Below are positions 1-64,000 of a DNA stretch of 64,000 nt, in pieces (positions within the stretch are counted from its first letter, which is position 1; the number at the start of each line of letters is the position of its first letter). This DNA comes from Escherichia phage vB_EcoM-E33. A model generated the notes under the pieces. The model was not told the origin of the DNA, made no database searches, and worked only from the letters and a program-made list of their open reading frames with translations. Where the stretch lies: sequence record OL780484.1; one strand, given 5' to 3'. A program made the position numbers and the translations under genes.

Positions 1-33
1 TTTACCCTGAAGACATCTGATTTAACAGGCGAA

Positions 34-510
34 ATGAAGGTCAAGATTAAGGATACCGTATTGTATTCCTTAAGCCAAGACCCGTCCCAAGATAAGAAAG
101 AAGTATTGACTCGGTGTGTCATTGCAACGTATGCCGAGTACATGGTTGCTGATTGGTTGAAAGGATATGTTAACAGTGGTCTGGAAGACCATGACGACCC
201 TTATACCTATGCATGGGATGTTTTAGCTCATCCTATGTATTGTGGACTACGTGTAGAGGTCAAGACCCATCAGTCGGATTCTAAGTGGATTTCCTGCACT
301 ACAGGATACTCCGGTGACTTCCCTTATGGAACAGGGATTAACCTGGGCCCGCTCTTGAATCATAAAGTTGCAGATTGTATAATTATATTCGACACTTCGG
401 TAAATGAGGCAGGCGATGTCCTGTTCACTCCTAAGTTCTCTGGTGACAGAGAAGCCATCACAAAGCTAGTCCGTAAGAGCAATTACAACGGCTGGTATCT
501 CGCCTTATAA
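34..510 (+). CDS. hypothetical protein, 158 aa, in the denB/ndd.x slot upstream of ndd
   Basis: ORF track; position only; no motif recognised. Confidence 0.5.
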   Translation: MKVKIKDTVLYSLSQDPSQDKKEVLTRCVIATYAEYMVADWLKGYVNSGLEDHDDPYTYAWDVLAHPMYCGLRVEVKTHQSDSKWISCTTGYSGDFPYGTGINLGPLLNHKVADCIIIFDTSVNEAGDVLFTPKFSGDREAITKLVRKSNYNGWYLAL

Positions 511-525
511 ATTTTTTAAATAAGT

Positions 526-555
526 GTTTACATACACCAAGGATGGTGTTACTAT
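526..555 (+). promoter_or_regulatory. T4-type early promoter (GTTTACA -35, 17 nt spacer, TACTAT -10), spacer has inverted repeat acacca/tggtgt
   Basis: motif read directly from sequence. Confidence 0.5.
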
Positions 556-583
556 CTTCCTATCAACTTGAGAGGAAAACAAA

Positions 584-841
584 ATGAAATTCTATTACGC
601 CAAACATAAAATTACCCGTGAGTTTGTATCGTTTTCAACCTTTTCAGATGAAGAAGACTTTTGCATCACTGGTCTGGATTTATCTAAATATGAAACCGAC
701 CAGCCTTATTTGACCACTCATGACGAGATTCAACGTTTGGTGAACGGTGAGCTAAATAATTCTTACTGCACTCAAATTTACCCTGCTTTGAAAAAAGCTA
801 TCAATGCTAATCAGATTGAAATCATTGAGGTGGAATTGTGA
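584..841 (+). CDS. hypothetical small protein, 85 aa; paralog of the next ORF
   Basis: ORF track; shares YYAKHK-T N-terminus and IEI-EV C-terminus with ORF 838..1104. Confidence 0.55.
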   Translation: MKFYYAKHKITREFVSFSTFSDEEDFCITGLDLSKYETDQPYLTTHDEIQRLVNGELNNSYCTQIYPALKKAINANQIEIIEVEL

Positions 842-1104
842 ATATCAAATTATATTACGCTAAACACAAAGTTACGGGTACGGTTGTTGCCGCCATGTAT
901 GACGCGTCAGGTGAAGGTGATGATGTTACTACAGAGTTATCTCTTTCTGATTGTAAATTTCTCCGTCCCTTAATCGCATCAAAGGAAGATTTAGAAAAGC
1001 TTATTGATGGAAAACTGGATAATGTTGACGGCATAGATATTCTTTATGACCTCCGCACGGCATTGTACAGGGGATTGATTGAGATAAAAGAGGTGGTGTT
1101 TTGA
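838..1104 (+). CDS. hypothetical small protein, 88 aa; paralog of the previous ORF
   Basis: ORF track; ATGA start/stop overlap with upstream ORF. Confidence 0.55.
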   Translation: MNIKLYYAKHKVTGTVVAAMYDASGEGDDVTTELSLSDCKFLRPLIASKEDLEKLIDGKLDNVDGIDILYDLRTALYRGLIEIKEVVF

Positions 1105-1194
1105 GTAGCAAAACGTGGTGCCTTATTTGGATGGCCTGTATCCCAGTGATTTGCGTGTGTTTTAGTTTATTGTTGTGGAAATTGGCATAAATCA

Positions 1195-1223
1195 GTATAC
1201 ATCTCCATTAATCATGATATTAT
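1195..1223 (+). promoter_or_regulatory. T4-type early promoter (GTATACA -35, TATTAT -10) followed by conserved TATAGACCTATCAACTAATGGAG initial transcribed region
   Basis: motif read from sequence. Confidence 0.45.
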
Positions 1224-1249
1224 AGACCTATCAACTAATGGAGATGATT

Positions 1250-1360
1250 ATGAAAAACTTACTTAAAGCAATTTGGAACATGTTTGTGTTGTTAATGGTA
1301 TTGAGCATTTTCCCAATCGTTTTTATGATTGACCATGTACGTGTATTCTTTAACTTCTGA
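1250..1360 (+). CDS. hydrophobic micro-protein, 36 aa
   Basis: ATG 9 nt after GGAG; sequence MKNLLKAIWNMFVLLMVLSIFPIVFMIDHVRVFFNF; below the ORF-track size cutoff. Confidence 0.3.
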   Translation: MKNLLKAIWNMFVLLMVLSIFPIVFMIDHVRVFFNF

Positions 1361-1370
1361 GGAAAATATT

Positions 1371-1583
1371 ATGAAACTTTTTAAAGATGTGGTAGTCGGC
1401 GAGAGCTTTGTATTGCATAATGGCCAACAACTGATTCGCATTTCTCCTTTGCAAGTTGGGACCGAATTACAACCTGTTAATGCTACAGACCTTTATGATT
1501 CAACTAAGCGTTTTTGTGTAGGCCCTAGTGTGCAATGCCTTACTGTTGATGAGTTGATGGCTATTTCTGTTGACGCTGAATAA
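1371..1583 (+). CDS. hypothetical protein, 70 aa
   Basis: ORF track, start moved to ATG preceded by GAGGAAAATATT RBS. Confidence 0.5.
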   Translation: MKLFKDVVVGESFVLHNGQQLIRISPLQVGTELQPVNATDLYDSTKRFCVGPSVQCLTVDELMAISVDAE

Positions 1584-1593
1584 GGAAAATATT

Positions 1594-1938
1594 ATGTCTA
1601 AATTATTTTTTGGTAATCGCAACATTATGTTCTTTGAGCAACTCAGTCTTAAAGAGGCATTGAAGGCCTTCAATCAAGAACTGGTTACTGGGCTAGATTC
1701 AAAAACTATGGCAAGTGCGGATTTCGTTTTCGTTCAAGACCCGGATACAGGTTTTTATCGATTCATCAAATTCCGTATGAGCATGGACCCTGACTATCGT
1801 AGTGCTTACTACGTGAGTTATGAAAACGTTATCAAAGAATTACGTGATACCTATGGACGCGCTTTGAACCCACTGAACAAGGTTTATAATGCTTCTTTTT
1901 ATACGAGCGGATTTATTTTAGAACAGCTACAAAAATAG
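1594..1938 (+). CDS. hypothetical protein, 114 aa
   Basis: ORF track, start moved to ATG preceded by AAGGAAAATATT RBS. Confidence 0.5.
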   Translation: MSKLFFGNRNIMFFEQLSLKEALKAFNQELVTGLDSKTMASADFVFVQDPDTGFYRFIKFRMSMDPDYRSAYYVSYENVIKELRDTYGRALNPLNKVYNASFYTSGFILEQLQK

Positions 1939-1966
1939 TTTACAACCTCGAGAATCATGTTATAAT
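1938..1966 (+). promoter_or_regulatory. T4-type early promoter upstream of ndd (GTTTACA, 16 nt spacer, TATAAT)
   Basis: motif read from sequence. Confidence 0.55.
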
Positions 1967-2015
1967 GGTTCTCGTTGACTGGATAACAAAACATTAATCT
2001 ACTGAGGAAATTGAT

Positions 2016-2465
2016 ATGAATACTTATATGACTCGCCGTAACGTTCTGTCTGCTGGTGCTACTACTGTTGCTTATGTTAAGAACGGTGAATACCAAAATG
2101 GCAAACCTTCTAAAGAAATCTCTGCTCAGCCAGGCTTCTACTTCTTTGTTAAAGGTGAAGCGGATTCTCGTGTCGTAGCTGCACGCTTTTATGTCGGTAA
2201 TCAACGTTCGGCTCAAGGTCTCGATGGTATCGTGGCTAACATTCGTAAGAAACGTTCTCAATCAGCCCGCACTATGGCAGTGAACGGTGTTGTGTATGAA
2301 GTTCTTTATGTACCAGCTTCTAAGATGAAACCTCTGACTACAGGTTTTGGTAAGGGTCAAATTGCAATGGCTTTCACTCGTAATCATAGTTCCGACCTCC
2401 AGACACTGGAAGAAATGAACCGTATGTTGGCTGATAACTTTAAATTCATCCTGCAGGCTTACTAA
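2016..2465 (+). CDS. ndd: Ndd nucleoid disruption protein
   Basis: 149 aa; strong remembered similarity to T4 Ndd, including the C-terminal [17 protein letters not shown] and [17 protein letters not shown]. Confidence 0.85.
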
Positions 2466-2542
2466 TGAGTAATTTCCATAACGAGCATGTGATGCAGTTC
2501 TATCGTAACAATCTTAAAACTAAAGGCGTCTTCGGACGCTAA
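2465..2542 (+). CDS. stp: Stp peptide (25 aa), activator of the host PrrC anticodon nuclease in T4
   Basis: translation [25 protein letters not shown] matches remembered T4 Stp; start overlaps ndd stop (TAATG). Confidence 0.8.
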
Positions 2543-2552
2543 TGAGGAAAAT

Positions 2553-2714
2553 ATGGTTATCCTAGTTTTTATTGAACTTATTATGGCTATAGTCTGTTCA
2601 GTTTGCTTCTTTTTAGGAGTGTGGGCCCCTGGTCCGATATTCTTAAGTTTTCTGCTTATTGGTTGGGTTCTTTCTACTTTTGTCGGTTTACTTAAGACGA
2701 TTAAAAATGATTAA
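2553..2714 (+). CDS. ac: small membrane protein, 53 aa, in the position of T4 ac
   Basis: hydrophobic 53-aa ORF after GAGGAAAATATGG; synteny stp-ac-52.1-52. Confidence 0.45.
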   Translation: MVILVFIELIMAIVCSVCFFLGVWAPGPIFLSFLLIGWVLSTFVGLLKTIKND

Positions 2715-2847
2715 TAAAATCCTGGGCTACTCGTTAGCCCTTGCTGCTTTATTAGTAGCGCTGTATTACGGAGTAATGTTCGGACTTATCCAAGTTGTGC
2801 TTTTTATTTCCGATGTTATTATGGCTATTCATTCACTAGTATGGTAA
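2707..2847 (+). CDS. small hydrophobic protein, 46 aa, in the position of T4 52.1
   Basis: internal ATG of ORF 2659..2847; size and position match T4 52.1. Confidence 0.4.
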   Translation: MINKILGYSLALAALLVALYYGVMFGLIQVVLFISDVIMAIHSLVW

Positions 2848-2851
2848 AATT

Positions 2852-4231
2852 ATGGCTGATGTAATTGATACCCTTTTTAAACAGGCTTTAGATGTTTACG
2901 ATGATTCTTTCACTCGTCGTGACTTAAAAAGTATTATCGACAACGAAGCATTGGCTTATGCAATGTATACTGTCGAAAACCGAGCCATTCCAAATATGAT
3001 TGATGGCTTTAAACCTGTACAACGTTTTGTAGTGGCTCGTTGTCTTGATATGGCTCGTGGTAATAAAGAAAAATTCCACAAACTGGCTTCTATCGCTGGT
3101 GGTGTAGCCGACCTCGGATATCACCACGGTGAAGGTTCTGCTCAGGAAGCAGGGGCTTTGATGGCTAACACATGGAACAACAACTATCCATTGTTAGACG
3201 GTCAAGGTAACTTCGGTTCTCGATTGGTTCAAAAGGCTGCAGCCTCTCGTTATATTTTTGCTCGTATCGGAAGTAACTTTGCAAAAGTTTATAAGGACAC
3301 AGAATATGCTCCGGTTCATGCGGATGTCGAACATAAGCCACCGGCTTTTTATCTGCCTATTATTCCTACTGTTCTTCTTAATGGCGTTTCCGGTATTGCA
3401 ACTGGTTATGCAACTAATATTCTTCCTCATAGTTTTGATTCTGTTAAGAAAGCTGTACTGCAAGTTCTTCAGGAAAAACGAGTAACCAAACCCAAAGTGG
3501 CTTATCCTGAATTCCGTGGTGAAGTTGTTGAGATTGAACCTGGTAGTTATGAGATTCGTGGAACGTATAAGTTCACATCTCGAACCCAAATGCATATCAC
3601 GGAAATCCCATACAAATACGACCGTGAAACATATGTGGCTAAGGTATTAGACCCTCTGGAAGACAAAGGGTATATCACATATGATGATGACTGTGACGAG
3701 AACGGTTTTGGCTTCAAGGTTAAGATTCGTAAAGAATACGAATTGCCTACTGATGAAAACAAGAAGCATGAAAAAATCATGAAGGACTTCGGGTTAATCG
3801 AACGTCGTTCACAAAACCTGACTGTCATTAATGAAAAAGGTAAACTTAAGGTTTACGAAGATGCAGTTGAACTGATTCGTGATTTCGTTGAGGTCCGTAA
3901 GACCTTTGTACAGAAACGTATTGATGGTAAAATCATCGAAACTGAAGAAGCTTTCAAACTGGCATTGGCTAAAGCCACATTTATCAAAGATGTTATTGAT
4001 GGTGTAGTGGTTATCCAAGGTAAGACCCGTAAGGTTTTAACCGAAGAATTGACCGGTAATAAAGTCTATGGCGAATATGCCGATAAACTAGTGGCCATGA
4101 ACATTTTCCATATCACTTCTGACGAAGCCAAGAAACTGGCCCTCGAAGCCAAGGCTAAGAAAGAAGAGCATCAATATTGGAAAACCACTGATGTTGTAAC
4201 TGAGTATGTTAAAGATTTGGAGGCTCTATGA
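2852..4231 (+). CDS. 52: DNA topoisomerase II medium subunit gp52
   Basis: 459 aa; long collinear similarity to remembered T4 gp52 (RDLKSIIDNEALAYAMYTVENRAIPNMIDGFKPVQRF). Confidence 0.9.
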   Translation: MADVIDTLFKQALDVYDDSFTRRDLKSIIDNEALAYAMYTVENRAIPNMIDGFKPVQRFVVARCLDMARGNKEKFHKLASIAGGVADLGYHHGEGSAQEAGALMANTWNNNYPLLDGQGNFGSRLVQKAAASRYIFARIGSNFAKVYKDTEYAPVHADVEHKPPAFYLPIIPTVLLNGVSGIATGYATNILPHSFDSVKKAVLQVLQEKRVTKPKVAYPEFRGEVVEIEPGSYEIRGTYKFTSRTQMHITEIPYKYDRETYVAKVLDPLEDKGYITYDDDCDENGFGFKVKIRKEYELPTDENKKHEKIMKDFGLIERRSQNLTVINEKGKLKVYEDAVELIRDFVEVRKTFVQKRIDGKIIETEEAFKLALAKATFIKDVIDGVVVIQGKTRKVLTEELTGNKVYGEYADKLVAMNIFHITSDEAKKLALEAKAKKEEHQYWKTTDVVTEYVKDLEAL

Positions 4232-4332
4232 GCCTTGGAGTCGAGTTCTTGTTACTCTGTATCTTTGCTGTTATCCTAGGCCTGGCGACAGGCTTAGCTA
4301 TAGGTTTAATAGCAGCCCACTTTAAAAAGTAA
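4228..4332 (+). CDS. hydrophobic micro-protein, 34 aa, overlapping the gp52 stop (ATGA)
   Basis: translation MSLGVEFLLLCIFAVILGLATGLAIGLIAAHFKK; directly followed by a terminator. Confidence 0.3.
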   Translation: MSLGVEFLLLCIFAVILGLATGLAIGLIAAHFKK

Positions 4333-4356
4333 GGAACCTTCGGGTTCCTTTTTTGG
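4332..4356 (+). terminator. intrinsic terminator, stem aggaacc/ggttcct with UUCG loop and T-run
   Basis: hairpin plus TTTTTT read from sequence. Confidence 0.6.
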
Positions 4357-4373
4357 GTTTAGTGCAAAAAAGT

Positions 4374-4403
4374 GTTTACATCTGCTTTAAACATGATACT
4401 ATA
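4374..4403 (+). promoter_or_regulatory. T4-type early promoter upstream of motA
   Basis: GTTTACA, spacer, GATACTATAG. Confidence 0.55.
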
Positions 4404-4440
4404 GACCTATCAAATAAATGAACTGAAACGGAGATACAAA

Positions 4441-5073
4441 ATGTCTAAAATTACTTATATCATCAAAGCTTCTGAAGACGTCCTGAATGAAAAAACTGCT
4501 TCGATCTTAGTACATATCATCAAGCATAACTTCATCACTTCAGGCGAAGTCCGTGAAGCCCTGAGTGAGCATTTTAGTGCTGCGGTAGTTAACTCTAACA
4601 TCGGTGTATTGATTAAGAAAGGATTCATCGAAAAATCTGGTGACGGTTTAGTGGCTACAGGTGAAGCAATGGACCTAGTTCAAAAAGCCGCCGACCTGTT
4701 CGCTTCTGAAAATGCTCCAGAGATGTTGGAAAAACGTAAAACACGTAGCTCACGTGGTGTTACTCCTGAAATGGTAACCATGGCCGATGAAGTTAAAGCT
4801 TTATTAGAAGATCGTATCGAGATTCGTGAAATTGCTGAAAACCGTAGCAACCTTGAAGTTCGATTCGCCAAACGTACCAATGGTATTCGTCAAATTGAAG
4901 TCCGTCGTGACGGAATGATGCGTATCTTCGGTTATAATATGACTGATAAAGAAAAACAAGTGTTTACTTCCTTGAATCTTGATGTTAAGATTAAGACTGG
5001 TGGTAAGAATACTTATATCGACTTCCAAAATGTATCATCTGAAGTTATCAAAACCGTAACCAACGCAATTTAA
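4441..5073 (+). CDS. motA: MotA middle-transcription activator
   Basis: 210 aa; N-terminus MSKITYIIKASEDVLNEKTASILVHI and NSNIGVLIKKGFIEKSGDGL match remembered T4 MotA. Confidence 0.9.
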   Translation: MSKITYIIKASEDVLNEKTASILVHIIKHNFITSGEVREALSEHFSAAVVNSNIGVLIKKGFIEKSGDGLVATGEAMDLVQKAADLFASENAPEMLEKRKTRSSRGVTPEMVTMADEVKALLEDRIEIREIAENRSNLEVRFAKRTNGIRQIEVRRDGMMRIFGYNMTDKEKQVFTSLNLDVKIKTGGKNTYIDFQNVSSEVIKTVTNAI

Positions 5074-5091
5074 CTGACTGAGGAAATTATT

Positions 5092-5421
5092 ATGAACAAG
5101 CTTAATATTGTTAATGAACTTCGTCGTTGTGCAGAACCTACTCAAGAAGGTTGGGACATTTGGTACCACGGTGCTTATCTCGGCACTATTGTTAAGATTA
5201 AAGCAGGTAAATACTTAATCATCCGTGGTGGTTCTGAAGCTTCTATGGGAATTCGCAAAAACTTTATGGCAGCAATCAGCACCTTTGTTCCGGCGGCCTA
5301 CGAAGTTTATAAAGCGGACTACAAAGAATACCAGGAATCACAGCCGGTTATTCGTTCAATTGGTGTTAATAAAGCTCAACAGAAAACTTTATGGCAACGT
5401 GTTAAAGGATGGTTCAAATGA
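5092..5421 (+). CDS. hypothetical protein, 109 aa
   Basis: ORF track; RBS GAGGAAATTATT. Confidence 0.5.
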   Translation: MNKLNIVNELRRCAEPTQEGWDIWYHGAYLGTIVKIKAGKYLIIRGGSEASMGIRKNFMAAISTFVPAAYEVYKADYKEYQESQPVIRSIGVNKAQQKTLWQRVKGWFK

Positions 5422-5756
5422 TTCCGATGGAACTTGACTGGGACGGCGAAGGCCATTCCCTTAAATTAATCGAAGAGCAGCGTAATGATTGGGACGAGCG
5501 TGTAGCTCTGGTAAACGGTATTAAGAAAATTTATCAACTCAATCTCCAGATTGATAACGTTCATCTTGAATTTGGTATGCAGTTATTACGATTTCTTGAG
5601 ATTATTTTTATTGAAAAGGTAAATATAACTTCGTATGGCGAGGGCCAAACAGTTGATATTAAATTATCATCCTATTATAAAGGTGATTTAATTGAAACTG
5701 CCACCAAAATTCAAGAATTTGCTAAAGATAATGGCCATAAGGTGATTTTCAAATGA
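5409..5756 (+). CDS. hypothetical protein, 115 aa
   Basis: ORF track; overlaps neighbours. Confidence 0.5.
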
Positions 5757-6241
5757 ACCCATTAAAAGGTAAAGAATTATCCTTTAAAGACCGTATGGCC
5801 TTGTTGGATAAAGCTCTTTCTCGCGAGACTCCTGAAAGTCTAGCAGCTAAATTACAGGCCTATGGTGATTACACCGAATATACAGAAGAGGATGTTTTAG
5901 AAGAGGTTCCTGAAATCTGTTGGCAAGTGGCCCATTGGTGTGAAGACCAAAAATTCCAGCGTCGAATTGTGTGTGCTGCAAACCGTTTTAAGTTAAAAGA
6001 TGGTGGAACTCTGGTTATTCCTGCGACACGTCATTACTCTAAAGATATGGGTGCGGTTATCAAGGCAGTTGAAGATAAATTGGTAACACGATTTGTCTGT
6101 GATGATGACCAAGGCTTTGTCGACCAATATGGTAATTATTGGACTCGTGAAGAAGCAATGATAATTGCAACATATGCTAATCAGGTTCGTATTGAACGTG
6201 GTGGTAGTGAAAAAGAACTTTACTCTGAGGACCTTTACTAA
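5753..6241 (+). CDS. hypothetical protein, 162 aa
   Basis: ORF track. Confidence 0.5.
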
Positions 6242-6522
6242 TGAATCTTAAACAACTTCAAATCGATGCAATCGAAACCCATATTAATCATGTTAAACGA
6301 CTGAATGTCATGCTGGAAGACAACTGGGGAACTTATGTCAACCAACCGGCTTGGGATGCTTTAGACCACGAATATATAAAGAATATTAGTTCTAAGACAA
6401 TCCACGGGAATATGGAAGGTTTGAAGCCGTTCCTACGTGATATGTATATTGCAACTAATAAAGAAATTATCAGCTCTCTTGAATATCAATTAAGGAAATT
6501 ACGTGAACAATCTGGTAGCTAA
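6241..6522 (+). CDS. hypothetical protein, 93 aa, in the arn/arn.x cluster position
   Basis: ORF track; size and position near asiA; Arn identity not verifiable from memory. Confidence 0.45.
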   Translation: MNLKQLQIDAIETHINHVKRLNVMLEDNWGTYVNQPAWDALDHEYIKNISSKTIHGNMEGLKPFLRDMYIATNKEIISSLEYQLRKLREQSGS

Positions 6523-6611
6523 GCACGATTTCAATAAGGCTTCTGTCCATAAGGACAAGAAGAAAAATCTTAAAGAGTCTAAACGTAAACAGAAACATAA
6601 GGGTAAAGGCT

Positions 6612-6770
6612 ATGAGTCATAACTTAGAGAATACCGTAACAGGCATGCGTACGCGTGAGCAGGAGTGCTTTGAGGAATTCCTGGGAGCTGATTTTAAGTT
6701 CCAGGAACCAATAGAAGAGATGTATCAGGAATATGTTAAAAAGAACGAAGAACATGTTTACAATCCCTAA
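6612..6770 (+). CDS. small acidic protein, 52 aa
   Basis: ATG after AAGGCT; below the ORF-track cutoff. Confidence 0.3.
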   Translation: MSHNLENTVTGMRTREQECFEEFLGADFKFQEPIEEMYQEYVKKNEEHVYNP

Positions 6771-6784
6771 GGATATGTTAGTAT
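6756..6784 (+). promoter_or_regulatory. T4-type early promoter upstream of asiA
   Basis: GTTTACA, 16 nt spacer, TAGTAT. Confidence 0.45.
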
Positions 6785-6825
6785 AGCCCTATCAGATAAT
6801 GACGTACTGAATTGAAGAGAATATT

Positions 6826-7101
6826 ATGACTAAAATTGAAATTGTTTCCGAAATTGCTACTATTGTTTCCATTTTGATTAAAACGGATTGTGAAGACATC
6901 ATGCAACGTCGTGATGAGTTTATTGCCTTTTTGAATGAGTTGGGTATTCGTAATGAACATGGAAAGGAACTTAATGGTTTGTCTTATAACAAATTATTTA
7001 AGTCATTAACTGAAGATGAACGTGACACTCTTATTGAGCAATTTAATGAAGGGTATGAAGATATACACCGTTACTTAATGATGTATACCTCCAATTTCTA
7101 A
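6826..7101 (+). CDS. asiA: AsiA anti-sigma70 factor
   Basis: 91 aa; similarity to remembered T4 AsiA (ASILIK, FIAFLNE-G, LI-EFNEG-E, YRYL-MYT). Confidence 0.85.
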   Translation: MTKIEIVSEIATIVSILIKTDCEDIMQRRDEFIAFLNELGIRNEHGKELNGLSYNKLFKSLTEDERDTLIEQFNEGYEDIHRYLMMYTSNF

Positions 7102-7751
7102 CGTGTTCGACCTAATGTCCTCCCAGCCTGACCGCACATAGACGAAAGTCTAGGAAATCCTAAATCCGGTTTGATATCATACCAGTACAACGATATCGAG
7201 CCGGCGTAGACGTTATCCAAATTAAAAAACGGGCACGAAAACATATACGTGAATTGTGTTTTCTTCTTTGTAGGAAGGAACACAGTTTCGGTACTTGATT
7301 CAAAATAGTTCCCGTTAACTCCCGCCATATATTCTACTGACGTTTTGTCAATTGGAAACCCTCCCGTGTTTTTTGCGTCTACCGTTTCCGGTAATTTACC
7401 CTCGTAAGCCACCATATCCACAAAATAATTCATGTTGGTCGGTCTAAAAGAATATATTGCTGTGAAGTCTGCGCCTGAAGAAGAATGCACTATTCGGAGC
7501 TGCTCGATAGCCGCAATTTTAAATCTATTGTCCTGGTCTTGTCTAATCATTTCAGTATAAGAGGCATAAGTAGTCTCTTTATAAAAGTTTAGAATATACT
7601 CGCCTTTATACCAAACCAATGCCATAAAGAACAATAATATTACGACTAGGACCCGGGAAAAAACTACTTTCCCGGAAGAAGTATCTTTAAAAATTCTATC
7701 AAGAAGTCCAAAAAGTAGGTCTGATAATGATATTCCTACTTTTGGTTCCAT
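7098..7751 (-). CDS. t: holin T
   Basis: 217 aa; collinear similarity to remembered T4 holin t (DLLFG-LDR-FKD, VVILLF-MA-VWY, YSFRP-N-NYFVD-AYEGKLP). Confidence 0.9.
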   Translation of the reverse strand: MEPKVGISLSDLLFGLLDRIFKDTSSGKVVFSRVLVVILLFFMALVWYKGEYILNFYKETTYASYTEMIRQDQDNRFKIAAIEQLRIVHSSSGADFTAIYSFRPTNMNYFVDMVAYEGKLPETVDAKNTGGFPIDKTSVEYMAGVNGNYFESSTETVFLPTKKKTQFTYMFSCPFFNLDNVYAGSISLYWYDIKPDLGFPRLSSMCGQAGRTLGRTR

Positions 7752-7769
7752 ACTTTTCTCCTTTAAAGA

Positions 7770-7777
7770 TATTTATA
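7770..7777 (-). promoter_or_regulatory. T4 late promoter TATAAATA for gene t
   Basis: plus-strand TATTTATA about 19 nt upstream of the t start codon. Confidence 0.6.
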
Positions 7778-7788
7778 GAGCTTATGCA

Positions 7789-8583
7789 CTATAGCCAGGA
7801 ACCGTAGATAACACCTGTATTATGCCAAGTAGGAGAACTTCCAGCAACAGCAGCTCCTGCGCCGCCGCCAGCGCCGACTTTTAGAACTTTACCACCATCA
7901 TTCCATGCGTTCTGGCCTGCGGCGCCAGCATCACCGCCATGACCTGAGTGGGCGTTACCATAATTGTATCCACCGCCAGGGCTTTCATAAGAAGCACCAC
8001 CGCCAGAGTATCCACCGCCGCCACCAGGGCCAAATGGACGTCCACCACCACCACCGATATCTTGCCAGTTAGCACCTGAGTGAGGACGATACGCAATGCC
8101 GCCACCGCCGCCGCCACCGCCACAGATAACCCCACCATTATTAATTCTTAAACGACCACCAATATCATTTACAATACAAGTTCCACCCCATTGGCCGTTG
8201 CCATCGCCACCCGAGTGGGTCCAACCACCTTGACCACCTCGGCCCCATATATGAACCCCACCACCAATATTCAATTGAACATATTCGTTTGGAGTATCCC
8301 CATACATAAAGAACAATGGAACATCACGGGTATAAGATACTAATGTACCTGTAAGATTAAACACAATAGGCGCACTACCAGCTTCAAAGCAACGGTCGCG
8401 GAACCACTGCCCATTAAAGTTATGGTCCCCACCTAAAGTATGAATAACTTCAACAGACCGGCCGTTCATATTACTCATCCAAAATGGGACACCCATTCTT
8501 AATCTTACAGCGGCTCCTGCCATCCAAGGGTCTCCTGTCTGCGCCCTTGCAGAAGTTCCTATCCACGGTCCTGCTACTGCCAT
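7789..8583 (-). CDS. 38: gp38 receptor-binding adhesin, T2-type with glycine-rich motifs
   Basis: 264 aa from the internal ATG preceded by GGAGG; poly-Gly blocks ([22 protein letters not shown]) separated by variable segments. Confidence 0.8.
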
Positions 8584-8614
8584 ATAAACCTCCAAGGGGC
8601 CGAAGCCCCTCTTA

Positions 8615-11600
8615 TTATTTTAACAATGATTTAATTAATGCTTTAAGTTCTTCAATCTCTGATTTCAATTCTGCTATTTCTGCAGTGTGCTCATTGATTG
8701 CAGCTGTATTTAAACCAATTACACCGTTATAGTTCAAACGAAGTAAAGCTTCACCATCAGGGTCACCTTCAACTAATTCTGGTAAAATAGCTTGAACTTC
8801 TTGAGCTATCAAACCGGCGTTAGGTTCCCATTTCTGATTGCCTTCTTCATCTAGGCCTCGCTTCTGCATATAAGTGTAACCATTAATTTTAGAAAGTGTT
8901 TGTGAAGCATTTTCAAATTTAACGAGGTCTTTTTTAACGCGAATATCAGAACGGACATAAACATCACGGACAAACGTTGAATAGGCATCACCCTGTTGGA
9001 CTAAATGACCATGAGAAACAATTGCTTTACCGACTTCTGTCCAAAAAGCACCGGATGAATCCCATAACCCCTCATGTGCCAGACGTTGAGATCCCCATGA
9101 CGCAATATGAACACTATCGGCAAACATGTTAATACGGCCGTCACCGCCCCAGACTAAACCAGTATCATTATCACCAATAACAAGACACGGCCCGGGCCAT
9201 GCAGGGTCTCCACCACCAGCTGATAATCTTGCTCCAGTTTTAACCATATTAGGAACATACAGAACTCCATTGTGATGGAATTCATAGATAGCTTGTGGGT
9301 CTTGACCATTTTCCTGGTTACCTACACGAATAATACCTTGCGCCCAAGTATTAGTAATGCGTCGCATACCAAAATCTACACCCGATATGTATCCTTCGTT
9401 AGTAATACCAGATTTTCCTTTGATAATCGGGTAATAACTATCATTACCAACATTACCAAAATCTACAAACACCGGAGCTTCTTGTCGCCATTGATTACCC
9501 CAATCGCCAGCTTGGTGTGCAGCCCATTGTGAACCCTTTATATAAAGACGGTCCCTATTAAAATAAAAAGTATCCGCCCCTTGAGGAGCTAAACCAACTT
9601 CTCCACTATTATGAATATTAACGCCTGAATTAGTTTGGAAACTATAAAACGATAAGTTGTTATCAGCGCCGCCATTACCAACATACCAGTTATTAACGCC
9701 TGCTTTTTGTCCTTTCACATAACCAGATTCGGTTGCAGCACTGTTAATAACAATAGCATCCGAGTTTGCATTGATAGTTAAGCGGCCGGTCATCGTGTCG
9801 CCTTCTTTAGCCACACGGGAGGCAATAGCATCATGAATGTTAGTTATATCACCAGCAGAGGTAAATACGTTCCAAATGTTGGAGAAGATATTACCATTTC
9901 GAGCAATAGTAGCTTCACCGCCGCCAACCTGTACGTTATCCGGGAAATTAACTGTACCATCAGCATTAAATCTTGATGTATGACCTTGGGTCCCGTCTTC
10001 TTTGTAATGATGCAAAACAAAAGTCCCGGAATTAATTTCAGTACCTAAAGACCAAACAGCTTTTCCTTGTAAGAATTTCTGCTTAACAATAGGATAATAT
10101 TTACTTACCGCGTCATCATCAATTTCTTGGAAAACAGGAGCTGCTTGTGCATATTGAATATCGTAACCGCCTGCACCTGCACCATGTCCACCGAATTTAA
10201 TATAACCGTTTGCTGCAAAAAAAGCATAACTCAAATCTAGGTCAGGAATAACAACCTTACCGGTATCCAATGCCAAACTAAATGGACGAAGTGGTCCGAT
10301 ATCACCATTTTTACCTTCACCGTAAGCAGTTGGAATAATATGAAGACTTCCTTCTGAACGTCTAAAAATGGCACCGTAATCATTGTTCCAAATACGAAGA
10401 CCATTTACAGCATTTGTCGCGATTTCACCGGCTGCGCTGATTGTACCGTCAAATGTAGCATTTTTTACTACAGTCAAGTTTTCATTAACAATCTGGGTGC
10501 CATTTAGAACCGATTCGACTTTACCAGCAGTTGTTCGTTGAATATATTGCATCCAGCTAGTAGCATCAGATATTTCCATTACGTTTTTACGGTCGCCATC
10601 AACATTAGTAAAGGTATTACCCCAAACGCTGATAGTCATATTATCAACTGAACTACTTCCTGTAGTATTTCCTCTGAACATTAGTGTAGAAGCATTGTTG
10701 TGGCCATCAATATTAACCGAACCACCAACAACATCAATATTACCAGGAGTAACTAACAAACCACCAGCGGTGTTAACGTTTGTAGTACCCTTACCACGGA
10801 AATAGTGGTGATAATTGCCACCTTGATAATAACCTAAAAGAGTTTGACCGTCGCCATACGCGTTATTATCATGATAAGTGACAACCGTCGCCAAAGCATA
10901 GTTTTCCGACGGAGGAGTGGTTAAATCGGTACCGTTTACAGAATAACCCATAACCATTTTTCTAAGACTGGTGGTTTCTGCAGGGCCGTACAGGAAAGTT
11001 CTCGTGCCGTTATTAACGCTGAAATAATATCCATCCTGATGCCATTTTAACCCGGTGTCATTATCGCCAAGAGCAATTGAAGCCGTTCCTAATTCAGAAT
11101 ATCCTTTAGAGTTACCTGGGGTGCCTACAGAAATAGAATGGCCTGCTTTCAATCCACCGGACCAGGTAAATGACCAAAGATAAGCTTCTAAGCCGTCGCC
11201 GGCATACCAGGTTATTCCGTCATTATCTTTAACTTCATGGAAAATGCTCGAACTAACGGCATTTCGCATAACACGAAGGTGGTTAATAGCTGTTTCACTT
11301 TCTGCCAATGGGGTATTATCGGCCATTGAATAGATATCATAATCACCTTTAACCTTTTTATTAGTAATAACTTTATTGGTATAAATTACCGGAGTTGATA
11401 CAGATTTCCATCCAAAAACTTCAGGGGAAGAAAACACACCATTGCCTGAAAACGCGTAGGTGCTTTCGCCACTTGTCGCATAATCTTGTACGCGAATATT
11501 AACTACCTGAGTGGTCGCTCCAGCATTATTTGGCGAAAAGATAATGCCACGTTCGCGGGATGCGCCGTCAAAAAATCTCAAATGGGACGTCGATGCACTC

Positions 11601-11941
11601 TTAGAAATAAGCTCGCCACCTTCGGTCATTATCTGGCCAGCGGCAATAATGTCACGAGTTACACGAGCAATACCGGTTAAATTAAAATCACCTGTTTGGG
11701 TAAAGGTACCATTTAGGGTGTAATCGCCAGTCTGGTTGTAGTTACCGGTATGAATAACATTGCCGTCAATATTACCACCTTTAGCAAAGCCAAGGTCGAT
11801 AATCGCTCCAGTATCGTCTTTAGTAAAAAGTAAACGGTCCTTTAAGTTAATAGCCAGTTCGCCTTCAGCCAACTGGGCCGGTGCTGGACGTACACCGGCT
11901 ACTTTACTTCTTTTAAATTGGATTTGCTTTAAAGTAGCCAT
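8615..11941 (-). CDS. 37: gp37 long tail fiber distal subunit with C-terminal intramolecular chaperone-like domain
   Basis: 1108 aa; N-terminus [18 protein letters not shown]; C-terminus [15 protein letters not shown] followed by a coiled-coil tail. Confidence 0.9.
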
Positions 11942-11949
11942 AATGCCTC

Positions 11950-12597
11950 TTAATAATAACCAAAATCTTGAATAGAATCTTTAATAACAATCTGGTCAAA
12001 ACGAGGAACGTGTCCTGCGTCAGAGGCCGGATTCAGCGAAATAAAGTTAGGAGCAGCAAGTACCCCGGTCATTGTTTGCATGTTAGTATTATTTATTTGG
12101 ACTTGTTTTGCGTTATCTACTAACGATAATCCTACTTGAGCTTTAGTAGGGGTGTTGCCTGGGCTGAATACACGACCTGATTCGTCATAAACTTGACGGG
12201 ATAATGAATCACCCATTACTGTGAGGCGTTTAGCACCCACTACTGTACTTGGGTCAAATATAACGAACGGTGTACCGTCTTCCGTTTCATATCCAAAAGC
12301 ACCTTTAATACGGAAAGAAGCCGTGAACGGGGCCCCGCCAGTTCTTGCTCCTAATTTAATACCATATCCATTGGTATCATTAAAGGTCAGGCCTTTTTCA
12401 AAATACACGTTATTCTTATAATTACCACCATTTGCTTTTGAAACAAAGTCGTTATCAGCGGCTTGTGGTTTATTATATTCGGTGTAAACTTTATACGTTT
12501 TGTAAAGAAGGTCATTTGATACAGGCGTTAAGGGGAAATTACCTTGGTGCCATAATACTGAACCTCCTGCTGTAGAACCTAATTTTAAATCTGCCAT
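11950..12597 (-). CDS. 36: gp36 long tail fiber hinge (knee) protein
   Basis: 215 aa; synteny 34-35-36-37-38. Confidence 0.8.
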   Translation of the reverse strand: MADLKLGSTAGGSVLWHQGNFPLTPVSNDLLYKTYKVYTEYNKPQAADNDFVSKANGGNYKNNVYFEKGLTFNDTNGYGIKLGARTGGAPFTASFRIKGAFGYETEDGTPFVIFDPSTVVGAKRLTVMGDSLSRQVYDESGRVFSPGNTPTKAQVGLSLVDNAKQVQINNTNMQTMTGVLAAPNFISLNPASDAGHVPRFDQIVIKDSIQDFGYY

Positions 12598-12630
12598 TTG
12601 AGTTTCCTTTGGGAGTTATAGCCTTTTATA

Positions 12631-12638
12631 TATTTATG
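12631..12638 (-). promoter_or_regulatory. possible late promoter for gene 36 (CATAAATA, one mismatch to TATAAATA)
   Basis: near-consensus motif about 35 nt upstream of the gene 36 start. Confidence 0.3.
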
Positions 12639-12640
12639 GC

Positions 12641-12672
12641 CGTAGAAAACGAAAAAGGAACCCGAAGGTTCC
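12641..12672 (-). terminator. intrinsic terminator after gene 35 (ggaacc-CGAA-ggttcc stem plus U-run on the minus strand)
   Basis: hairpin immediately 3-prime of the gp35 stop, followed by TTTTTCGTTTTC on the minus strand. Confidence 0.5.
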
Positions 12673-13794
12673 TTAATATTTTTCTCTAAATTCAGCGACC
12701 CAAACCTGACCAGGTTTAGTGCCTGTTTTATCATATAGCTGGGCTATGGTAGTACCCATATTTTTAGTTTCTGTACCAAAGTTCATACGAATACCGTTAA
12801 CACCAAATTCAGCGGGTTTTGGCTGAGGTTCTGATTCAGATATCTCACCGAACATAACATTTCGAACTCCACCTTGTCCGGCCGAAGCTGTTTTTCTGGC
12901 ATAAAGGGTAAAGTCTGTAGTACCTTCAGGAACCATTACTACCCGTTCAAATGTCATCCATGCACCAGCAGGAACGTTGGAAGGAACGTCCATATTAACT
13001 GTCCCGGTTAAAGCACCTGAGGCATTAAAAAATCTAACAGACATCTGAGAGGTCCCGACGTCTTTTAAAGCTTGGTCGCGCATTAATTGAAACTTAAGGT
13101 AAAAGAATTCACCTGGTTTCATATTATAATCTGTTAATGGGGTTGTAGGAGATTCGGTAGGAAATCGCTTAATTTCATCTCCATCATTGCTTAGATAAGT
13201 GCTTTCGTCTTCAACAATTCTGACAGGATATCCTGTACCACCAACGTCGCTGATATCATCAAATACCACTTCTAATGGGGTAGAAACATCTTCGACCAAT
13301 ACCCCATCATTATAAAGCACATGTTCCATTACTATAGCATTCCTTCCTGAAACATAAAATGCCGAATAAGACGGCTCGAAGCGGTCTATTAGCCATTTAG
13401 ATGGAAATGCGGTACTTCCTGCTGCACGGAACCAATCGATAAGTTTTTGTGAAGCATTTAATCTACCAGAAGATACTAAACAAACTATTCTATTAGCCGG
13501 TATAGAATTTATATACGTTATAAAAGCTTCAGAAATAACATCAAAATCTTTTGTAAAACTATAAGTTTTGTTAGCCACTATTTTGGGTTCAGCACTAACA
13601 TCGATTTCTATAAGGTTTAATCCATTTTGAAAATTCTGGGAACCGAAGTTCCCATCTTGAAATTTAACATATGCTTTTGTGGTAGACTTAGTACAACTAC
13701 CAGCTATACTAAGTTTATACCTCACAGCATTGTTTTCAGATAATGTAGGAACCTGGACATATCCTTGTCCAAATTCTGCCATAAATCTTTCCAT
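12673..13794 (-). CDS. 35: gp35 long tail fiber hinge protein
   Basis: 373 aa; synteny and size. Confidence 0.8.
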   Translation of the reverse strand: MERFMAEFGQGYVQVPTLSENNAVRYKLSIAGSCTKSTTKAYVKFQDGNFGSQNFQNGLNLIEIDVSAEPKIVANKTYSFTKDFDVISEAFITYINSIPANRIVCLVSSGRLNASQKLIDWFRAAGSTAFPSKWLIDRFEPSYSAFYVSGRNAIVMEHVLYNDGVLVEDVSTPLEVVFDDISDVGGTGYPVRIVEDESTYLSNDGDEIKRFPTESPTTPLTDYNMKPGEFFYLKFQLMRDQALKDVGTSQMSVRFFNASGALTGTVNMDVPSNVPAGAWMTFERVVMVPEGTTDFTLYARKTASAGQGGVRNVMFGEISESEPQPKPAEFGVNGIRMNFGTETKNMGTTIAQLYDKTGTKPGQVWVAEFREKY

Positions 13795-13802
13795 AATACC
13801 TC

Positions 13803-16800
13803 TTATTCAATCCACTCAAACTTAACGGATTTAGTGACCGGGTCAGGAATAATACGAACGTTACCAATACGTAACCAATCAAGGATTGTAATGTTACCCA
13901 TTGTAGCGTTATCAGCAGGCAATGCACCAACCTCTTCAGCAGAAGGAGGGTTATCTGCCGTATAGACCATAGAGAACGTAGTCCATGCGTTTTTATTTTT
14001 CTGCCAGGTACGTGTATAACGAATAGTACCACCATTCAGTCCTGTAGGATAGCACACCCAATCCTGATAACATGAATCCAATGTATTACCAAACTGAGTT
14101 AACGTACCAGGATATTTAACTTCCTTATCACGAACAGAATAATCAAACCAAGTACCACGTAATTTCTGACCTGATGTACCGAGAACCTCGTCACCAAAAC
14201 TACCGTCTTCGTTACGATAACGAATAGCCGGAGAACTAAATGCACCTGTTTCTGTTAACCAACCAGAAGCATTCCATATCTCGTCAGAAACACCGGCAGG
14301 TTTAGTTTGGACCGTATCAATATTAACCTGACGTTTAGTTTTCATCGTCCAATAACCAGGGAACAGGTTAAATGTAGCCGAATCATCGATATCGACAGAC
14401 CAGAAGCCAACGGTTTCTGCAGTAGGGGCCTGGGATGCTAATGTAGGTTTAACACCAACAGAACGGACGTATTTTTGAGCAACCAAACCATTATTTGCCG
14501 ATACCTGCCCGGTGGAAACGATAGTACCTGAAGTAGTTACGTTTTGCAACGAAGACAGAGCAGAAGCATTTAGTGTGGTTGTAGAAACACCGTTAGAAGT
14601 GGTTATACCTGTGATATTAGCATTCTTAGAAATACTAATGGAACCACTATTAACAGCAAAGTCACCAGTCGTATTAAAGGTCCAGTAGAAAGATTCTAAA
14701 GAACCCGGCGATGGAAGATAATGTATTTTAAAATCACGAGTTCCGTCGTTTACAGTGCCTAAAGAGAATGTACCTTGCCCTAAACGTTGTTTAACAATAG
14801 GATGGAACTTGGCATCCGGGGTCGAATTTATCTCGGCAAAAATCGGAGCTAAAGTATCACCTTGAGAGTTCCAAGTACCTGCACCAGATTGGGGTCCTAC
14901 AAATTTAATAGATTTACCTGAGCTAACAGATACATCATTTTTAAAAGTAGAATTTCCAGTTACTTCTAGAGAACCTAAAATAGTGTTGCCGGTAATATTA
15001 GCCGTACTAGAAGACACCAGAGGAGCGGCCAGGTTCAATTGTTTTGTCAACGTTAAAGAACCATTAACCGTTTGGTCAACGTCTCTACGAATGAACTGGA
15101 GTGAATCTAGGCCATCCAATTTCTCGGAGTTCACAGCCGTAGCATTTATAGGTAAAAAGTTCTGTAAAGTTTTATTCATCTCGTAAGATGAAACAGCATA
15201 ACCTGTTTTAGGGTAGTTAGCTGCGTTCAGAACAGTATCGTCATTCTCATAAAGGCCTGTACCTGAGTTAAATTTAACACCAGAACCAGTAACTTTATTT
15301 CCTGAATAGGTTAAAGCACCTTCGGTTAGTTTAACAAATCCACGACGAAGTGCAGTAGCTTCCCAAGTGGTTTCAGTTTGTACTACATATTTTAAACCAG
15401 AAGGGCTTACAGCCAGAACTTTAGAAGTTCCTGCGGTTGTTTCGGTATTCGTTGCAACACGAATAATACCTTCAGAACTTTCAGTAGATTTTTTATAATG
15501 CAATTTCAAAGGAGTGATGATAGTTTTATCATCGGTACCAACGTTGACTTCGGTCTGGGTCGCCAGGCGAGCAGTACCACGTTGTGTCTCATTTGCTTCT
15601 CTAATATCTAGTGTATAATGGTTCCATAAGGTTCCTGATTCAATCAAACCACTGGCTGCTGAGACAGAAGTTCTAGCAGTATCATTAAATCTTGTTTTAA
15701 CTTTCAACGGAGTTGAAATAACATTATCTAACGTACCAGCATCAAATTCTACCTGTGTTGCAATTCTAGCAATACCAGTCAATCCTTCCGTAGCTTTCCT
15801 ATCATTTAACGTCTTAGGCGTTACCGCACGAGTATAATCTGTTCCAGTATCAGTTTCCTGTTGCGTAGCAATTTCAATTAACCCTGTACGAGTATCAAGG
15901 GCCACACGAGCATGTAATGTTTCCGGAGAAACAGCACTGTTGGCAAATCCACTTGCAGTTTGACCTGCGTTAACTTCAGATTGGTTAGAAAGATATACTG
16001 TACCCTGTTGAACTTGGGTAGCTTTATACTGGTCGAGAGCTTTAGGAGAAATAACCAAATTGCCTACGTTCTTATTATAAACGTTAGTACCTACAGTGTC
16101 TCTAGCAGTCGCAGGAGTGGTTCCTACAGTAGAGGTATATGTTACAATACCTGAAAGACTTTCCGAACCCTGGCGTGCTTGTAGCTTCTTAGGAGTGATG
16201 ATTGTAGTATCATCTGTACCCGTGTTAGTTTCAACTTGCGTAGCAATTTCAGCAACACCACGGCGAGTTTCGGTTGCAGTACGTTCGTTTAATTTCTTAG
16301 GAGAAATAATCAAATCGTCCTGGAATGCGAAGGTTGTGTCCTGGTTCACCTGAGCAGTAGTAGCAATACGAGCAATACCACGACGAGATTCAGTCGCTAC
16401 ACGATTAGCTAAAGTCTGTGGAGTAATTGCAAGTTCTTTCTCAGGGTTATTTTCATGGTCAACGTTTGCCTGAGTCTGCGACGCAAGGGCAATAACACCT
16501 AAACGAGCACGAGTTAAATCATCTTTAGAATCTACACGTTCTATAGTAGGAACGTTCTGAGCAACAACCCAATATTTGCCACCTGTAGTGGTGTCTTCGA
16601 TATAACTCAGTTCAATAACCGGAGTATAACTTATATTGCCATTAAAGGTCAGTACGTCATTCAATACCCATTCGGTTTCTGGTGGATATTCTGAACGTTT
16701 AGGGAATTGAAGCAACTGGACGGATGAAGCAATCTTATCTCCTACGGCAGCCTTAATATTTACTGTCTGAGCTTTACGGAGATAGTTCAGAGCAATCTTA

Positions 16801-17852
16801 ACGACATCACCCTGGGCCACACCGGTAGGTAATGTGATATTAATTGTCTGGGGTGTCGTGTTATTAGGACCAAAAACAATAACACTTTCGTTAGCCAAGA
16901 GTTCAACATCGTCACGAATTACACGTAAACGAGTTTGTCGGTCGCCGTCCCAAACATACCATAATTTTTCGGTAGAGTTATAAACAAAGAATCCATCACC
17001 TGAAGTACGGAATTCCATGCTATGCTGGCCAGGCTTACCTAATGAAGATGACGCATCAAATGTTTCAACGATTAAGTGGAATTTACTTCCTAAACCATCG
17101 ATATCAACGGTTTTAATAATATCACCTTGGTTCGCATACTTAGGAAGAGTAAACTTAATTACTGCACCTGAAGTATAACGACGTAAAACGTTATCACCCG
17201 CTTGTGATTGGAACTGGGCGGTGTTCGGTTCTACACGAATACCACGTTCTTCATTAGCTGCTTCCCAGAAATGCCATAAACGGTTGGCAAAGATAATCAT
17301 ATTATAGGAAAAAGGCTTCGTAATTAAGGTCTCAGTGAACTGGTTACCGAAACGGACAATTTTCTGATTACCACCACCTGGAGCAGAACTAGACTGGAGC
17401 TTAATTTCATTATAACCTACACGGCCACCAATATCCTTGATTACGATGGTATCACCATCAGTAGGGTTAGGAGGCAGGGTAAACGTAGTAAAGCTAGCAG
17501 CAGAATCCACAGCAATATATTCACCGGAAGCCAGCTGGCGTGTAGGAGATGCTACGGTAATCCATTTAGGGTCAGTACGGGTAGCAGTCCAATAACCTGG
17601 TACAAAGGCTCCTGCCGGAGCATCGATATCACGTTGAGCAACCCAGATACGTTGGTCATGGATTACGGCAAACCCTTTCTTATATCCGCGCGTCTCGTCG
17701 TACGCCTGGATGGTGTTCTCATCTATAAAGAATTCAACGTTGACGCCGTCGTCTAATACATTGTAATCGGCTTTGGCAACATTGATAACTTTCTCGCCTG
17801 CAGCATCGAGTCCGGATGTAGCACGGAAGGCAGGTTTTAAAATATCGGCCAT
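13803..17852 (-). CDS. 34: gp34 long tail fiber proximal subunit
   Basis: 1349 aa; extensive collinear similarity to remembered T4 gp34 (ARLGVIALA, TATETRRG-ARIAT repeats, C-terminal GNVRI-PDPV-K-VKFEW-E). Confidence 0.9.
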   Translation of the reverse strand: MADILKPAFRATSGLDAAGEKVINVAKADYNVLDDGVNVEFFIDENTIQAYDETRGYKKGFAVIHDQRIWVAQRDIDAPAGAFVPGYWTATRTDPKWITVASPTRQLASGEYIAVDSAASFTTFTLPPNPTDGDTIVIKDIGGRVGYNEIKLQSSSAPGGGNQKIVRFGNQFTETLITKPFSYNMIIFANRLWHFWEAANEERGIRVEPNTAQFQSQAGDNVLRRYTSGAVIKFTLPKYANQGDIIKTVDIDGLGSKFHLIVETFDASSSLGKPGQHSMEFRTSGDGFFVYNSTEKLWYVWDGDRQTRLRVIRDDVELLANESVIVFGPNNTTPQTINITLPTGVAQGDVVKIALNYLRKAQTVNIKAAVGDKIASSVQLLQFPKRSEYPPETEWVLNDVLTFNGNISYTPVIELSYIEDTTTGGKYWVVAQNVPTIERVDSKDDLTRARLGVIALASQTQANVDHENNPEKELAITPQTLANRVATESRRGIARIATTAQVNQDTTFAFQDDLIISPKKLNERTATETRRGVAEIATQVETNTGTDDTTIITPKKLQARQGSESLSGIVTYTSTVGTTPATARDTVGTNVYNKNVGNLVISPKALDQYKATQVQQGTVYLSNQSEVNAGQTASGFANSAVSPETLHARVALDTRTGLIEIATQQETDTGTDYTRAVTPKTLNDRKATEGLTGIARIATQVEFDAGTLDNVISTPLKVKTRFNDTARTSVSAASGLIESGTLWNHYTLDIREANETQRGTARLATQTEVNVGTDDKTIITPLKLHYKKSTESSEGIIRVATNTETTAGTSKVLAVSPSGLKYVVQTETTWEATALRRGFVKLTEGALTYSGNKVTGSGVKFNSGTGLYENDDTVLNAANYPKTGYAVSSYEMNKTLQNFLPINATAVNSEKLDGLDSLQFIRRDVDQTVNGSLTLTKQLNLAAPLVSSSTANITGNTILGSLEVTGNSTFKNDVSVSSGKSIKFVGPQSGAGTWNSQGDTLAPIFAEINSTPDAKFHPIVKQRLGQGTFSLGTVNDGTRDFKIHYLPSPGSLESFYWTFNTTGDFAVNSGSISISKNANITGITTSNGVSTTTLNASALSSLQNVTTSGTIVSTGQVSANNGLVAQKYVRSVGVKPTLASQAPTAETVGFWSVDIDDSATFNLFPGYWTMKTKRQVNIDTVQTKPAGVSDEIWNASGWLTETGAFSSPAIRYRNEDGSFGDEVLGTSGQKLRGTWFDYSVRDKEVKYPGTLTQFGNTLDSCYQDWVCYPTGLNGGTIRYTRTWQKNKNAWTTFSMVYTADNPPSAEEVGALPADNATMGNITILDWLRIGNVRIIPDPVTKSVKFEWIE

Positions 17853-17884
17853 TTTATTTCCTTTTCGTTTTCAGGGTATAGAAC

Positions 17885-17892
17885 TATTTATA
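17885..17892 (-). promoter_or_regulatory. T4 late promoter TATAAATA for gene 34
   Basis: plus-strand TATTTATA about 33 nt upstream of the gp34 ATG. Confidence 0.6.
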
Positions 17893-17899
17893 GCAAAGT

Positions 17900-17928
17900 G
17901 TTTACTTCTTCTAGGGTCGTGATATAAT
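17900..17928 (+). promoter_or_regulatory. T4-type early promoter upstream of rnh, divergent from the gene 34 late promoter
   Basis: GTTTACT, spacer, TATAAT; downstream hairpin gaacctct/agaggttc covers the rnh SD. Confidence 0.5.
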
Positions 17929-17959
17929 GAACCTCTACACTAATTGGACAGAGGTTCAT

Positions 17960-18907
17960 ATGAACGATTTAGATTTTTTACTTCCTGAAGAAGACCAACA
18001 AAAAGATGGATTTTTACTCCTAGATTTCAGCCAAATCATTATGGCTGCAGCTTTCCAAGAGTTTGGTGAGAATGCTGGATTTCCTAAAGTAACTACAGCA
18101 ATGCTTCGACACCTCGTGTTGAATTCAATTAAGAAAAATATTAAAGACTTTAAAAAACAGGGGTACAACCAACTGGTTATTTGTGTTGATAACTCTAAAT
18201 CAGGTTATTGGCGTCGTCGCTATTCACCTTATTATAAGAAAAACCGTGCTAAGGCACGTGACGAATCACCATTTGATTGGGAAGGTTTATTCACAGCAAT
18301 GCATATTATTGTTGATGAACTGGAACAAAACATGCCTTATATTGTTATGAATATCGATACAATCGAAGCTGATGACCATATTGCTGTTTTAACCCGAATC
18401 CTCACGGCTTTAGGCCATCCAGTTATGATTGGTTCTTCGGATGGCGACTTTACTCAACTCCATAAATTCCCTGGGGTAAAACAATGGTCTCCAATGCAGA
18501 AAAAATTCGTCAAAACAAAATCTGGCGATTCATTATTAGATTGTGTAACTAAGGTTGTTAAAGGCGACCGCAAGGATAACGTCGCGAGTATTAAAGTTCG
18601 TGGTGATTACTGGTTGACGATGGTTGAAGGCGAACGTACTCCTAGCACTCGTGCCAAGGAACTTGAAGCAATTGCTCTGAATTATTACGACCATGATATA
18701 ATTAAAACACTTCTTACTGAAGAACAATATGAACGTTTCTGTGAAAACCAAATCTTAATTGATATGGACTTTATTCCAGATGATATTGTTGCTTTAATTA
18801 CTGAAAGATATAATACGTATAACAAACCTTCGAAATCTAAAGTTTATCCTTATTTCGTTAAATCTGGTTTGTCTAAACTAACTGCTACAGTAGCTGATTT
18901 TTATTAA
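17960..18907 (+). CDS. rnh: RNase H (5-prime to 3-prime exonuclease, FEN family)
   Basis: 315 aa from the second ATG; similarity to remembered T4 RNase H (DFSQI, GYWRR, YKKNR-KAR-ES-DWEG, EADDHIAVL, SSDGDFTQLHK-P-VKQWSPM). Confidence 0.85.
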   Translation: MNDLDFLLPEEDQQKDGFLLLDFSQIIMAAAFQEFGENAGFPKVTTAMLRHLVLNSIKKNIKDFKKQGYNQLVICVDNSKSGYWRRRYSPYYKKNRAKARDESPFDWEGLFTAMHIIVDELEQNMPYIVMNIDTIEADDHIAVLTRILTALGHPVMIGSSDGDFTQLHKFPGVKQWSPMQKKFVKTKSGDSLLDCVTKVVKGDRKDNVASIKVRGDYWLTMVEGERTPSTRAKELEAIALNYYDHDIIKTLLTEEQYERFCENQILIDMDFIPDDIVALITERYNTYNKPSKSKVYPYFVKSGLSKLTATVADFY

Positions 18908-18917
18908 GGTGAATATA

Positions 18918-19187
18918 ATGGCTAAAGAAAAAGTGAAAGTTGAATTCAATCAAGAAGAACATGGTAACACATTGGCACAACTGATTAAGTCTGCTTCCGA
19001 TACTAAATTAAAAATGGAAGCTTACGGTGACGAAATTAAAGATATCAAAGACCGTGCTAAGACTGAACTTGGTGTAGACGGTAAAATGTTTAACCAACTG
19101 TTCTCTCTGTACCATAAAGGCACCCGTGAACGTTTCGAAGACGAAAAAACTGAAGTGGTAGAACTGTATGACACAATCTTTGAATGA
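18918..19187 (+). CDS. dsbA: DsbA double-stranded DNA-binding protein (late transcription)
   Basis: about 89 aa from the ATG; similarity to remembered T4 DsbA (ELGVDGKMFN, VVELYDT-F). Confidence 0.75.
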   Translation: MAKEKVKVEFNQEEHGNTLAQLIKSASDTKLKMEAYGDEIKDIKDRAKTELGVDGKMFNQLFSLYHKGTRERFEDEKTEVVELYDTIFE

Positions 19188-19470
19188 TTTTGATGGAGCG
19201 GTTAATACCGCTTCCGAACCTGTCCATGTGCTCGTAAACAAACAACAGAATGGCCTTGATATTGAGGCCTTTGTTGAAGCTGAAGGTTGTAGTTACCTCG
19301 AAGCGGCTACCGCATGGTTGGAAGAGAACAGCATCCCTGAAGGTAACTTTGCTCGTTATTTGCCTGCAGGAATTATTGATAAAATTATGAACGAAGCCAT
19401 TGATGATAACTTGCTTCGACCTTCAATGGCTCGAACGCAAAAAACTAATACTCTGGATTTCTTGTTATGA
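19168..19470 (+). CDS. 33: gp33 late transcription co-activator
   Basis: 100 aa; synteny dsbA-33-59; size. Confidence 0.6.
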   Translation: MTQSLNDFDGAVNTASEPVHVLVNKQQNGLDIEAFVEAEGCSYLEAATAWLEENSIPEGNFARYLPAGIIDKIMNEAIDDNLLRPSMARTQKTNTLDFLL

Positions 19471-20120
19471 TTAAGATTCGCATGCCACCAAACAATAACC
19501 GTATGGTGAATGGTAAGAGCGTATATTCACTATACTTAATGCTCAAACATCACTTCAATGCCAAATACGACGTTATAAAATATAACTGGGTCATGCGAAT
19601 CTCTGATACGGCTTATCAAAAACGTCGTGACAAATATTTCTTTGAGAAATTGAGTGATAAATACACTTTGAAAGAGCTTGCTCTTATCTTCATGAGTAAC
19701 TTGGTGGCTAACCAAGACGCATGGATTGGCGACATCAGTGATGCTGACGCCTTAGTCTTTTACCGAGAATATATCGGTAGACTTAAAAGAATAAAACAAG
19801 TTTTTGAGGATGATATCAAAAACATTTATTATTTTAGTAAGAAAGTGGAAGTTCAAGCGCTTTCTGAAATTTTTGATTATAATAAAAAAGTTAACTCGAG
19901 CTATATTTTTAAGCTCCTTCAATCGAATGTGATTTCATTCGAAACGTTTATTTTGCTTGATTCATTTATGGATATAATAAATAAACATGATGAACAGACC
20001 AACGATTTAGTATGGTCTAAGTATTCGACTAAATTAAATGCTTATAAGAAAATTCTTATAATCGATAATTTAGAAGCTCGTAAATGGTTCATTGAAACTA
20101 TCAAATCTTGTAAGTTTTAA
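19467..20120 (+). CDS. 59: gp59 helicase loader
   Basis: 217 aa; high collinear similarity to remembered T4 gp59 (KYDVIKYNW, AYQKRRDKYFF-KLS-KY-LKELALIF-SNLVANQDAWIGDISDADALVFYREYIGRLK). Confidence 0.9.
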   Translation: MIKIRMPPNNNRMVNGKSVYSLYLMLKHHFNAKYDVIKYNWVMRISDTAYQKRRDKYFFEKLSDKYTLKELALIFMSNLVANQDAWIGDISDADALVFYREYIGRLKRIKQVFEDDIKNIYYFSKKVEVQALSEIFDYNKKVNSSYIFKLLQSNVISFETFILLDSFMDIINKHDEQTNDLVWSKYSTKLNAYKKILIIDNLEARKWFIETIKSCKF

Positions 20121-20148
20121 TGCTTCAAACCAACTGTGTTAATATACT
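20119..20148 (+). promoter_or_regulatory. MotA-dependent middle promoter of gene 32 (MotA box TGCTTCA, about 12 nt spacer, TAATAT)
   Basis: motif and spacing read from sequence. Confidence 0.5.
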
Positions 20149-20209
20149 AACTCAATCTGTTAAAAACTGTTAATAAAATATAACTGCTAAATCTGCTAAG
20201 GTAAATAAT

Positions 20210-21115
20210 ATGTTTAAACGTAAAGACCCTTCCCAACTGGCTGCTCAACTGTCTGCAATGAAAGGTGGTTCTTCTTTCTCTTCCGATGATAAAGCTGAAT
20301 GGAAATTGAAAGATGACAATGGCGTTGGTACTGCGGTAATTCGTTTCCTACCTTCGAAAAACGAAGAAAATCCATCTCCATTCATTAAGCTCGTTAACCA
20401 CGGCTTTAAGAAAAATGGTCAATGGTACATTGAAAACTGTACGTCTACACACGGTGATTTCGATTCATGTCCTGTATGTAAATACATGAACCAGAATGAT
20501 ACCTTTAATACTAATAATGCCGAATACAAACTGATGAAACGTAAAACTTCCTTCTGGGCTAACATCCTTGTTATTAAGGATAGTGCAGTGCCTGCTAACG
20601 AAGGTAAAGTGTTTAAATTCCGTTTCGGTCAGAAAATTATGGATAAAATCAACCAGATGGTTGAAGTTGATACCGATATTGGTGAAGTGCCGGTTGACGT
20701 AACATGTCCGTTTGATGGTGCGAACTTCGTACTGAAATCTAAGAAAGTTGGCGACTTCAAGAACTATGACGATTCCAAATTCATGGGTCAGTCTGAAATT
20801 CCTAACATCAATGATGAAGCTTACCAAGCTAAATTGATGGAAGAAATGCACGACCTTTCTAAACTGCTCGATTTCAAATCATTCGAAACTAACGAAGCCA
20901 AGTTTAAGAAAGTTGTTGGTACAGCTGCTCTTGGTGGTGCTGCCGCTAAAGCTTCTGCAGCCGCTGATAAGATTGGTGATGACCTGGACGCATTCAGTGC
21001 AGACCTTGATGCATATGATTCTAAACCATCTACACCGACTCGTTCCACTACTCCTGAGCCGTCAGTAAGTCCTTCTGATGACGATGGTCTGGACGACCTG
21101 TTAGCTGGTCTATAA
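20210..21115 (+). CDS. 32: gp32 single-stranded DNA-binding protein
   Basis: 301 aa; strong similarity to remembered T4 gp32 ([51 protein letters not shown], acidic Ala/Asp-rich C-tail). Confidence 0.95.
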
Positions 21116-21131
21116 GTTATTGATTTATAAT

Positions 21132-21157
21132 GGGAAGACTTCGGTCTTCCCTTTTTG
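21132..21157 (+). terminator. intrinsic terminator after gene 32 (gggaagac-UUCG-gtcttccc plus T-run)
   Basis: hairpin plus TTTTT. Confidence 0.65.
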
Positions 21158-21167
21158 GCATTTAATG

Positions 21168-21196
21168 GTTTACAACGCCTTTAAACGTGATACTAT
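21168..21196 (+). promoter_or_regulatory. T4-type early promoter
   Basis: GTTTACA, spacer, GATACTATAG. Confidence 0.55.
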
Positions 21197-21224
21197 AGAC
21201 CTATCAACTACATGAGGAAATAAA

Positions 21225-21614
21225 ATGGAAATCGGTAAAACTTATGAACTTCGTCCTGAATGCATTAAAGACTTTATTGAAATGGACGAATATGAAAATA
21301 ATAAAAGCATGGTCGACCTTATCCAAGACAACGGAGGTTGGTTTGAAGTAAAGGATATGTTGACTATGGATGGCGACAAATTTGTGACTGAAATCGAATG
21401 TGCAAATGGCGAGATTTATAATGCATTTGGGTTGGTGCCAAATTATTTTGAGTTGCATGAAGATGAGTTCTATTGCTTCTGTGAATATGTTGTGGAAGAT
21501 AAAGAAATCGATGAGCCTATTGCTAAGGCCGGTGTGACTCAAATCCATTGCATTGTCACCGAACAGAACGTTGACCAAATCATTGAACTTTTGCAAAAAA
21601 CTTTTAAGGCCTAA
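21225..21614 (+). CDS. hypothetical protein, 129 aa (32-frd accessory cluster)
   Basis: ORF track; RBS GAGGAAATAAA. Confidence 0.55.
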   Translation: MEIGKTYELRPECIKDFIEMDEYENNKSMVDLIQDNGGWFEVKDMLTMDGDKFVTEIECANGEIYNAFGLVPNYFELHEDEFYCFCEYVVEDKEIDEPIAKAGVTQIHCIVTEQNVDQIIELLQKTFKA

Positions 21615-21615
21615 T

Positions 21616-21876
21616 ATGACTAAAGATGATTTCCTGGATGCAGTAGAAAAAGCCAGTGAGAAATTTGAAGTGATGGGTGTACGAGTTCATAAAGACCGAA
21701 ATTACGGGCTCGATATCCAAACTTATTCATTATGGCTTGTAGGTGAACATAGTCTTGTAACCACCTTAGTTATGGGTGTTGATGCCCAACCTTTACTGGT
21801 TAAATTTAGAAGTATGGAAAAAGCTACCAAAGAAATGATTAAGCTTGGTAAATGGCTTGATAAAATTCAAAAATAA
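21616..21876 (+). CDS. hypothetical protein, 86 aa
   Basis: internal ATG immediately after the upstream stop. Confidence 0.45.
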   Translation: MTKDDFLDAVEKASEKFEVMGVRVHKDRNYGLDIQTYSLWLVGEHSLVTTLVMGVDAQPLLVKFRSMEKATKEMIKLGKWLDKIQK

Positions 21877-21877
21877 G

Positions 21878-21907
21878 TGTTTACAATGCCTTTAAACATG
21901 ATACTAT
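21878..21907 (+). promoter_or_regulatory. T4-type early promoter
   Basis: GTTTACA, spacer, GATACTATAG. Confidence 0.55.
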
Positions 21908-21939
21908 AGACCTATCAACTAATGAGTGAGGAAAATAAA

Positions 21940-22167
21940 ATGGCTAAGGTTAATATTGATATCGTTGATTTTGAATACACTTACGAAGTTATCCGTAATC
22001 GTTATCCTTCTTTAGTTATGACCCATATTAAAGATACCCAATTCTGTAGTATGCAAATTGAAGTCCAAGGTCCTCTTGAAGACCTTACCCGCTTTATGGC
22101 TGACGAGTATTGTGACGGTATGCACCTGGAAGACGCTAAATTTTATATGGGCCTAATTCAAAAATAA
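21940..22167 (+). CDS. hypothetical protein, 75 aa
   Basis: ATG preceded by GAGTGAGGAAAATAAA. Confidence 0.5.
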
Positions 22168-22197
22168 GTTTACACCAGGCTATGGTAGTGATACTAT
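22168..22197 (+). promoter_or_regulatory. T4-type early promoter with spacer inverted repeat (ggctat/atagcc)
   Basis: GTTTACA, spacer, GATACTATAG. Confidence 0.5.
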
Positions 22198-22222
22198 AGC
22201 CTTATCAACTAAGGAGAATAAA

Positions 22223-23905
<1,683 letters not shown>

Positions 23906-23966
23906 AAATTCAAATAATCTGTACTCTGTTTTTGGTTATTATGGTTGGGCTGAATTTGGTGCTATA

Positions 23967-24260
23967 ATGAGAGTTTGCAGAGTTGTTAACAAGTATAAAG
24001 AAGACTTTGATGTCAATATCCAACGTGGAACTATGTGGGGTAATCCATTTAAAGATGGAACCCGCGAGGAAAACATCAAGAACTTTAAAGAATACTTTAT
24101 TGCTAAAATAAAATCGGGCGAAATTAAAAGAGAACATCTTGAAACCCTTAGAGGTATGCGTATAGCGTGTACCTGTAAACCTAAGGACTGTCATGGGGAT
24201 GTGATAGCCCTGGTTGTTAACAAACTTTTCAAAGACACGTTCTCATTAGAAGACCTATAA
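23967..24260 (+). CDS. hypothetical protein, 97 aa, with a C-x-C-x5-C-x-G motif
   Basis: ORF track. Confidence 0.5.
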   Translation: MRVCRVVNKYKEDFDVNIQRGTMWGNPFKDGTREENIKNFKEYFIAKIKSGEIKREHLETLRGMRIACTCKPKDCHGDVIALVVNKLFKDTFSLEDL

Positions 24261-24269
24261 ATATCAGTC

Positions 24270-24296
24270 CATGCTTAACAGGTTCTATGATAGAAT
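24270..24296 (+). promoter_or_regulatory. possible MotA-type middle promoter upstream of nrdA (TGCTTAA then TAGAAT); a TATAAATA late-type motif also lies at 24256..24263
   Basis: motifs read from sequence. Confidence 0.35.
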
Positions 24297-24326
24297 AATT
24301 ATAGAACCTAACATATTGAGGAAATT

Positions 24327-26582
24327 ATGCAAGTACAAAAAAGTAGTGGTGTATCCCAAGATTTTGACGCACAAAAAATTATTAAAGTTCTGACTTGGGG
24401 CTGTGAAGGAACCCAAATCGACCCCTATGAATTATACGAAGAAATCAAATCCCATCTTCGTGACGGTATGACTACCAAAGATATCCAAAATCTGACTGTT
24501 AAGGTAGCAGCCAACCTTATCTCGGTTGAAGAGCCTGATTACCAATATGTTGCTGCAAAAGAATTGATGTTTGCACTGCGTAAAGAAGTTTATGGGCAGT
24601 TCGAACCACGTAGCTTTATCGACCATATTTCCTATTGTGTTAACGAAGGTAAATATGACCCTGAATTGTTGTCTCGATATTCTGCAGAAGAAATTACTTT
24701 CTTAGAATCTCATATAAAGCATGAACGCGATTTCGAATTGACTTATGCTGGTGCGATGCAGCTTAAAGAGAAATATCTGGTTAAAGATAAAACAACCGGT
24801 AAAATCTACGAAACCCCTCAGTTCGCTATCATGTGTATTGGTATGGCCTTACACCAAGACGAGCCGGGTAATCGTTTAGCACATATTATTCGTTTTTATG
24901 ATGCTGTAAGTACCCGTCAGGTTTCATTACCAACTCCTATTATGGCTGGAGCACGTACACCAACCCGTCAATTTAGTTCTTGTGTGGTTATTGAAGCAGG
25001 CGACTCACTGAAATCTATTAACAAAACTGCTAACTCAATAATTGAATACATTTCTAAACGTGCCGGTATTGGTATCAACGTTGGTATGATTCGTGCTGAA
25101 GGTTCTCGTATTGGCATGGGCGAAGTCAAGCATACCGGTGTTATTCCATTCTGGAAACATTTCCAGACTGCTGTTAAATCATGTTCACAAGGTGGAATCC
25201 GTGGCGGCGCTGCTACTGCTTATTATCCTATTTGGCATTTGGAAGTTGAAAATCTGCTCGTTCTGAAAAACAACAAGGGTGTCGATGAGAACCGTATTCG
25301 TCATATGGACTATGGAATCCAGTTGAACGACCTGATGATGGAACGTTTCGGTAAGAATGATTACATTACTCTGTTTAGTCCTCATGAAATGGGTGGTGAG
25401 CTTTACTATTCTTATTTCGAAGACCAAGACCGTTTCCGTGAATTGTATGAAGCCGCAGAAAAAGACCCTAGTATTCGTAAGAAACGTATTAAGGCACGTG
25501 ACCTCTTTGAATTGTTCATGACTGAACGTTCAGGCACTGCACGAATTTATCCTCAATTCGTTGATAACACTAACAACTTCACACCATTTATTCGTGAGAA
25601 AGCTCCTATTCGCCAGAGCAACTTGTGTTGTGAAATTGCTATCCCGACTACTGACGTGAATAGTCCTGACGCTGAAATTGGTTTGTGTACGTTGTCTGCA
25701 TTCGTATTGGATAACTTCGATTGGCAGGACCAAGACAAAATCAACGAGCTGGCTGAAGTACAAGTACGTGCACTTGATAACCTGTTGGACTATCAAGATT
25801 ATCCTGTTCCTGAAGCTCTGAAGGCTAAGAAACGTCGTAACCTGGGTGTTGGTGTTACGAACTACGCCGCTTGGTTAGCAAGCAACTTTGCTTCTTATGA
25901 AGACGCTAACGATTTAACTCATGAATTGTTTGAGAGATTACAATATGGACTTATCCGAGCATCCATCAAGCTGGCCGAAGAAAAAGGACATTGCGAGTAT
26001 TATTCAGACACTAAATGGTCTCGAGGCGAATTACCTATCGACTGGTACAATAAAAAGATTGACCAAATCGCAGCCCCTAACTATGTTTGTGACTGGACGT
26101 CGTTGCGGGAAGACTTGGCTAAACATGGCATCCGTAATAGCACATTATCAGCACTTATGCCGTGTGAATCAAGCAGCCAGGTTTCCAACTCTACAAACGG
26201 TATCGAACCTCCACGTGGTCCGGTAAGTATTAAAGAATCTAAAGAAGGTAACTTCCGTCAGGTAGTTCCTAATGTAGAACATAACCAAGGACTCTACGAT
26301 TACGCTTGGACCCTTGCTAAGAAAGGTAATAAACCTTATCTTACCCAAGTGGCAATAGCGTTGAAATGGGTGTGTCAATCAGCATCAGCGAATACATATT
26401 ACGACCCACAGATTTTCCCAAAAGGAAAAGTTCCGATGTCGGTAATGCTTGATGACCTGCTGTATTTCTGGTACTACGGCGGTAAGAACCTTTACTATCA
26501 TAACACCCGTGATGGCTCTGGTACTGATGACTACGAAATCGAAACTCCTAAAGCCGACGATTGTGCAGCTTGTAAGCTTTAA
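24327..26582 (+). CDS. nrdA: ribonucleotide reductase large subunit
   Basis: 751 aa; very high collinear similarity to remembered T4 NrdA. Confidence 0.95.
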   Translation: MQVQKSSGVSQDFDAQKIIKVLTWGCEGTQIDPYELYEEIKSHLRDGMTTKDIQNLTVKVAANLISVEEPDYQYVAAKELMFALRKEVYGQFEPRSFIDHISYCVNEGKYDPELLSRYSAEEITFLESHIKHERDFELTYAGAMQLKEKYLVKDKTTGKIYETPQFAIMCIGMALHQDEPGNRLAHIIRFYDAVSTRQVSLPTPIMAGARTPTRQFSSCVVIEAGDSLKSINKTANSIIEYISKRAGIGINVGMIRAEGSRIGMGEVKHTGVIPFWKHFQTAVKSCSQGGIRGGAATAYYPIWHLEVENLLVLKNNKGVDENRIRHMDYGIQLNDLMMERFGKNDYITLFSPHEMGGELYYSYFEDQDRFRELYEAAEKDPSIRKKRIKARDLFELFMTERSGTARIYPQFVDNTNNFTPFIREKAPIRQSNLCCEIAIPTTDVNSPDAEIGLCTLSAFVLDNFDWQDQDKINELAEVQVRALDNLLDYQDYPVPEALKAKKRRNLGVGVTNYAAWLASNFASYEDANDLTHELFERLQYGLIRASIKLAEEKGHCEYYSDTKWSRGELPIDWYNKKIDQIAAPNYVCDWTSLREDLAKHGIRNSTLSALMPCESSSQVSNSTNGIEPPRGPVSIKESKEGNFRQVVPNVEHNQGLYDYAWTLAKKGNKPYLTQVAIALKWVCQSASANTYYDPQIFPKGKVPMSVMLDDLLYFWYYGGKNLYYHNTRDGSGTDDYEIETPKADDCAACKL

Positions 26583-26635
26583 TAAAATCTGATTATAATT
26601 GACTCATGGATGAGTCACTAACAAATGAGAATAAC

Positions 26636-27814
26636 ATGTCTACAGTTTTTAATACCACCCCAGTTGATGTTTTAGTCGAACCGATGTTCTTTGGTTCAGG
26701 ATTGGGTATTGCTCGTTATGATATCCAACGCCATAAAGTATTCGAAGAGCTTTGTGAGAAGCAGTTGAGTTTTTTCTGGCGTCCAGAGGAAGTTAACTTG
26801 ATGATGGATGCTGCCCAGTTTAATAAGCTTCCACAATTCCAGCAAAATATTTTTACCAATAATCTGAAGTATCAATCACTTCTGGATAGTATCCAAGGAC
26901 GTGCTCCTTCTGCTGCACTTCAAGCCTTGATTTCAGACCCTAGCCTTGATACATGGGTGGCTACATGGACCTTTAGTGAGACTATTCACTCTCGTTCATA
27001 TACCCATATCATGCGTAACCTCTATACAGACCCGTCAAAGGTATTTGATGAAATTCTGTTAGATGACGCTATTATGAAACGTGCTGAATCTATTGGTCGT
27101 TATTACGACGACGTTATTGAGAAAACTCGCTATTGGCAGAATGCTAAAGCTGATATCGAATACCAAAAAGAAATTAATGCAGACGAAGACGATATTGAAG
27201 ATGCTATTGAGCATGAGATGTATTGGAAGCGTGAGCTAATGAAATCCCTTTACCTTTGCCTTCATGTAATCAACGCATTGGAAGCTATTCGTTTTTATGT
27301 ATCTTTCGCATGCACCTTTAACTTCCATAAAAACATGGAAATCATGGAAGGTAATGCTAAGATTATGAAGTTCATTGCACGTGATGAACAGCTTCACCTT
27401 AAAGGTACTCAGTACATTATTCGTCAACTCCAACTTGGTACTGACGGTGACGAATGGGTTAAAATTGCTCAAGAGTGTGAACAAGAAGCAGTTGATATTT
27501 TCATGGAAGTTAACCGTCAAGAAAAAGAATGGGCTGCTCACCTGTTCAAAGATGGTACTTGCCCTGGATTAAATACTCAGAACATGGGTGCTTTTGTCGA
27601 TTACCTGACAGTTTCTCGTATGAAGCAATGTGGCTTACCGTGTCCTATTACTGATGCTCCTGCCCGCCATCCTTATCCTTGGATTCGCGAATACCTGAAC
27701 TCTGATGCTGTACAGGCTGCTCCTCAGGAAGTGGAAATAAGTTCTTACCTTGTAGCACAAATTGATAACGATGTCGATGAAAAAGTAATGGCATCGTACA
27801 AGAAATATTTTTAA
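26636..27814 (+). CDS. nrdB: ribonucleotide reductase small subunit, uninterrupted
   Basis: 392 aa from MSTVFNT; matches the remembered T4 NrdB N-terminus; no intron. Confidence 0.9.
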   Translation: MSTVFNTTPVDVLVEPMFFGSGLGIARYDIQRHKVFEELCEKQLSFFWRPEEVNLMMDAAQFNKLPQFQQNIFTNNLKYQSLLDSIQGRAPSAALQALISDPSLDTWVATWTFSETIHSRSYTHIMRNLYTDPSKVFDEILLDDAIMKRAESIGRYYDDVIEKTRYWQNAKADIEYQKEINADEDDIEDAIEHEMYWKRELMKSLYLCLHVINALEAIRFYVSFACTFNFHKNMEIMEGNAKIMKFIARDEQLHLKGTQYIIRQLQLGTDGDEWVKIAQECEQEAVDIFMEVNRQEKEWAAHLFKDGTCPGLNTQNMGAFVDYLTVSRMKQCGLPCPITDAPARHPYPWIREYLNSDAVQAAPQEVEISSYLVAQIDNDVDEKVMASYKKYF

Positions 27815-27841
27815 GGAATGGGGCTTCGGCCCCTTATTGCT

Positions 27842-28255
27842 ATGAAAGAAATCGCAGACGAATTTAGCTTTATCAAGTACGTCACCCTAGAACTCCAAGA
27901 TGACGCCACCATAGCTCCACTCACAGTACCAAATAAACAAAATGTCATATATGCTATAGCGGTTGATGATATACTAGTCTACGTCGGGAAGACTAAAAAT
28001 CTTCGTAAGCGCATCAACTACTACCGAACCGCTATTAATCGTAAGGACCAAACGTCGGATTCGACTAAGTCCATTCTGATTCATGAAGCATTAATGGCAG
28101 GTAAAAAGGTGGAGTTCTATGCACGGCAGTGCTTTAATCTGTCGATGACTAACGAACTTGGAACTATGTCAGTTGAGACCATGTCTCTTGAAGAGCCAAT
28201 GTTCATAAAGAAATTTAATCCACCTTGGAATACCCAACATAGGATAAAGCAATGA
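27842..28255 (+). CDS. denA: endonuclease II
   Basis: 137 aa from MKEIADEF; near-identical blocks to remembered T4 DenA (VYVGKTKNLRKRINYYRTAINRKD-TSDSTKS, FYARQCFNLSMTNELGTM). Confidence 0.9.
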   Translation: MKEIADEFSFIKYVTLELQDDATIAPLTVPNKQNVIYAIAVDDILVYVGKTKNLRKRINYYRTAINRKDQTSDSTKSILIHEALMAGKKVEFYARQCFNLSMTNELGTMSVETMSLEEPMFIKKFNPPWNTQHRIKQ

Positions 28256-29400
28256 TTGAATTATATGATAACTTGATGGCCCTGGTTAAAAACTCGACTA
28301 AATCTAAGTTCTTCTTTAAAGACTTTCAGAGTGCTCTAGGAGTCAACTATCGCATCTTTAGTTATAACTACGCATCATACAGTGATTGGTTGGAAGACGG
28401 CGCACTAGAGTGCCGAGGCATTATGTTTGAAATGGACGAGAAAGGTCCTGTACGTATTGCCGCTCGTCCTATGCAAAAGTTCTTTAACCTCGACGAAAAC
28501 CCTATGACTATCGGTCTGGATTTGTCGCCAGAAAATATCGACCTCGTAATGGCTAAGGAAGATGGTTCTCTGATTTCTACATTCATGGACCGACAGTATC
28601 TTTCTGTTAAATCTAAAGGCTCTATCCATTCATCAATGGTGCATGATTCTTTACGGTTCCTTCGTCTCCCTGAGAACGAGGCTTTTGCCGCACGTCTAGA
28701 AGAAATCACCAAAGCTGGGTATACCTGCAACCTTGAATATGTTGCACCTACCAACCGTATCGTGCTGGCTTACCAAGAAACAAATCTCATCCTGTTGAAC
28801 GTTCGTAATAATGAAACCGGTGAATATATTCCATATGCGGAATTGTTTAAGGACGGCGCACTGCGTAAGCATTTGGTTGAAAGCTATGAGCTCGCTGAGG
28901 GCGATTTCGTAGAAAACATCCGTAAGCAGGAAGGCATTGAAGGTTTCATCTTTGTACTGAAAGATGGTACGTTCTTTAAACTCAAAACCGCCTGGTACAG
29001 TGCACTGCATCATACCAAAGATTCCATTAACAACAACGAACGTTTGTTTGAAGTTGTAGTGGCTGGTGGAACTGATGACCTTCGTGGTCTGTTCAGTACA
29101 GATTCCTTTGCTATCGAGAAAATCGATGCCTTTGAACGCATCCATTTAGATTACCTAGAACAATCATTAGCCTTGTTAGAAGCAGCTTACTCTCAACTCA
29201 AAGGTCGCGACCGTAAAGACTATGCCGTTACTGGACAGCTAATCCTTAAGGACTTCCCAGGGTTGTTCTCTATTCTTATGCAGGCGTACGTAGGCGGTAT
29301 TAATTATGATACGGTCATGGACCAGATTAACTCTGTGTTCTTGAAAAATCATAAGGCCCAAATCCCTGAAAAATATTTGAAAGAAATTGTGGTAGAGTAG
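28252..29400 (+). CDS. rnlA: RNA ligase 1
   Basis: 382 aa; similarity to remembered T4 Rnl1 (YRIFSYNYASYSDW, ALECRGIMFEMD, APTNRIVLAYQE, LLNVR-NETGEYI). Confidence 0.85.
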   Translation: MIELYDNLMALVKNSTKSKFFFKDFQSALGVNYRIFSYNYASYSDWLEDGALECRGIMFEMDEKGPVRIAARPMQKFFNLDENPMTIGLDLSPENIDLVMAKEDGSLISTFMDRQYLSVKSKGSIHSSMVHDSLRFLRLPENEAFAARLEEITKAGYTCNLEYVAPTNRIVLAYQETNLILLNVRNNETGEYIPYAELFKDGALRKHLVESYELAEGDFVENIRKQEGIEGFIFVLKDGTFFKLKTAWYSALHHTKDSINNNERLFEVVVAGGTDDLRGLFSTDSFAIEKIDAFERIHLDYLEQSLALLEAAYSQLKGRDRKDYAVTGQLILKDFPGLFSILMQAYVGGINYDTVMDQINSVFLKNHKAQIPEKYLKEIVVE

Positions 29401-29429
29401 TTTACATCTCCTCATGACGTGTTAGTATA
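29400..29429 (+). promoter_or_regulatory. T4-type early promoter embedded in a stem-loop (tctcctcat ... atgaggaga) whose 3-prime arm is the SD of the alc-position gene
   Basis: GTTTACA, spacer, TAGTAT; inverted repeat read from sequence. Confidence 0.5.
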
Positions 29430-29458
29430 GACTTACCAACTAATGAGGAGAAAACAAA

Positions 29459-29959
29459 ATGAATATGCAAATGATTACTAACGAAATGGTTGTTAAGGCT
29501 TTTGGTGACTCTACTGACGGCATCCAAGTTTTTAAAGGTTCTCGTGCAGTAGGTTACCTGACCGATCTTCGTGTCACTTTAGCTAAAAATGCTAAAAAGA
29601 AAATCAAGCAAAAAGAATACTCTACCCGTTATGCAGAAGAAAAGCGTGAAGCAATGCCTCAAGCTGTTAACTCTATGGTCGAGTTTCTCCAAAACAACCT
29701 TTCCAAATACGATGCCGAGGTGTTTATTAATATTAGCCAACCTAATGTTAAAATCTCAGGCATCACGTTCTATTTGATTTGCGACCCATTAAGCGACAAG
29801 TTTAATCGCCTTGGCATTTCAAGTCCTTACCATACCGCTGAAGAATTGTGTTTTATGTTCGAAACGTACAAAATTCAGTGTGAAAATCCTAAAACAGTTC
29901 TTATTAATTCCCTGTCACGTGATGACATCATCGAGATTATTACCAAATGTCTAAATTAA
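29459..29959 (+). CDS. alc: Alc-like protein (inhibitor of host transcription), by position and size
   Basis: 166 aa; synteny rnlA-alc-pseT.x-pseT; sequence identity not verifiable from memory. Confidence 0.55.
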   Translation: MNMQMITNEMVVKAFGDSTDGIQVFKGSRAVGYLTDLRVTLAKNAKKKIKQKEYSTRYAEEKREAMPQAVNSMVEFLQNNLSKYDAEVFINISQPNVKISGITFYLICDPLSDKFNRLGISSPYHTAEELCFMFETYKIQCENPKTVLINSLSRDDIIEIITKCLN

Positions 29960-30300
29960 GTATTTACCTTTTAGCTGGAGCCATTGCAGTAGGTGCTTAC
30001 GGTTTTATTTCGTATCAATCAAGTCGTATTGATACCCTTACTGAAGAACTGAAAACTACCCAGCAAACGGCCAAACAGAATGCCGAAGCCGTAGAGGACC
30101 TACGTGGCCAATACTCGGATATTGAATTCCGTACTACTGAAATGAATGCCCGAATGGATAAAATTAAGGTAGAAAATGAAAAGCTCCGTAAAGATTCGAA
30201 GAAGGCGCACGTGGTGGCAAGTAAGCCAGGATTGGTCGAAAAACAAATCAACAAGTCCTTCGATTCCTTTACAGAAGACTTCAGGAGCATTACAGAATGA
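29947..30300 (+). CDS. i-spanin (inner membrane spanin; T4 pseT.3 position)
   Basis: 117 aa; N-terminal TMD LLAGAIAVGAYGFI then charged coiled-coil region. Confidence 0.7.
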   Translation: MSKLSIYLLAGAIAVGAYGFISYQSSRIDTLTEELKTTQQTAKQNAEAVEDLRGQYSDIEFRTTEMNARMDKIKVENEKLRKDSKKAHVVASKPGLVEKQINKSFDSFTEDFRSITE

Positions 30301-30587
30301 TTAAATTATCTGTGGTAGTATTATCTATTGGCTTGTTAGTTGGATGTGCCCAGGACATCCCTGTAGTGCCTAAGCAACAACTACATCCTTCATGGCCACA
30401 ACCTATTGCCAAACATAATGTTAAATGGCAGGTTAAGGTAATCGATGGTAAAGCTTGGGTTGGAATGCCATTTGAAGATTCCCAAGAACATCGTATTTGG
30501 TTGAATGACGTAAAAAGATATGTACAAGACCAGAAATCTATGTTATGTTATTATCGTTCTGGACTAAAAGAGGGGAAGTGCAAATGA
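30297..30587 (+). CDS. o-spanin (outer membrane lipoprotein spanin; T4 pseT.2 position)
   Basis: 96 aa; signal peptide with lipobox LLVGC; ATGA overlap with the i-spanin gene. Confidence 0.7.
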   Translation: MIKLSVVVLSIGLLVGCAQDIPVVPKQQLHPSWPQPIAKHNVKWQVKVIDGKAWVGMPFEDSQEHRIWLNDVKRYVQDQKSMLCYYRSGLKEGKCK

Positions 30588-30690
30588 TTGAGACATGCGT
30601 TTGCGGTTGGGATGCCGTTAGATTTGGCGCTGCATTCTTTTGTTTTGGGATTGTGTTCAGCATGTGTATGCATGGTCTTTTCGGAAAGTA

Positions 30691-30720
30691 GTTTACAAAC
30701 TCTTGGGAGCAGAGTATAAT
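30691..30720 (+). promoter_or_regulatory. T4-type early promoter (GTTTACA, 17 nt spacer, TATAAT), spacer inverted repeat ggagca/tgctcc
   Basis: motif read from sequence. Confidence 0.55.
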
Positions 30721-30754
30721 GCTCCTACGGATTATAAAAATTGAGGAAATTATT

Positions 30755-31958
<1,204 letters not shown>

Positions 31959-31959
<1 letters not shown>

Positions 31960-32156
31960 TGAATAATATCGAAAAGATTTTTCGTACAATCGAAGAAATT
32001 GAAAAACGTAAATGCTTTTTCTTCGGCGTATGGCCTTTAACTGATGGACGTATTGGCCTGGATGTTATGGACTATAAAGATGAAGACAAGGTCGATGGTG
32101 GTATTTTTAAATCCGCTCCTGAACTCCTTGCCTTCTTGGAAGAACATTATGTATAA
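31959..32156 (+). CDS. hypothetical protein, 65 aa (cd.x cluster)
   Basis: ATG overlapping the pnk stop (TAATG). Confidence 0.4.
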
Positions 32157-32364
32157 CAAACACCACGAAGTTGAAGAAGAAGCTTATAAAGAGCTTCAGA
32201 AACTGGTAGGTCAGAATATGTCTCCTACCCTCATTAACTCACTAGCAGCCCTTCGTAATGACCTCAATGAACGTTACAAAGGCGAGTACTATGTTGAGTT
32301 CGTTCCTCTGACTGAAGTCGTTGACCGGTTTATTGTTAACGTGAAGGTCCATACAGTACACTGA
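32149..32364 (+). CDS. hypothetical protein, 71 aa
   Basis: internal ATG of ORF 32044..32364. Confidence 0.4.
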   Translation: MYNKHHEVEEEAYKELQKLVGQNMSPTLINSLAALRNDLNERYKGEYYVEFVPLTEVVDRFIVNVKVHTVH

Positions 32365-32371
32365 GGTAATT

Positions 32372-32650
32372 ATGTTCCCTACTTATTCTGAAATTGTTAA
32401 AGTAGTTTTTAGTCAGATTGTATCTGATTACCTATACGAACCCGTCGACACGTCGACTGAACTAAAGGTGCATGGTCGTTTGTCTGCTATTCTGGAAATC
32501 ATGTTCCCGGATGCAGTTGATGCAATCACTGTTCAACTCACGCCTGGTGCAGCAATTGCAATTGTCCCATTTAAAATTGATAACCACATTTTGGCTATTT
32601 CATGCAAAATGGACTTCCAGAAACAAACGGTAGTTGTCGAAGCAATTTAA
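32372..32650 (+). CDS. hypothetical protein, 92 aa
   Basis: ORF track. Confidence 0.5.
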   Translation: MFPTYSEIVKVVFSQIVSDYLYEPVDTSTELKVHGRLSAILEIMFPDAVDAITVQLTPGAAIAIVPFKIDNHILAISCKMDFQKQTVVVEAI

Positions 32651-32652
32651 GT

Positions 32653-32682
32653 GTTTACACTATGGTAGGACTGTGGTATAGT
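32653..32682 (+). promoter_or_regulatory. T4-type early promoter with a stem-loop in the spacer (ggtaggact/agtcctacc)
   Basis: GTTTACA, 17 nt, TATAGT; inverted repeat read from sequence. Confidence 0.5.
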
Positions 32683-32712
32683 AGTCCTACCGAAACAAAT
32701 GAGGAAATCGAA

Positions 32713-33267
32713 ATGAGCCAGTTCTTTGAAGAGCGTAAGTTTTATAAGTTCGTTGGTGAATACACTAAAAACAAATTCACTAATAACGGTGCTTATGGCC
32801 TCAATACAGCTTTTGCTAAGTATGTGGGTATGAATCCGTTTGAAGTTGAAATTGATTACCATAACGGGAAGCCACGTGTAAGCCGAATTCGTGTATATGA
32901 CGAGATGATGTTTGTCGACCCGAGCAAAATGACAGGTGATCCTAATGATGCAAATAGTGTTCTTTTTAATTCATCAGGCTTTTTTAGCCATGAATTCGAA
33001 TACTTTATCGAAGTGGTAGACCCTAAAGAACTGCAGTTAGTTTTCCAGAACCCTGAAATCAAACCTATTAAAACTCCGGCCGATTGGAAAGTGCTTATTG
33101 TTAAAAATGGTAAGATTGAAGTTCATTCTCGCCATAACACAAAGGAACAAGCCGATCGTCAGGCTGAAGAGCTTTTGACTAAGTCGTTCCAACAAGTGTG
33201 TTATATTGTTAAAGGCGACGTTACCCAAGCTACCACTACCAAACAACTTAAGTTGGAGACCATCTAA
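32713..33267 (+). CDS. hypothetical protein, 184 aa
   Basis: ATG after GAGGAAATCGAA. Confidence 0.5.
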   Translation: MSQFFEERKFYKFVGEYTKNKFTNNGAYGLNTAFAKYVGMNPFEVEIDYHNGKPRVSRIRVYDEMMFVDPSKMTGDPNDANSVLFNSSGFFSHEFEYFIEVVDPKELQLVFQNPEIKPIKTPADWKVLIVKNGKIEVHSRHNTKEQADRQAEELLTKSFQQVCYIVKGDVTQATTTKQLKLETI

Positions 33268-33500
33268 TGCTGAGCGAACAACCTATTACTGTAGAGCAGT
33301 TCCAAGTTAAAGTTAAAGAATTTGCTCAGGCCCTGATTAATAAGGTTTCTGTACGTTTTCCTGACGCAACTCTGCGAGTAATTCAGGAATCACCACGTGC
33401 GGTATTGGTTATCGTTAATCCTAAAAATGGCGGCCAGATTACCCAGTTGAAACTTGGTTCTGATGGTCTGGTCGAAGCGCAGCGAGTGTTCATAGAATGA
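33267..33500 (+). CDS. hypothetical protein, 77 aa
   Basis: ORF track; start overlaps upstream stop. Confidence 0.5.
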   Translation: MLSEQPITVEQFQVKVKEFAQALINKVSVRFPDATLRVIQESPRAVLVIVNPKNGGQITQLKLGSDGLVEAQRVFIE

Positions 33501-34042
33501 AAGCAAGCACATACCTTCAGATTGCATATCTGATTTCTCAAGAATCAAAATGTTGTTCATGGAAAGTGGGTGCGGTTATCGAAAAGAATGGTCGCATTAT
33601 CTCTACAGGCTATAACGGTTCACCGTCCGGCGGTGTTAACTGTTGTGACCACGCTGTGGAACAAGACTGGACCCGTGTTGTGTATGACCCAGCGCGGATG
33701 TCGCATAAATCTGTTCTTCTTAAAGAACACCGCATGGCTCACGCTGCATGGTCATCTAAAAATGAAATCCATGCTGAACTGAATGCTATTTTGTTTGCAG
33801 CTCGTACCGGAAGTTCTATTGATGGCGCTACGATGTACGTGACATTATCTCCGTGCGCCGATTGTGCTAAGTCTATTGCGCAGTCTGGAATTAAAACATT
33901 GGTTTATGCTGAGCTCTATGACCGAAATCCTGAAGGGTGGGACGATATCCTCCGTGAATCAGGCATCGAAGTTATCCAGTATAATCGTACAGGTCTCCGT
34001 TCTTTGAACTGGGAATCAATTCAAAACTATTGTGGTGAATAA
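33497..34042 (+). CDS. cd: dCMP deaminase
   Basis: 181 aa; similarity to remembered T4 Cd (MKASTYLQIAYL-SQESKCCSWKVGAVIEKNGRIISTGYNGSP, HAELNAILFAAR, YVTLSPC-DCAK-IAQSGIK). Confidence 0.9.
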   Translation: MKASTYLQIAYLISQESKCCSWKVGAVIEKNGRIISTGYNGSPSGGVNCCDHAVEQDWTRVVYDPARMSHKSVLLKEHRMAHAAWSSKNEIHAELNAILFAARTGSSIDGATMYVTLSPCADCAKSIAQSGIKTLVYAELYDRNPEGWDDILRESGIEVIQYNRTGLRSLNWESIQNYCGE

Positions 34043-34275
34043 TGAAATTTCGTCTAGTTAAATTTTCAGGTCTGAACTCAAAAGGTGAAAACCTGATAGC
34101 CTATTCAGTAGAATATAAAAAGTACTTTTTCTCTCGTTGGAAATCGTACTATAAATCCGAGTGGGTTCGCGCTGAAATGAAATATAAAACGGTGCCTATT
34201 CTTGATAATTGCCATAGCCTATTAAGAGCTCTAAAAGAGCGTAATGCAACCACTATCAAAACTATTCTGGAATAA
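34042..34275 (+). CDS. hypothetical protein, 77 aa
   Basis: ORF track. Confidence 0.5.
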   Translation: MKFRLVKFSGLNSKGENLIAYSVEYKKYFFSRWKSYYKSEWVRAEMKYKTVPILDNCHSLLRALKERNATTIKTILE

Positions 34276-34277
34276 TT

Positions 34278-34577
34278 ATGATTTTAACCGAACAAGAAAC
34301 TATTCGTCTCCGTGAAAAAGTCAAGACTATTTTGTCTGTTGGTTTTCACGAAGTCCTGTTTGAAAAAGCCGATGGTAGCGCCCGTCGTATGACTTGTACT
34401 CGCGACTTAGACCTGCTGCCATATAAAGAAGTCCAGGCCCCTGGACCAGAAGCCAATAAAGAACCTGTTAATTATATCAGAGTATTTGATACTAAGGTTA
34501 ATGATTGGCGCTCATTCCGTTTCGATAAGCTGATTTCTATTAACGGCCTTCAGACTGAAACTCTGCTTGTCCTGTAA
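34278..34577 (+). CDS. hypothetical protein, 99 aa
   Basis: ORF track. Confidence 0.5.
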   Translation: MILTEQETIRLREKVKTILSVGFHEVLFEKADGSARRMTCTRDLDLLPYKEVQAPGPEANKEPVNYIRVFDTKVNDWRSFRFDKLISINGLQTETLLVL

Positions 34578-34635
34578 TATGCTTTAAGAATAGCGTGTTA
34601 TTATTAATCTATCAACAAAACAATATGGATTAAAT

Positions 34636-34959
34636 ATGGAACTTCCTATTAAAGCGGTCGGAGAATATGTTATTCTCGTTTCCGAACCAAAACAAGCTGG
34701 TGATGAAGAAACTACTGCATCTGGTATCGTTATTGGCAAACTTCATCAAGGTGAAATCCCTGAACTTTGTGAAATTTATTCTGTAGGACCTGATGTCCCT
34801 GAAGATTTTTGTGAAGTAGGTGATTTGACTCCACTTCCTGTTGGTAAGATTGCTAACGTGCCTCATCCTTTGGTTGCATTGGGTATTAAACAACCTAAAG
34901 AAATTAAACAAAAATTCGTTACCTGTCACTATAAAGCTATTCCTTGCCTTTATAAGTGA
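34636..34959 (+). CDS. 31: gp31 co-chaperonin (GroES analogue for capsid protein folding)
   Basis: 107 aa; very high similarity to remembered T4 gp31 ([32 protein letters not shown]). Confidence 0.9.
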
Positions 34960-34967
34960 TATAAATA
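34960..34967 (+). promoter_or_regulatory. T4 late promoter TATAAATA immediately after the gene 31 stop; about 140 nt leader before rIII
   Basis: exact TATAAATA. Confidence 0.5.
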
Positions 34968-35105
34968 ATAATATGGATTGGCTGCCGGACTAGTTAGTTA
35001 ACCGGAGAATCCTAAGCGGTGGACTACAACTGAGAGACTTGCCGAAAGGAAGTGAAATTCAGAAGAACGTGTCCACCAATCTTTATCTCGAATTGAGAAA
35101 CTAAA

Positions 35106-35354
35106 ATGAACAAACAATTGAATCACGCTCTTGAACTGCAACGCAACGCTTGGAACAACGGTCACGAAAACTACGGCGCATCTATTGATGTTGAAGCCGA
35201 AGCACTGGAAATCCTGCGTTATTTCAAACATCTGAATCCTGCTCAGGCTACTCTGGCTGCTGAACTGGAAGCTAAAGATGAACTGAAATTTGCTAAGCCT
35301 TTGGCTTCAGCAGCTCGTAAAGCAGTACGTCATTTTATTATTACCCTGAAGTAA
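35106..35354 (+). CDS. rIII: rIII lysis inhibition accessory protein
   Basis: 82 aa; synteny 31-rIII-30.x; size identical to T4 rIII. Confidence 0.7.
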   Translation: MNKQLNHALELQRNAWNNGHENYGASIDVEAEALEILRYFKHLNPAQATLAAELEAKDELKFAKPLASAARKAVRHFIITLK

Positions 35355-35616
35355 GTTAAATCGAGGAGCCGTCGAACTGTTTGATTAATGATTTGCGAAT
35401 CATTATAGTTTTAAGACCCCAACAGTTTTACGGTGTACCTCTTGAATGTATTTTGTACTATCACGCGTCAGAAAAAGGTTATCTGTCTAAGTCGTGGTTG
35501 GTATGATGACGAGGTTTATGGTTATCCTGTCGTTAAATATCCGAAACCTATGTTCCCCTTGAGGGCTTGCGCAGGCAACGCCAATAAGTCCTGCATCCTA
35601 ATTTAAGAGATTTAAA

Positions 35617-35778
35617 ATGGCTAAGAAAGAAGTTAAAGTAGTTGACGGTACCTCTAAACGCGCTGGTTACAAGCGTGCGTCCAACAAGCGTATCAATCAG
35701 GTAGTTGATAAGCTTCAAGCTCGTGCTCGTGCAGTATTGCGTGCAGATGCTGCTTGCTTTGGTAAGCCTCAGGCATAA
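35617..35778 (+). CDS. small basic protein, 53 aa
   Basis: ATG with good context; codon usage like highly expressed genes; followed by a terminator; below the ORF-track cutoff. Confidence 0.4.
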   Translation: MAKKEVKVVDGTSKRAGYKRASNKRINQVVDKLQARARAVLRADAACFGKPQA

Positions 35779-35783
35779 GTTAT

Positions 35784-35808
35784 GGGACTCTTCGGAGTCC
35801 CATTTTTG
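35784..35808 (+). terminator. intrinsic terminator (gggactc-UUCG-gagtccc plus T-run)
   Basis: hairpin plus TTTTT. Confidence 0.65.
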
Positions 35809-35830
35809 TTTCTAAATCTTTAAAAAAAGG

Positions 35831-35860
35831 GTGTACATCTCCGGTAGGCATGATACTATA
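35831..35860 (+). promoter_or_regulatory. T4-type early promoter heading leader-repeat copy 1
   Basis: GTGTACA, spacer, GATACTATAG; ctccggt/accggag inverted repeat pairs the spacer with the downstream SD. Confidence 0.5.
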
Positions 35861-35900
35861 GACATGTACCAAATAATACTAAAACAAACCGGAGAATAAA

Positions 35901-36233
35901 ATGAAAACTGTAAATCTGAATGCATCTGTTAAAGCTAAATGTTTCAACGGTGAATATCAAGAAACCATGTGGGTCCTGACTGCAGTTGAAGGTGATATCA
36001 TCGAAGTTGAAACAACTGAAGGTATGGGTACTGATTTTACATTCACCATCGAGCTTCACAACTTCTTTACAGGTTGGATTTATGAACTGAAAACTGTAAT
36101 TACTGGTCGTATTGAAGAAAACAAAAATGGTGAATTCTATTATGTTAATGCCCGTACACGTGCTGAACGTCTGATTGCTCAGATGAAAAAAGTTGGTAAA
36201 CTTGATATGAAAAATTGGAATGTTGTGAAATAA
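35901..36233 (+). CDS. hypothetical protein, 110 aa
   Basis: ORF track; RBS GGAGAATAAA. Confidence 0.55.
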   Translation: MKTVNLNASVKAKCFNGEYQETMWVLTAVEGDIIEVETTEGMGTDFTFTIELHNFFTGWIYELKTVITGRIEENKNGEFYYVNARTRAERLIAQMKKVGKLDMKNWNVVK

Positions 36234-36235
36234 AT

Positions 36236-36265
36236 GTTTTACTTTGGTACAGGTTGTGTTATTAT
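36236..36265 (+). promoter_or_regulatory. T4-type early promoter heading leader-repeat copy 2
   Basis: GTTTTAC, spacer, TATTAT; ggtacagg/cctgtacc inverted repeat. Confidence 0.45.
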
Positions 36266-36306
36266 AGACCTGTACCAAATAATACGAAAACAAACTGGAG
36301 AATAAA

Positions 36307-36672
36307 ATGAACTACATCAACTTCGAACGTAAATATGTTTCTAACGGTATCGCTGGTTCTTCTGAAGTTATTTGCCTGTGGAAACACAACAACGGCGCGG
36401 TGTGCGAAATCGAACAGTGCATGACTCCTAACTACGTTTATATGCGCTTTGAAAATGGTATTACGGTTTCAATCACAATGGAAGGTTCTACTTTTAAAAT
36501 CGCTTTAGATGATGATTTCCGTCAACGTGATTTAGGTACCCATCCTTGCTGGAACGGTGTTAATCGTAAGCTTCTGGTTAAAACTTGGATTCGACACATC
36601 CTGAGCAACCGAGCTAAACCTGAACACCTGGAAGCAATCTTTGATGTAGTTCTGAACGAATTCGACATCTAA
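36307..36672 (+). CDS. hypothetical protein, 121 aa
   Basis: ORF track; RBS GGAGAATAAA. Confidence 0.55.
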   Translation: MNYINFERKYVSNGIAGSSEVICLWKHNNGAVCEIEQCMTPNYVYMRFENGITVSITMEGSTFKIALDDDFRQRDLGTHPCWNGVNRKLLVKTWIRHILSNRAKPEHLEAIFDVVLNEFDI

Positions 36673-36713
36673 TCTTAAAAATGGAGGCTTCGGCCTCCTT
36701 TGAGGAAAATATT

Positions 36714-37001
36714 ATGTTTATGACCACTTATTTCGATACTCGTAAAAATTTCTGTGAAGTTGTTTTCTCTAAAGCAGGTAAAGACGTTCCTGCCGACAAA
36801 CAACCTACTCGTGAATCTATTAAGGCCTATGCTGATGTTGTATGTCCAGTAGAATTCCGTACTGTTAATGGTCGTGATACCTTAGCAATCACTAAGCTCA
36901 ACCGTGATATCAATATCGACCCTAGTGCCGCCCGTGAAGTCAACACCTCTGACATCTACGGCGGTAATGTTAAATCACACGGCTTTCAGATGAGGTTCTA
37001 A
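36714..37001 (+). CDS. hypothetical protein, 95 aa
   Basis: ATG after GAGGAAAATATT; upstream hairpin ggaggc-UUCG-gcctcc. Confidence 0.5.
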   Translation: MFMTTYFDTRKNFCEVVFSKAGKDVPADKQPTRESIKAYADVVCPVEFRTVNGRDTLAITKLNRDINIDPSAAREVNTSDIYGGNVKSHGFQMRF

Positions 37002-37195
37002 TGCAACTATTTTTATCGCAAACAGTCCAGTTAAAAGGTGTAGGTATTCCTGGAATGATTTCAAAGGTTCTACCTGCTTTTAAATTAGGTAATGTTACTA
37101 TTAAAGAAGCCTACACCGTCCTATGGGTCGATGGAACTGAAGATGTTCGCATGGGTGGTGAACTGTCTGTAATCAAATGTTTAAAGCGAGGATAA
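37001..37195 (+). CDS. hypothetical protein, 64 aa
   Basis: ORF track. Confidence 0.45.
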   Translation: MQLFLSQTVQLKGVGIPGMISKVLPAFKLGNVTIKEAYTVLWVDGTEDVRMGGELSVIKCLKRG

Positions 37196-37196
37196 T

Positions 37197-37409
37197 ATGG
37201 TTAAGAAATTGATTCAGAAATTATTAGGTACGGAAATGGTCGAAGTGACTTATCGTGTGACTGATTTATCTCCTGTGCATCCGCAAGATGAACCATATAC
37301 TAAAACAATTAAAATGCTGAAATCTGATGGCGGATTATCTATTGAAGACCGTCTACCTGGTTATGGTCATTGGGCTGATGTCGAAATTATAAGTGTCAAA
37401 GATGTCTGA
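37197..37409 (+). CDS. hypothetical protein, 70 aa
   Basis: ORF track. Confidence 0.45.
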   Translation: MVKKLIQKLLGTEMVEVTYRVTDLSPVHPQDEPYTKTIKMLKSDGGLSIEDRLPGYGHWADVEIISVKDV

Positions 37410-37860
37410 GTTAGAAATAAGAAGCAATTTTCCATGGCCATCGTGTGCATTAAGTAACTTTGCTAAATGGCCTTTCGTTATGGATGGTATCCAATTTGGA
37501 GGGCTCGAAGGATTCCTCCAAGGGTGTAAGGTGAGAAATCATGAACAACAAAAACGTATATTTGGGATGTCCGGTCTGGCCGCACAACAAACTGGAAGAG
37601 CTTATGCAAGAGCTGCGGACCGTGGGACGCTTTTCTGGCTTGGAATTCCCTTTTCAAGATACTCTACATCATGGAAAGAGTTGTATACAAATGCATATTT
37701 TGAAGCAGCGCTCCAAAACAAAGGATTCCGCGACGCATTACAAGCTACAAAGGGCAAAGTTTTAAAGCATTCGATGGCGAGCCACCTTACAGAATGTGAT
37801 ACAATACTAACTGAAAAAGAGTTTATCGACATCCTAAACAAATTGAGAGATTTATTATGA
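37393..37860 (+). CDS. NADAR-like (YbiA/DUF1768-like) protein, 155 aa
   Basis: SNFAKWPF ... DGIQFGGLEGFLQGCK resembles the NADAR N-terminal core motif; the C-terminal part is divergent. Confidence 0.45.
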   Translation: MSKMSELEIRSNFPWPSCALSNFAKWPFVMDGIQFGGLEGFLQGCKVRNHEQQKRIFGMSGLAAQQTGRAYARAADRGTLFWLGIPFSRYSTSWKELYTNAYFEAALQNKGFRDALQATKGKVLKHSMASHLTECDTILTEKEFIDILNKLRDLL

Positions 37861-38495
37861 AACCAGTTATCTTAACAGATATCGATGGAGTATGTTTAAG
37901 TTGGCAGTCCGGCTTGCCTTATTTCGCACAGAAATATAATTTGCCTTTAGAACATATTTTGAATATGATTCAGGACGAACGTTTCTTATCTCCTGGTGAG
38001 CTGTTTAATTGTGATAATGAATTAGGCGCTCGTTTAATCGAGAAGTACAATCAGTCAGATTTTATTCGTTATCTGTCTCCTTACATGGACGCATTAAAAC
38101 ATATCAACAAGCTCAAAAAAGACTTCGATTTTGTAGCCGTGACTGCGCTAGGCGACTCAATTGATGCACTGCTGAATAGACAATTCAATTTGAATGCTTT
38201 GTTCCCTGGCGCATTCAAGGAGATTCTGATGTGTGGTCATTCAGAATCAAAAGAAGACCTCTTCATAAGAGCTAAAAATACGTACGGTAAACGTATTAAG
38301 TTTTATGTTGATGATTTGGCTCACCACTGTGATGCCGCATCTAATGTTCTCATGGATATCCAAGTTTATTGGTTGGCTCGTGGTGAACGTGACTTTAAAC
38401 CTAATTTGGCCGTAAAGGTTAATTCATGGGACGATATCGCAGCAATCGAATCCCTTCGTAATAATGCCGCAGTTGAATGGATTGCTCGAGGTTAA
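37857..38495 (+). CDS. HAD-superfamily phosphatase, possibly a 5-prime(3-prime)-deoxyribonucleotidase
   Basis: 212 aa; N-terminal motif I LTDIDGV. Confidence 0.5.
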   Translation: MKPVILTDIDGVCLSWQSGLPYFAQKYNLPLEHILNMIQDERFLSPGELFNCDNELGARLIEKYNQSDFIRYLSPYMDALKHINKLKKDFDFVAVTALGDSIDALLNRQFNLNALFPGAFKEILMCGHSESKEDLFIRAKNTYGKRIKFYVDDLAHHCDAASNVLMDIQVYWLARGERDFKPNLAVKVNSWDDIAAIESLRNNAAVEWIARG

Positions 38496-38496
38496 T

Positions 38497-38646
38497 ATGT
38501 TTGTAGTTCATACAATTTCAGACTATGGTCCTACCACTACAATGGATTATGGTCATGTAAACCAGTTTATTCGTCATGTGAATCATGATTACTCATTTGA
38601 TGTAAATCCGGCTAAAGACCATCCTGTTTGGCGCGAATGCGTCTAA
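38497..38646 (+). CDS. hypothetical protein, 49 aa
   Basis: ATG after GAGG, overlapping the HAD stop. Confidence 0.35.
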   Translation: MFVVHTISDYGPTTTMDYGHVNQFIRHVNHDYSFDVNPAKDHPVWRECV

Positions 38647-38732
38647 CAGGGATTCATTTATGTCCACTTTATGTCCAAGTTCAAATCTGATGGGCGAATG
38701 AGATTTGTGTTCTCTTATCATAAGCGATTAGA

Positions 38733-38760
38733 CTTGCTTTTGGCTGATGTGGCTTATAAT
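38733..38760 (+). promoter_or_regulatory. middle/sigma70-type promoter upstream of DNA ligase (TTGCTTTT, 13 nt, TATAAT)
   Basis: motifs read from sequence. Confidence 0.45.
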
Positions 38761-38785
38761 AGAATCCATGACTAATGAGGTGATT

Positions 38786-40312
38786 ATGATTTTAGATATT
38801 TTAAACGAAATTGCTGCTATTGATTCTACTAAAGCTAAAGAAGCCATTATTGCTCGTGAAAAGGACAATGAGCTTCTGAAACGTGTTTATCGTATGGCTT
38901 ATACCCGTCGTCTGAACTACGGTATTAAAAAGTGGCCAGAACCTGGATTTACATCTCAATCCTTTGGTATGATTACTCTTGAAGACCTTCTTGATTTCGC
39001 TGAATTCACATTAGCCACACGTAAGATTACGGGTAATGCGGCTATTGAAGAACTGGCTCAAATCATTGCTGATGCCAAGGCCCCGGATGCCGAGGTATTA
39101 CGTCGTGTAATGATGCGCGACCTTGAATGTGGTGCATCGATTTCTATTGCTAACAAGGTTTGGAAAGGTTTAATCCCTGAACAACCGCAGATGTTGGCGA
39201 GTTCTTATGATGAAGCTTTGATTAAGAAAAATATTAAATGGCCAGCGTTTGCTCAATTAAAAGCTGATGGTGCTCGTTGTTTTGCCGAAGTTCGTAACGA
39301 TGGTGTGACATTCCTTACTCGTGGTGGTAACGAATATCAAGGGCTTAATCTTTTGGCGGCTGAATTAATGGCCATGACCGAAGAAGCTCGACAACGCCAT
39401 CCTAATGGCGTTATGATTGATGGCGAATTAGTTTACCATACTCCTAAGGTAGAACCTAAAGCATCTAATGATTTGTTTAGTATGTTTGACGAGGAACTTC
39501 CTGAATTAAGTAAGGCTAAGGAATTCCAAACTGCCGCCGATCGTTCTACGTCAAATGGATTGGCTAATAAGGCTCTTCAAGGAACTATTTCGGCTACTGA
39601 AGCCGCTGGTATGGTATTACAGGCATGGGATTATGTCCCACTGGATGTCGTGTATTCTGAAGGCAAAATTAAAGGCGATAAGTATGATGTACGCTTTACA
39701 GCCTTAGAACTTATGGTGGCTCATAATGTCGTATTGCATGGTACAACGCGGGTTGAAGCTATCGAAAACCAGTGGGTTAATAATCTTGAAGAAGCTAAAG
39801 TCGTTTATAAGAAATATGTCGACCAGGGCCTGGAAGGTATTATCCTTAAGAACATGGACTCCTACTGGGAAAACCGCCGTTCTAAGAATCTTATCAAGTT
39901 CAAAGAAGTAATCGATATTGCTTTAGAAGTGGTGGGTTATTATGAACACTCGAAGGACCCTAACAAGCTAGGTGGTGTCGAGTTGGTATCACGTTGTCGT
40001 CGAATTACAAGCGACTGTGGTTCAGGCTTTAAAGATACCACCCATAAGAAAGATAAATCAGGTAAAAAAGTATTGATTCCATTGGAAGACCGTCCTGATT
40101 TAGACCGTGAACTTCTTATGAAACAAGCTCGTGAAGGTAAATTGATTGGCCGTATTGCCGACTGTGAATGTAATGGTTGGGTTCATTCTAAAGGACGTAC
40201 CGATACTGTAGGTATTTTCCTTCCAATTATTAAAGGTTGGCGTTTCGATAAAACAGAAGCTGATACATTTGAAGATGTATTCGGGTCGTGGGACCAAACA
40301 GGACTTAATTAA
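38786..40312 (+). CDS. 30: ATP-dependent DNA ligase gp30
   Basis: 508 aa from MILDILNEIAAI; similarity to remembered T4 ligase (KDNELLKRVYR, FAQLKADGARCFAEVR, IDGELVYH). Confidence 0.9.
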   Translation: MILDILNEIAAIDSTKAKEAIIAREKDNELLKRVYRMAYTRRLNYGIKKWPEPGFTSQSFGMITLEDLLDFAEFTLATRKITGNAAIEELAQIIADAKAPDAEVLRRVMMRDLECGASISIANKVWKGLIPEQPQMLASSYDEALIKKNIKWPAFAQLKADGARCFAEVRNDGVTFLTRGGNEYQGLNLLAAELMAMTEEARQRHPNGVMIDGELVYHTPKVEPKASNDLFSMFDEELPELSKAKEFQTAADRSTSNGLANKALQGTISATEAAGMVLQAWDYVPLDVVYSEGKIKGDKYDVRFTALELMVAHNVVLHGTTRVEAIENQWVNNLEEAKVVYKKYVDQGLEGIILKNMDSYWENRRSKNLIKFKEVIDIALEVVGYYEHSKDPNKLGGVELVSRCRRITSDCGSGFKDTTHKKDKSGKKVLIPLEDRPDLDRELLMKQAREGKLIGRIADCECNGWVHSKGRTDTVGIFLPIIKGWRFDKTEADTFEDVFGSWDQTGLN

Positions 40313-40482
40313 TGAAAGTTTATTTAGAAACAATTGTTATATCAAATACAAATATTACGGCAGTCTCTCAAATCATCCTTGATTTTGAGGACGAAATAGC
40401 TTTTGCTGATTTTAAAGATACCTTCGATGGCTATGAAAAAGGCCCTACATTCGAAGTATATCGTACACTGTTACCACTTTAA
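40312..40482 (+). CDS. hypothetical acidic protein, 56 aa
   Basis: ATG overlapping the ligase stop (TAATG); stop lies within the terminator stem. Confidence 0.35.
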   Translation: MKVYLETIVISNTNITAVSQIILDFEDEIAFADFKDTFDGYEKGPTFEVYRTLLPL

Positions 40483-40499
40483 GGCCTTCGGGCCTTTTC
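40482..40499 (+). terminator. intrinsic terminator (aggcc-UUCG-ggcct plus TTTT)
   Basis: hairpin plus T-run. Confidence 0.5.
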
Positions 40500-40532
40500 T
40501 GGCATAAATAAGGTTATTAAAGAGGAATTATT

Positions 40533-42428
40533 ATGTCCGAACAATTGAATGAGGTATTTGATGGTGATATAAATTTATCTGCTGTCAATTTAAACCCTAA
40601 ACTTAAAGTCCCACAGATTTGGAATATAAAGGCTGAAGGTAACGAGAACCTTGTTGCCCGCATGGTTTCATATACTTCCGAAGGCGATGTAATTCGTCAG
40701 GTTAAGCCTGGTGACAAGTATGTTCATGTCGTTTTAATGAGCCTATCGGCTAAAGGTTCTCCTGCCGAACTCAAAGGTGGATTAGGTACCAATCCTATTT
40801 CCGCTATTCGTTCTATATTTGATATCGTCTATGAACAGGTCAAGGCCCTTCGTATGGACGCTGTTATGTTCCGTTTTCCTACCAAGAAAATGAAAGGGCA
40901 GGAAAAAGCTATACAGAGGGTATTGGCTAAATTAATAGCCTCTAGAGCAGGCGGACAGTTTAAAGTTCTTGATGCCTTGTATCAATTCACCGGTAAGCAT
41001 TCGTATGTTTTTATCTATCGTAAAAATAAAAATATAGAATCTATAAATGGTATTCCTAATATTAATTTAGAATTGTATACTAAAGTCGAATCTGAAGTCG
41101 GTGACGTGTATGTTTCAAAGAAAACAGGCGAAGATGTTACCAAACTAGAAGCTATAGCTAAGTCCATAGACGAAATAGAAAAATCACGTTCTGATAAAAC
41201 TGTTATAACCAAAACAAAGGTTTCTAAACGTGCTGCTATCAATGCTTTATATCCTACAGCAGAGCCTACAGGATTGAGTAAATTTTCGGCAGAGCACAAA
41301 AAAGCTTATGCAGATTATTCTGCTACTAGTTCCGTTCATTCTTCTGAAGATTCTAAAGAAAGCCAAATAGCTTTAGCCAGTAATAAAATATTAAAAGACA
41401 CCTCTAAAGAAATGGCAGAATATTTGGATTATATTTTTAACGGTGTTAATCCATCATTTGAAGTAGACGAGCGCAAACTTAAACTAATTGCTGATATAAA
41501 GTTTGCTTTAGAGGCATCAGATTCTTTAGATAAATCTAATAGTGTCATAGAGGCTTTAAAATCAGGTAAATCTCATGTAGACATTCTTAGACTAGTCGCT
41601 GCGGCCCTTTTAGATGATTCAGTTAAAGGTACTTGGGCTAGAGAATCTAAAATCAAGGAAGTAATAAAATCCTTAGTAGCAGTTTATACAAAATCTATCC
41701 AACCATTGTTTAAGATATCTGATAATCCTAATTTATCCAAACCTCAAGAAGAGGCAGTCAAAAAGTATACTCGTGGCGGCTACAACCATATAAACAACTT
41801 TTTGCTAGGTAAAACAGATACCACCGATGAAATGATAAAAATGATGGGTGAGTTGGATTCTACATTTGAAAATGGTACAAAACTTCCTAAAGGAACCATA
41901 GTGTATCGTTCTCAGATAATGCCTACCGAAATGGCTTTGAATTCTATAAAACATAAGGTGATGTATCTTCCTATTTTTGCATCAACTTCATTGGCTCCTA
42001 ATATTTTCGGTGAAATGGGTCATGCTCAATCCAACTTAGACCCTGAAGCTCTTTCTAGCGATATAGATAGTAATCTTGAAGACACCATTAAAAGTGCGAC
42101 CGGAAGTGCTAGAGATACCATTAAGCTAGGGTTAATTATTAAAGGTGCTGATAAAATTAAGGTTATTGTGCCCGGTGACTTGGCTAATTGGTCTACAGAA
42201 ACCGAAGTAATTCTTCCTCGTGGGGTTATGCTTAAGATTAATAAAGTATACGGTGCTTCCAAGGGACCTATGGGTTCAATTGGTAAATATGTTTTAGTGG
42301 AATGTGAAGTTGTAGCTACCGAGCAAATCACAGAGGAAAATTCATATAGCACCGGATTCTCGTTTGGAAATTATGATAGAATTATGTATGAAGATTCTAT
42401 GGAAAAATTAGCAAATTTATTTAAATAG
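40533..42428 (+). CDS. Alt-like ADP-ribosyltransferase paralog 1 (631 aa)
   Basis: about 230 aa N-terminus shared with the two downstream ORFs; C-terminal YRSQ ... ASTSL ... ETEVILPRG (R / S-x-S / E-x-E ART triad). Confidence 0.7.
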   Translation: MSEQLNEVFDGDINLSAVNLNPKLKVPQIWNIKAEGNENLVARMVSYTSEGDVIRQVKPGDKYVHVVLMSLSAKGSPAELKGGLGTNPISAIRSIFDIVYEQVKALRMDAVMFRFPTKKMKGQEKAIQRVLAKLIASRAGGQFKVLDALYQFTGKHSYVFIYRKNKNIESINGIPNINLELYTKVESEVGDVYVSKKTGEDVTKLEAIAKSIDEIEKSRSDKTVITKTKVSKRAAINALYPTAEPTGLSKFSAEHKKAYADYSATSSVHSSEDSKESQIALASNKILKDTSKEMAEYLDYIFNGVNPSFEVDERKLKLIADIKFALEASDSLDKSNSVIEALKSGKSHVDILRLVAAALLDDSVKGTWARESKIKEVIKSLVAVYTKSIQPLFKISDNPNLSKPQEEAVKKYTRGGYNHINNFLLGKTDTTDEMIKMMGELDSTFENGTKLPKGTIVYRSQIMPTEMALNSIKHKVMYLPIFASTSLAPNIFGEMGHAQSNLDPEALSSDIDSNLEDTIKSATGSARDTIKLGLIIKGADKIKVIVPGDLANWSTETEVILPRGVMLKINKVYGASKGPMGSIGKYVLVECEVVATEQITEENSYSTGFSFGNYDRIMYEDSMEKLANLFK

Positions 42429-42436
42429 GATAGATT

Positions 42437-44518
42437 ATGACCCAATTAAATGAAGTGTTCGAGTCCGAAGGTACACTGCCTGTTGTGAACTTGAACCCAA
42501 AACTTAAAGTACCTCAGATTTGGAAGATTGGAGACGCGGAGTCTCAGTTAGTAGCACGTATGGTATCCTATGCTTCTGAAGGCGATGCTATTAAACAGGT
42601 TAAGATGGGTGATAAATATGCCCACGTTATCCTTATGAGCCTTTCAGCTAAAGGTACTCCAGCAGAACTTAAAGGTGGCTTAGGCCCTACTCCTATTGAT
42701 GCTATTAATACCATTTTCGACGTAGTATTCGAACAGGTTAAAAAGCTTCGTATGGATGCCGTGATGTTCCGTTTCCCTACTAAGAAAATGAAAGGTCAAG
42801 GCCCTATCGTTCAACGGATTATCCAACGTTTGGTAGCACAGAAAACAGGTGGACGTTTTAAAGTAGTTCCGGCTATGTACCAATTTACCGGTAAACATAC
42901 TTACATCCTGGTAGTTCGTAAACAAGCTGATATAGAAGATATCAAAGGTATGCCTGGAATTAATGCTGAATTGTATACTAAGGTAGATTCTGATGTCGGT
43001 GAAGTTTATATTTCTAAAAAAGAAGGCGTGCAGGTTACTAAAGAAACTGCTATCGCCGGTAGTATTGCTAAGGTTGAAGAACGTCGCACTGATAAAATGG
43101 TTATAACCAAGACTAAGATTTCTCGACGTGCTATTGCAGCAAGTCAATCGTTAGAATCTTATCGTAATGAAAGTGAGCTGTTTAAGAAATATGAAGCTAC
43201 TGCAGTAGATTTTAATAAACCGGCAACAGTTCCATTAATCCCTGAGGCTCAGGAAATGGTTACTAATAACAATTCTCCTGCGGCTAAAAATAAGGTTGCT
43301 AATATAGTGGCTGAAGGCACTGCTGAAGAATTGCATTACGATTATAAAATGTTCCCACTTCACGGTATTGGCGAAATCCAAGAGAAAATTAAAGAGAAAA
43401 TTCTTACAGCAATAAAAAACGAACCTTTGACATCTGTTAAAGCTCTAGAAAAATATGCCTCTGCTATTAATACCATTTTCGAAGAATATAAAGGCGAGTG
43501 GCTGGCTATCCATAACAGAACTCGTAAAGGCCAACCTGATGACCTTTGGAACGAATTGACAGAGGCCAAGTGGAAAGCAGCCAAGACTAAGTTCATTAAA
43601 AAACGCGTGTATAGTTTTGCTGGTGTGGGTGGTGGTATTATGGTTGATATTACTATTGCTCGTGAAGGTTCTAAATATACTCCATCACAAAAGCGTGGTA
43701 TCAGAGAATATTGTGGTTCAGGATATACAGACATAAATAATCTTCTTTTAGGACGTTATAATCCTCAGAACTATGAGGTTATGAGCGAAAAAGATATCGA
43801 ATCCGCTGTAAATAATTTAGATTCAGCTTTTGAAAATGGTGACCGTATACCGGAAGGCATTACAGTTTATCGTGCCCAGAGTATGACTGCTCCTATATAC
43901 GAAGCACTAGTTAAAAATAAAGTGTTTTATTTTAGAAATTTTGTATCTACTTCTTTAACTCCTATAATTTTCGGACGTTTTGGTGTTACGCACGCTGGTA
44001 TTGGTCTTTTAGAACCGGAAGTTCGCAACGAATTGACAGTTGATAAAAATGAAGAAGGAATAACTATTAATCCTAATGAAATAAGAGCATATAAAGAAAA
44101 TCCTGATTATGTTAAAGTTCAAATAGGATGGGCTATTGATGGGGCCCATAAAGTTAATGTCGTATATCCAGGAAATCTCGGAATAGCAACTGAAGCCGAA
44201 GTTATTCTACCGCGTGGATTAATGGTCAAAGTTAATAAAATAACAGATGCTTCTAATAATGATGGAACAACATCTAGTAATACAAAACTCATTCAAGCTG
44301 AAGTTATGACAACAGATGAGCTTCAAGAATCTGTGGTATATGATGGTGATGTACTAATGGAAACCGGCGAGTTGGTCGTATATCAAGATGACTTCGATAC
44401 TTCCGAAAGCCCCTTATCTTTTGATTCATTTGTTAAATCTACACGGTTTGATGTACTGCCTCTTTTGGCTTCATGCATAGACCTCTATGACATCCCAGAA
44501 AAATTCATCCAAGGGTAA
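42437..44518 (+). CDS. alt: Alt ADP-ribosyltransferase (693 aa), likely the T4 alt ortholog
   Basis: C-terminal GITVYRAQSMTAPIYEALVKNKVFYFRNFVSTSL and EAEVILPRGLMVKVNKITDAS match my recollection of T4 Alt. Confidence 0.7.
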   Translation: MTQLNEVFESEGTLPVVNLNPKLKVPQIWKIGDAESQLVARMVSYASEGDAIKQVKMGDKYAHVILMSLSAKGTPAELKGGLGPTPIDAINTIFDVVFEQVKKLRMDAVMFRFPTKKMKGQGPIVQRIIQRLVAQKTGGRFKVVPAMYQFTGKHTYILVVRKQADIEDIKGMPGINAELYTKVDSDVGEVYISKKEGVQVTKETAIAGSIAKVEERRTDKMVITKTKISRRAIAASQSLESYRNESELFKKYEATAVDFNKPATVPLIPEAQEMVTNNNSPAAKNKVANIVAEGTAEELHYDYKMFPLHGIGEIQEKIKEKILTAIKNEPLTSVKALEKYASAINTIFEEYKGEWLAIHNRTRKGQPDDLWNELTEAKWKAAKTKFIKKRVYSFAGVGGGIMVDITIAREGSKYTPSQKRGIREYCGSGYTDINNLLLGRYNPQNYEVMSEKDIESAVNNLDSAFENGDRIPEGITVYRAQSMTAPIYEALVKNKVFYFRNFVSTSLTPIIFGRFGVTHAGIGLLEPEVRNELTVDKNEEGITINPNEIRAYKENPDYVKVQIGWAIDGAHKVNVVYPGNLGIATEAEVILPRGLMVKVNKITDASNNDGTTSSNTKLIQAEVMTTDELQESVVYDGDVLMETGELVVYQDDFDTSESPLSFDSFVKSTRFDVLPLLASCIDLYDIPEKFIQG

Positions 44519-44521
44519 ATA

Positions 44522-46645
44522 ATGGAAAATTTAAACGAAGTTTTTGATAGTGATTCCGCTAAAAACTATCCAGTAACAAATCTTAAACCGGGTTCCGGTA
44601 TTCCACAGATTTTCTCTATCCAAGCGCCAGGTAACGATAACCTGGTTGCTCGTATGGTATCTTATGCGTCTGAAGGCGATGCTATTAAAATGGTTAAGCC
44701 AGGCGATAAGTACGTCCATGTCATCCTAATGAGTTTATCTGCTAAAGGCGCCCCGGCAGAACTCAAGGGTGGTTTGGGTACCGATCCACTCGGTACACTG
44801 AACACCATTTTCGATACCATATATGAACAAATAAACAAACTTAAAATGGACGCGGTTTTGTTCCGTTTCCCTACTAAGAAAATGAAAGGTAAAGGTCCTA
44901 CCGTTCAGCGCGTATTAGCTCGCTTGGCTATGGCTCGTACCGGTGGTAAGTTTAAAGTTGTTGACGACATGTTCCAATTCAGCGGAAAACATACCTACGT
45001 TCTTTTAGTACGTCGTGGTGCTAATATTGAAGATATCAAGGGTATGCCTGAAATTAATGCCGATCTTTATACTAAAGTTGAGTCTAAAGTTGGCGAAGTG
45101 TATGTTTCTAAGAAAACCGGCCAGGCTGTAAGTAAGGTCGAAGCCGTAGCGGCATCTATTGCACAAGTTGAAGAGAAACGTACTGATAAGGCTGTCATTA
45201 CTCGTACTAAGATTTCGCGTCGTATGGCAGCGGCGGCGCAGTATTCTACTGCTGAGCCTGAAACTTTGTCCCCTAAAGAATTGCAGGTTTATAACGAGTT
45301 TGAAGCTTCTGTACCGGTTCACACGGCTGAAGGCCCTGAGAATGAAGGTATTGAACAGATTAGTCAGAACTTTAAAAAAGGTGCTATTACCAAAATGCGC
45401 CAGGCTTCTCAGTTTAAATCTAAGAGCGAGGACCTTGCCAACTTTAGATACACTATTGCTCTCACACACGCTTTAATGACTGATAGTAAATTTAAACTAA
45501 ATTATGCTAATAGAGATAAACAAGGGTTTGAAATTTACTCTAATAATATGGCATTTTTTAATACAGAAGTCGATAGACTTTTAAGTGGCCTTTCGCAAAT
45601 CAATACAACCAATAGTCTGGATATTATTAAGAAAATTGTTAATAACCTGAGTACCCGTTTTAAGGGTTCCCCTTCAGAGAAAGCATCTAGAATTGCTTTC
45701 GCTATGGAAGCCGTTTATAAACTGGTTAACGATTCTATTAGTGATGCATATGCTTATTCAGGCGAGCTCATTAAACCTAAGGACCTAACCAAAGACGAAA
45801 GCAATGCTATTATTGAATATTGCGCGGCTGAATATGCTCCTATGAACTTATTCCTTTTAGGTAAACCTGAATCCGAAAACAATACAACGGCTATTAAATT
45901 GATTAAGGATTTAGACTCGGCATTTACTAAGGGTATTAAACTTCCTAAGGGTACTATTTTGTATCGTGGTCAGGATTTGCCATACAAAATTCTGCGCCAT
46001 AATATCGATAACAAAACATTTTACTTTAAGAACTTTGTGTCAGCCTCACTAAAACCTAACATCTTTGGTGAATTTGGTAAAAATTATATGGCCCTCGACA
46101 ACCAAGCCGTTTTTGTTGGCGGTGAAGGTTCTTTGTCCTCAGCTGATGAGTTGTTTAAATTGGCTAGTGGTAGTTCATCTGATGTGGGTGAAGTCGATGA
46201 CGAAGAGGTAGAATGGGAAGAAGACGAGTTCGGTAATCCAATTGCACCTGAAGGTCCTGCGGATAGAATTGCTGAAATTGGTATGGTTATTCGAGGTGCT
46301 GAAGCAGTTAAAGTTATCGCTCCTGGTGACCTTACAGAATATGCCGAAGAAGCAGAAATTATCCTTCCGCGTGGATTATTGTTGAAGGTTGATAAAGTAG
46401 CGGCTTTTGCCATGAATGATAGAGTATCTCACAAATACCTTATGGAAGCTACCGTAACGCCTCCTTCAGAGCTCAGCGAATCTGTTTACGATGGCGACCA
46501 TTTGATGGAAACTGGTGAAGTTCGCCTGATGGATGGATTCAGTCAATTCTTGGTTAATGAATCCGTTTCTGAAAGCAACGAAGCTATGGAAATCCTTGCC
46601 GCGTCTTTGGATATCTCTTCTTTATCAAATAAATTCAAAATGTAG
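44522..46645 (+). CDS. Alt-like ADP-ribosyltransferase paralog 3 (707 aa) with an acidic insertion
   Basis: shared N-terminal module; YRGQ ... SASL ... EAEIILPRG; acidic segment DVGEVDDEEVEWEEDEFGN. Confidence 0.7.
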   Translation: MENLNEVFDSDSAKNYPVTNLKPGSGIPQIFSIQAPGNDNLVARMVSYASEGDAIKMVKPGDKYVHVILMSLSAKGAPAELKGGLGTDPLGTLNTIFDTIYEQINKLKMDAVLFRFPTKKMKGKGPTVQRVLARLAMARTGGKFKVVDDMFQFSGKHTYVLLVRRGANIEDIKGMPEINADLYTKVESKVGEVYVSKKTGQAVSKVEAVAASIAQVEEKRTDKAVITRTKISRRMAAAAQYSTAEPETLSPKELQVYNEFEASVPVHTAEGPENEGIEQISQNFKKGAITKMRQASQFKSKSEDLANFRYTIALTHALMTDSKFKLNYANRDKQGFEIYSNNMAFFNTEVDRLLSGLSQINTTNSLDIIKKIVNNLSTRFKGSPSEKASRIAFAMEAVYKLVNDSISDAYAYSGELIKPKDLTKDESNAIIEYCAAEYAPMNLFLLGKPESENNTTAIKLIKDLDSAFTKGIKLPKGTILYRGQDLPYKILRHNIDNKTFYFKNFVSASLKPNIFGEFGKNYMALDNQAVFVGGEGSLSSADELFKLASGSSSDVGEVDDEEVEWEEDEFGNPIAPEGPADRIAEIGMVIRGAEAVKVIAPGDLTEYAEEAEIILPRGLLLKVDKVAAFAMNDRVSHKYLMEATVTPPSELSESVYDGDHLMETGEVRLMDGFSQFLVNESVSESNEAMEILAASLDISSLSNKFKM

Positions 46646-46674
46646 TTTACAACACCACAAGGATGTGGTACTAT
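46645..46674 (+). promoter_or_regulatory. T4-type early promoter (GTTTACA, 17 nt, TACTAT), spacer inverted repeat ccaca/tgtgg
   Basis: motif read from sequence. Confidence 0.5.
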
Positions 46675-46702
46675 TACCTTACACAAACATGAGGAGAACA
46701 TT

Positions 46703-46993
46703 ATGAAATCTGCATTCCGTTTTAATGGTCAAGAACTGGTAGTTGAAAACGTTATCCCTGCTTCTGAAGAGTTTGACAGTGCAGTGGGTAATGAATTACG
46801 TCGAGTTTTCGGTGAAGACAAACAGTTTGATATCCGACCTGTTGAGAATTTTTCTTATCCAGAACAAACCGAAAACATTTTTAACGGTGTAGTGACAGGA
46901 CAACTCGAATCCGAAGCTCCTATTTCGGTTACGGTGTTTGTTAAAAAGCAACCACTAATGACCACAGCAGGTTTCATTTCGTTCCGTAAATAA
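46703..46993 (+). CDS. hypothetical protein, 96 aa, in its own promoter-to-terminator unit
   Basis: ORF track; RBS GAGGAGAACATT. Confidence 0.55.
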   Translation: MKSAFRFNGQELVVENVIPASEEFDSAVGNELRRVFGEDKQFDIRPVENFSYPEQTENIFNGVVTGQLESEAPISVTVFVKKQPLMTTAGFISFRK

Positions 46994-47002
46994 ACCCCTA
47001 AA

Positions 47003-47026
47003 GGAGAGCATATGCTCTCCTTTTTT
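47003..47026 (+). terminator. intrinsic terminator (palindrome ggagagcatatgctctcc plus TTTTTT) between convergent units
   Basis: perfect 18-nt palindrome plus T-run. Confidence 0.65.
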
Positions 47027-47027
47027 G

Positions 47028-47957
47028 TTATAACAACCTCGATATTCCACTATTAACCAATCCTGTTAATCCACTAGAAGCTCCTGAAAGTCGGCTTAAT
47101 TTAGCTACTGAAGAACTCAGGGAATTGCTCTCACTTATACCCGCCACGCCTTTAAGGACTTTATCTTCCAACCATTCATAAGCAGCTTGTTTGCCAACTG
47201 CACCAGTCTGTACACTTCTATAAGCAAATGTAACATCAAATGAAGCAATTTGGTTATCACCGTCGTAAGATAATTCCGGGGAAGATACGCTCATTGGAAC
47301 GCAACCATTAAGCATTACTACCGTATGTGGTAATCCATTACGGGAATGAAGGTTGACTTGAATGTCAGCTTCAACATCCTCCGGTAATGCTCTTAATTGT
47401 GTAATAGGGTCTTGAACACTATTGACCCAATCATTAAAAGCACGGTAGTTAGCAGCTTCAGAATCCATACGGAAGCTTAATACTAATGGAGAATATTCTC
47501 TTCCGGTAATTTTGATGTTAGGTGAGTTGTGGTTCAAATCCATTTCATAGTTCAAAGTATTATCCGGGATTTTAACGGCGTGGACTAAAAGACCTGCCGT
47601 AGGATAGGCCATATTGAAAAAATCCATCAGATATGTACCTACTTCAAACTCTCCTAGTAAGCTCTGCACAACCCTGGATGACATAGCTCCAATCAAATAT
47701 TTACTTATGCCTGACTTACGAATCAACTTCTGAGTGCCCGCTGTCACTAATGTCGTAACACCTTGGGTCAACTCTCCTTGTGTAATACCAAACAAATCGC
47801 TATTCAATGGGATATTGTTAAATAAAGCTCCACCGAACTGGTCGAGGAGCGTCTGAGATTTAGAAGAAGGAACTGTGGCAAATACCACACTAAACAGGTT
47901 ATTCCTTTGTAGGTCAATATTAATTGCCTGATTCTGAAATTCTTGTAAAGTATACAT
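47028..47957 (-). CDS. 54: gp54 baseplate tail tube initiator
   Basis: 309 aa; collinear similarity to remembered T4 gp54 (FQRNN-FS-VFAT, LIRKSG-SKYLIGAMS, DVEADIQVNLHSRNGLPHT). Confidence 0.9.
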   Translation of the reverse strand: MYTLQEFQNQAINIDLQRNNLFSVVFATVPSSKSQTLLDQFGGALFNNIPLNSDLFGITQGELTQGVTTLVTAGTQKLIRKSGISKYLIGAMSSRVVQSLLGEFEVGTYLMDFFNMAYPTAGLLVHAVKIPDNTLNYEMDLNHNSPNIKITGREYSPLVLSFRMDSEAANYRAFNDWVNSVQDPITQLRALPEDVEADIQVNLHSRNGLPHTVVMLNGCVPMSVSSPELSYDGDNQIASFDVTFAYRSVQTGAVGKQAAYEWLEDKVLKGVAGISESNSLSSSVAKLSRLSGASSGLTGLVNSGISRLL

Positions 47958-49045
47958 TAGAATCCTTCCGTATAAAGTGAGCCACGGTTCAGAGTAATAA
48001 TTTCACGGAAAGTAACTTCTAAACTAAACGTAGATGGTAAGTTAGGAGCAATAGCCAATCCGTTAAAATGGCCGTCCGGAGTTTTATCAAAACGGATACT
48101 CTGGATTTGGCATGGGCCAAAAATATCTTCACGACCATCATATGAACTGCTATCACCAAAGTTTCGGATATACCAAATGGTTGGGTTACTTACCACAATA
48201 ACATTAGAAAGGAAGCTTGTAATACTTTCCCCTAATAGCTTACCATCAAACTTGTCAATAGCTTCTTTTTTAAATGTAGAACGATACCAAGTATCAATCT
48301 TCTCTTTTAATTCACCTGCGAAAGCCGAATTACCCGTTTCGCCGTAAGAATAATAGTTGAAGATTTCGTATATTTTAATAATCTGGATAAGGTCTTGGGC
48401 ATTTCGTGGAGTCATTTCCCAAGTGAATACCTTAGTACGGTTATCCGGACCGGCGTACATACTACGAGCTGTAGTGTATATCTGTTCGCCTGAATCAGCC
48501 ATTACGCCGTTAGTCACAGATTCTAATGCACCAAATACCGCGGTACTAGCAACGTTACTTAAAATACCTGTAGCAGTACCACCGCCTTTAGTAATTAAGG
48601 ACTCACCAACATCATTAAATTTGTGTGATACGGAATCCACATCAGATTTAGAACGAGGTAAAAGGATATTAGCTAAGGCTTGGCTATCAAATTTAACGCC
48701 CTTAGTATTTCCACCAAATAAGTTTTTAACAGCACTATATGTTCCACTATTGCCTGTTAATTTGCTGGCTGCACTTGAGAACTTTTTAGTCATTTGACTC
48801 GAACGGTCGTTACGCAAATCCGGAGATACACGAGAACTAAAATTATATGCGGTAAAAAGCAATCCATTTTTATAGAGGTCGTTTAATACCATATCGGTTG
48901 AGGTATCATTACCTGAAGCCCGCTCAGCTGGATACTGAGCGGTTACCGTGGTTTTTATTGGTGGTGTTTTAGATTGACCTGCGGAGGTCTTTGAACCTCC
49001 TTTAAACAAGGAGGCTACATCAAAGTCAAGTTCTTTTACTTTCAT
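47957..49045 (-). CDS. 48: gp48 baseplate tail tube cap
   Basis: 362 aa; synteny 29-48-54. Confidence 0.8.
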   Translation of the reverse strand: MKVKELDFDVASLFKGGSKTSAGQSKTPPIKTTVTAQYPAERASGNDTSTDMVLNDLYKNGLLFTAYNFSSRVSPDLRNDRSSQMTKKFSSAASKLTGNSGTYSAVKNLFGGNTKGVKFDSQALANILLPRSKSDVDSVSHKFNDVGESLITKGGGTATGILSNVASTAVFGALESVTNGVMADSGEQIYTTARSMYAGPDNRTKVFTWEMTPRNAQDLIQIIKIYEIFNYYSYGETGNSAFAGELKEKIDTWYRSTFKKEAIDKFDGKLLGESITSFLSNVIVVSNPTIWYIRNFGDSSSYDGREDIFGPCQIQSIRFDKTPDGHFNGLAIAPNLPSTFSLEVTFREIITLNRGSLYTEGF

Positions 49046-49053
49046 TATTAATC

Positions 49054-50790
49054 CTAATTAACTTTAGTAGCTTGACGCATACCAGGAGCAGGAGTAGAGG
49101 ACTGTGGAGGCATATTATAGCTTGTCTTACTCGTTTTCTTGATATTCGTTTGCTGATTTATTTGAGTTGGAGCTTGCTGACTATATTTAGCATTTTCCTT
49201 TGCTCTCATTTGCTCATCAACCTTTTTAACCTGGGTATTTTCAGGAGATTCCGCTACAGAAGCAGGTTTAGGCTTTTCAGCTTCATTAAATTTCTCTAAA
49301 GATTTATTCATCTTATCAAGTAATTGCTGGATATTAAGGTCTTTCGGTGCCCCACCTTTAGCCATAATAGGGTCGGCCAATTGTTTCTCGATATCAGCTT
49401 TAAATGCTTTAGCATTTTCGATATCTTTAGAATCTGGCTTCATTATATTATCAGCGGTTTGTGTCAAACGAATAATATCAGCCTGAGCTTTATCACGTTT
49501 CTTGAAATACTCTAAACGTTCTTCTTCAGGGAGGTCACGGAAGCTTGTGTCAATTCCACCTGCGCGTAATTGGTCGGCTTGTTCTTTAGTAAGATTACCG
49601 TATTTCTCTGCCTGGTTTATAAGCTCAGGTTTATCCTTATACTTCTTATTCATTTTCTCGGCTGTTTCTAAAGCCTCGGCAGAACGTCTATCATGGTACT
49701 TGGCCACTTTAGTTTGGTCTTCATCGTCTAAAGTGGCTCCGGTATTTTGCTGATATGACATTAAAGCAGAAGCCTCTACGTTTTCAGCTAAATCACCCAT
49801 ACCAGGTATTTTACTTAAAATAGCAGAAATCAACTTAGAAATACCAAGCATTAAAAGTTGTGCCATATTTTTGGTAAGATTAACCATACCACGAATAATA
49901 GCTTCAGCCAGACCTAACCAGTTTCCTTCACTAAACATGGCTTCAGCATTCTTGGCCCATGTCATTAGCCCTTCAAGTAATGGTCCCCACTCTTTAAACT
50001 TATCGTTAAATTCTTTCCACCCTGACTCAAATTGGTCCATGAAATATTGGAAGTATACGCGAATGGCATCTATACCAAATATTAAAAGGACTAAACCTGC
50101 TGCGAGTTTAGCAGCTTCAGCGGCAGCGGTAATGGTATACTTAAAAAGCATGCCTGAAATTCTATCAGCGACGCCTATAGAAGCTTTAAATCCCTTTTCA
50201 GTTATTTTAGTAAGGGCTTCGATTTTCTCGGAAAGAGAAGTCTTATCACCTTCTTTACCTTCATCTGAATTTTTAGGAGGCTCAGGCATAAATTCGGCGT
50301 CAGGTTTATTATCTTCAGGTGGAAGAATATCTTCAACAACAGCAGGAACTTTAGGAGTTTCGGCCTTAGGTTCTTCTGGAATAGAGTCTTCAATAACCTT
50401 TAATGAGCTCCCTTCCGGTGGAATAGAAATACCAGAAAATTTAGCCTCCAACATATTAGAAAGCTTATTAATCTTTTCGTTTAATGCATCCGAAAGAGCT
50501 TTAGACTGTTGGGTTTGTTCTGATATGGCTTCGGCCGTTAATTCTGTTCCAGCGACAACATCTTGGACGCTTTTGTCTACTCGGTCTACAGAATTAATAA
50601 TCTGGTTAGACTTTGTCTCAACAACTTCAGAGAGCAATTCAGACGCCGCCTGGGAATCGGATAAAACATCTGATATATTTCCTAATTCGTCGTTCTGAGT
50701 TTGGGCTAGCGCCTCAGCACGACGCTGAGGAGCCATTTCTTCAATCAGTTTATTGCGACGAAAACTATTCTGATTAGATTCGTTCTTCAT
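49054..50790 (-). CDS. 29: gp29 tail tube length determinant (tape measure) / baseplate hub
   Basis: 578 aa; synteny 51-27-28-29-48-54. Confidence 0.8.
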   Translation of the reverse strand: MKNESNQNSFRRNKLIEEMAPQRRAEALAQTQNDELGNISDVLSDSQAASELLSEVVETKSNQIINSVDRVDKSVQDVVAGTELTAEAISEQTQQSKALSDALNEKINKLSNMLEAKFSGISIPPEGSSLKVIEDSIPEEPKAETPKVPAVVEDILPPEDNKPDAEFMPEPPKNSDEGKEGDKTSLSEKIEALTKITEKGFKASIGVADRISGMLFKYTITAAAEAAKLAAGLVLLIFGIDAIRVYFQYFMDQFESGWKEFNDKFKEWGPLLEGLMTWAKNAEAMFSEGNWLGLAEAIIRGMVNLTKNMAQLLMLGISKLISAILSKIPGMGDLAENVEASALMSYQQNTGATLDDEDQTKVAKYHDRRSAEALETAEKMNKKYKDKPELINQAEKYGNLTKEQADQLRAGGIDTSFRDLPEEERLEYFKKRDKAQADIIRLTQTADNIMKPDSKDIENAKAFKADIEKQLADPIMAKGGAPKDLNIQQLLDKMNKSLEKFNEAEKPKPASVAESPENTQVKKVDEQMRAKENAKYSQQAPTQINQQTNIKKTSKTSYNMPPQSSTPAPGMRQATKVN

Positions 50791-51301
50791 TTAAGATATC
50801 CATGATTTTAAGCAATCCTTTGATAGGACCATTAGGACCAGGGATAGCTACAGTAGAAGTTATATCGTCGGCCCATGTAGCAACAAAGGCAGGCATATCC
50901 AGAAAATCTGGTACATCATCACCAAGATAAAGAGATTGTAGTACACTATCAACAGGACCAAATGTTTGAAATGGTTCGTGTGATTTAAATTTAAATGTCT
51001 TACCTTGGAACTGGAATTCAAGTCGTTGGCAAATATAAAGGTCATTTAAATTATATGTGAATCCATCTTTAGTTACTTTTTCTTTTAATCGTCCGTTGAA
51101 TTCTAAAAGGTGTAAAGCAGCAAAATCTGTTTCTGCTGCAGACAGTCCTTTACAAATGGATTCCATTGTCATATAGAGGGCCTTGTAAGGGTCCTTTTCA
51201 TCTTTAACCAATTTCTGGTGTTTAAGACCCAATTTAGGAATGGAAATCTCTTTGTCACCCAGCGTTATTTTCTTGATCGGGAGTATCAGTTTTAAGTTCA
51301 T
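50774..51301 (-). CDS. 28: gp28 baseplate hub distal subunit
   Basis: about 175 aa from the internal ATG ([17 protein letters not shown]); synteny. Confidence 0.7.
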
Positions 51302-52424
51302 TTTTAACCTTCGGCGGTTCTTCAATCTTAATAGGCTTACCATTAGTAAACATATAAAGGTTTGTAATTGATGTATTGTTACTCACTTCATGAATAACTT
51401 CGTCTACATAAAAATCGTACTGGAATTGGTTTTTAGGGTCATAGAAATTAATCTTATCGCCTGGAGTTAGTTCAAAGTTACCATATACCTTACAATGAGC
51501 GTATCCATCGTATTGGGCCATAGTAACTAATCTATCGGCTTCTTCAAAACCGTTTCGGTAGGTATAATCAGAATATCCACCGGAGCGAGAAACCAATATA
51601 CTGTTTTGCCCGTCACCAAAAGTAATTCGTGTGGCGTTTTTGTCTAAGAAAGAGTGGGCGTATACAGTAGCGTTTTCATATGGTTTTCTGGAATGTTGGT
51701 TGGCTTTAGTTAACCATTCAAAATCAAATGCGATAGGTGTATCCATATCTTGAACGTATTGACCTATTAATCGCGGCTCACCCACTACAAAATTAATAGG
51801 CTCTTGGTTAACCATAAATTCGTAGTCCATGATAGAAATACCATCTATATCTTCCCAGACAAATACAAATTTATCAGATTCAACGGCCATACCTACTTCT
51901 CGTACAAATTCCATATAACGGTCCATTGAATCACACCAAGGAACATTAGGAACGTAAACGTTTATCCCGTTCAAAGGAGGAGCAAGAAGCGGACGGTCTT
52001 GATAAATAACACCAATCATTTCAGTTAATGTTTCTTGAACACTCGGGAAGAACATACGACTAAATTTAAGATTCTCTAAAAAGTGGATTGGGGCGAGTTG
52101 TATTGTTATGATATTGTCGCCCTTCGAATCCACTCCTACAGCAAAGTGTTTACTTCCATAAATTCTTGATTGGGTACGTTCAGAGTTAGCATTCTTAACA
52201 GAAATTTGAATAATCTGCTCACCGTCCATTTTAGTATGAAGGTTCTTTGCATCATAAAACTGAAGCAACCCTTCATTACTACCGTAAAGCCCATCTCGCA
52301 TTGTTAGAGTAGTAAATGTCGCGCCTAGTTCAACAAAACGATGCTCTAACCAGGCGTCATAATCTTCGTAAAGGCGTATACTAATATTAGGAAAGCCTTC
52401 ACGTTGCATAGTTTTTGAACTCAT
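51255..52424 (-). CDS. 27: gp27 baseplate hub subunit
   Basis: 389 aa; size and synteny match T4 gp27. Confidence 0.8.
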
Positions 52425-53173
52425 TTCTTAAGGTCCTTTTCAACCAAAGACAAAGCAATACCGCGTTCGATTGGAATCATCTGCATAATGCTTTCTAATG
52501 AATAATTGTTCTTTACCAATAAATGGTTTATTTGGTAAAATAAAAATATCTCATCCGGATTGACTATAAGCTTAAACACCTCTAAAATATCGGTATACGT
52601 AATTGTTCTACGATTACAGCACCCATATTTGAGTTCGAAATGAATAGGGCTAGTTTGTTTAACTATATCCTCTAAAGTGGATAAGTCTATAGCATCTATT
52701 ACGGCTAATTGGTCTTCTTCAGAAAGGTCAGTCCAATTATATTTCCCGTTTTCATCTTCCACGGTTTGGAGGGTGTTCAGAATCAATTCGGATTTGTCTT
52801 GATATTCTATTTCTGGAAATTTGAATGTTAGCTTCAAGCCGGCCACTTCAATTGTGGGATTATCTAACTTGGTCTGTTTCAAATTGAATAAAACTTGTCT
52901 ATCCTTTTCACACTTACTACAAGTGTATCGGATAGGAATTTTGGTCTTGCCGAGTGATGACGTATAAAGTTCAATGAACATATATGGGCGCCATGACATA
53001 GGATATTCACCGAAGTATTCTTCCAGTAACTCATCTAAAATTTGTTTTTGCTCTTCAGGCGATTTATTATTCATGTCATTTCGAATCAAAATAAAATCAC
53101 GATAATCAGCTACTGTAAAAGGTTTAAATCGGTGGACTCCATCAGGCATTTCACAACGTACTATATTAGCCAT
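52421..53173 (-). CDS. 51: gp51 baseplate hub assembly catalyst
   Basis: 250 aa from the internal ATG preceded by GAGGA (MANIVRCEM); synteny. Confidence 0.7.
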
Positions 53174-53193
53174 AGGGTGTCCTCTTATTGATG

Positions 53194-53201
53194 TATTTAT
53201 A
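53194..53201 (-). promoter_or_regulatory. late promoter TATAAATA (minus strand) for the gp51-27-28-29-48-54 operon
   Basis: part of the palindrome TATTTATAAATA. Confidence 0.55.
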
Positions 53202-53205
53202 AATA
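53198..53205 (+). promoter_or_regulatory. late promoter TATAAATA (plus strand) for gp26-gp25
   Basis: exact TATAAATA 19 nt upstream of the gp26 ATG. Confidence 0.6.
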
Positions 53206-53223
53206 AGCTTAAAGGAGAAGACA

Positions 53224-53847
53224 ATGAATTATACTTTTGACGTAAAAATTAAAAACAAAACCATAAAATGCAGAGCATTTACCCTCAGAGAGTATAAGGA
53301 CTTGCTCCAAGCTAAATTAGAAGGCAGAATAGAGTCCTTTATCAATGAACTCATTTCGAATTGCACAGATGCTCGTGATTTAAACAAGCAAGAATCTGAG
53401 CTCCTGGTGATAAACCTGTGGGCCCATTCATTAGCTGAAGTGAATATAGAACGTGAGTGGAGTTGTAGTTGTGGCCGCTCACAGGTTGTCCCTATGACAC
53501 TAACTCGAGCAACATTGGGTAAAGAGCCGGATGTTATTAAAGACTTTGGCAACTTTAAAATTGTTTTCAGATATCCTAAACTCTTTGAAGATAAAAATAG
53601 AGCTATGATGGTCGCAGGGTGTATCGATTATATTTTAACTTCTGCAGGCGAAAAGCTTCTTCTTTCCGATTTAAGCGATGCGGAACTTGATGACCTTTAT
53701 TCTGTGATAACAGAAAAAGATATAAAAGAAGTTTATGATGCACTAGTCGCCCCTAAGCCTATTTTGGCTATACCTATTTCTTGTGAATGTGGTGAACACA
53801 CCGTCCACGTTATTGAGGGACTTAAAGAGTTCTTTAAGGTGATGTAA
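53224..53847 (+). CDS. 26: gp26 baseplate hub subunit
   Basis: 207 aa; synteny 51 / 26-25. Confidence 0.75.
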   Translation: MNYTFDVKIKNKTIKCRAFTLREYKDLLQAKLEGRIESFINELISNCTDARDLNKQESELLVINLWAHSLAEVNIEREWSCSCGRSQVVPMTLTRATLGKEPDVIKDFGNFKIVFRYPKLFEDKNRAMMVAGCIDYILTSAGEKLLLSDLSDAELDDLYSVITEKDIKEVYDALVAPKPILAIPISCECGEHTVHVIEGLKEFFKVM

Positions 53848-54236
53848 TGAATATCAATAAAATGTATTCAGATTTAGACCCTGAAATGAGGACGTCTTGG
53901 AATAGAGACGTCGCTAAAGCTACAGGTGCTCGCGCAGTAAAAAATAGTTTGTTAGGCATTATTACTACTCGCAAGGGTTCGCGCCCTTTTATGCCTGAAT
54001 TCGGTTGTGACATCAGCAACCAATTGTTTGAGAATATTACTCCATTAATCACAGACACCATTAAGCGTAATATAGTTTCCGCAGTGCGGAACTTCGAACC
54101 TAGAATTTCTGCTCTAGCTGTAGGTGTGACACCTGTGTACGATGATAACTCGATTATCGTGACCGTTCAGTTTAGTATCGTTGATGACCCAGATACATTA
54201 GAGCAAATTAGAATCCAGCTCTCGCAGAGTGGTTAA
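53847..54236 (+). CDS. 25: gp25 baseplate wedge protein
   Basis: 129 aa; similarity to remembered T4 gp25 (INK-YSD-DPEM, SLLGIITTRKGSRPF-PEFGCD-S-QLFEN-TPL, AVRN-EPRI). Confidence 0.9.
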   Translation: MNINKMYSDLDPEMRTSWNRDVAKATGARAVKNSLLGIITTRKGSRPFMPEFGCDISNQLFENITPLITDTIKRNIVSAVRNFEPRISALAVGVTPVYDDNSIIVTVQFSIVDDPDTLEQIRIQLSQSG

Positions 54237-54263
54237 TTGCTGTTCAAATGAATAGTGTATAAT
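54236..54263 (+). promoter_or_regulatory. middle-type promoter upstream of uvsY (TTGCTGTTCA, about 12 nt, TATAAT)
   Basis: motifs read from sequence. Confidence 0.45.
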
Positions 54264-54294
54264 GGTCCTATGGTTATTACACAGGAAACATGCG

Positions 54295-54729
54295 ATGAGT
54301 AAAGAGATTGAGTACAAGTTGGAGTCGTTTCAAGATGCTTTGGATGAAGATTTAAAGATTGATGGAACTCGTTTACAATATGAAGTACAGAACAACGTTT
54401 TGCTGCACAGCAAATGGCTAAGGCTGTATACGAATTGTAAGAAAGAAATAATGAGATTAGAAATCCAGAAAAAGACCTCACTTAAGAAGCGATTAGATTT
54501 CTACACGGGACGTGGAGAGCCTGGTGATGAGGTTTGTATGGACCAATATGAGAAATCTGAATTAAAGACCGTTATGGCTGCGGATTCTAGTGTAATTAAA
54601 ATCGACACATCAATTCAGTATTGGGCTTTATTACAAGACTTTTGTAGTTCAGCACTTGATGCTATTAAGGCGCGTGGTTTTAACCTTAAGACCATGCATG
54701 AGATGAGACAATTTGAGGCGGGCAAATGA
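54295..54729 (+). CDS. uvsY: UvsY recombination mediator
   Basis: 144 aa from MSKEIEY; similarity to remembered T4 UvsY (T-LQYE, MD-YEKSE-KTV, DTS-QYW-L-DFCS-ALDAIK-RGF, FEAGK). Confidence 0.85.
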   Translation: MSKEIEYKLESFQDALDEDLKIDGTRLQYEVQNNVLLHSKWLRLYTNCKKEIMRLEIQKKTSLKKRLDFYTGRGEPGDEVCMDQYEKSELKTVMAADSSVIKIDTSIQYWALLQDFCSSALDAIKARGFNLKTMHEMRQFEAGK

Positions 54730-54830
54730 GTTATCGTAAACCAGTCATCAATAAATGCCCTAAACCATCTAAAGAGCGGATGGACGAACTCCAAAAATTC
54801 ATTAATGCTGCTTTAGCAAGTAATAAATAG
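54726..54830 (+). CDS. small basic ORF, 34 aa (uvsY.-1 position)
   Basis: ATGA overlap with the uvsY stop. Confidence 0.25.
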   Translation: MSYRKPVINKCPKPSKERMDELQKFINAALASNK

Positions 54831-54858
54831 GTATGTAAGTTAAACTAAGGAGACAATC

Positions 54859-55026
54859 ATGTCAGATAAGATTTGCGTTGTCTGTAAAACTCCAATCGAT
54901 GCTGCATTGGTTGTTGAAACAGAAAAAGGTCCGGTTCATCCGGGCTCATGCTATAATTACGTTCAAAGCCTGCCTGTTACGGAAAACACTGAAGAACAGC
55001 TGAACGAAACCCAATTACTACTTTAG
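54859..55026 (+). CDS. small protein, 55 aa, with CxxC and GSC motifs (uvsY.-2 position)
   Basis: ATG after AAGGAGAC; followed by a terminator. Confidence 0.4.
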   Translation: MSDKICVVCKTPIDAALVVETEKGPVHPGSCYNYVQSLPVTENTEEQLNETQLLL

Positions 55027-55055
55027 TCTAGTGTGTATAGCCATTTATGGTTATT

Positions 55056-55084
55056 GGCCCTTCCGAAAGGTTGGGCCTTTTTTG
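55056..55084 (+). terminator. intrinsic terminator (ggccc ... gggcc stem plus TTTTTT)
   Basis: hairpin plus T-run. Confidence 0.55.
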
Positions 55085-55085
55085 T

Positions 55086-55313
55086 TTAGAAATCTTCCTC
55101 TTCCTCGTCGTCCATCGACTCCAATTCAGCTCTCTTACCAGCCAATGCATCACGCACGCTAATATCGTCCGAATCACGAAGTTCAGCTTCCTTACTACGA
55201 GTTTTGTAATACTTCTCTAGTTCCTTCAGACCGTCCATAGTCTGACAAGAACCAATTTTAGCCATGAAGCTTTCAATAGATGCTTCTTGAATAACTTCTT
55301 TAAAGGTTTTCAT
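55086..55313 (-). CDS. uvsW.1: UvsW.1
   Basis: 75 aa acidic ORF overlapping the uvsW stop by ATGA. Confidence 0.7.
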   Translation of the reverse strand: MKTFKEVIQEASIESFMAKIGSCQTMDGLKELEKYYKTRSKEAELRDSDDISVRDALAGKRAELESMDDEEEEDF

Positions 55314-56806
55314 AAATCCACCTGTTTCATTACGTAATTAAATTTCTCATCAGCATAACGTTGAATACGTTCTAAAGCGTGTTTGAGGGCGTAGTTCAAA
55401 TGAACATATTTCTTTTTAGCCGTAGCTGATTTAGGCTTAACACCCATGTCGTCGATGATATCCCACACCTGTGCTGTTGATTTAGAGGCATGTTTACGGA
55501 GTACACGACCAATTGTCTGGAGTACAATGATTTTAGATTTTACTGGATGGGCAAATACAACGTGGTGAAGGTTCTTAACGGAAATACCAGTAGAGAACAC
55601 ACCATAACTTGCCACAACAATAATACCCTTACCATTTTCCGCCATTACTTTCAGAGCATTACGCGTTTCGGTATTAACTTCACCTGATACGTAATAAACT
55701 TCTTTATGTTGCTCTTTAACCATTTCAAAAAGAGTTTTACCGTGTTCGATGTTTTTAAACATCAGGAATACGTTCTCTTCTTTCTTAGCGAGTTTAACAG
55801 CTAAATTAGCAACCCATTTATTACGACGAGTAGCCTTAGTAATGACCTTGATTTCTGATTGGTAATCTTTACCTTTCATTTTAACCGTGAATTCGTCTGG
55901 GTATCGAAGGAAAATACTGTTGATTTTAAGGTCAGTAACCTGTCCTTCTTCCATTAACTGGGAGGTGGATACTGGCTTAAACACATCACCAAACAAACCC
56001 ATATATTGCATTAAATTAGCTTTACCATCTTTTAAAGAACCAGACAAACCGAATTTAAACATACAGTTGGTTAGGCCTTCGATGATAGTAGAAATAGATT
56101 TACCTGTAGCCAAATGGCATTCGTCGTTCATAAACATACCGAACTGAGCAAACCATTCTTTAGGTTGCTTGATAGCGGTTTGATAAGTTGAAACATAAAT
56201 CATTGCATCGGAATCACGAGCAGTACCTGAACGAATACCAAGCATTGCGGCTTTAGGGAACAGACGATAATCGATGAAGTCGTTAATCATCTGGTCGACA
56301 AGTGCAGTAGTAGGAACTAAGATGAGGATTTTACCTTCATAGTTCTCAACGTAATATCGACTCAGGAGCGCCTGGATTAATGATTTACCTGCGGATGTAG
56401 GTAAATTCAGAATTGCACGACGTTTTGTCAGGCCGTTGTATACGGCTTCATTCTGATACCAATGAGGCTCAATCTTGGTAGACCCTGAATAAATTTCTTG
56501 AGAAGCTACCCATGAATCAAAATCTTCACGAGAAATATCTTCCTGTTCAAGAATACGTGGGTCAATCCACAGAGAGTATTCAAATTGTTCAGCGAACTTT
56601 TTAATTTGAGGGACCAATCCATAAGGAAGTTTACGGTTGTAATCCAGAAGGCGAATACGTCCGTCCCATTGGCCATAACGAAATTTAGGGTTGAATTTAT
56701 ATCCATCAGCTTCAAAGCTAAAATAGTCTCTGAGTTCGTAGAATGTAGATTCATCGCATTCAATACGGACATGACTAAAATTATCAAAATGTACTTGAAT
56801 TTGCAT
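55310..56806 (-). CDS. uvsW: UvsW SF2 DNA helicase
   Basis: 498 aa; Walker A-like LNLPTSAGKS; helicase motifs; synteny. Confidence 0.85.
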   Translation of the reverse strand: MQIQVHFDNFSHVRIECDESTFYELRDYFSFEADGYKFNPKFRYGQWDGRIRLLDYNRKLPYGLVPQIKKFAEQFEYSLWIDPRILEQEDISREDFDSWVASQEIYSGSTKIEPHWYQNEAVYNGLTKRRAILNLPTSAGKSLIQALLSRYYVENYEGKILILVPTTALVDQMINDFIDYRLFPKAAMLGIRSGTARDSDAMIYVSTYQTAIKQPKEWFAQFGMFMNDECHLATGKSISTIIEGLTNCMFKFGLSGSLKDGKANLMQYMGLFGDVFKPVSTSQLMEEGQVTDLKINSIFLRYPDEFTVKMKGKDYQSEIKVITKATRRNKWVANLAVKLAKKEENVFLMFKNIEHGKTLFEMVKEQHKEVYYVSGEVNTETRNALKVMAENGKGIIVVASYGVFSTGISVKNLHHVVFAHPVKSKIIVLQTIGRVLRKHASKSTAQVWDIIDDMGVKPKSATAKKKYVHLNYALKHALERIQRYADEKFNYVMKQVDL

Positions 56807-56819
56807 AAGTAATTCTCAG

Positions 56820-56827
56820 TTATAAAT
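56820..56827 (+). promoter_or_regulatory. late promoter TATAAATA for inh-hoc
   Basis: exact motif about 34 nt upstream of the inh ATG. Confidence 0.55.
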
Positions 56828-56833
56828 ATAGTT

Positions 56834-56841
56834 ATATTTAT
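56834..56841 (-). promoter_or_regulatory. late promoter TATAAATA (minus strand) for uvsW, divergent from the inh promoter
   Basis: plus-strand TATTTATA about 27 nt upstream of the uvsW ATG. Confidence 0.5.
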
Positions 56842-56861
56842 ACACCAACAAGAGACTAATT

Positions 56862-57533
56862 ATGGATACTCAATATATTGAAGAGCTTCGTGCACTCGAA
56901 GATAAAAAAGAAGCTAAAGCTAAGTTAATCGAATACGGCGAACAGTTTGGTTTAAAACTTAAGAAAACCCGTTCGTTTGATAATTTGATTATCGATATCT
57001 CTGAAGGCCTTAAAGCCTTGGCTGACGAACCACTTCCGGAAACCGAAGGGTTGTCCATTTCTGATTTGATTGATGCTGCTGATGAACTCACTGGTGATAA
57101 AGATTTTATCGAAGGTGTAGAACCAGCTAAAGAAGAAGCAACCCTGTTGTTCGATGCCCCTGAGGCTGCAGTAGAAGTCGTTGAGGTAGCCGAACTTCCT
57201 AAGGTAGAGATTATCGAAGAGGATGTTCCATTTGACGAAGAGAAATTCAAAGGGGCTATAGCCAAGGTTGTTGAATCTGAAAAACCTGTATTCTCTTTAC
57301 CTGAAAACTTCAGTCCTAATCTTTTGCTTATCGGTAAGAACCCAGGTTATTGCACCGTTCCTTGGTGGATTTACCAATGGATTTCTGAGACTCCGGATTG
57401 GAAAGAACGTCCAACTGCTTTCCAACATCCTTCTGCCCACCAAACATTATTTAGTCTGATTTATTACATTAATCGTAATGGTTCAGTATTAGTACGTGAA
57501 ACTCGTAACTCATCTTTTGTCACTTTAAAATAA
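56862..57533 (+). CDS. inh: Inh-like protein (inhibitor of prohead protease), by position and size
   Basis: 223 aa; synteny uvsW-inh-hoc. Confidence 0.5.
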   Translation: MDTQYIEELRALEDKKEAKAKLIEYGEQFGLKLKKTRSFDNLIIDISEGLKALADEPLPETEGLSISDLIDAADELTGDKDFIEGVEPAKEEATLLFDAPEAAVEVVEVAELPKVEIIEEDVPFDEEKFKGAIAKVVESEKPVFSLPENFSPNLLLIGKNPGYCTVPWWIYQWISETPDWKERPTAFQHPSAHQTLFSLIYYINRNGSVLVRETRNSSFVTLK

Positions 57534-57542
57534 GGGTTTATT

Positions 57543-58391
57543 ATGGCTTATACCGTAGATATGGCTCCTTTGGCGGCTACGGCCGTTATTGGAGCAACAA
57601 CCAATTTCACTGCGACCGGTTCCGGTGCTGCAGCTGAAGGTACCGAATCATTTGTCTGGACCGTTGATGGCGTTCCTCAATCTTCTGTGACTGCTGCAAT
57701 GGATTATGTTGCTGTTGGCCCGGCAGGCAGCAAGACTATTAAAGTTGTTGCAACAACTACACCGGCGGACGGCGAACCAGAAACAGCTGAAGCCGAAACA
57801 ACTTTAACTATCCAGAATAAAACCATTTCCGGTGTTTCTGTGACATTAACCCCAGCTTCGATTAATGTTCCGGAAGGCACTCCAGCTTCTTTTAAAGCGG
57901 ATGTGGTCGGCGCTCCTGCCGGCGCTACTTTTGCCTATTCTTGGAAGAAAGACGGTTCTCCTGCAGTTGGCACCACGGATACTCTAGCAATCGACACAAG
58001 CACTGAAGGTTCACAGGTTATTGAAGTTTCTGTTGTGGTTTCGGCGACTGATTATGACCCTGCGACTGTCACAAAAACCGGTAATGTAACAGTCACGGCT
58101 GAAGTCGCACCAGTTCCGGATGGTGAACTACCTTACGTTCATCCGCTGCCGGTACGTAATTCGGCTTATATTTGGTGCGGTTGGTGGGTTATGGACGAAA
58201 TTCAGAAAATGACTCTTGCTGGTCAAGACTGGAAAACAGATAACCCAGATAGCCCGTATTATTTGCACCGATACACACTTCAAAAAATGATTACCGACTA
58301 TCCAGAGGTTGATGTACAAGAATCTCGTAATGGTCGAATTATTCATCGCACCGCTTTAGAAGCTGGTATTATATACGATTACGTTTACTAA
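57543..58391 (+). CDS. hoc: Hoc outer capsid decoration protein, short form
   Basis: 282 aa; C-terminus LPYVHPLP, AYIWCGWWVMDEIQKMT, DWKTD-PDS-YYLHRYTLQKM, YPEVDVQESRNG matches the remembered T4 Hoc capsid-binding domain. Confidence 0.85.
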   Translation: MAYTVDMAPLAATAVIGATTNFTATGSGAAAEGTESFVWTVDGVPQSSVTAAMDYVAVGPAGSKTIKVVATTTPADGEPETAEAETTLTIQNKTISGVSVTLTPASINVPEGTPASFKADVVGAPAGATFAYSWKKDGSPAVGTTDTLAIDTSTEGSQVIEVSVVVSATDYDPATVTKTGNVTVTAEVAPVPDGELPYVHPLPVRNSAYIWCGWWVMDEIQKMTLAGQDWKTDNPDSPYYLHRYTLQKMITDYPEVDVQESRNGRIIHRTALEAGIIYDYVY

Positions 58392-58395
58392 TTAT

Positions 58396-58415
58396 GGGCC
58401 GCAAGGCCCATTTTG
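58396..58415 (+). terminator. intrinsic terminator after hoc (gggcc-GCAA-ggccc plus ATTTTG)
   Basis: hairpin plus short T-run. Confidence 0.5.
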
Positions 58416-58435
58416 CATTAAAGTACAAAATTCCT

Positions 58436-58465
58436 GTTTACAAGTTAAAAATTCTATGTTAAGAT
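58436..58465 (+). promoter_or_regulatory. T4-type early promoter (GTTTACA, 17 nt, TAAGAT)
   Basis: motif read from sequence. Confidence 0.4.
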
Positions 58466-58494
58466 GGGTTTACCAACTCAACGAGAGAATTGAT

Positions 58495-58704
58495 ATGGAT
58501 AAGGTTAAAGTACATTTTTTACACGAATCTGGGTTGAATTTTATAGAAATTGCTAAAAAAATGGGCGGGACCGCTAAGGATATGGCCAAAGCATGGGTTG
58601 ATGTAGAACAAGCCAAGGCCAAATTTAAAGCGAAAGAAAAGGTTGTTTATCGTAAAAGATTGAACAACAAGGTTCGGCGCAAAGCGCGTTCTGGTTCAAA
58701 GTAA
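58495..58704 (+). CDS. small protein, about 69 aa, with a possible HTH and a basic C-tail
   Basis: internal ATG of ORF 58456..58704; ESGLNFIEIAKKMGGTAKDMAKAW then RKRLNNKVRRKARSGSK. Confidence 0.45.
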   Translation: MDKVKVHFLHESGLNFIEIAKKMGGTAKDMAKAWVDVEQAKAKFKAKEKVVYRKRLNNKVRRKARSGSK

Positions 58705-58732
58705 TATGCTTTAAATTTAGGTGTGATATAAT
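58705..58732 (+). promoter_or_regulatory. MotA-type middle promoter upstream of rnlB (TGCTTTA, 13 nt, TATAAT)
   Basis: motifs read from sequence. Confidence 0.45.
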
Positions 58733-58818
58733 GGGTCTAGGTCCTTCCGTTAAACCATTTGGCTTGGTGACAGAAGACTACTAGCTCTTCTATTTAATTA
58801 TATTTATTATGGTGATTT

Positions 58819-59826
58819 ATGTTCAAGAAATATAGCAGTCTCGAAAACCACTACAACAGTAAGTTTATCGAAAAACTCCGTACTAACGGTTTGACTGGTG
58901 GTGAATGGGTAGCACGTGAGAAGATTCATGGAACCAACTTTAGTTTAATCATAGAACGTGACGCAGTCACATGCGCCAAGCGCACTGGCCCTATCCTCCC
59001 TGCTGAAGATTTCTATGGTTATGAAATTGTACTTAAGAACTATGCTGATTCTATTAAATCTGTTCAACATCTAATCGAATCGATTAATTACCAGTCATAT
59101 CAGATTTACGGCGAATTCGCTGGGACAGGTATCCAGAAGAATGTGGACTACGGCGATAAAGACTTTTATGTGTTCGATATCCGAGTTACTAAAGAAGATG
59201 GCTCAGAATCTGTTCTAACCGATACATTGATGGAAGCCTTCTGTATTATCCATAAGTTTAAGGTAGCTCCATGTCTGGCCACTGGTAGCTTTGAAGACCT
59301 TATTAAACTTCCTAATGATTTTGATTCAGTTGTTCCTGATTATAATTTTGCAGTGGATAACGCAGGCTTAACTATTGCAAACTCAACCGATTTTATTCCT
59401 AAGGTAGAAGGTAAGGTATTCACGGCTGAAGGCTTTGTATTGAAACCTGATGTTCCTACCTGGCTTCCAAACGGAAATCGTGTGGCGATTAAATGTAAGA
59501 ACTCTAAATTCAGCGAGAAGAAAAAGTCTGATAAGCCTATTAAAGTTGCAGTGGTATTGTCCCAAGACGATATGGATTTGATGTGGCAATTCACCGATTA
59601 TGTGACTGTTAACCGCATTAACAATGTCATCAGTAAGATTGGCGAAGTATCGCCGAAGGATTTCGGAAAGGTGATGGGCTTGACAGTCCAGGATATCCTT
59701 GAAGAAGCCGCCCGTGAAGAATTGGAATTAACTGATGCGGAAAATCCCGTTGAAGTTAAAAAGCAGCTCGTTGAGTGCGTAAAAGAAACATTAAGACATG
59801 TATGGATTGAACTAGTATCCAAATAA
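58819..59826 (+). CDS. rnlB: RNA ligase 2
   Basis: 335 aa; very high similarity to remembered T4 Rnl2 ([58 protein letters not shown]). Confidence 0.95.
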
Positions 59827-59834
59827 ACGATAAA

Positions 59835-59860
59835 GGGACCTTACGGTCCCTTTTATTTTT
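59835..59860. terminator. bidirectional terminator between convergent rnlB and gene 24 copy A (gggacc-UUAC-ggtccc, T-runs on both sides)
   Basis: hairpin with flanking T/A runs. Confidence 0.55.
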
Positions 59861-61133
59861 CTAAAGGCGGTAATTTTACGCCGAGATAAGAACTCAATTG
59901 ACTTTGATTAGCCATTTTGTCCATATCAGAACCATCAATAATGCGGGCTTCTTTATCGTCCTTAGCGACGGTATAAGGGTTTGCAGTCAATGCATAACGA
60001 GCAAGCAATGCTACTGTAGGTTGTAAGCTTTCCGGGTCAACAATAACCTTAAATTCACCAACTGAAGTATCACCTTCTTCGTCAACCACATTCAAACCTT
60101 CCGTATAAGGCGCATAATATAAAGATGCGACCGTCTGTCCTTCACCCATCTGGGCATTTACACCAACAATAACATAATCACATGGACTATTCATATCAGC
60201 ATAAAGTGGTAGGCCATTCTTTAATATACCATAAGCCAATTCGTCCTGGTCTTCCTTTTTCTCAACCCAACCAGAGGCGGCGAGAATAGCAGCACAACGA
60301 GAACTAGCTACTGCATAAGTCCCGGCAAAAGAAGTCTGTCGTTGGACGGCAGAGTTCATCTCACACATATAATAATATAATGTGCGAGCACGGTCCTGGG
60401 CATTATCGTAGCGAGGGTTGGTAAGGTCTAATACACCCTTTTCAGAAACACCCCGGACTTTAAAACGAGAGCTCACGGTAATTAATGACTGTAATACATC
60501 CTTATTAATTTCTTCTGCCATTTGAATGCCTAGCAGATTTTCAACGAAATTAGGAGCATTAAACCCGTTAGATTCTAGGTCTTGGGCTAATTCGACTGTC
60601 AATGAAGTTTTCAGTTTACGTGATTTAACTTCAGATTGCCATTTGTCGATACGGAATCCGGTTTCAGCAATTTCAGGATGGCCTTGTTCAAATTTAGAAG
60701 TAATAGCAGCATCCGACACCATACGGATATGGCCGGCTGCCACTGCTTCAGAAATAACTTCGCTGAGGTTGGTTTCTGTGGTTCCGGCGAAAGGAGATGC
60801 TTCTAGAACTTTAAACACTACGCTTTCAAACTGGAACATATCACCGACCGCATAAGCTGTAGATGAATCAGTAAATTCTGGAATATTTTCACGTTCCGTC
60901 ATACCAATCTGGCCCGCAAATGTTGCTCCACCAAGATAAGTCATTTTGTCGTCAGGATTCAGTACACGTACCCCATACAGAGCAGCAACCGGTTGATTTG
61001 TTTTTTGTTCAGCAACTAGGGCTTTAAAGATTCGTTTATTAGTTGCTTGGGTGTATGAAAGAAGAGCAGGACGGCCAACCGAGCTGGCAGCCGTCAATGT
61101 GGATTCTTTAATTAGGTCTACAATCTTAGACAT
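59853..61133 (-). CDS. gp24-like head vertex protein, paralog A (426 aa)
   Basis: about 55-60 percent identical by eye to the adjacent gp24; shared blocks RKLKT-LTVELAQD-ESNGF-AP-F, EINKDVLQSLITVS, ANPYTVAKDDKEAR. Confidence 0.75.
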   Translation of the reverse strand: MSKIVDLIKESTLTAASSVGRPALLSYTQATNKRIFKALVAEQKTNQPVAALYGVRVLNPDDKMTYLGGATFAGQIGMTERENIPEFTDSSTAYAVGDMFQFESVVFKVLEASPFAGTTETNLSEVISEAVAAGHIRMVSDAAITSKFEQGHPEIAETGFRIDKWQSEVKSRKLKTSLTVELAQDLESNGFNAPNFVENLLGIQMAEEINKDVLQSLITVSSRFKVRGVSEKGVLDLTNPRYDNAQDRARTLYYYMCEMNSAVQRQTSFAGTYAVASSRCAAILAASGWVEKKEDQDELAYGILKNGLPLYADMNSPCDYVIVGVNAQMGEGQTVASLYYAPYTEGLNVVDEEGDTSVGEFKVIVDPESLQPTVALLARYALTANPYTVAKDDKEARIIDGSDMDKMANQSQLSSYLGVKLPPLEK

Positions 61134-62416
61134 TAATCAGCCTCGTAAATAATTGCCGGAAGTTTAACGCCAACCAGATAAGACATATTGCTCTGTCCAG
61201 CCATTAAATCCATATTGGTTGCATCGATAACACGAGCTTCTTTATCGTCTTTAGCCACGGTGTACGGGTTAGCTGATAGTGCATAACGAACCATCAGAGA
61301 AATAGAAGGTTGTAATGAATCCGGGTCAACAATAACCTTATAAGCACCGACGTGTTCTTGGTCATCTAAATCTAAGCCTTCGGTATAGGGAGCGTAGAAA
61401 ATAGAACCGACAACTTCATTACCGCCGTAATTCTCTTTAACACCAACGGTAACATAATCTAATGGACTGTTAACGTCACAAAACAGAGGCAGACCATTCA
61501 ACAAATATCCGTATGCAGTTTCCGGAAGCCAATTATTATCTTCGGGTTTATGTTTTAACCAGCCAGAACCTGCAAGCATTGCAGCCACACGACTTGAAGC
61601 CACAACAAACGTGCCAGAATAAGAAGTAGTTTTCTGGATTTCAGAATTCATCTCACAAACGAGTTCATAAAGTTTACGTGCAGATTCAGGAGCACTGTCA
61701 TAAGACAAATCGATGATGCCGTTATCAGATACACCAGTAACTTTATAACGTTTGGATACGGTTATTAGAGATTGCAGAACGTCTTTATTAATTTCATCTG
61801 CCATTACTGTAGCCAAGAGGTCTTCTAAGAACGCCGGCGCGTCAAAGCCATTTGATTCCATATCCTGCGCTAATTCTACAGTCAAAGCCGTCTTCAATTT
61901 ACGGGTCTTAACCGGAGCATTCCATTTATTAACCTGGAATACAGCATCAGAGATTTCTACATCACTCGCTTCAAATTTAGTGGTATGGGCAGCATCAGGA
62001 ACCAGACGACATGTTAATGACACTAAACCTTCTTGAAGAGCATCAGCCAATTCTGTGGCGCTAGTGGACGCGAGTGGGCTTGCTTTAAGAGCCTTATAAA
62101 CCACATTCTGGTACTTGAAATATTCACCCTGAGCAATCGCCTGGGCCTTATCTGTGAGTTCTGGGATAGTTTCACGGTCTTTAGAACCAACTTCACCACC
62201 ATAAGAGGCACCTGTCTGGAAACTAAATTCATTATCAGGGGTAAGATATTTGACACCATACAGTGCAGCAATAGGCTGGCTAGTACGTTGTTCGGCGATA
62301 ATATCACGGTAAATCAATTTGGTTGTAGCACGGGTCAAAGCAACAAGATTAGGGCGACCCAATGAGTTGCTGGAAGTAGTTGTTGACTCGCGCAGTAATT
62401 CGTTAATCTTTGCCAT
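61133..62416 (-). CDS. 24: gp24 head vertex protein (427 aa), closest to T4 gp24
   Basis: N-terminus MAKINELLRESTTT-SNS-GRPNLVALTRATTKLIY and long collinear similarity to remembered T4 gp24. Confidence 0.9.
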   Translation of the reverse strand: MAKINELLRESTTTSSNSLGRPNLVALTRATTKLIYRDIIAEQRTSQPIAALYGVKYLTPDNEFSFQTGASYGGEVGSKDRETIPELTDKAQAIAQGEYFKYQNVVYKALKASPLASTSATELADALQEGLVSLTCRLVPDAAHTTKFEASDVEISDAVFQVNKWNAPVKTRKLKTALTVELAQDMESNGFDAPAFLEDLLATVMADEINKDVLQSLITVSKRYKVTGVSDNGIIDLSYDSAPESARKLYELVCEMNSEIQKTTSYSGTFVVASSRVAAMLAGSGWLKHKPEDNNWLPETAYGYLLNGLPLFCDVNSPLDYVTVGVKENYGGNEVVGSIFYAPYTEGLDLDDQEHVGAYKVIVDPDSLQPSISLMVRYALSANPYTVAKDDKEARVIDATNMDLMAGQSNMSYLVGVKLPAIIYEAD

Positions 62417-62444
62417 TGCGCTTTCCTTATTGAGGGTATATGTT

Positions 62445-62452
62445 TATTTATA
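62445..62452 (-). promoter_or_regulatory. late promoter TATAAATA for gene 24
   Basis: plus-strand TATTTATA about 28 nt upstream of the gp24 ATG. Confidence 0.55.
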
Positions 62453-62458
62453 AAAGTT

Positions 62459-62488
62459 GTTTACAGCAAGATTCTCACATGTTACTAT
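62459..62488 (+). promoter_or_regulatory. T4-type early promoter on the opposite strand, abutting the gene 24 late promoter
   Basis: GTTTACA, 17 nt, TACTAT, then TATAGACATATCAAAACATGAGGAG. Confidence 0.5.
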
Positions 62489-62517
62489 AGACATATCAAA
62501 ACATGAGGAGATTAAAA

Positions 62518-62784
62518 ATGAACAAGTTAAACTTTATTCGTACTACTCTTTCCGCTCTTGATAAAGACATCAAAGCTCTGGTAGAAAAATTCGGTAACAA
62601 TCCTAATGGTAATGCAGTGAATGCCTTAGTTAAGAAATACGAAGCCATGGCTTATGCTACCGACTTCTGGTGGAACGGTGAATACTCTACCCATACCAAA
62701 GACAAATCTGGTAACTGGCTGAAAATCCAAGAAAATCGTATTGACTTCCGTGATATCATCAACCGCCGAGTTAAGATTGCATAA
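62518..62784 (+). CDS. hypothetical protein, 88 aa, between genes 24 and 23 where T4 has segD
   Basis: ATG after GAGGAGATTAAAA. Confidence 0.5.
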   Translation: MNKLNFIRTTLSALDKDIKALVEKFGNNPNGNAVNALVKKYEAMAYATDFWWNGEYSTHTKDKSGNWLKIQENRIDFRDIINRRVKIA

Positions 62785-62799
62785 TACAGAAACAAGAAT

Positions 62800-62817
62800 G
62801 GGAGACCGAAGTCTCCC
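62800..62817 (-). terminator. terminator hairpin downstream of gene 23 on the minus strand (gggagac-UUCG-gtctccc)
   Basis: hairpin 17 nt after the gp23 stop, followed on the minus strand by a U-rich tract. Confidence 0.5.
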
Positions 62818-62833
62818 ATAATAAGGTTATATC

Positions 62834-64000
62834 TTAGATACCTTTAACATATACGCGACGGAAGTAACCATTCAGACCAAGGCTGTTAACGATGTCAGGC
62901 ATACCATTCTGGATACGTTTGGTAGGAGCCTGAGCAGCAGGGTCAGCGAACGGGTTGATACCGATACCGTAACGAGTTTTGAAGCCCATTACCGGTTGGA
63001 AGTTCTTCGGATCGGAACCACGCAGCGGGGTCAGTGCAACGTACGGAGCATAGTAGATACCTGCGTCCATTTCGTTAGCGCCTTTATAACCGATGGTGAA
63101 GTAATCGGAACGTGCATACTGGTCGATGTAAACGCGATATTTACCACCAAGAACACCGGCAAATACTGCTTTGGTTGTGTCAACGTTGAAACCTTGACCC
63201 AGACCTTGAGCTGCATAACTTACAGAAGTATCAACTGCAGCCAGTACGTTAACTACGTTACGGGAAGCGATGATGAAGTTACCAGCACCACGACCGGTCT
63301 GACGAGCGATTTCGGCTGCTTCTTTATCAATCTGGAACAGAAGGGCTTTAAAGCTCTCACCGGCCCAACGAGCACCACGGATATCAATCGGGTCCTGGAA
63401 GTCAAACACACCAGCTTTAGCGCCAACGGTGTTGGTCATACCAGATTTACCAACCTGTGCAGAGTAGTTAATCCAATCGATAACTTCACGGTTGATTTCG
63501 AGCATAATTTCGGTAGCAAGGATACCGGACAGTTCAGCATCTGCATCCATACCGTGTACTGCACGAAGGTCCTGTGCCAGTTCGATAGAGTAGCTTGCTT
63601 TCAGCTGACGGGATTTAGCTTCGATAACTTGTTTGTCGATGCGGAAGCCCATTTCGTTCCACGGGTTATCGGTAGAACCGTTAAAGCCTTCCTGAAGTTC
63701 GGCGATAGAAGTAGCCATACCTTCAGCCAATTCAGCCAACTTACCAGCTTCAATCAAAGCGGTAACAGCAGCATCCAGTTTAGCGGCATCAGTAGCAGCA
63801 GCATCAACGGTTACGGCTTCAACAGCCTGGAAGTGTGCAGCACCGGTAGCTTCGAAGAAGTGAGAATAAATTTTACCAACTTCCAGAACTTTGCTTGCCG
63901 CCAGTGCTTCGAAAGTTTCAGCAGCACCCTGACCAGAGAACATAGCGTCTGGAGAATACATCGGATGGAAAGCTTCTTTAGCGCCAGAAGCGATAGGGTC
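62834..64000 (-). CDS. 23: gp23 major capsid protein, C-terminal part (5-prime end of the gene lies beyond the window)
   Basis: ORF open to the window edge; codon usage of a highly expressed gene; C-terminus GYFRRVYVKGI. Confidence 0.85.
   Translation of the reverse strand, partial: DPIASGAKEAFHPMYSPDAMFSGQGAAETFEALAASKVLEVGKIYSHFFEATGAAHFQAVEAVTVDAAATDAAKLDAAVTALIEAGKLAELAEGMATSIAELQEGFNGSTDNPWNEMGFRIDKQVIEAKSRQLKASYSIELAQDLRAVHGMDADAELSGILATEIMLEINREVIDWINYSAQVGKSGMTNTVGAKAGVFDFQDPIDIRGARWAGESFKALLFQIDKEAAEIARQTGRGAGNFIIASRNVVNVLAAVDTSVSYAAQGLGQGFNVDTTKAVFAGVLGGKYRVYIDQYARSDYFTIGYKGANEMDAGIYYAPYVALTPLRGSDPKNFQPVMGFKTRYGIGINPFADPAAQAPTKRIQNGMPDIVNSLGLNGYFRRVYVKGI

Follow-up and report, generated by a model that had tools for sequence, protein, structure and literature searches.

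T4-type phages have hyperplastic regions in which cassettes are exchanged in association with PeSL (promoter-early stem-loop) elements (Arbiol et al. 2010, PMC2839356; Comeau et al. 2014, PMC4122927). The PeSL elements of T4 and PST have the promoter consensus TTTACW-N17-TAYWAT (PMC4122927), and Comeau et al. (2014, PMC4122927) illustrate PeSL-associated shuffling with the ndd.4/ndd.5 genes exchanged between T4 and PST. Hyperplasticity and cassette exchange have been documented for the region considered here (PMC4122927). By annotation, the named products of the T4 denB-ndd-stp-ac cluster are DNA endonuclease IV, the nucleoid disruption protein, the PrrC activator, and the acridine resistance product, all of which act on the host.

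Here we analyze two adjacent small ORFs, ORF1 and ORF2, from this region of Escherichia phage vB_EcoM-E33 (OL780484.1); "the window" denotes the whole stretch of 64,000 nt that was examined. Diverged paralogues of hypothetical proteins are common in T4-like hyperplastic regions, the annotations of phages LHE83, FB, and CJ20 already list both genes as hypothetical proteins, and the locus alone matters little. It does provide a clean, small example of gene-level modularity, with zero, one, or two copies among close relatives, exact ORF boundaries, and a scar in T4, together with measurable signs that one of the partners moves without the other.

Layout of the Locus

The first 2.9 kb of the window best matches LHE83 (96.6%), vB_EcoM_FB (FB; 96.8%), and IME08 (96.0%), followed by relatives of JS10 and Bp7, and on these matches the window is assigned to Dhakavirus, among the T4-like coliphages. 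The left edge of the slot is denB (34–510, plus strand), encoding endonuclease IV (phrog_1360, E = 3e-80). A promoter scan and reading of the sequence identify a putative early sigma-70-type promoter just downstream (527–555, plus strand), made up of TTTACA, a 17-nt spacer, and TACTAT, with TG before the -10 element. The promoter spacer contains an inverted repeat, ACACCA/TGGTGT (534–549), with an unremarkable fold (z = -1.0). A conserved copy of the promoter precedes the family gene in IME08 and T6 and on the contigs L007 and L009.

ORF1 (584–841, plus strand, 85 aa) begins with ATG, and a Shine–Dalgarno sequence, GAGAGGA (570–576, plus strand), ends 7 nt before this start codon. We refer to ORF1 as the A-type gene, the optional cassette copy, and to ORF2 (838–1104, plus strand, 88 aa) as the B-type gene, the resident copy of Dhakavirus and Gaprivervirus. 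The GTG start codon of ORF2 (838–840) sits 4 nt after GAGGTGG (827–833, plus strand), a Shine–Dalgarno sequence embedded in the conserved C-terminal E-V codons of ORF1. The position is occupied by ATG in L007 and in all single-copy relatives, and the ORF2 N-terminus, (N/D)IKLYYAKHK, is conserved, so the 88-aa reading of ORF2 is correct. The original prediction had the coordinates and lengths of both ORFs right; the 4-nt overlap that it gave as ATGA is GTGA.

The same geometry recurs at the end of ORF2, where a further GAGGTGG (1090–1096, plus strand), like the other two Shine–Dalgarno sequences identified by sequence reading, precedes a 29-codon hydrophobic ORF (LSSKTWCLIWMACIPVICVCFSLLLWKLA; 1101–1190, plus strand) that starts with a TTG overlapping the stop codon of ORF2. 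Each of the two family genes thus closes with GAGGTGG, 4 nt, and a start codon overlapping its own stop codon (827–841 and 1090–1104), so that the conserved C-terminal E-V codons also serve as the ribosome-binding site of the next gene. The 29-codon ORF is a homologue of T4 ndd.6: its match in T4 is the annotated ndd.6, and by tblastn it is 100% identical in IME08, 86% in L007, 76% in L009, and 40–52% in T6, T4, and RB69. It is followed by an ndd.4-like ORF (1250–1360), an ndd.1-like ORF (1371–1583), a 114-aa ORF (1594–1938), ndd (2016–2465), and gene 52 (from 2852). The description of the pair as lying upstream of ndd is true in a loose sense, as the pair directly follows denB and is separated from ndd by four small ORFs. 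A search of the 64-kb window with the family HMM found no third copy.

Homology of ORF1 and ORF2 and Their Family

BLASTP aligns ORF1 and ORF2 with 29/84 identities (35%), 56% positives, and one gap (E = 1e-13). Their Smith–Waterman score is 108, compared to 24.5 ± 4.4 with a maximum of 51 for 5000 shuffled pairs, corresponding to z = 19 and a Gumbel p of ~1.6e-11. The two proteins have in common the motifs YYAKHK(I/V)T, (R/K)L(V/I)(N/D)G(E/K)L(N/D)N, and IEI-EV, and the shared N-terminal, central, and C-terminal motifs quoted in the original prediction are present in both. The alignment is significant against shuffled controls, on which that prediction had made its claim of homology depend, and ORF1 and ORF2 are true, ancient homologues. 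Between A and B, dS has reached saturation. For close pairs of A or of B, dN/dS is 0.05–0.2 (Nei–Gojobori), indicating that both types are under purifying selection and are functional genes. The proposed placement of the pair in an early accessory region is also supported.

A homology search matched both ORFs end to end with phrog_2390. Residues 1–85 of ORF1 align to positions 3–87 of the 87-position HMM (E = 2e-31), and residues 1–88 of ORF2 align to positions 1–87 of 87 (E = 2.1e-36). The members of phrog_2390 include RB69 ORF270c and the hypothetical protein encoded directly after denB in T6 and RB14. The family is confined to T-even-type phages and is small, with 22 clusters in a collection of 5.8 billion proteins; when 1.84 billion representatives were searched exhaustively with the HMM, only 19 matched. 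Four of these 19 were rejected as spurious long repeat proteins: in P0029 and P0030, the match is to a repeated motif, GLKKLVNGKLxDVD, and P0032 and P0033 were judged from their many short matched stretches alone.

These results also bear on two other accounts of the pair, a recent duplication within this phage or the chance resemblance of unrelated or noncoding ORFs. The adjacency and equal length of the two ORFs are all that such accounts have in their favor. Chance resemblance is contradicted by the z score of 19, by purifying selection, and by the full-length HMM matches; recent duplication is contradicted by an identity of just 33–35%, by saturated dS, and by the much closer relatives that each copy has elsewhere. 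We give these accounts next to no weight.

Predicted Structure and Possible Roles

The family proteins are about 87 aa in length, about 10 kDa, acidic, and predicted to be soluble; ORF1 and ORF2 have a pI of about 4.7. AlphaFold2 models of ORF1 and ORF2 (pLDDT 92 and 87, respectively) show the same element order, beta-beta-beta-alpha-beta-alpha-beta, and as both runs used one common alignment, the two models are not independent of each other. Compared to BFVD models of the A-type members from PE37, IME537, and Merlin, the AlphaFold2 models of the two proteins give TM scores of 0.79–0.98 overall, and both reach 0.90–0.98 against such independently made models. Weaker BFVD matches are uncharacterized proteins of the more distant T4-like phages Aeromonas 44RR2.8t and Serratia PS2, and all matches in BFVD are to uncharacterized phage proteins.

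Comparisons with characterized proteins were negative. Foldseek found no similar solved structure in the PDB (best E = 0.42, TM 0.32), and the family profile gave only chance matches to PDB sequences. Pfam-A searches with ORF1, ORF2, and 19 family members (E <= 0.1) yielded three single chance matches and no family, and NCBIfam contains no family for ORF1 or ORF2. The label DUF5376 was rejected for the family, since it derives from the GenBank annotation of the vB_EcoM_Shinka homologue alone and is reproduced by no Pfam match. We detected no sequence or structural match to characterized T4 anti-defense or host-takeover proteins (e.g., Ndd, Stp, Arn, and AsiA), and literature searches by the names given to the family and its neighbor ndd.6, and on denB/ndd in an anti-defense context, returned nothing on this family.

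The early promoter, the position in the denB-ndd-stp-ac cluster, the small size and the acidic, soluble character of the proteins, and the many allele classes of the A slot suggest that ORF1 and ORF2 are probably nonessential early accessory proteins; the family is dispensable because T4 lacks it. Judging from this context and from the T4 early accessory proteins in general, the two proteins would most likely bind a host component. If A and B target host factors or defense systems, the natural A+B, B-only, A-only, and null phages would constitute a ready-made comparison set.

Two Clades in One Slot

The family divides into two clades that are 25–38% identical to each other. Clade A (MKFKFYY...IEVEL) contains the genes of T6, RB69, and Merlin, ORF1, the proteins P0001 and P0002, and the first gene of CJ20. 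Clade B (M(D/N)IKLYY...EVVF) contains ORF2 and all resident Dhakavirus and Gaprivervirus genes and is found only in Dhakavirus and Gaprivervirus-like phages. In neighbor-joining (NJ) trees, B is monophyletic in 200/200 bootstraps, as is the A1 group of ORF1, P0001, and P0002. B is sister to A1 in 0/200 bootstraps; the two copies are not sisters, and we rejected ORF1 and ORF2 as a recent tandem duplicate. On about 87 columns, the T-even A group is monophyletic without B at 49–55% support, and B is weakly placed.

ORF1 is nearer to A-type genes of other phages (84%, 74%, and 50–58%) than to ORF2 (33–35%). It is 100% identical in LHE83 and FB only, and the next matches among phage records are Tequatrovirus-type genomes at 50–58%. 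In a large protein collection, the 84% identical P0001 is encoded in a tandem pair on the metagenomic contig L007, and the 74% identical P0002 is a single A-type gene on the 173-kb contig L009, with the ndd.6-like ORF directly after it. ORF2 is 80–98% identical to other Dhakavirus and Gaprivervirus copies; about 80 phage records carry B at an identity to ORF2 of at least 60%, with Bp7 at 97.7%. The A slot holds many allele classes with mutual identities of 45–65%, several of them among phages with Tequatrovirus-type genomes.

The identity of ORF1-type proteins to T6 (51–53%) is similar to that of neighboring early genes between the same lineages (ndd.1-like 51%, ndd 62%, denB 72%), whereas B is only 28% identical to T6. 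A would therefore appear to behave like an ordinary orthologue and B like a fast-diverged paralogue.

A family gene directly follows denB in T6, RB69, Merlin, IME08, L007, L009, CJ20, and the window, and in all of these except Merlin, which has a different gene next, it is followed by an overlapping ndd.6-like ORF. In T6, RB69, Merlin, and most T-even phages, the slot holds a single-copy A-type gene. A tblastn search located the family in 671 of 50,697 phage records, nearly always in single copy. A blastn search with the whole pair found both genes in six phage records (FB, LHE83, 212, CJ20, DCP80, and fDHCT2), which explains the records that tblastn had matched in two places, and A+B also occur in the window and in L007. 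A scan of IMG/VR added 17 further loci, single-copy in all 17 cases, and T4 has zero family copies and an 8-codon scar instead. Copy number in related phages, which the original prediction named as a check, thus takes the values zero, one, and two, with the tandem state rare. We rejected the idea that ORF1 is a one-off foreign insertion into a Dhakavirus, as the same tandem is present in Gaprivervirus phages and L007.

ORF-Exact Edges and the T4 Scar

What IME08 is missing relative to the window is precisely the coding segment of ORF1, about 255 nt that lie between the ribosome-binding site and the start codon of ORF2. At the edges of this indel, IME08 reads AACAAAATGGATATC, and the window reads AACAAAATGAAATTC, then ORF1, then GGAATTGTGAATATC. 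The same ORF-precise difference separates the Gaprivervirus tandems CJ20 and DCP80 from the single-copy loci L023 and L026, with the promoter common to both states. At the level of sequence, these comparisons define ORF1 as a rare presence/absence cassette with ORF-exact edges.

In T4, the interval between denB and ndd.6 contains ATGAAAATCGCTGAGATTGAACTATGA, encoding MKIAEIEL and a stop codon that still overlaps the ndd.6 start. It corresponds to a start codon fused to the last eight codons of a T6-type gene, which ends ...NEMKIAEIEL. The scar reads as a deletion between AAATGAAA repeats in which the ATGA overlap with ndd.6 was kept.

Tandem and single loci also differ within B itself. The tandem junction is GAGGTGGAATT(G/A)TGAATAT in seven of seven loci, all of which read GAATT(G/A)TGAATAT, with B beginning M-N, and single-B loci read AAAATGGATAT in 10 of 10 examined, with B beginning M-D. 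This link of B residue 2 to copy number is strict. In the tandem loci, the A of AAT is required for the TGA stop codon of ORF1. The MN/MD link is not what either simple repeated deletion or simple repeated insertion would give; it calls for parallel change or for a haplotype that recombination has spread. Repeated deletion alone was rejected, since it cannot give ATGGAT from GTGAAT and leaves the discordant dS values described below unexplained.

Another possibility involves no duplication inside any genome: A and B would be divergent orthologues from separate phage lineages that were joined head to tail by illegitimate recombination at the ATGA start/stop microhomology in a mixed infection, and the product would then have spread. 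A and B each occur alone in the same slot, with the promoter upstream and the ndd.6-like ORF downstream; two A alleles, 52% identical, precede B with an identical junction, and the nearest relatives of each are single-copy genes in other phages. The documented cassette exchange in this hyperplastic region (PMC4122927) is also in keeping with such a joining. However, joining A to the ATGGAT of single-B genomes would leave A without a stop codon, and B is known solely from lineages that also hold A-type genes. Moreover, B is 25–38% identical to every A, whereas neighboring early genes are 51–72% identical between the same genera, so B does not resemble an ordinary orthologue. We regard this joining of divergent alleles as possible, if rather doubtful.

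Discordant Histories of the Two Partners

Tandem and single loci do not separate in an NJ tree of the B genes but are mixed in at least three B subclades. The A genes of CJ20 and fDHCT2 are close (dS 0.107), and their B genes are not (dS 1.02); the B gene of fDHCT2 is instead close to a single-copy, JS98-like B (dS 0.089). In fDHCT2, the promoter and A are of the Gaprivervirus type and stand beside a B like that of phage IME281 (L019), and locus L025 pairs a window/IME08-type promoter with a B of the CJ20 type. The window and L007 are concordant, with dS values of 0.85 for A and 0.70 for B. Taken together, the dS comparisons establish that the A and B partners, as far as their sequences record it, have discordant histories.

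A second line of evidence comes from the closest relatives of the window. Positions 486–895, a 410-nt tract that runs from the denB 3' end through the promoter and ORF1 into the first 58 nt of ORF2, are identical in the window, LHE83, and FB, and the flanks differ by 1–6%. The next longest invariant run among these three within 2300 nt is 144 nt. Compared to IME08, the most diverged segment is the 73-nt promoter region, with seven differences in 70 nt. As the tract is identical while its flanks differ, the ORF1 block would coalesce later than its surroundings; the evidence is that it is younger and has, by this measure, spread recently in the three Dhakavirus carriers. We read the tract as a putative recombination block. 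No direct donor of the block came to light; outside the three carriers, its nearest relative is 84% identical at the protein level.

These observations weigh on the view that the pair is an old in situ tandem duplication kept by vertical descent, with relatives having lost one copy independently. The occurrence of same-junction A+B pairs in Dhakavirus, Gaprivervirus, and the divergent contig L007 speaks for vertical retention, as does the similarity of the window/L007 dS values for A and B, and T4 shows that deletions at start-codon microhomology happen at this locus. Yet vertical retention does not account for a 410-nt tract that is identical in three phages despite flank differences or for the sharing of A, and not of B, by CJ20 and fDHCT2. 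It also needs losses in at least three B subclades, each with the same later AAT to GAT change at codon 2. We consider retention by descent unlikely. The original prediction of an old duplication holds as far as the ancient homology is concerned, and duplication remains plausible; its statement that the duplication was retained is not supported as worded, as ORF1 is a recombining presence/absence cassette.

Origin of the Pair

The explanation that we favor, with a confidence only slightly better than even, is that ORF1 and ORF2 are two functional phrog_2390 members, that B arose from an old duplication of A, and that A is now a recombining optional cassette. ORF1 and ORF2 would be transcribed from the early promoter just downstream of denB, and translation would be coupled in a chain from ORF1 to ORF2 to the ndd.6-like membrane peptide. 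We infer that B goes back to an old duplication of A, head to tail. An unequal exchange pairing the ATGA at the start of the gene with the ATGA of the stop/start overlap at its other end would yield precisely this junction, after which B would have diverged fast. Alternatives to duplication could equally apply: B could be an orthologue that has evolved very fast, or a gene that came from a lineage not yet sampled and was later placed beside A.

Following duplication, A may have been lost from most genomes and redistributed by homologous recombination, with the denB 3' end and the promoter serving as the left arm and the conserved 5' end of B serving as the right arm. In the lineage of the window, the block of promoter and ORF1 would have arrived or swept recently. 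A and B may have differing specificities, in which case both together would widen the repertoire of the phage.

A more far-reaching version of this explanation would make the A slot a fast-diversifying determinant of host interaction or counter-defense and B a neofunctionalized partner fixed in Dhakavirus and Gaprivervirus, with exchange at stop/start overlaps, where the conserved C-terminal codons contain the Shine–Dalgarno sequence, acting as a general ORF-precise route, distinct from PeSL, by which T4-type phages stack and remove genes. Such exchange would leave downstream genes translationally coupled, as suggested by the T4 scar. We regard this extension as speculative and improbable.

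Comparison with Known Systems

The locus can be compared with three known systems. With respect to phrog_2390, ORF1 and ORF2 resemble the other members in their end-to-end match, length, denB/ndd.6-like slot, and predicted fold. They differ in copy number, as nearly all members are single-copy and here two clades stand in tandem. With respect to the T4 ndd-denB cluster (ndd.1 to ndd.6, stp, and ac), the gene order is collinear, homologues of ndd.6, ndd.4, ndd.1, and ndd are present, and the genes are likewise early and nonessential. Unlike the window, T4 is without the family and keeps the 8-codon remnant MKIAEIEL overlapping ndd.6.

PeSL cassettes occupy the same genome region and likewise involve small early ORFs that are gained, lost, and swapped between close relatives, and the promoter at 527–555 fits the TTTACW-N17-TAYWAT consensus. 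In contrast to PeSL cassettes, the edges of the ORF1 indel lie at a start codon and a stop/start overlap, with ATGA-type microhomology; the stem-loop lies within the promoter spacer rather than upstream of the promoter, and the exchange arms appear to be ordinary homologous sequence. ORF1 and ORF2 overlap by 4 nt with neither a promoter nor a stem-loop separating them, and ORF1 is thus not flanked by PeSL elements on both sides. The identical tract ends within denB and within ORF2 rather than at a PeSL element. We rejected PeSL-mediated exchange as the source of the ORF1 indel, since its boundaries fall at codons and not at promoter or stem-loop elements. In these respects the locus does not fit the PeSL type; it belongs to a known kind of variation, that of accessory-gene cassettes in T4-type hyperplastic regions.

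The stop codon of ORF2, the B-type gene, is overlapped by the TTG start of a hydrophobic ndd.6-like ORF of 29 codons (LSSKTWCLIWMACIPVICVCFSLLLWKLA; window 1101-1190, plus strand), a homologue of T4 ndd.6. Conservation of this ORF spans Dhakavirus to T4 and RB69, and it is left without annotation in the Dhakavirus phages LHE83, FB, and IME08. Its start codon is ATG, in an ATGA overlap, behind A-type genes and TTG behind B-type genes.

In T4 (L005, NC_000866), the gap between denB and ndd.6 harbors an 8-codon remnant of the family gene, MKIAEIEL* (locus positions approximately 4019-3993, minus strand), which is the product of a deletion between AAATGAAA repeats. This remnant retains an ATGA overlap with the start of ndd.6, suggesting that ndd.6 depends on translational coupling. 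On a 27 kb Logan contig, the 115-aa protein P0007 joins the product of a T6-type A gene and the ndd.6-like peptide in a single in-frame fusion (...AEIGTMSSLWWCFVWLISIPLICLTFTFVMRLL); this variant has lost the stop/start overlap.

The locus of fDHCT2 (L029, OR427838; 2380-3012) is a mosaic. It combines a promoter and A gene near-identical to their counterparts in the Gaprivervirus CJ20 with a B gene near-identical to the one carried by single-copy IME281/JS98-like phages (L019, L020), with a breakpoint at or close to the A/B junction. A further mosaic segment of this gene cluster is the 114-aa ORF at window 1594-1938 (phrog_10053), which is very unevenly diverged: LHE83 differs from either the window or FB by 10-12% of nucleotides, and the window differs from FB by only 1.7%.

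ORF1, the A-type gene, begins with MKFYY in the window (584-600), LHE83, and FB. Because all other T-even A-type members begin with MKFKFYY or MKFKFFY, ORF1 is two codons shorter through loss, with the lost stretch apparently corresponding to one AAATT(T/C) repeat unit.

Downstream of the ndd.6-like ORF, the plus strand contains a strong hairpin, CATCTCCATTA...TAATGGAGATG (window 1192-1252; -18.8 kcal/mol, z = -3.9), that covers the -10 region of a promoter-like site (1196-1223) as well as the Shine-Dalgarno sequence of the 36-aa ndd.4-like ORF at 1250. The same hairpin occurs in fDHCT2 and in L009, a metagenomic contig with a single A gene. A separate inverted repeat, CAGTATGGAGTC...GATTCCATACTG, belongs to the Gaprivervirus-type promoter of CJ20, fDHCT2, and DCP80 (L028-L030), where it brackets the TATAAT -10 box, approximately 70 to 20 nt ahead of the A gene. 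Compared to the Dhakavirus promoter, this Gaprivervirus-type promoter has both a different inverted repeat and a different layout.

Follow-up and report, generated by a model that had tools for sequence, protein, structure and literature searches.

A hydrophobic 34-residue micro-protein gene overlapping the end of gene 52 in Dhakavirus phages

Overview

The 34-codon open reading frame (ORF) that begins on the stop codon of gene 52 is very probably a real Dhakavirus early gene, which encodes a single-pass inner-membrane micro-protein and forms the last cistron of the ndd-stp-ac-52.1-52 unit. The source phage belongs to the genus Dhakavirus, i.e. the JS98/JS10 group of T4-like coliphages, and the window is the whole stretch of 64,000 nucleotides of its DNA that was analysed. 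No part of T-even genomes is less well understood than the small hydrophobic proteins; T4 lists dozens of them and, to our knowledge, almost none has a known function. The finding is sound but largely ordinary, most of the ORFs being already catalogued as hypothetical proteins, and the current view of phage biology is unchanged unless a function is found. The glycine-zipper face of the product and the predicted hairpin closing its ribosome-binding site (RBS) are testable handles. Annotation gains are a 21-aa gene after td and a 29-aa orthologue of T4 Ndd.6, which has a TTG start here and has been missed in the Dhakavirus lineage.

Organisation of the gene 52 region

The features discussed here are collected in Table 1. 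Relatives annotate the gene 52 product as gp52 or DNA topoisomerase II. Its TGA (4229-4231) is located inside the start region of the micro-ORF, whose ATG (4228-4230) shares the tetranucleotide ATGA with it. The Shine-Dalgarno sequence of the micro-ORF, GGAGG (4219-4223), lies within gene 52, 4 nt upstream of the ATG. At the other end, the TAA (4330-4332) overlaps the terminator stem by 2 nt, i.e. the stem starts with the AA of this stop codon, and the micro-ORF is the final cistron ahead of the terminator. The preliminary description of this DNA had noted both the overlap with the gp52 stop and the strong terminator at the end of the ORF, and the sequence confirms them.

Table 1. Coordinates of the features in the window, with the basis of each assignment.
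Feature	Position	Strand	Basis or remark
29-aa hydrophobic ORF, T4 Ndd.6 orthologue	1101..1190	+	tblastn, substitution pattern
36-aa hydrophobic ORF, T4 Ndd.4 orthologue	1250..1360	+	phrog_3098; T4 similarity
Two small transmembrane ORFs just 5' of gene 52	2553..2847	+	phrog_9347, phrog_3595, PF24129
Gene 52 (topoisomerase II medium subunit, 459 aa)	2852..4231	+	ORF list; relatives' annotation; PF00521
Predicted RNA hairpin, 12 pairs, 3-nt loop UAU, -17 kcal/mol	4214..4242	+	MFE fold
34-aa micro-ORF, MSLGVEFLLLCIFAVILGLATGLAIGLIAAHFKK	4228..4332	+	phrog_16377, coding pattern, hydropathy, AF2
Intrinsic terminator, AAGGAACC-ttcg-GGTTCCTT plus T-run	4331..4354	+	sequence, conservation
Early-promoter-like site, TTTACA, 16 nt spacer, TACTAT, with TG	4375..4402	+	serves motA unit
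21-aa hydrophobic ORF	23902..23967	+	conservation, pN/pS

The terminator hairpin is kept in 20 aligned Dhakavirus sequences, with loop variants and one stem change only, and in other genera analogous terminators adjoin the last stop. The next unit after the terminator is motA (4441-5073), an arrangement that is the same in T4. By pattern search, no MotA-box middle promoter is present directly upstream of gene 52, so that the timing of the unit is read from early-promoter-like sites only; the same search found sites ahead of td and of nrdA. Immediately 5' of gene 52 lie two small transmembrane ORFs, one at 2553-2714 (53 aa) in the slot of T4 ac and one at 2707-2847 (46 aa) orthologous to T4 52.1. 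The 34-aa ORF thus belongs to a cluster.

Evidence of coding

The 34-codon frame is under strong purifying selection. In 26 Dhakavirus sequences (16 haplotypes), the variable sites at codon positions 1, 2 and 3 number 5, 0 and 17 (P = 3e-5), a statistic that overstates the number of independent events because the sequences share descent. In the same set pN/pS is 0.06, compared with 1.13 and 6.66 in the other frames, and all the amino-acid changes are conservative (L3F, V15I, L23I, H31N, K34N). The frame is unbroken in all 54 records matched by tblastn, and it is retained with either motA or an inserted ORF of 71-75 aa as the next gene. Homologues of 29-32 aa are found at the same gp52 overlap in the Gaprivervirus phages VR20, VR25 and VR26, and eight residues are invariant between the two genera (M1, S2, E6, C11, A14, G18, I25, G26). 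Shuffling of the sequence 3' of the gp52 stop yielded a coupled ORF with a length of 23 aa or more and a GRAVY of 1.2 or more in only 4 of 1000 cases.

The gene is already known and is catalogued as a hypothetical protein. NCBI nr and UniRef hold the exact 34-aa sequence, in nr under the name "hypothetical protein", and the HMM of phrog_16377 matches at full length (E = 2.3e-21, residues 1-34 on profile positions 1-34 of 34). The entries of this family, with GenBank examples YP_009324151.1 (MX01) and BBI57612.1 (KIT01), are the same protein, and none of them names a function. The ORF is annotated in 26 of approximately 50 annotated Dhakavirus records, and it is left unannotated in those of JS98, JS10, IME08 and Bp7.

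Properties of the 34-aa product

The product is a single hydrophobic helix with an AxxxGxxxGxxxG small-residue face common to the two genera. In the source phage this face is A14xxxG18xxxG22xxxG26, and the C-terminus is HFKK. The Kyte-Doolittle maximum over 19 residues is 2.76, the summed Hessa scale is -3.9 kcal/mol, and T occupies codon position 2 in 53% of the codons. AlphaFold2 gives one helix at residues 3-32 with a pLDDT of 92, in agreement with the hydropathy and with the membrane-type peptide proposed earlier. The peptide thus fits a single-pass transmembrane micro-protein, for which membrane insertion is predicted. The net charge is -1 in the N-terminal flank and +2 in the C-terminal flank. 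Insertion would probably be N-out/C-in, because of the acidic E6 at the N-terminus and the HFKK at the C-terminus, and the glycine face may serve self-association or docking on another membrane helix.

Searches with the peptide returned little beyond its own family. The Pfam/NCBIfam scan gave no match at E <= 1 except a sub-threshold one to a transmembrane segment. The PHROG scan gave families of unknown function only, with one non-significant holin match that belongs to another ORF, and no sequence similarity to Imm, Sp, rI or holin T. A single-sequence search against 1.84 billion representatives matched only the ORF's own cluster. The Rfam scan gave nothing informative, and opposite the ORF the minus strand has no reading frame, no Rfam RNA and no strong promoter.

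A predicted hairpin over the ribosome-binding site

Both an overlapping stop/start and a Shine-Dalgarno sequence inside the upstream gene are present for the pair of gp52 and the 34-aa ORF. In addition, the GGAGG and the final base of the AUG are paired in the hairpin of Table 1, which also encloses the gp52 UGA. This hairpin is more stable than expected from shuffled sequences (z = -3.8), none of the 200 shuffles being equally stable. The burying of the RBS in a predicted structure of -17 kcal/mol suggests strict translational coupling to gp52. The 34-aa ORF would be translated mainly by ribosomes that terminate on gp52 and reinitiate at the ATGA, and only a ribosome finishing gp52 would melt the hairpin over the Shine-Dalgarno sequence and the AUG; the peptide would then be made in fixed proportion to gp52.

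Stop/start overlaps are likewise known from RNA phage MS2 (coat to lysis/replicase) and from many overlapping bacterial gene pairs. In coupling of this kind, a hairpin shuts the downstream RBS until the ribosome on the upstream gene unfolds it, and for the 34-aa ORF such a closure is predicted. The hairpin is missing from the T4 and Klebsiella-phage forms of this locus, which have no such RBS-closing structure, and hairpin-enforced coupling is therefore not general. Similar hairpins are found in Gaprivervirus (-11), in Mosigvirus (-12.4) and in a Karamvirus-like locus without the ORF (-13.3). A count over the pairs gave zero compensatory changes, and the conservation of the hairpin is inseparable from coding constraint because its arms sit in two coding sequences. 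A U-A to A-U swap in Mosigvirus was considered as a compensatory pair and was rejected, as the hairpin there is in a shifted register.

The slot between gp52 and the terminator in other T4-like phages

A hydrophobic micro-ORF is located between the gp52 stop and the terminator in approximately 12 of 19 lineage representatives, with unrelated sequences. Of these, 11 lineages pass the thresholds of at least 23 aa and a GRAVY of at least 1.2, and the Mosigvirus ORF misses with a GRAVY of 1.19; the expectation from shuffles is 0.2-9% per lineage. The slot peptides range from 23 to 77 aa and are unrelated to each other, whereas gp52 is conserved. In several T4-like lineages with an intact gp52 there is no slot ORF, and the terminator is found directly at the gp52 stop. 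The 2-nt overlap of stop codon and terminator stem recurs in Gaprivervirus VR25, Mosigvirus and the L006/L008 group, and in T4, VR26 and L014 the stop is 4-6 nt from the stem. At all places inspected, members of the 34-aa family and their analogues in the same position occur only at the gp52 stop.

In T4 the slot is occupied by MotA.1 (UniProt P39512, phrog_3487; "hypothetical predicted periplasmic protein"), an unrelated hydrophobic ORF of 49 residues compared with 34 in Dhakavirus. The anatomy is identical: the ATG of MotA.1 shares an ATGA with the gp52 stop, the encoded protein is hydrophobic and rich in Gly/Ala, and a tetraloop hairpin terminator within a few nt is followed by an early promoter and motA. 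Divergence from MotA.1 was considered as an origin of the 34-aa ORF and was dropped. In the PHROG scan the peptide has no match to phrog_3487, and the hhalign probability to MotA.1 is 0.4%. The slot DNA of T4 and Dhakavirus gives no alignment, and a multi-genus DNA alignment is homologous only between Dhakavirus and Gaprivervirus. "MotA.1" is better viewed as a slot than as a family, since a transmembrane micro-ORF coupled to gp52 recurs in most of the T4-like lineages sampled, with unrelated sequences.

The T4 motA.1 transcript is classed as early, and the protein was undetected in the T4 proteome study (Class_P = NA) (PMC9697503). Mass spectrometry easily misses hydrophobic peptides of such small size. 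In a CRISPRi-ART knock-down, T4 motA.1, ndd.4 and ndd.6 were "Not Fit", i.e. had no fitness defect, and gene 52 was "Fit" (PMC11879866 supplement). The T4 counterparts are dispensable in the laboratory (PMC11879866). In the literature we found motA.1 in the main text of a single paper, as an entry in a terminator table, and found no ribosome-profiling study on T4 small proteins.

Possible roles of the 34-aa peptide

We consider the peptide to be probably an accessory, host- or condition-specific factor and not a part of the core replication machinery, because some lineages are without a slot ORF, the knock-downs of T4 motA.1, ndd.4 and ndd.6 are neutral, and the motA.1 transcript is early. By analogy with small type I toxins or single-gene lysis peptides, the peptide could instead be an exclusion- or toxin-like effector, which damages or remodels the inner membrane or blocks a host membrane protein and so causes superinfection exclusion, host shut-off or counter-defence. 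This is unlikely, although several properties speak for it. Hok, TisB, Ldr and Ibs are small membrane-active peptides of comparable size, helix and charged ends. Such type I toxins and small membrane proteins, ShoB included, consist of 20-50 residues that form one hydrophobic helix with short charged termini, as here. In its size, its lone transmembrane helix, its charged C-terminus and its glycine-zipper face, the 34-aa peptide is typical of molecules of this type. A place in an early operon and a slot whose content changes from lineage to lineage fit host-interaction genes, and T4 has the early exclusion proteins Imm and Sp (PMC7677548). However, the PHROG, Pfam, NCBIfam and large-library searches show no relation to known toxin, holin, Imm or Sp families, and the T4 slot analogue motA.1 is without a knock-down phenotype (PMC11879866). 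Unlike type I toxins, the ORF has no Pfam/NCBIfam match, and no antisense RNA gene or promoter is evident opposite to it. A broader proposal, which we regard as quite unlikely, takes the gap between the gp52 stop and the terminator as a conserved slot in which unrelated single-pass membrane micro-proteins are repeatedly gained or born and are made in a fixed ratio to gp52, with structure-enforced reinitiation in the clade to which Dhakavirus, Gaprivervirus and Mosigvirus belong. They would either share a function tied to gp52, e.g. anchoring or timing of the topoisomerase/replication complex at the membrane, or be a fast-evolving family of host-membrane effectors, made in amounts that gp52 translation determines.

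It is very unlikely that the peptide is a topoisomerase partner that binds gp52 or the gp39/52/60 complex and tethers or modulates it at the membrane. The restriction of the family and its analogues to the gp52 stop would fit such a role, and coupling would fix the stoichiometry, but the slot peptides differ in sequence and length next to a conserved gp52, and several lineages do without them. Furthermore, the motA.1 knock-down is neutral and that of gene 52 is not (PMC11879866), and the end of an operon before a terminator is a permissive site for gaining small genes. Less probable still is a cis-acting ORF, whose translation would matter and whose peptide would not: ribosomes brought up to the base of the terminator would influence how often transcription ends there or continues into motA, or would shield the gene 52 mRNA at its 3' end. 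With the stop overlapping or near the terminator stem across lineages, a terminating ribosome would cover the 5' arm, and the peptide sequence differs among genera. The low pN/pS of the 34-codon frame and the Gly/Ala residues invariant across two genera, however, indicate selection on amino acids beyond an open frame. Moreover, every slot ORF is hydrophobic, which a pure spacer does not need, and lineages without the ORF terminate straight after gp52. The reading as a functionless chance ORF in a 3' untranslated region is strongly disfavoured and hardly credible. The ORF is short, T-rich sequence easily yields hydrophobic frames, and about half of the annotated Dhakavirus records leave it uncalled; against this stand its rarity in shuffles, the codon-position pattern and pN/pS, the frame intact in every tblastn record, and the homologue conserved in a second genus, Gaprivervirus.

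Other small hydrophobic ORFs in the window

The three micro-ORFs of the preliminary description, of 34, 36 and 21 aa, exist where they had been placed, and their reading as genuine coding frames for single-pass membrane-type peptides is borne out by coding-type substitution in relatives. Besides the value for the 34-aa frame, the 21-aa ORF has a pN/pS of 0.21 and the 36-aa family one of 0.30 across four genera, in both cases below both other frames. A fourth ORF of 29 aa, absent from that list, has a pN/pS of 0.38 compared with 1.05 and 1.99 in the other frames. On comparative evidence the four frames are real genes, and the 36-aa, 29-aa and 21-aa ORFs are of the same general kind as the 34-aa one, i.e. 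small hydrophobic early/middle T-even proteins.

It had also been proposed that the micro-ORFs are coupled to the ends of core genes. This holds for the overlaps of the 34-aa ORF with gp52 and of the 21-aa ORF with td, but the 36-aa ORF is uncoupled: a GGAG at 1240-1243 is its Shine-Dalgarno sequence, a promoter-like site at 1196-1223 precedes it, and it opens a small transcription unit. As a class property the coupling does not stand, as packing of the ATGA type is general in this genome (19 of the 61 same-strand junctions in the window overlap by 4 nt or 1 nt). Likewise, the view that all three fall below ORF-calling cutoffs applies to the 21-aa ORF, which is systematically missed, and not to the 34-aa and 36-aa ORFs, which are called and deposited in many records. 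The micro-ORFs are less overlooked than was implied, two of the three being deposited proteins and one of these carrying a T4 gene name (Ndd.4).

The ATG of the 21-aa ORF overlaps the td TGA (ATGA), as described before, and its TAA overlaps the nrdA.1 ATG (TAATG). It is found in 80 phage records from Dhakavirus and Gaprivervirus, is annotated in none of the inspected records, is absent from the protein collection and has no significant PHROG match. The ORF persists without nrdA.1, or with another ORF between td and itself, and a role as coupling bridge from td to nrdA.1 was rejected for this reason.

The 29-aa ORF starts with a TTG that overlaps the TGA of the ORF at 838-1104, preceded by the Shine-Dalgarno sequence GAGGTGG, and in 11 of 20 relatives an ATG takes the place of the TTG. 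In a tblastn comparison confined to the set of loci, the ORF is 48% identical to T4 Ndd.6 over 25 aa (E = 2e-6). The 36-aa ORF matches phrog_3098 (E = 3.6e-21), is 61% identical to T4 Ndd.4 and shows synteny with it between denB and ndd; the JS98/JS10 records name it "Ndd.4 predicted inner membrane". T4 and the source phage agree in the order of Ndd.4 and Ndd.6 with respect to denB and ndd, between which T4 encodes these two small predicted membrane proteins. The conserved start of Ndd.4 is an internal Met, giving 36 aa compared with the 40-42 aa annotated in JS98 and T4.

Genomic context

Within the T4-like coliphages, the window phage is a member of Dhakavirus (JS98/JS10/Bp7 group), and bases 1-8000 are 92-96% identical to LHE83, vB_EcoM_FB, WG01 and other phages. 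Along the (+) strand, denB and several small ORFs come first, then ndd, stp and a pair of small hydrophobic ORFs, followed by gene 52, the 34-aa micro-ORF, motA and the arn-region genes; T4 has the identical order, in the direction of transcription, from denB to the arn region. With the two ORFs upstream of gene 52 (see Table), the first 4.4 kb contain five small transmembrane ORFs. The adjacent paralogous ORFs at 584-841 and 838-1104 (+), about 86 aa each (MKFYYAKHKIT... and MNIKLYYAKHKVT...), share a GTGA overlap.

Table. Micro-ORFs, neighbouring small ORFs and a promoter-like site in the window.
Feature	Position	Strand	Remarks
29-aa hydrophobic ORF	1101-1190	+	TTG start overlapping the TGA of ORF 838-1104; Shine-Dalgarno GAGGTGG
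36-aa ORF	1250-1360	+	promoter-like site (1196-1223) and GGAG before; Ndd.1-like ORF after
Small transmembrane ORF, 53 aa	2553-2714	+	phrog_9347; occupies the T4 ac slot; with the 46-aa ORF, directly 5' of gene 52
Small transmembrane ORF, 46 aa	2707-2847	+	phrog_3595 / PF24129; T4 52.1 orthologue
34-aa ORF	4228-4332	+	product MSLGVEFLLLCIFAVILGLATGLAIGLIAAHFKK
Early-promoter-like site	4375-4402	+	3' of the 34-aa ORF terminator; motA next
21-aa ORF	23902-23967	+	ATGA with td, TAATG with nrdA.1

Coding evidence

The preliminary description had claimed hydrophobic micro-ORFs coupled to the ends of core genes. All three, of 34, 36 and 21 aa, are present and are genuine coding frames: the frames are conserved, and pN/pS is 0.06 for the 34-aa ORF (26 Dhakavirus sequences; 1.13 and 6.66 in the remaining two frames), 0.21 for the 21-aa ORF (0.56 and 1.84) and 0.30 for the 36-aa family (0.93 and 1.48). 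The coupling does not hold for the 36-aa ORF, which has its own promoter-like site and ribosome-binding GGAG.

In the 34-aa ORF, the variable sites at codon positions 1, 2 and 3 number 5, 0 and 17 (P = 3e-5; the same 26 sequences, 16 haplotypes), and the amino-acid changes are limited to L3F, V15I, L23I, H31N and K34N. By tblastn 54 phage records were found, and the frame is intact in every one. Gaprivervirus VR20, VR25 and VR26 carry homologues of 29-32 aa with the same gp52 overlap, and M1, S2, E6, C11, A14, G18, I25 and G26 are invariant across both genera. When the sequence 3' of the gp52 stop is shuffled, 4 of 1000 trials yield a hydrophobic ORF that is coupled and at least 23 aa long. 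As a strand control, six (+) micro-ORFs in the gaps between long window ORFs exceed a GRAVY of 1.3, and for five of them a Shine-Dalgarno match is recognisable; on the minus strand of these gaps none exceeds 1.12. A chance frame is effectively excluded.

The product is a hypothetical protein already deposited: the exact sequence is found in NCBI nr and UniRef for MX01, KIT01, vB_EcoM-E33 and others, and its match to phrog_16377 covers the whole peptide (E = 2e-21). Of about 50 annotated Dhakavirus records 26 include it, those of JS98, JS10, IME08 and Bp7 being without it; in assemblies, the called ORF adjoins the PF00521 topoisomerase gene. Pfam, NCBIfam and Rfam scans gave no informative match, and phmmer, run in full against 1.84 billion representatives, gave none beyond its own cluster. 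Small hydrophobic T-even proteins as a kind are long known. The modest new elements are the pattern of the slot between the gp52 stop and its terminator, the predicted coupling hairpin, a missed TTG-start Ndd.6 orthologue and the unannotated 21-aa gene.

Predicted coupling to gp52

The ATG of the 34-aa ORF and the gp52 TGA have TG in common (ctATGAgc), with GGAGG 4 nt upstream, and its TAA (4330-4332) supplies two A's of the terminator stem AAGGAACC-ttcg-GGTTCCTT, which is followed by a T-run. The overlap by itself is not special, since 12 of the 61 same-strand junctions in the window overlap by 4 nt and seven by 1 nt. At 4214-4242 a 12-pair RNA hairpin is predicted (-17 kcal/mol, z = -3.8; as stable in 0 of 200 shuffles), with the gp52 UGA inside. 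It would tie up the G of AUG and all but one of the five Shine-Dalgarno bases. From this predicted closing of the Shine-Dalgarno we infer that most ribosomes translating the ORF would come directly from completing gp52. The changes in the pairs are one-sided and wobble-preserving, none of them compensatory, and each arm lies in coding sequence, so that any selection on the structure is putative. Comparable hairpins are found in Gaprivervirus, Mosigvirus and Karamvirus-like loci, and none at the gp52 stop in the T4 or Klebsiella-phage loci examined. The Karamvirus-like loci (L021, L022, L024, L044) have no micro-ORF, yet keep a hairpin around the gp52 stop (GGAGGCUCUnUAAGAGCUUC, about -13 kcal/mol). 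It might be a relic, or serve independently as an mRNA 3'-end element.

The slot across T4-like phages

The survey of the slot covered 48 loci from IMG/VR plus several GenBank records, spanning gp52 identities of 47-99%. Most lineages contain a hydrophobic ORF of 23-77 aa starting a few nt from the gp52 stop, arranged as ATGA, TTGA or ATG-N4-TAG. The stop of this ORF abuts the terminator. In Dhakavirus, Gaprivervirus VR25, Mosigvirus and the L006/L008 group the two overlap by 2 nt, and in T4, VR26 and L014 they lie 4-6 nt apart. The shuffle expectation of such an ORF is 0.2-9% per lineage. None was seen in Karamvirus-like, Krischvirus-like and more distant loci, where the terminator is directly at the gp52 stop.

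Judged by eye, the slot ORFs form at least eight sequence families; the single pair tested by hhalign, Dhakavirus/Gaprivervirus against T4/L006, gave a probability of 0.4%. Given the shared anatomy and unrelated sequence, T4 MotA.1 is the counterpart of the 34-aa ORF by position and not by homology. Some genera have a tandem pair: in loci L006 (~4508-4585), L008 and L017 a second hydrophobic micro-ORF (e.g. MTFYGLFVGMIFFLWIIYLVIEYFF) is joined to the MotA.1-like ORF by another ATGA, and its stop enters the terminator stem.

In some Dhakavirus phages, namely JS10, dhabil, UP19, MN04, Bp7 and others (L131, L133, L135, L136, L139, L146, L148) a hypothetical ORF of 71-75 aa is inserted between the micro-ORF terminator and motA; the window has no such insert there. 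In vB_EcoM_005 (L032) the gp52 match stops at residue 392 and the frame closes about 40 nt before the micro-ORF, likely because the record contains a frameshift or was misassembled.

A putative membrane micro-protein

Residues 7-25 of the 34-aa peptide are strongly hydrophobic (Kyte-Doolittle mean 2.76), and AlphaFold2 (single sequence) gives one helix, residues 3-32, with a mean pLDDT of 92. The N-side flank MSLGVE is net negative and the C-side ends in HFKK, so by the positive-inside rule an N-out/C-in orientation is predicted. A14, G18, G22 and G26 form a small-xxx-small face, wholly kept in VR20 and VR25 despite changed intervening residues; in VR26 position 22 is Ala. Glycine zippers of this type typically mediate helix-helix packing.

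The reading with the best support is an accessory micro-protein that crosses the inner membrane once. Its production would be early and proportional to that of gp52, and it would act via helix-helix contacts inside the membrane. In T4 the transcripts of motA.1, ndd.4, ndd.6, ac and 52.1 are assigned to the early class, and mass spectrometry detected none of the five products (PMC9697503, Table S2). A terminator 3' of motA.1 is tabulated for a T4-like phage (PMC5931544).

A purely cis-acting role, in which translation matters and the peptide does not, is disfavoured because the amino-acid sequence is under selection; a cis effect of translation may exist on top of what the peptide does. A link to the topoisomerase is also disfavoured: the slot sequence turns over, the ORF is lost in lineages with intact gp52, and T4 motA.1, like ndd.4 and ndd.6, is 'Not Fit' in a dCas13d knock-down screen, i.e. 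neutral, in contrast to gene 52 ('Fit'; PMC11879866, supplement). Conceivably the peptide serves in exclusion or as a toxin.

Ndd.4 and Ndd.6 orthologues

The 36-aa protein, a member of phrog_3098, shares 61% identity with T4 Ndd.4, and the JS98 and JS10 deposits carry that name. The 29-aa ORF, not listed in the preliminary description, is the T4 Ndd.6 orthologue. Its start is ATG in 11 of 20 relatives, its pN/pS of 0.38 (1.05 and 1.99 in the remaining frames) is a coding-type pattern, and its product was not found in the protein collection.

A small gene after td

By tblastn the 21-aa ORF is found in 80 Dhakavirus and Gaprivervirus records; it has no significant PHROG match, no entry in a collection of 15 billion proteins, and no annotation in QL01 and VR26. 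It is retained in three different settings, that of the window and two others. In VR20 and VR26 another ORF intervenes after td, and in VR5, IME341 and VR25 (L081, L052, L075) nrdA.1 is absent and the nrdA MotA-box promoter TGCTTAACAGGTTC, which precedes nrdA at 24272-24296 in the window, follows directly. It is thus a gene in its own right, and a mere bridge was rejected on the same grounds.

The td gene itself (23048-23905) is a single uninterrupted ORF of 285 aa. T4 td contains a group I intron, which the window phage thus lacks. In QL01 (L152, RefSeq NC_028847.1, 114-363) the annotated 5' extension of NrdA.1 crosses the 21-aa ORF and enters td. Because the same frame in the window contains no ATG, GTG or TTG ahead of 23967, the extended start is probably a start-site mis-call.

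Follow-up and report, generated by a model that had tools for sequence, protein, structure and literature searches.

A T2/T6/S16-type distal tail fiber module with a recombinant gp38 allele in a Dhakavirus-like genome

The locus described here raises the question of how the distal long tail fiber of this phage recognizes its host. In T4, the tip of gp37 itself binds the receptor and gp38 is a 183-aa chaperone; in T2 and T6, gp37 is cleaved and gp38 caps it (PMC3157838). The window (the whole 64,000-nucleotide stretch that was analyzed) is a Dhakavirus-like T-even genome with ~98% identity to phage WG01 outside the fiber genes. The locus very likely encodes the distal, receptor-recognizing part of a T2/T6/S16-type long tail fiber, in which gp37 would cleave itself and then be capped by a gp38 that most probably binds OmpA.

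Genome context and the gp38 adhesin

The gene order is 36-37-38-t as in T-even phages, with a late-promoter box preceding t. Gene 38 lies directly downstream of gene 37 and upstream of the holin gene t, and WG01, PSD2002, and FB have the same layout. No RNA genes turned up when the whole window was scanned with Rfam and for tRNAs. A sequence-only reading had placed the module at 7789-9000, a range that contains all of gene 38 but, of gene 37, just the final 128 codons, in which the chaperone domain is complete; the true end of the module lies beyond it, at 11941. The genes and the spacer between them are as follows.

7789..8583, minus strand: gene 38, T2/S16-type receptor-recognizing adhesin, 264 aa (open reading frame; Pfam, PHROG, and PDB matches; stop codon 7789-7791)
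8584..8614, minus strand: gene 37/38 spacer, with a second in-frame TAA (8612-8614), a hairpin (8596-8609), and a Shine-Dalgarno sequence (8589-8593)
8615..11941, minus strand: gene 37, distal long-tail-fiber subunit precursor, 1108 aa (PHROG 1699, E = 0)

The spacer hairpin is GGGGC-UUCG-GCCCC and the Shine-Dalgarno sequence is GGAGG, with a predicted RNA fold of -17.8 kcal/mol (z = -2.35). The ORF lister began gene 38 at a TTG four codons upstream (8595). We instead placed the start at the ATG at 8583, since the TTG falls inside the hairpin/Shine-Dalgarno region and all close homologs are 264 aa and begin MAV.

Using the Pfam models PF05268 and PF21721 with their curated cut-offs, gp38 matched GP38 (7.5e-63, 212.7 bits) and Gp38_N (6.3e-19, 68.1 bits; cut-off 25 for both). 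It also matched PHROG 2056 (9e-103) and, by sequence, two PDB entries, 9V85 (PP01 gp38, 3e-71) and 6F45_D (S16 gp38, 5e-49). No NCBIfam model matched gp38 or gp37. Structure prediction, which the sequence-only reading had proposed as a check, agreed with its assignment of an adhesin: the AlphaFold2 model has a pLDDT of 86.6, and its sole Foldseek matches in the PDB were 9V85 (E = 4e-28; TM 0.86, normalized to the target) and 6F45_D (E = 1e-24). The predicted fold is a β-helix followed by a polyglycine-II (PGII) sandwich, and two domains are delimited.

8467..8583, minus strand: gp38 N-terminal attachment domain, aa 1-39 (Pfam Gp38_N over aa 1-39)
7792..8451, minus strand: gp38 β-helix and polyglycine-II sandwich receptor-binding domain, aa 45-264 (Pfam GP38 over aa 45-264; aligns to the crystal structure of the PP01 receptor-binding domain)

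In the attachment domain, conservation of W7 and W20 reaches at least 90% among 62 homologs, and W35 is invariant in a 16-sequence alignment. Three Trp residues have a docking role in S16 gp38 (PMC6851490), and by analogy W7, W20, and W35 are predicted to dock into three pockets of the gp37 trimer. The S16 gp37-gp38 tip (6F45, Dunne et al. 2018) shares the three-domain gp38, the three Trp anchors, and the PGII sandwich, but its gp38 is ~44% identical, has other loops, and binds Salmonella OmpC. The receptor-binding domain of PP01 gp38 (9V85, Terasaki et al. 2026) is ~60% identical and has the same fold; its loops A-E differ in sequence and length, and it binds O157 OmpC via loops D and E. When gp38 was compared with phages by tblastn, only aa 1-176 aligned, because low-complexity filtering hides the Gly-rich half of the protein; full-length identities given here were taken from the protein search.

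The gene order and names are those of T4, and the shaft of gp37 is homologous to T4 gp37 (34% over aa 1-661), which would fit a T4-type arrangement in which gp38 is a mere assembly chaperone missing from the virion, while receptor binding falls to the C-terminus of gp37. However, gp38 is not similar in sequence to the chaperone gp38 of T4 (BLASTP E = 0.95) and instead matches two solved adhesin structures. Beyond aa 661, gp37 is unrelated to T4 gp37, and this C-terminal third has neither the Collar nor the Phage_fiber needle domains but carries a Peptidase_S74 domain, which T4 gp37 does not have. At the sequence level, the T4-type arrangement is already refuted, and we regard it as almost certainly wrong. 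The earlier claim that gp38 is a T2-type adhesin rather than a T4-type chaperone thus holds, and no result spoke against this architecture.

The gp37 tip and its C-terminal chaperone domain

The C-terminus of gp37 matches S16 gp37 (6F45_A, 7e-46), and S16 gp37 shares both the tip and the S74 domain with its SDxRxK motif. The two regions of gp37 that bear on processing are listed here.

8951..9344, minus strand: gp37 distal tip, about aa 866-997, the predicted carrier of gp38 once cleavage has occurred (alignment to the tip of S16 gp37, 6F45_A)
8618..8950, minus strand: gp37 intramolecular-chaperone/autocleavage domain, aa 998-1108 (Pfam Peptidase_S74; motif alignments; heptad pattern)

The Peptidase_S74 match (PF13884) covers aa 998-1057 and scores 45.5 bits (cut-off 22; E = 9.3e-12). 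The chaperone-like domain that had been proposed from a 15-residue stretch of gp37 is therefore present; that stretch, aa 1043-1057 (8771-8815), lies inside the match. Ser998 (8948-8950) and Lys1003 (8933-8935), the autoproteolysis residues, stand in the sequence SDIRVK, an S-D-x-R-x-K motif that also includes R1001 and aligns with SSDRRIK of S16 gp37, (A)DLRAK of MyRF, and SDERLK of 8JOV. A Ser and a Lys at this spacing form a catalytic dyad (PMC3742443). The coiled coil noted earlier at the end of gp37 corresponds to a heptad-patterned helix at roughly aa 1079-1108 (about 8618-8707). In a single-sequence AlphaFold2 model of aa 975-1108, the pLDDT was 48.5, and the confident part is only the last ~30 residues, modeled as a helix. 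The endosialidase and MyRF autocleavage domains share the Pfam match, the Ser-x4-Lys dyad, and the C-terminal helix. Outside the motif the similarity is remote (MyRF E = 0.035), and here the domain terminates a fiber that would be capped by a separate adhesin.

By analogy with characterized relatives, gp37 would be made as a 1108-aa precursor in which the Peptidase_S74 domain (aa 998-1108) serves as an intramolecular chaperone, nucleating trimerization of the β-helical fiber. Once the trimer has folded, the domain would cut itself off after Ser998 via the Ser998/Lys1003 dyad, freeing a fragment of ~110 aa. One gp38 molecule would then cap the exposed tip of the gp37 trimer in a 3:1 arrangement, attaching by the three-helix domain at its N-terminus, where W7, W20, and W35 would occupy three equivalent pockets.

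As gp37 cleavage is here drawn from characterized relatives, the S74 domain could instead be a degenerate relic that aids folding but stays uncleaved, with gp38 attached elsewhere or not at all. We think this very improbable. The S998/K1003 dyad and the surrounding motif are intact, processing is documented for T2/T6-type fibers, and the S16 homolog was crystallized as a gp38-capped gp37 tip. The DNA of the S74 domain is also 90-98% identical to that of relatives, while the adjoining tip is 50-70% identical, which argues for purifying selection on the domain. For the tip (8974-9344), the lower values are those to WG01, PSD2002, and FB; identity to CE1, Manna, PD112, and KIT01 is ~91%.

Glycine motifs, variable loops, and mosaic ancestry of gp38

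Glycine accounts for 27% of gp38 overall and for 37% over residues 111-264, with one run of eight (155-162), two of five (177-181 and 187-191), and several of three. Across 100 homologs, the glycine blocks are invariant or near-invariant and the most variable columns are the segments between them, as had been proposed for this 264-aa protein. G114-G117, G156-G160, and G180-P183 are invariant (G156-G160 in 62 homologs). The entropy profile of the same 100 homologs delimits five variable segments, which are listed with the longest glycine run; loop A was mapped by PDB alignment to PP01 and the loop definitions of PMC12892980.

8188..8223, minus strand: variable loop A, aa 121-132 (high column entropy; corresponds to PP01 loop A, W119-I124)
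8098..8121, minus strand: Gly8 run, aa 155-162, GRM3 of the classical scheme (recombination breakpoint at its 5' edge)
8056..8097, minus strand: variable loop B/HVS2, aa 163-176 (entropy; contains R166, the equivalent of AV119 R165)
7981..8019, minus strand: variable segment C/HVS3 region, aa 189-201 (entropy and alignment)
7939..7968, minus strand: variable loop D, aa 206-215 (entropy, alignment, and PP01 loop-D mapping)
7870..7923, minus strand: variable loop E region, aa 221-238 (entropy; exact allele unique among the 100 sequences compared)

In the proposed assembly, the conserved Gly-rich motifs would build the β-helix and polyglycine-II sandwich of the C-terminal part of gp38, and the short variable segments between them would make up the distal loops, whose partner would be an outer-membrane protein, most likely OmpA.

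Gene 38 has a mosaic ancestry. It tracks PSD2002 over codons 48-150 and 234-264 and WG01 over codons 154-228, and its first 46 codons track neither. The switch of informative sites from the PSD2002 to the WG01 pattern falls between codons 150 and 154, and this breakpoint abuts the Gly8 run. The GGN codon repeats had been suggested as hotspots for recombination or slippage. The former, which is an old published proposal, fits the mosaic. A search for slippage found just a weak 12-nt repeat in two copies. Since the Gly8 codons are mixed (GGC GGT GGC GGC GGC GGT GGC GGC) and the G8 core is invariant in relatives, slippage is unsupported. The run appears to vary from 5 to 10 residues among relatives because the neighboring variable segment has Gly residues at its margins.

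With 93% identity to its closest database protein, gp38 is a new, recombinant allele of an already known type of adhesin, in a well-studied T2/T6-like fiber tip. The gp38 proteins of PSD2002 and PSD9 (Dhakavirus) and of wV7, KIT03, and O157 typing phage 7 (Tequatrovirus) are all 264 aa, with 93%, 92%, and 89% identity, respectively, and they share its Pfam architecture and its set of variable-segment alleles. Compared with PSD2002, the N-terminal 46 codons differ, codons 154-228 are WG01-like in DNA, and a few loop residues are substituted. A C-terminal GSWL is common to gp38 here and PSD2002, whereas the Tequatrovirus alleles end in GPRV.

The architecture, gp37 processing, loop-based specificity, and recombination at conserved motifs are already published (Henning, Krisch, Dunne/Leiman, Brondsted, and Otsuka groups), and the locus therefore carries little weight for basic biology. 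Its value is practical, as one more natural variant in the type 1 OmpA-adhesin group and as a clear natural chimera whose breakpoints could guide rational adhesin swapping for phage therapy.

Receptor assignment

The sequence-only reading had named the variable gp38 loops as the likely host-range determinant, a role that is established for T2/S16-type gp38 (PMC3157838, PMC12892980, PMC12032242). The nearest experimentally characterized proteins are the type 1 OmpA-binding Gp38 of AV111, AV119, and FL08 (Lutz et al. 2025, Vitt et al. 2024), with 88%, 86%, and 84% identity, respectively; these phages have Mosigvirus or Tequatrovirus backbones, whereas the backbone here is Dhakavirus. Dependence on OmpA has been demonstrated experimentally for all three (PMC10844046; PMC12032242). 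Loops A-D are near-identical to theirs, and loop B (aa 163-176) is identical to that of AV111 and one residue apart from that of OmpA-dependent AV119. Two residues are retained as well: R166, the equivalent of AV119 R165, for which a role has been described (PMC12032242), and D218 (codon 7930-7932), which lies three residues past loop D in a GGDAG glycine motif and is the equivalent of AV119 D217. Because the variable loops are near-identical to those of proven OmpA-dependent phages, OmpA is, by homology, probably the receptor of this gp38 allele.

The allele also differs from the tested OmpA binders. Position 167 is Pro here and Val in AV119 and FL08, and several loop-E residues differ, including N228 and AAG. 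At the C-terminus, GSWL replaces the GPRV of AV119, so that W263 stands where AV119 has R262. The latter is a modeled OmpA contact only (PMC12032242), and OmpA-dependent AV111 likewise ends in PWL.

OmpC was considered as the receptor, since OmpC-binding PP01 gp38 is the top-scoring PDB match, and was set aside because the loops differ from those of PP01. More broadly, the same adhesin architecture could serve another porin (Tsx, OmpC, OmpF, FadL, or OmpW) or need an LPS co-receptor, as AV111 required LPS in addition to OmpA (PMC10844046). Single substitutions can switch porins in T2/S16-type gp38, and loop E, the main specificity loop of PP01 (PMC12892980), is unlike that of the tested OmpA binders, as are the last four residues. 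Nevertheless, the likeness to PP01 is confined to the conserved scaffold, loops A-D and the R166 and D218 positions are those of OmpA-dependent phages, and the receptor has been found to be predictable from gp38 phylogeny. We therefore judge another porin or a required co-receptor to be unlikely, and OmpA stands as the preferred assignment.

A related idea, to which we give slightly less credence still, is that this recombinant allele recognizes a different repertoire of OmpA loops, or a different porin, than the characterized type 1 OmpA adhesins. It arises because single loop substitutions in gp38 switch porins; in RB68, Q206L moves specificity from OmpF to OmpW (bioRxiv 10.64898/2026.04.02.716166). 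If true, the chimeric ancestry would be a natural case of host-range change via exchange at a glycine motif. The features behind this idea are the combination of the unique loop E, P167, and the C-terminal GSWL.

Organization of the fibre-tip locus

The genes for the long-tail-fibre subunit gp37 and the adhesin gp38 lie on the minus strand of the window, where genes 36, 37, 38 and t follow the T-even order.

Genes of the fibre module
11950-12597, minus strand, gene 36 (open reading frame and family matches)
8615-11941, minus strand, gene 37 (1108 aa)
7789-8583, minus strand, gene 38 (264 aa)
7098-7751, minus strand, holin gene t (open reading frame and family matches)

The range 7789-9000 marked in the sequence-only reading cuts gene 37 at codon 981; the functional unit extends to 11941. 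Without the fibre genes, the backbone is ~98% identical to Dhakavirus phages WG01, QL01 and LQ5, which indicates that the window is a segment of a T-even (Straboviridae, Tevenvirinae) genome. A stretch at ~36000-37386, which contains a gp30.7-like ORF (36307-36672), has no alignment in WG01 and is present in LQ5 and ABTNLS3; it is a variable accessory region of this backbone.

The ORF lister placed the gene 38 start at a TTG at 8595, within the spacer hairpin/Shine-Dalgarno region. This start was dropped in favour of the ATG at 8583, which has GGAGG 6 nt upstream and gives a product of 264 aa, the length common to all close homologues. The spacer itself (8584-8614, minus strand) holds a GGGGC-UUCG-GCCCC tetraloop hairpin at 8596-8609 (-17.8 kcal/mol, z = -2.35); the tandem stops of gene 37 (TAA TAA) precede it, and the gene 38 ribosome-binding site, GGAGG, follows. 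CUUCGG hairpins are familiar in T4 intercistronic regions, and this one is a candidate for stabilising the transcript or for coupling translation. A T4-type late-promoter box, TATAAATA, follows the gene 38 stop and precedes holin gene t at 7770-7777 (minus strand); it is one of 9 copies in the whole window, no more than chance gives. A homologue of the middle-transcription activator MotA (Pfam MotA_activ and MotCF) is encoded at 4441-5073 on the plus strand, and WG01 and PSD2002 have an annotated anti-sigma factor gene at the position matching ~6826-7101 of the window. Together these confirm a T4-like regulatory gene set beside the fibre module.

The gp38 adhesin and its likely receptor

Gp38 matches Pfam Gp38_N (aa 1-39, 6e-19) and GP38 (aa 45-264, 7.5e-63), as well as PHROG 2056, "tail fiber protein; host specificity" (9e-103). 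Only two PDB entries match its sequence, the PP01 receptor-binding domain (9V85, 3e-71) and, over the full length, S16 gp38 (6F45_D, 5e-49). AlphaFold2, run with 62 homologues, gave a model (pLDDT 86.6) that likewise retrieved 9V85 (E = 4e-28) and 6F45_D (E = 1e-24) in Foldseek, with all other PDB matches at E > 2, so the predicted fold resembles these two adhesins. Gp38 contains W7, W20 and W35; in S16, where gp38 is a monomer, the corresponding three tryptophans anchor it to the gp37 trimer by fitting into three equivalent pockets (PMC6851490). Direct comparison with T4 gene 38 found no similarity (E = 0.95), in keeping with the earlier assignment of gp38 to the adhesin type rather than the T4 chaperone type.

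Glycine makes up 27% of gp38 and 37% of residues 111-264, with one G8 run (155-162), two G5 and several G3 runs. In an alignment of 100 homologues, near-invariant or invariant glycine blocks (including GRGG 114-117, G156-G160 and GGRPFG 180-185) separate the most variable columns, aa 121-132, 163-176, 189-201, 206-215 and 221-238 (loops A-E). The observation of poly-Gly motifs with short variable segments between them is thus confirmed, and its interpretation as a receptor-recognition module supported. The system as such is already thoroughly characterised; only the allele is new.

In the databases searched, no sequence exceeds 93% identity to that gp38 allele. In a collection of 5.8 billion protein sequences, the closest proteins were from PSD2002 (93%) and PSD9 (92%), followed by wV7, KIT03 and O157 typing phage 7 (89%), AV111 (88%), AV119 (86%) and FL08 (84-85%). 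AV111 has been shown to use OmpA (PMC10844046), and AV119 and FL08 are "type 1" broad-host-range OmpA binders of Lutz et al. (PMC12032242). The window protein has loops A-D nearly identical to those of these three phages; its 14-residue loop B differs from the AV119 loop at one position. The modelled AV119 contact residues R165 and D217 are kept as R166 and D218, whereas R262 is replaced by W263. The C-terminal GSWL recurs in PSD2002 and S16; the AV111 ending, GPWL, is related. The OmpC-binding PP01 gp38 has the same scaffold but different loops. Because loops A-D follow the OmpA-dependent phages and not PP01, homology points to OmpA as the best prediction and quite probably the receptor; we go no further than this since single substitutions can switch porins among T2/S16-type gp38 adhesins (bioRxiv 10.64898/2026.04.02.716166).

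The C-terminal domain of gp37

Homology to T4 gp37 is restricted to the first 661 residues. Where T4 gp37 has Collar and Phage_fiber domains, the window gp37 has Pfam Peptidase_S74, "chaperone of endosialidase" (aa 998-1057, 45.5 bits, cut-off 22), and 6F45_A, a fragment of S16 gp37, aligns with the final 190 residues of the window protein (7e-46). A single-sequence model of the S74 domain was too poor to show the fold. The domain begins S998-D-I-R-V-K1003, which aligns with S16 SSDRRIK, (A)DLRAK of the MyRF ICA structure 7DC3 and SDERLK of 8JOV. The catalytic dyad of self-cleaving S74 domains is a Ser and a Lys five residues apart (PMC3742443), and a cut after S998 would free 110 residues. 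In T2 and T6, gp37 is known to be cleaved and the fibre to be capped by gp38 (PMC3157838). The 15-residue motif that had drawn attention to this region is at aa 1043-1057, and the protein ends in a helix with regular 3-4 hydrophobic spacing. The S74 match and the aligned S998/K1003 motif bear out the proposal of an intramolecular chaperone with conserved autoproteolysis residues.

Mosaic ancestry of the fibre genes

Sliding-window identity to the backbone relatives WG01, PSD2002 and vB_EcoM_FB is 99-100% in the holin gene and 91-100% in gene 36 (apart from one drop, to 84%, in the PSD2002 comparison), and falls to a patchy 50-95% in genes 37 and 38. Within gene 38, we counted matches at informative sites, those that distinguish WG01 from PSD2002.

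Matches of gene 38 at informative sites
Codons 48-150: PSD2002 74, WG01 5
Codons 154-228: PSD2002 7, WG01 38
Codons 234-264: PSD2002 27, WG01 0

Fisher p values are ~1e-19 for the first contrast and ~1e-13 for the second, both optimistic because the breakpoints were chosen after inspection. The first switch, from PSD2002-like to WG01-like, adjoins the G8 run. Of the suggestion that GGN repeats are slippage or recombination hotspots, the recombination part fits this mosaic; slippage finds no support, since the glycine codons alternate GGC/GGT, the block core is invariant and the one repeat that TRF reported, 12 nt x2, is weak. That gene 38 exchanges occur at its conserved motifs or close to them is an old proposal (Tetart et al. 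1996 and 1998, as cited in PMC3157838), and engineered gene 38 swaps limited exchange to the part from HVS2 (loop B) onward (bioRxiv 10.64898/2026.04.02.716166).

Codons 1-46, the attachment domain, are unlike both WG01 and PSD2002. The gp37 tip (8974-9344) is also only 50-70% identical to these two, and ~91% identical to CE1, Manna, PD112 and KIT01; the chaperone domain between the two regions retains 90-98% identity. Because the gp37 tip and gp38 N-terminal domain contact each other in S16 (PMC6851490), their joint divergence is compatible with co-adaptation or co-transfer. In the gene 37 shaft, 10320-10544 and 11370-11670 are 99-100% identical to vB_EcoM_FB and 53-88% to WG01 and PSD2002, which points to yet another donor.

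Follow-up and report, generated by a model that had tools for sequence, protein, structure and literature searches.

The exact 14-nt sequence GGGGCTTCGGCCCC was found twice in the window (the whole 64,000-nucleotide stretch of Escherichia phage vB_EcoM-E33, a T4-like Dhakavirus, that was analysed), at 8596-8609 on the minus strand and at 27820-27833 on the plus strand. On balance we favour the reading that the two copies are independent, convergent C(UUCG)G hairpins at cistron junctions, the one ahead of denA being part of a split ribosome-binding site and the one ahead of gp38 a structural boundary. Such sense-strand hairpins would be RNA elements inside polycistronic mRNAs, necessarily read through by RNA polymerase, and the role of each would be set by its exact position relative to where the next gene has its ribosome-binding site. 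The first-pass annotation had described one identical 14-nt hairpin at two sites; the identity is real and the plus-strand coordinates were as given, but the minus-strand copy had been placed at 8601-8614, wrong by 5 nt. The contexts that had been named for them, between gp37 and gp38 on the minus strand and between nrdB and denA on the plus strand, are both correct by sequence.

UUCG hairpins of the window and origin of the identical pair

The search for UUCG hairpins proposed with the first-pass annotation, run over the window, returned a frequency far above chance: perfect TTCG hairpins with a stem of at least 5 bp numbered 11 in the window, whereas 100 dinucleotide-preserving shuffles of it averaged 0.47 and never exceeded 3, and no other tetraloop sequence gave more than 4 in the same count. 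All 11, both focal copies included, have the C-G closing pair; all carry UUCG, never CGAA, on the strand that is sense for the local genes; and nine lie in non-coding DNA, which makes up 6.5% of the window. The extra sites that had been cited all exist, 21132-21151 exactly as given and 36691-36706 at 36683-36698, 8 nt away, while 35784-35801 and 40482-40495 are the inner parts of 35782-35803 and 40481-40496; five further hairpins had been missed (2526-2539, 4331-4350, 12655-12674, 13637-13654 and 62798-62819). A scan of the whole window with Rfam gave nothing at or above the gathering threshold of any family.

Extraordinarily stable C(UUCG)G hairpins reportedly occur in the intercistronic regions of phage T4. 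Those of T4 and those described here agree in motif (UUCG loop, C-G closing pair, short G/C stem), in phage group, in location at junctions on the sense strand and in strand bias; T4 gene junctions have been known for hairpins of this kind since 1988, and the denA hairpin is at most a further member. More than half of the sense CTTCGG sites of T4 have self-complementary flanks, and none of the antisense sites do (Wolk et al. 2020, PMC7165471). Several T4 hairpins have positional homologues here, at stp, 35/36, 37/38, 30.9/30.8 and alt.1/alt, whereas at three other places UUCG stands where T4 differs (GCAA at nrdB/denA, UUCA at 30.7/30.6 and CUAGA after gene 32). As T4 has other loops at those junctions, UUCG is preferred but not obligatory.

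That the two 14-mers are identical carries no significance in itself. The probability of at least one identical pair of 5-bp stems among the 11 hairpins is 0.88 with position-specific stem composition (0.20 with uniform base composition), and the flanks of the two copies have nothing in common. In a scan of viral contigs the exact 14-mer also occurs at 120 or more loci on unrelated contigs, a result which shows it to be generic but is no measure of enrichment, as hundreds of chance occurrences are roughly estimated for a collection of that size. The earlier hint of an element shared by two unrelated junctions is thus not upheld, convergence on a G-rich 5-bp stem being sufficient.

These results bear on the idea that both 14-mers stem from a single repeated or mobile DNA element, or act as recombination linkers like the PeSL cassettes, identical by descent or gene conversion, where the DNA and not the RNA would matter. 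Beyond the 14-nt identity itself, this idea could draw on a 16-nt identity with T4 (AGAGGGGCTTCGGCCC) at the gp37/gp38 junction despite unrelated gp38 genes and differing flanks, on a separate identical 20-nt pair at 4331 and 12655, and on the documented presence of PeSLs in T4-like phages (Comeau et al. 2014, PMC4122927). Yet a DNA-level element need not put UUCG on the sense strand, as all 11 hairpins do, and each junction keeps its own hairpin across relatives through compensatory changes. PeSL cassettes are likewise repeated stem-loops in the intergenic DNA of T4-like phages (Arbiol et al. 2010; Comeau et al. 2014, PMC4122927), and their characteristic order, a stem-loop and then an early sigma-70-type promoter, was found at 4331 and 21132, each followed by TTTACA-N16-TACTAT, whose hexamers match the PST/T4-type consensus TTTACW-N17-TAYWAT with a spacer of 16 rather than 17. 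No match to such a promoter follows the focal hairpins at 8595-8610 (minus) or 27820-27833 (plus), where the distance to the next ATG is 11 and 8 nt; unlike PeSLs, they are promoterless and stand in conserved core junctions, not in hyperplastic regions. With unrelated flanks and a coincidence of stems that is expected, a duplication or mobile-element origin of the pair was rejected, and we regard it as highly improbable.

The nrdB/denA junction

On the plus strand, the nrdB stop codon TAA (27812-27814) lies within TAAGGA and overlaps the denA Shine-Dalgarno (SD) sequence AAGGA (27813-27817); AT, the hairpin GGGGC-UUCG-GCCCC (27820-27833, nearest-neighbour dG predicted at -9.6 kcal/mol), TTATTGCT and the denA ATG (27842-27844) follow, the 8-nt spacer and start codon together occupying 27834-27844. 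From AAGGA to this ATG is 24 nt, or about 10 nt without the 14-nt hairpin. A sample of 27 related loci and T4 gave 12 distinct variants of this junction, of which 11 have the order TAAGG, 1-3 nt, GC hairpin, 6-9 nt, ATG. Among these 11 hairpin-bearing variants there are nine different stems and five loops (TTCG, TTTG, GCAA, GTAA and CTTGA). Their AGG-to-ATG distance is 24-25 nt, and 29 nt in a single variant with an 18-nt hairpin; once the hairpin is subtracted, the spacing from SD to AUG is 8-11 nt in 11/11, the longer-hairpin variant included. No variant of the 12 has a purine-rich SD in its spacer. In the sole relative without the hairpin, the nrdB stop codon overlaps the denA ATG (ATGA).

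The stems of the 11 variants covary, with 98.5% of cells paired, compensatory changes in four of six pairs and a covariation score of 0.636 against 0.197 in shuffles (0/500 shuffles reached the observed score), in an alignment that was loop-anchored and gap-free and hence biased towards structure; the spacings were taken from hairpin calls on each sequence separately. An unguided run of MAFFT and RNAalifold on the 12 variants placed the stems in differing registers and gave a weak, blurred consensus.

The denA junction thus has the features of a split site: an SD more than about 20 nt from the AUG with none between them, in 11 of the 12 variants alike, and a hairpin wholly between the two that is conserved by compensatory change. 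The precedents are T4 genes 38 and 25, where a hairpin shortens the spacing from 22 to 5 nt and from 27 to 11 nt (PMC3014915; PMC7297116), and where translation falls when mutations destabilise the hairpin and recovers once it is restored (Uzan & Miller 2010, PMC3014915; Aseev et al. 2020, PMC7297116; the split initiation regions of Gold 1988, Nivinskas et al. 1999 and Malys & Nivinskas 2009 are summarised in PMC3014915 and PMC7297116). The T4 gene 38 sequence aggagAGGGGCTTCGGCCCttctaaatATG reproduces the published 22-nt spacing. As in these two genes, a stable hairpin lies wholly between the denA SD and AUG, and the shortening from a raw 24 nt to about 10 nt falls inside their range of 5-11 nt. 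The layout is nearly identical to that of T4 gene 38: SD, 0-2 nt, C(UUCG)G hairpin, 8 nt, AUG. Unlike them, denA is absent from the known cases in the two reviews (PMC3014915, PMC7297116), and its SD overlaps the upstream stop codon.

The hairpin would loop out 14 nt between AAGGA and AUG, for an effective spacing of about 10 nt, and most likely serves to bring the two together. Geometry and conservation are those of a split initiation region of the T4 gene 38/25 kind; an effect on translation would be expected from them, and the comparative data favour a function in initiation over one in stability or processing. By sequence, denA appears to join T4 genes 38 and 25 as a third split ribosome-binding site. 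The arrangement is conserved across the sampled T-even, RB69-like and Dhakavirus-type genomes, and its variants supply a natural set of stems and loops with which to ask how the 30S subunit copes with a hairpin that separates SD from AUG. Two other arrangements of the same parts could apply: the hairpin could hold translation of the nuclease gene low rather than enhance it, or ribosomes ending at the nrdB stop codon, 27 nt upstream, could reinitiate at denA, with the SD geometry secondary.

The denA gene has been annotated from the position of the hairpin in Bp7 and QL01 (ATG) and in the T4 RefSeq record (GTG), which would make the hairpin merely coding, with the start at ATG 27818 and the palindrome encoding residues 2-5 (GLRP), and an in-frame ATG or GTG does occur there in 3/12 variants. 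However, nine of the 12 have no in-frame start upstream of the ATG, some having an in-frame stop instead; AAGGA directly abuts ATG 27818 with no spacer at all; and the extension is not conserved as protein, whereas the stem covaries. The crystallised T4 EndoII chain (PDB 2WSH) begins, after seven extra residues, with MKEIA. A purely coding palindrome is therefore very unlikely. The true start is probably ATG 27842, to judge from the EndoII chain and from the variants that have no upstream start, and the GenBank and RefSeq starts at the hairpin (Bp7, T4) are probably wrong; in this phage the in-frame ATG 27818 may act as a minor start. A literature search on the translation start of denA returned nothing specific.

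The gp37/gp38 junction

On the minus strand, the gp37 stop codon TAA (8617-8615) is followed by TAAG, the hairpin (8610-8595), T, GGAGG (8593-8589), TTTAT and ATG (8583-8581). The hairpin, AGGGGC-UUCG-GCCCCU, has the shared 14-mer (8596-8609) as its core and a 6-bp stem that includes the flanking A-U pair (predicted dG -11.2 kcal/mol), and it stands 4 nt past the stop codon of gp37 and 1 nt ahead of GGAGG. The initiation region of gp38 (8581-8593) follows from the sequence, and the annotated Bp7 homologue shares its ATG; the translated product is a T2-type gp38 adhesin. The minus strand has late promoter motifs at three places and no others: 17885-17892, ahead of gene 34; 7770-7777, ahead of t; and 62445-62452. 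Transcription of gp38 must therefore pass through the hairpin.

The hairpin is found at the same junction, just past gene 37, as that of T4 gene 38, but the T2-type gp38 gene here comes with an SD of its own, 1 nt past the hairpin. As the SD lies after the hairpin, with GGAGG 5 nt before the ATG, this copy is not split, unlike T4 gene 38. In 13/13 related gp38 loci a hairpin stands 0-2 nt 5' of GGAG(G), with compensatory changes in the stem (AGGGGC or AGGGCC) and changes in the loop (TTCG, TTAG, CTCG, ATT, AAC and AAAT). Positional conservation of this kind suggests that the gp38 copy is most likely a fixed structural boundary, with a boundary or stability role; it may shield the gp37 cistron on its 3' side from 3'->5' exonucleases, and may also stop the SD next to it from entering long-range pairing.

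Hairpins in a similar place were seen at two more junctions of the window. Between the 30.7 stop codon and the 30.6 SD lies GGAGGC-UUCG-GCCUCC (36683-36698, plus strand), with the SD GAGGAAAA 3 nt downstream and the 30.6 ATG at 36714; relatives have the stem GGAGGC or GGGGC and the loop TTCG, GAAA, TTTG or TTCA, always 2-5 nt 5' of GAGG. The GenBank start of 30.6 in Bp7, placed at the hairpin, is probably wrong. In the last codons (VFGR) of the stp homologue (2465-2542, plus strand), GCGUC-UUCG-GACGC (2526-2539) ends 4 nt before the SD of the next gene; T4 has GGCGTCTTCGGACGCC at this position.

The position of the hairpins is conserved and the type of loop (UUCG or GNRA) is not, which argues for a structural role and not for sequence recognition. 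A wider reading can be built on this, in which T4-like phages would organise ribosome-binding sites at many junctions in modular fashion with interchangeable stable tetraloop hairpins (UUCG, GNRA), placed between SD and AUG in some (denA, T4 genes 38 and 25) and 0-5 nt 5' of the SD in others (gp38, 30.6 and the gene after stp). The hairpin could then act directly in favour of 30S binding or of reinitiation, for instance through coaxial stacking on the SD-anti-SD helix or by keeping terminating ribosomes from sliding backward. We think so general a scheme rather improbable; if true, it would turn the split site from a two-gene curiosity into an instance of a general junction architecture that has gone unrecognised.

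Termination and stability

Neither focal hairpin looks like an ordinary terminator. Both have the SD or ATG of the next, co-transcribed gene 1-8 nt behind them, too close for a promoter to fit in between, and gp38 and denA can be expressed by read-through only. It had been suggested earlier that hairpins without a U-tract may not be terminators; this holds for the gp38 copy, which has no U-tract on the sense strand (tail UGGAGGUU) and scores as terminator-like on the antisense strand alone, and both copies do stand at once before a co-transcribed ribosome-binding site or AUG, but the denA tail, the pyrimidine-rich spacer UUAUUGCU, is moderately U-rich (5/8) and a consensus scan lists it as terminator-like.

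The hairpins might instead be leaky Rho-independent terminators or attenuators, where some polymerases stop after nrdB or gp37 and the rest read through. The T-rich stretch behind the denA copy fits this, as do the 4-7 T in the 8 nt after the stem in every denA variant, and five or six other UUCG hairpins of the window are clear terminator candidates; in T4, an internal hairpin of mobE with a short U-tract terminates 30-50% of transcripts (Wilson & Edgell 2009, PMC2790892). Attenuation does not fit the gp38 copy with its tail, nor several denA variants whose tails are interrupted (GAUUUCAU, ACUUUAGU and UCUGUU); it leaves the conserved effective SD-AUG spacing and the absence of any other SD unexplained, and neither downstream gene has a promoter of its own within reach. 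Attenuation as the explanation of both hairpins is thus unlikely. For denA taken by itself, given the T-rich spacers, partial termination may be an additional function of the hairpin, or even its chief one.

A role in stability or processing is somewhat better placed, though we hold it only as a tentative possibility. After endonucleolytic cleavage, the hairpins would block 3'->5' exonucleases on behalf of gp37 or nrdB, or would shield the 5' end of the downstream RNA. Both begin 4-6 nt past the upstream stop codon and are of high predicted stability for 14-16 nt (-9.6 to -11.2 kcal/mol); the interchange of stable tetraloops (UUCG, GNRA) at a kept position fits a generic plug, and strand-specific CUUCGG hairpins have been reported across T4 (Wolk et al. 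2020, PMC7165471). A mere exonuclease barrier, however, needs neither the hairpin-length-compensated spacing of SD and AUG at denA nor the distance of 0-5 nt to the SD at the other junctions, and weaker triloop hairpins are found at gp37/gp38 in T2-like relatives. For the gp37/gp38 copy, action as a 3'-exonuclease barrier is possible. Such a function, which is the classical proposal for the CUUCGG hairpins of T4, is compatible with the split site and boundary that we favour and does not exclude them. A literature search for transcript 3'-end or Term-seq data in T4 or T4-like phages returned nothing usable, and none for these sites.

Two candidates for processing were rejected. RegB targets GGAG in early mRNAs; the denA SD is AAGGA, those after the stp and 30.6 hairpins read GAGGAAAA, and gp38 belongs to the late genes. 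RNase III was set aside on general knowledge of the enzyme, the stems being merely 5-6 bp.

UUCG tetraloops are said to be enriched in E. coli terminators. The focal hairpins are of the same type as UUCG-loop Rho-independent terminators, but have no proper U-tract (gp38) or a weak one (denA) and a ribosome-binding site or AUG immediately after, whereas five other hairpins of the window fit that class fully and, from their sequence, look like normal intrinsic terminators. These are found after gene 52 (4331-4350, plus strand; 8 bp, then UUUUGGGUUU and the early-promoter-like sequence noted above), overlapping the gene 35 stop codon (12655-12674, minus strand; then UUUCGUUUUC, the 20-nt match to 4331-4350), at gene 32 (21132-21151, plus strand; 8 bp, then UUUUU, with the early-promoter-like sequence at 21169-21196), after 30.9 (35782-35803, plus strand; 9 bp, then UUUUGUUU) and after gene 23 (62798-62819, minus strand; 9 bp, then UCUUGUUU, identical in Bp7). 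T4 has an imperfect UUCG hairpin, a T-run and TATAAATA in its 35/36 intergenic region, and AGGACTCCTTCGGGAGTCCT followed by TTTTT at the 30.9 junction. Perhaps to be added is AAGGCC-UUCG-GGCCUU at the 3' end of alt.1, before alt (40481-40496, plus strand), a weak terminator candidate; in T4 its homologue is a UUCG hairpin of 10 bp with TTTAT after it. The remaining hairpin, UGGGAAC-UUCG-GUUCCCA (13637-13654, minus strand), lies inside the coding sequence of gene 35 and is identical in Bp7.

UUCG hairpins in the vB_EcoM-E33 window

The same 14-nt UUCG-tetraloop hairpin had been reported by the first-pass annotation at two unrelated gene junctions, and this observation was borne out: exact copies of GGGGCTTCGGCCCC were found at 8596-8609 on the minus strand (gp37/gp38) and at 27820-27833 on the plus strand (nrdB/denA), with no third copy. 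The plus-strand coordinates had been exact and the minus-strand ones (8601-8614) were 5 nt away; the accompanying interpretation, that hairpins without a U-tract may be RNA stability or processing elements, was supported in part. Such hairpins were also commoner than chance would give. Scanning the window for perfect stems of at least 5 bp around TTCG gave 11 hairpins (starting at 2526, 4331, 8595, 12655, 13637, 21132, 27820, 35782, 36683, 40481 and 62798) against a mean of 0.47 and a maximum of 3 in dinucleotide-preserving shuffles, with each other tetraloop sequence occurring at most 4 times in the same analysis. The closing pair was C-G in all 11, and all 11 read UUCG, not its complement, in the sense direction of the local genes. 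Nine lay in non-coding DNA, which makes up 6.5% of the window (on a crude gene map with two over-extended ORFs corrected). These scans established the enrichment, strand bias and position of the hairpins. Non-coding DNA held approximately 20 distinct perfect hairpins, and nine of the roughly 13 strongest were of the UUCG type, the other strong ones having GNRA loops (58394, 59832) or being palindromic (47000). No Rfam family matched.

The hairpins are of a known kind, found here again in a relative of T4, as C(UUCG)G hairpins had already been described in T4, reportedly first by Tuerk and colleagues in 1988, in intercistronic regions. In T4, self-complementary sequence flanks more than half of the CTTCGG sites on the sense strand and none on the antisense strand (Wolk et al. 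2020, PMC7165471). Two window probes of 1.7-2 kb matched Dhakavirus, T4-like coliphages, with the nrdB-denA surroundings 99.5-99.9% identical to QL01 and WG01 and approximately 96% to Bp7. Gene order was as in the annotated Bp7 record: denB, ndd, gene 52, motA and asiA; t, 38, 37, 36, 35 and 34 on the minus strand; rnh, 32, frd, td, nrdA, nrdB, denA, rnlA, pseT, cd, 31, rIII, 30.x, 30 and alt; then baseplate and head genes.

The two 14-mers are identical because both converged on a favoured short stem. A shared element was rejected, as the two copies have unrelated flanking sequence, the probability of at least one identical 5-bp stem pair is 0.88 when the 11 stems are taken to be as G-rich as observed (0.20 even under uniform base composition), and the same 14-mer is common elsewhere, being present in at least 120 unrelated viral contigs, at nrdB/denA in two T4-like relatives (L016 and L029) and at 30.7/30.6 in three others (L169-L171).

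Hairpin and start codon at the nrdB/denA junction

The junction reads TTT-TAA-GGA-AT-[GGGGCTTCGGCCCC]-TTATTGCT-ATG-AAA-GAA. GenBank records place the denA start at the ATG equivalent to 27818 (Bp7, locus L001 21907), and T4 RefSeq has a GTG in the same place (locus L004 17951). Comparison of the sequences makes ATG 27842 the likely true start, because the T4 EndoII crystal chain (the denA product, PDB 2WSH) has its MKEIA start after 7 extra residues, an in-frame upstream start is absent in 9 of the 12 junction variants of related phages (some having an in-frame stop), AAGGA would adjoin ATG 27818 with zero spacer, and the protein of the eight putative extra codons is not conserved, whereas the stem covaries.

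Those 12 distinct variants came from 27 related loci and T4, and 11 of them showed TAAGG (the stop codon overlapping the Shine-Dalgarno sequence, SD) and a GC-rich hairpin 1-3 nt further on, with ATG 6-9 nt after the hairpin. Nine stems (GGGGC, AGGGGC, CAGGGC, TAGGGC, GAGGGC, TGGGCC, AGGGCC, GGGAGAC and GGGAG) and five loops (UUCG, UUUG, GCAA, GUAA and CUUGA) were represented, T4 having UGGGCC-GCAA-GGCCCA. The AGG-to-AUG distance was 24-25 nt, or 29 nt in the sole variant with an 18-nt hairpin, and 8-11 nt in all hairpin-bearing variants once the hairpin was subtracted; no spacer in any variant held a purine-rich SD. In a loop-anchored alignment, which is biased towards the structure, 98.5% of stem cells were paired and 4 of 6 pairs showed compensatory changes. 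The covariation score of this alignment was 0.636, whereas shuffles scored 0.197 and none of the 500 came up to the observed value; an unguided alignment of the variants was uninformative. The structure is conserved despite loop swaps, and SD-AUG spacing compensates for hairpin length. One relative alone, L027 (approximately 560-606), lacks the hairpin; there the nrdB stop codon and the denA start codon share bases (ATGA), which couples the two genes in another way.

This geometry matches that of the split initiation regions of T4 genes 38 and 25, where hairpins were shown experimentally to reduce the SD-AUG distance from 22 nt to 5 and from 27 nt to 11, respectively, and where hairpin destabilisation lowered translation (PMC3014915, PMC7297116). 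The T4 gene 38 region (aggag-AGGGGCTTCGGCCC-ttctaaat-ATG) resembles denA in hairpin type, with a distal spacer of 8 nt in both. Because those two reviews, as distinct from the older primary literature, name no split sites besides genes 38 and 25, denA looks like an unlisted third member; by analogy, its hairpin would draw SD and AUG together and enhance initiation. The tail is U-rich in every variant, as would suit partial termination at the hairpin, and ribosomes that terminate at the nrdB stop may also reinitiate at denA. The denA split site and its annotation errors alone look modestly new.

Hairpins 5' of SD sequences at gp38, 30.6 and stp

On the minus strand, 5' to 3', the gp37/gp38 junction reads TAA-TAAG-[AGGGGCTTCGGCCCCT]-T-GGAGG-TTTAT-ATG; gp38 of this phage was rejected as a split site, as its SD comes after the hairpin. 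All 13 related loci with a T2-type gp38 adhesin had a hairpin 0-2 nt 5' of GGAG(G), with an AGGGGC or AGGGCC stem (the two differing by a compensatory swap of G-C for C-G) and a UUCG, UUAG or CUCG loop, and T2-like phages had GGGGC stems with triloops. Because T4 has AGAGGGGCTTCGGCCC directly after gene 37, though its gp38 is unrelated, the hairpin appears from these comparisons to go with the 3' end of gene 37, the gp38 cassette bringing or lacking its own SD. The late promoter motif (TATAAATA) was found on the minus strand before gene 34 and t, with none between 37 and 38, so transcription must run through the hairpin to reach gp38. On the sense strand the hairpin is followed by UGGAGGUU, which is not a terminator tail, and in a terminator consensus scan the antisense strand alone scored. 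Hairpins just 5' of an SD may serve as structural boundaries or as barriers to exonucleases. On the plus strand, antisense to gp37 and gp38, 8595-8610 has a CGAA loop followed by CTTATTATTT, scores as terminator-like and could end antisense transcription that comes in the early direction from asiA by way of t and gp38.

At 30.7/30.6, a third such junction, the hairpin (36683-36698) lies 3 nt 5' of GAGGAAAA; relatives have one 2-5 nt 5' of GAGG, with GGAGGC or GGGGC stems and UUCG, GAAA, UUUG or UUCA loops. The real 30.6 start is probably ATG 36714, the Bp7 annotation (L001 30781) corresponding to 36681. The public starts of denA (Bp7, T4 RefSeq) and 30.6 (Bp7) fall just before the hairpin or overlap it; the downstream ATGs at 27842 and 36714 are favoured instead by sequence comparison and the PDB chain. 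In Dhakavirus variants a weak lower stem is possible (36672-36706, CUUAAA with UUUGAG), taking in part of the 30.6 SD; T4-type relatives do not have this extension.

The plus strand encodes, at 2465-2542, a 25-aa peptide homologous to T4 Stp, unannotated in Bp7 at this place. As in T4, its last four codons (VFGR) form a UUCG hairpin (2526-2539), which ends 4 nt 5' of the next SD.

Terminator-like and other hairpins

Hairpins with U-tracts at 4331, 12655, 21132, 35782, 62798 and perhaps 40481 (after genes 52, 35, 32, 30.9, 23 and alt.1, respectively) look like ordinary intrinsic terminators. Those at 35782-35803 (plus) and 62798-62819 (minus) share ATGGGA-NN-CTTCGG-NN-TCCCAT then T[T/C]TTGTTTCT, differing by a compensatory 2-bp stem swap. 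Approximately 20-25 nt downstream of those at 4331 and 21132 are early-promoter-like sequences (TTTACA-N16-TACTAT with upstream TG; 4375-4402 and 21169-21196, plus strand), and these composites resemble the promoter-early stem-loop (PeSL) cassettes of T4-like phages (PMC4122927).

An identical 20-nt hairpin, AAGGAACCTTCGGGTTCCTT then TTT, occurs at 4331-4350 (plus) and 12655-12674 (minus), with unrelated flanks, and both copies are also in Bp7, identical. As its 8-bp stem identity (P approximately 0.15 even under a generous null) is less readily ascribed to chance than the 5-bp one, gene conversion may have been involved. A 7-bp C(UUCG)G hairpin within the gene 35 coding sequence (13637-13654, minus; approximately codons 47-53) is also identical in Bp7. 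Tetraloop hairpins with GCAA and GUAA follow hoc (58394-58411) and gene 24 (59832-59853, minus), respectively, and a perfect 10-bp palindrome with an ATAT loop (47000-47023), between the convergent alt.-3 and gene 54, is a candidate bidirectional terminator.
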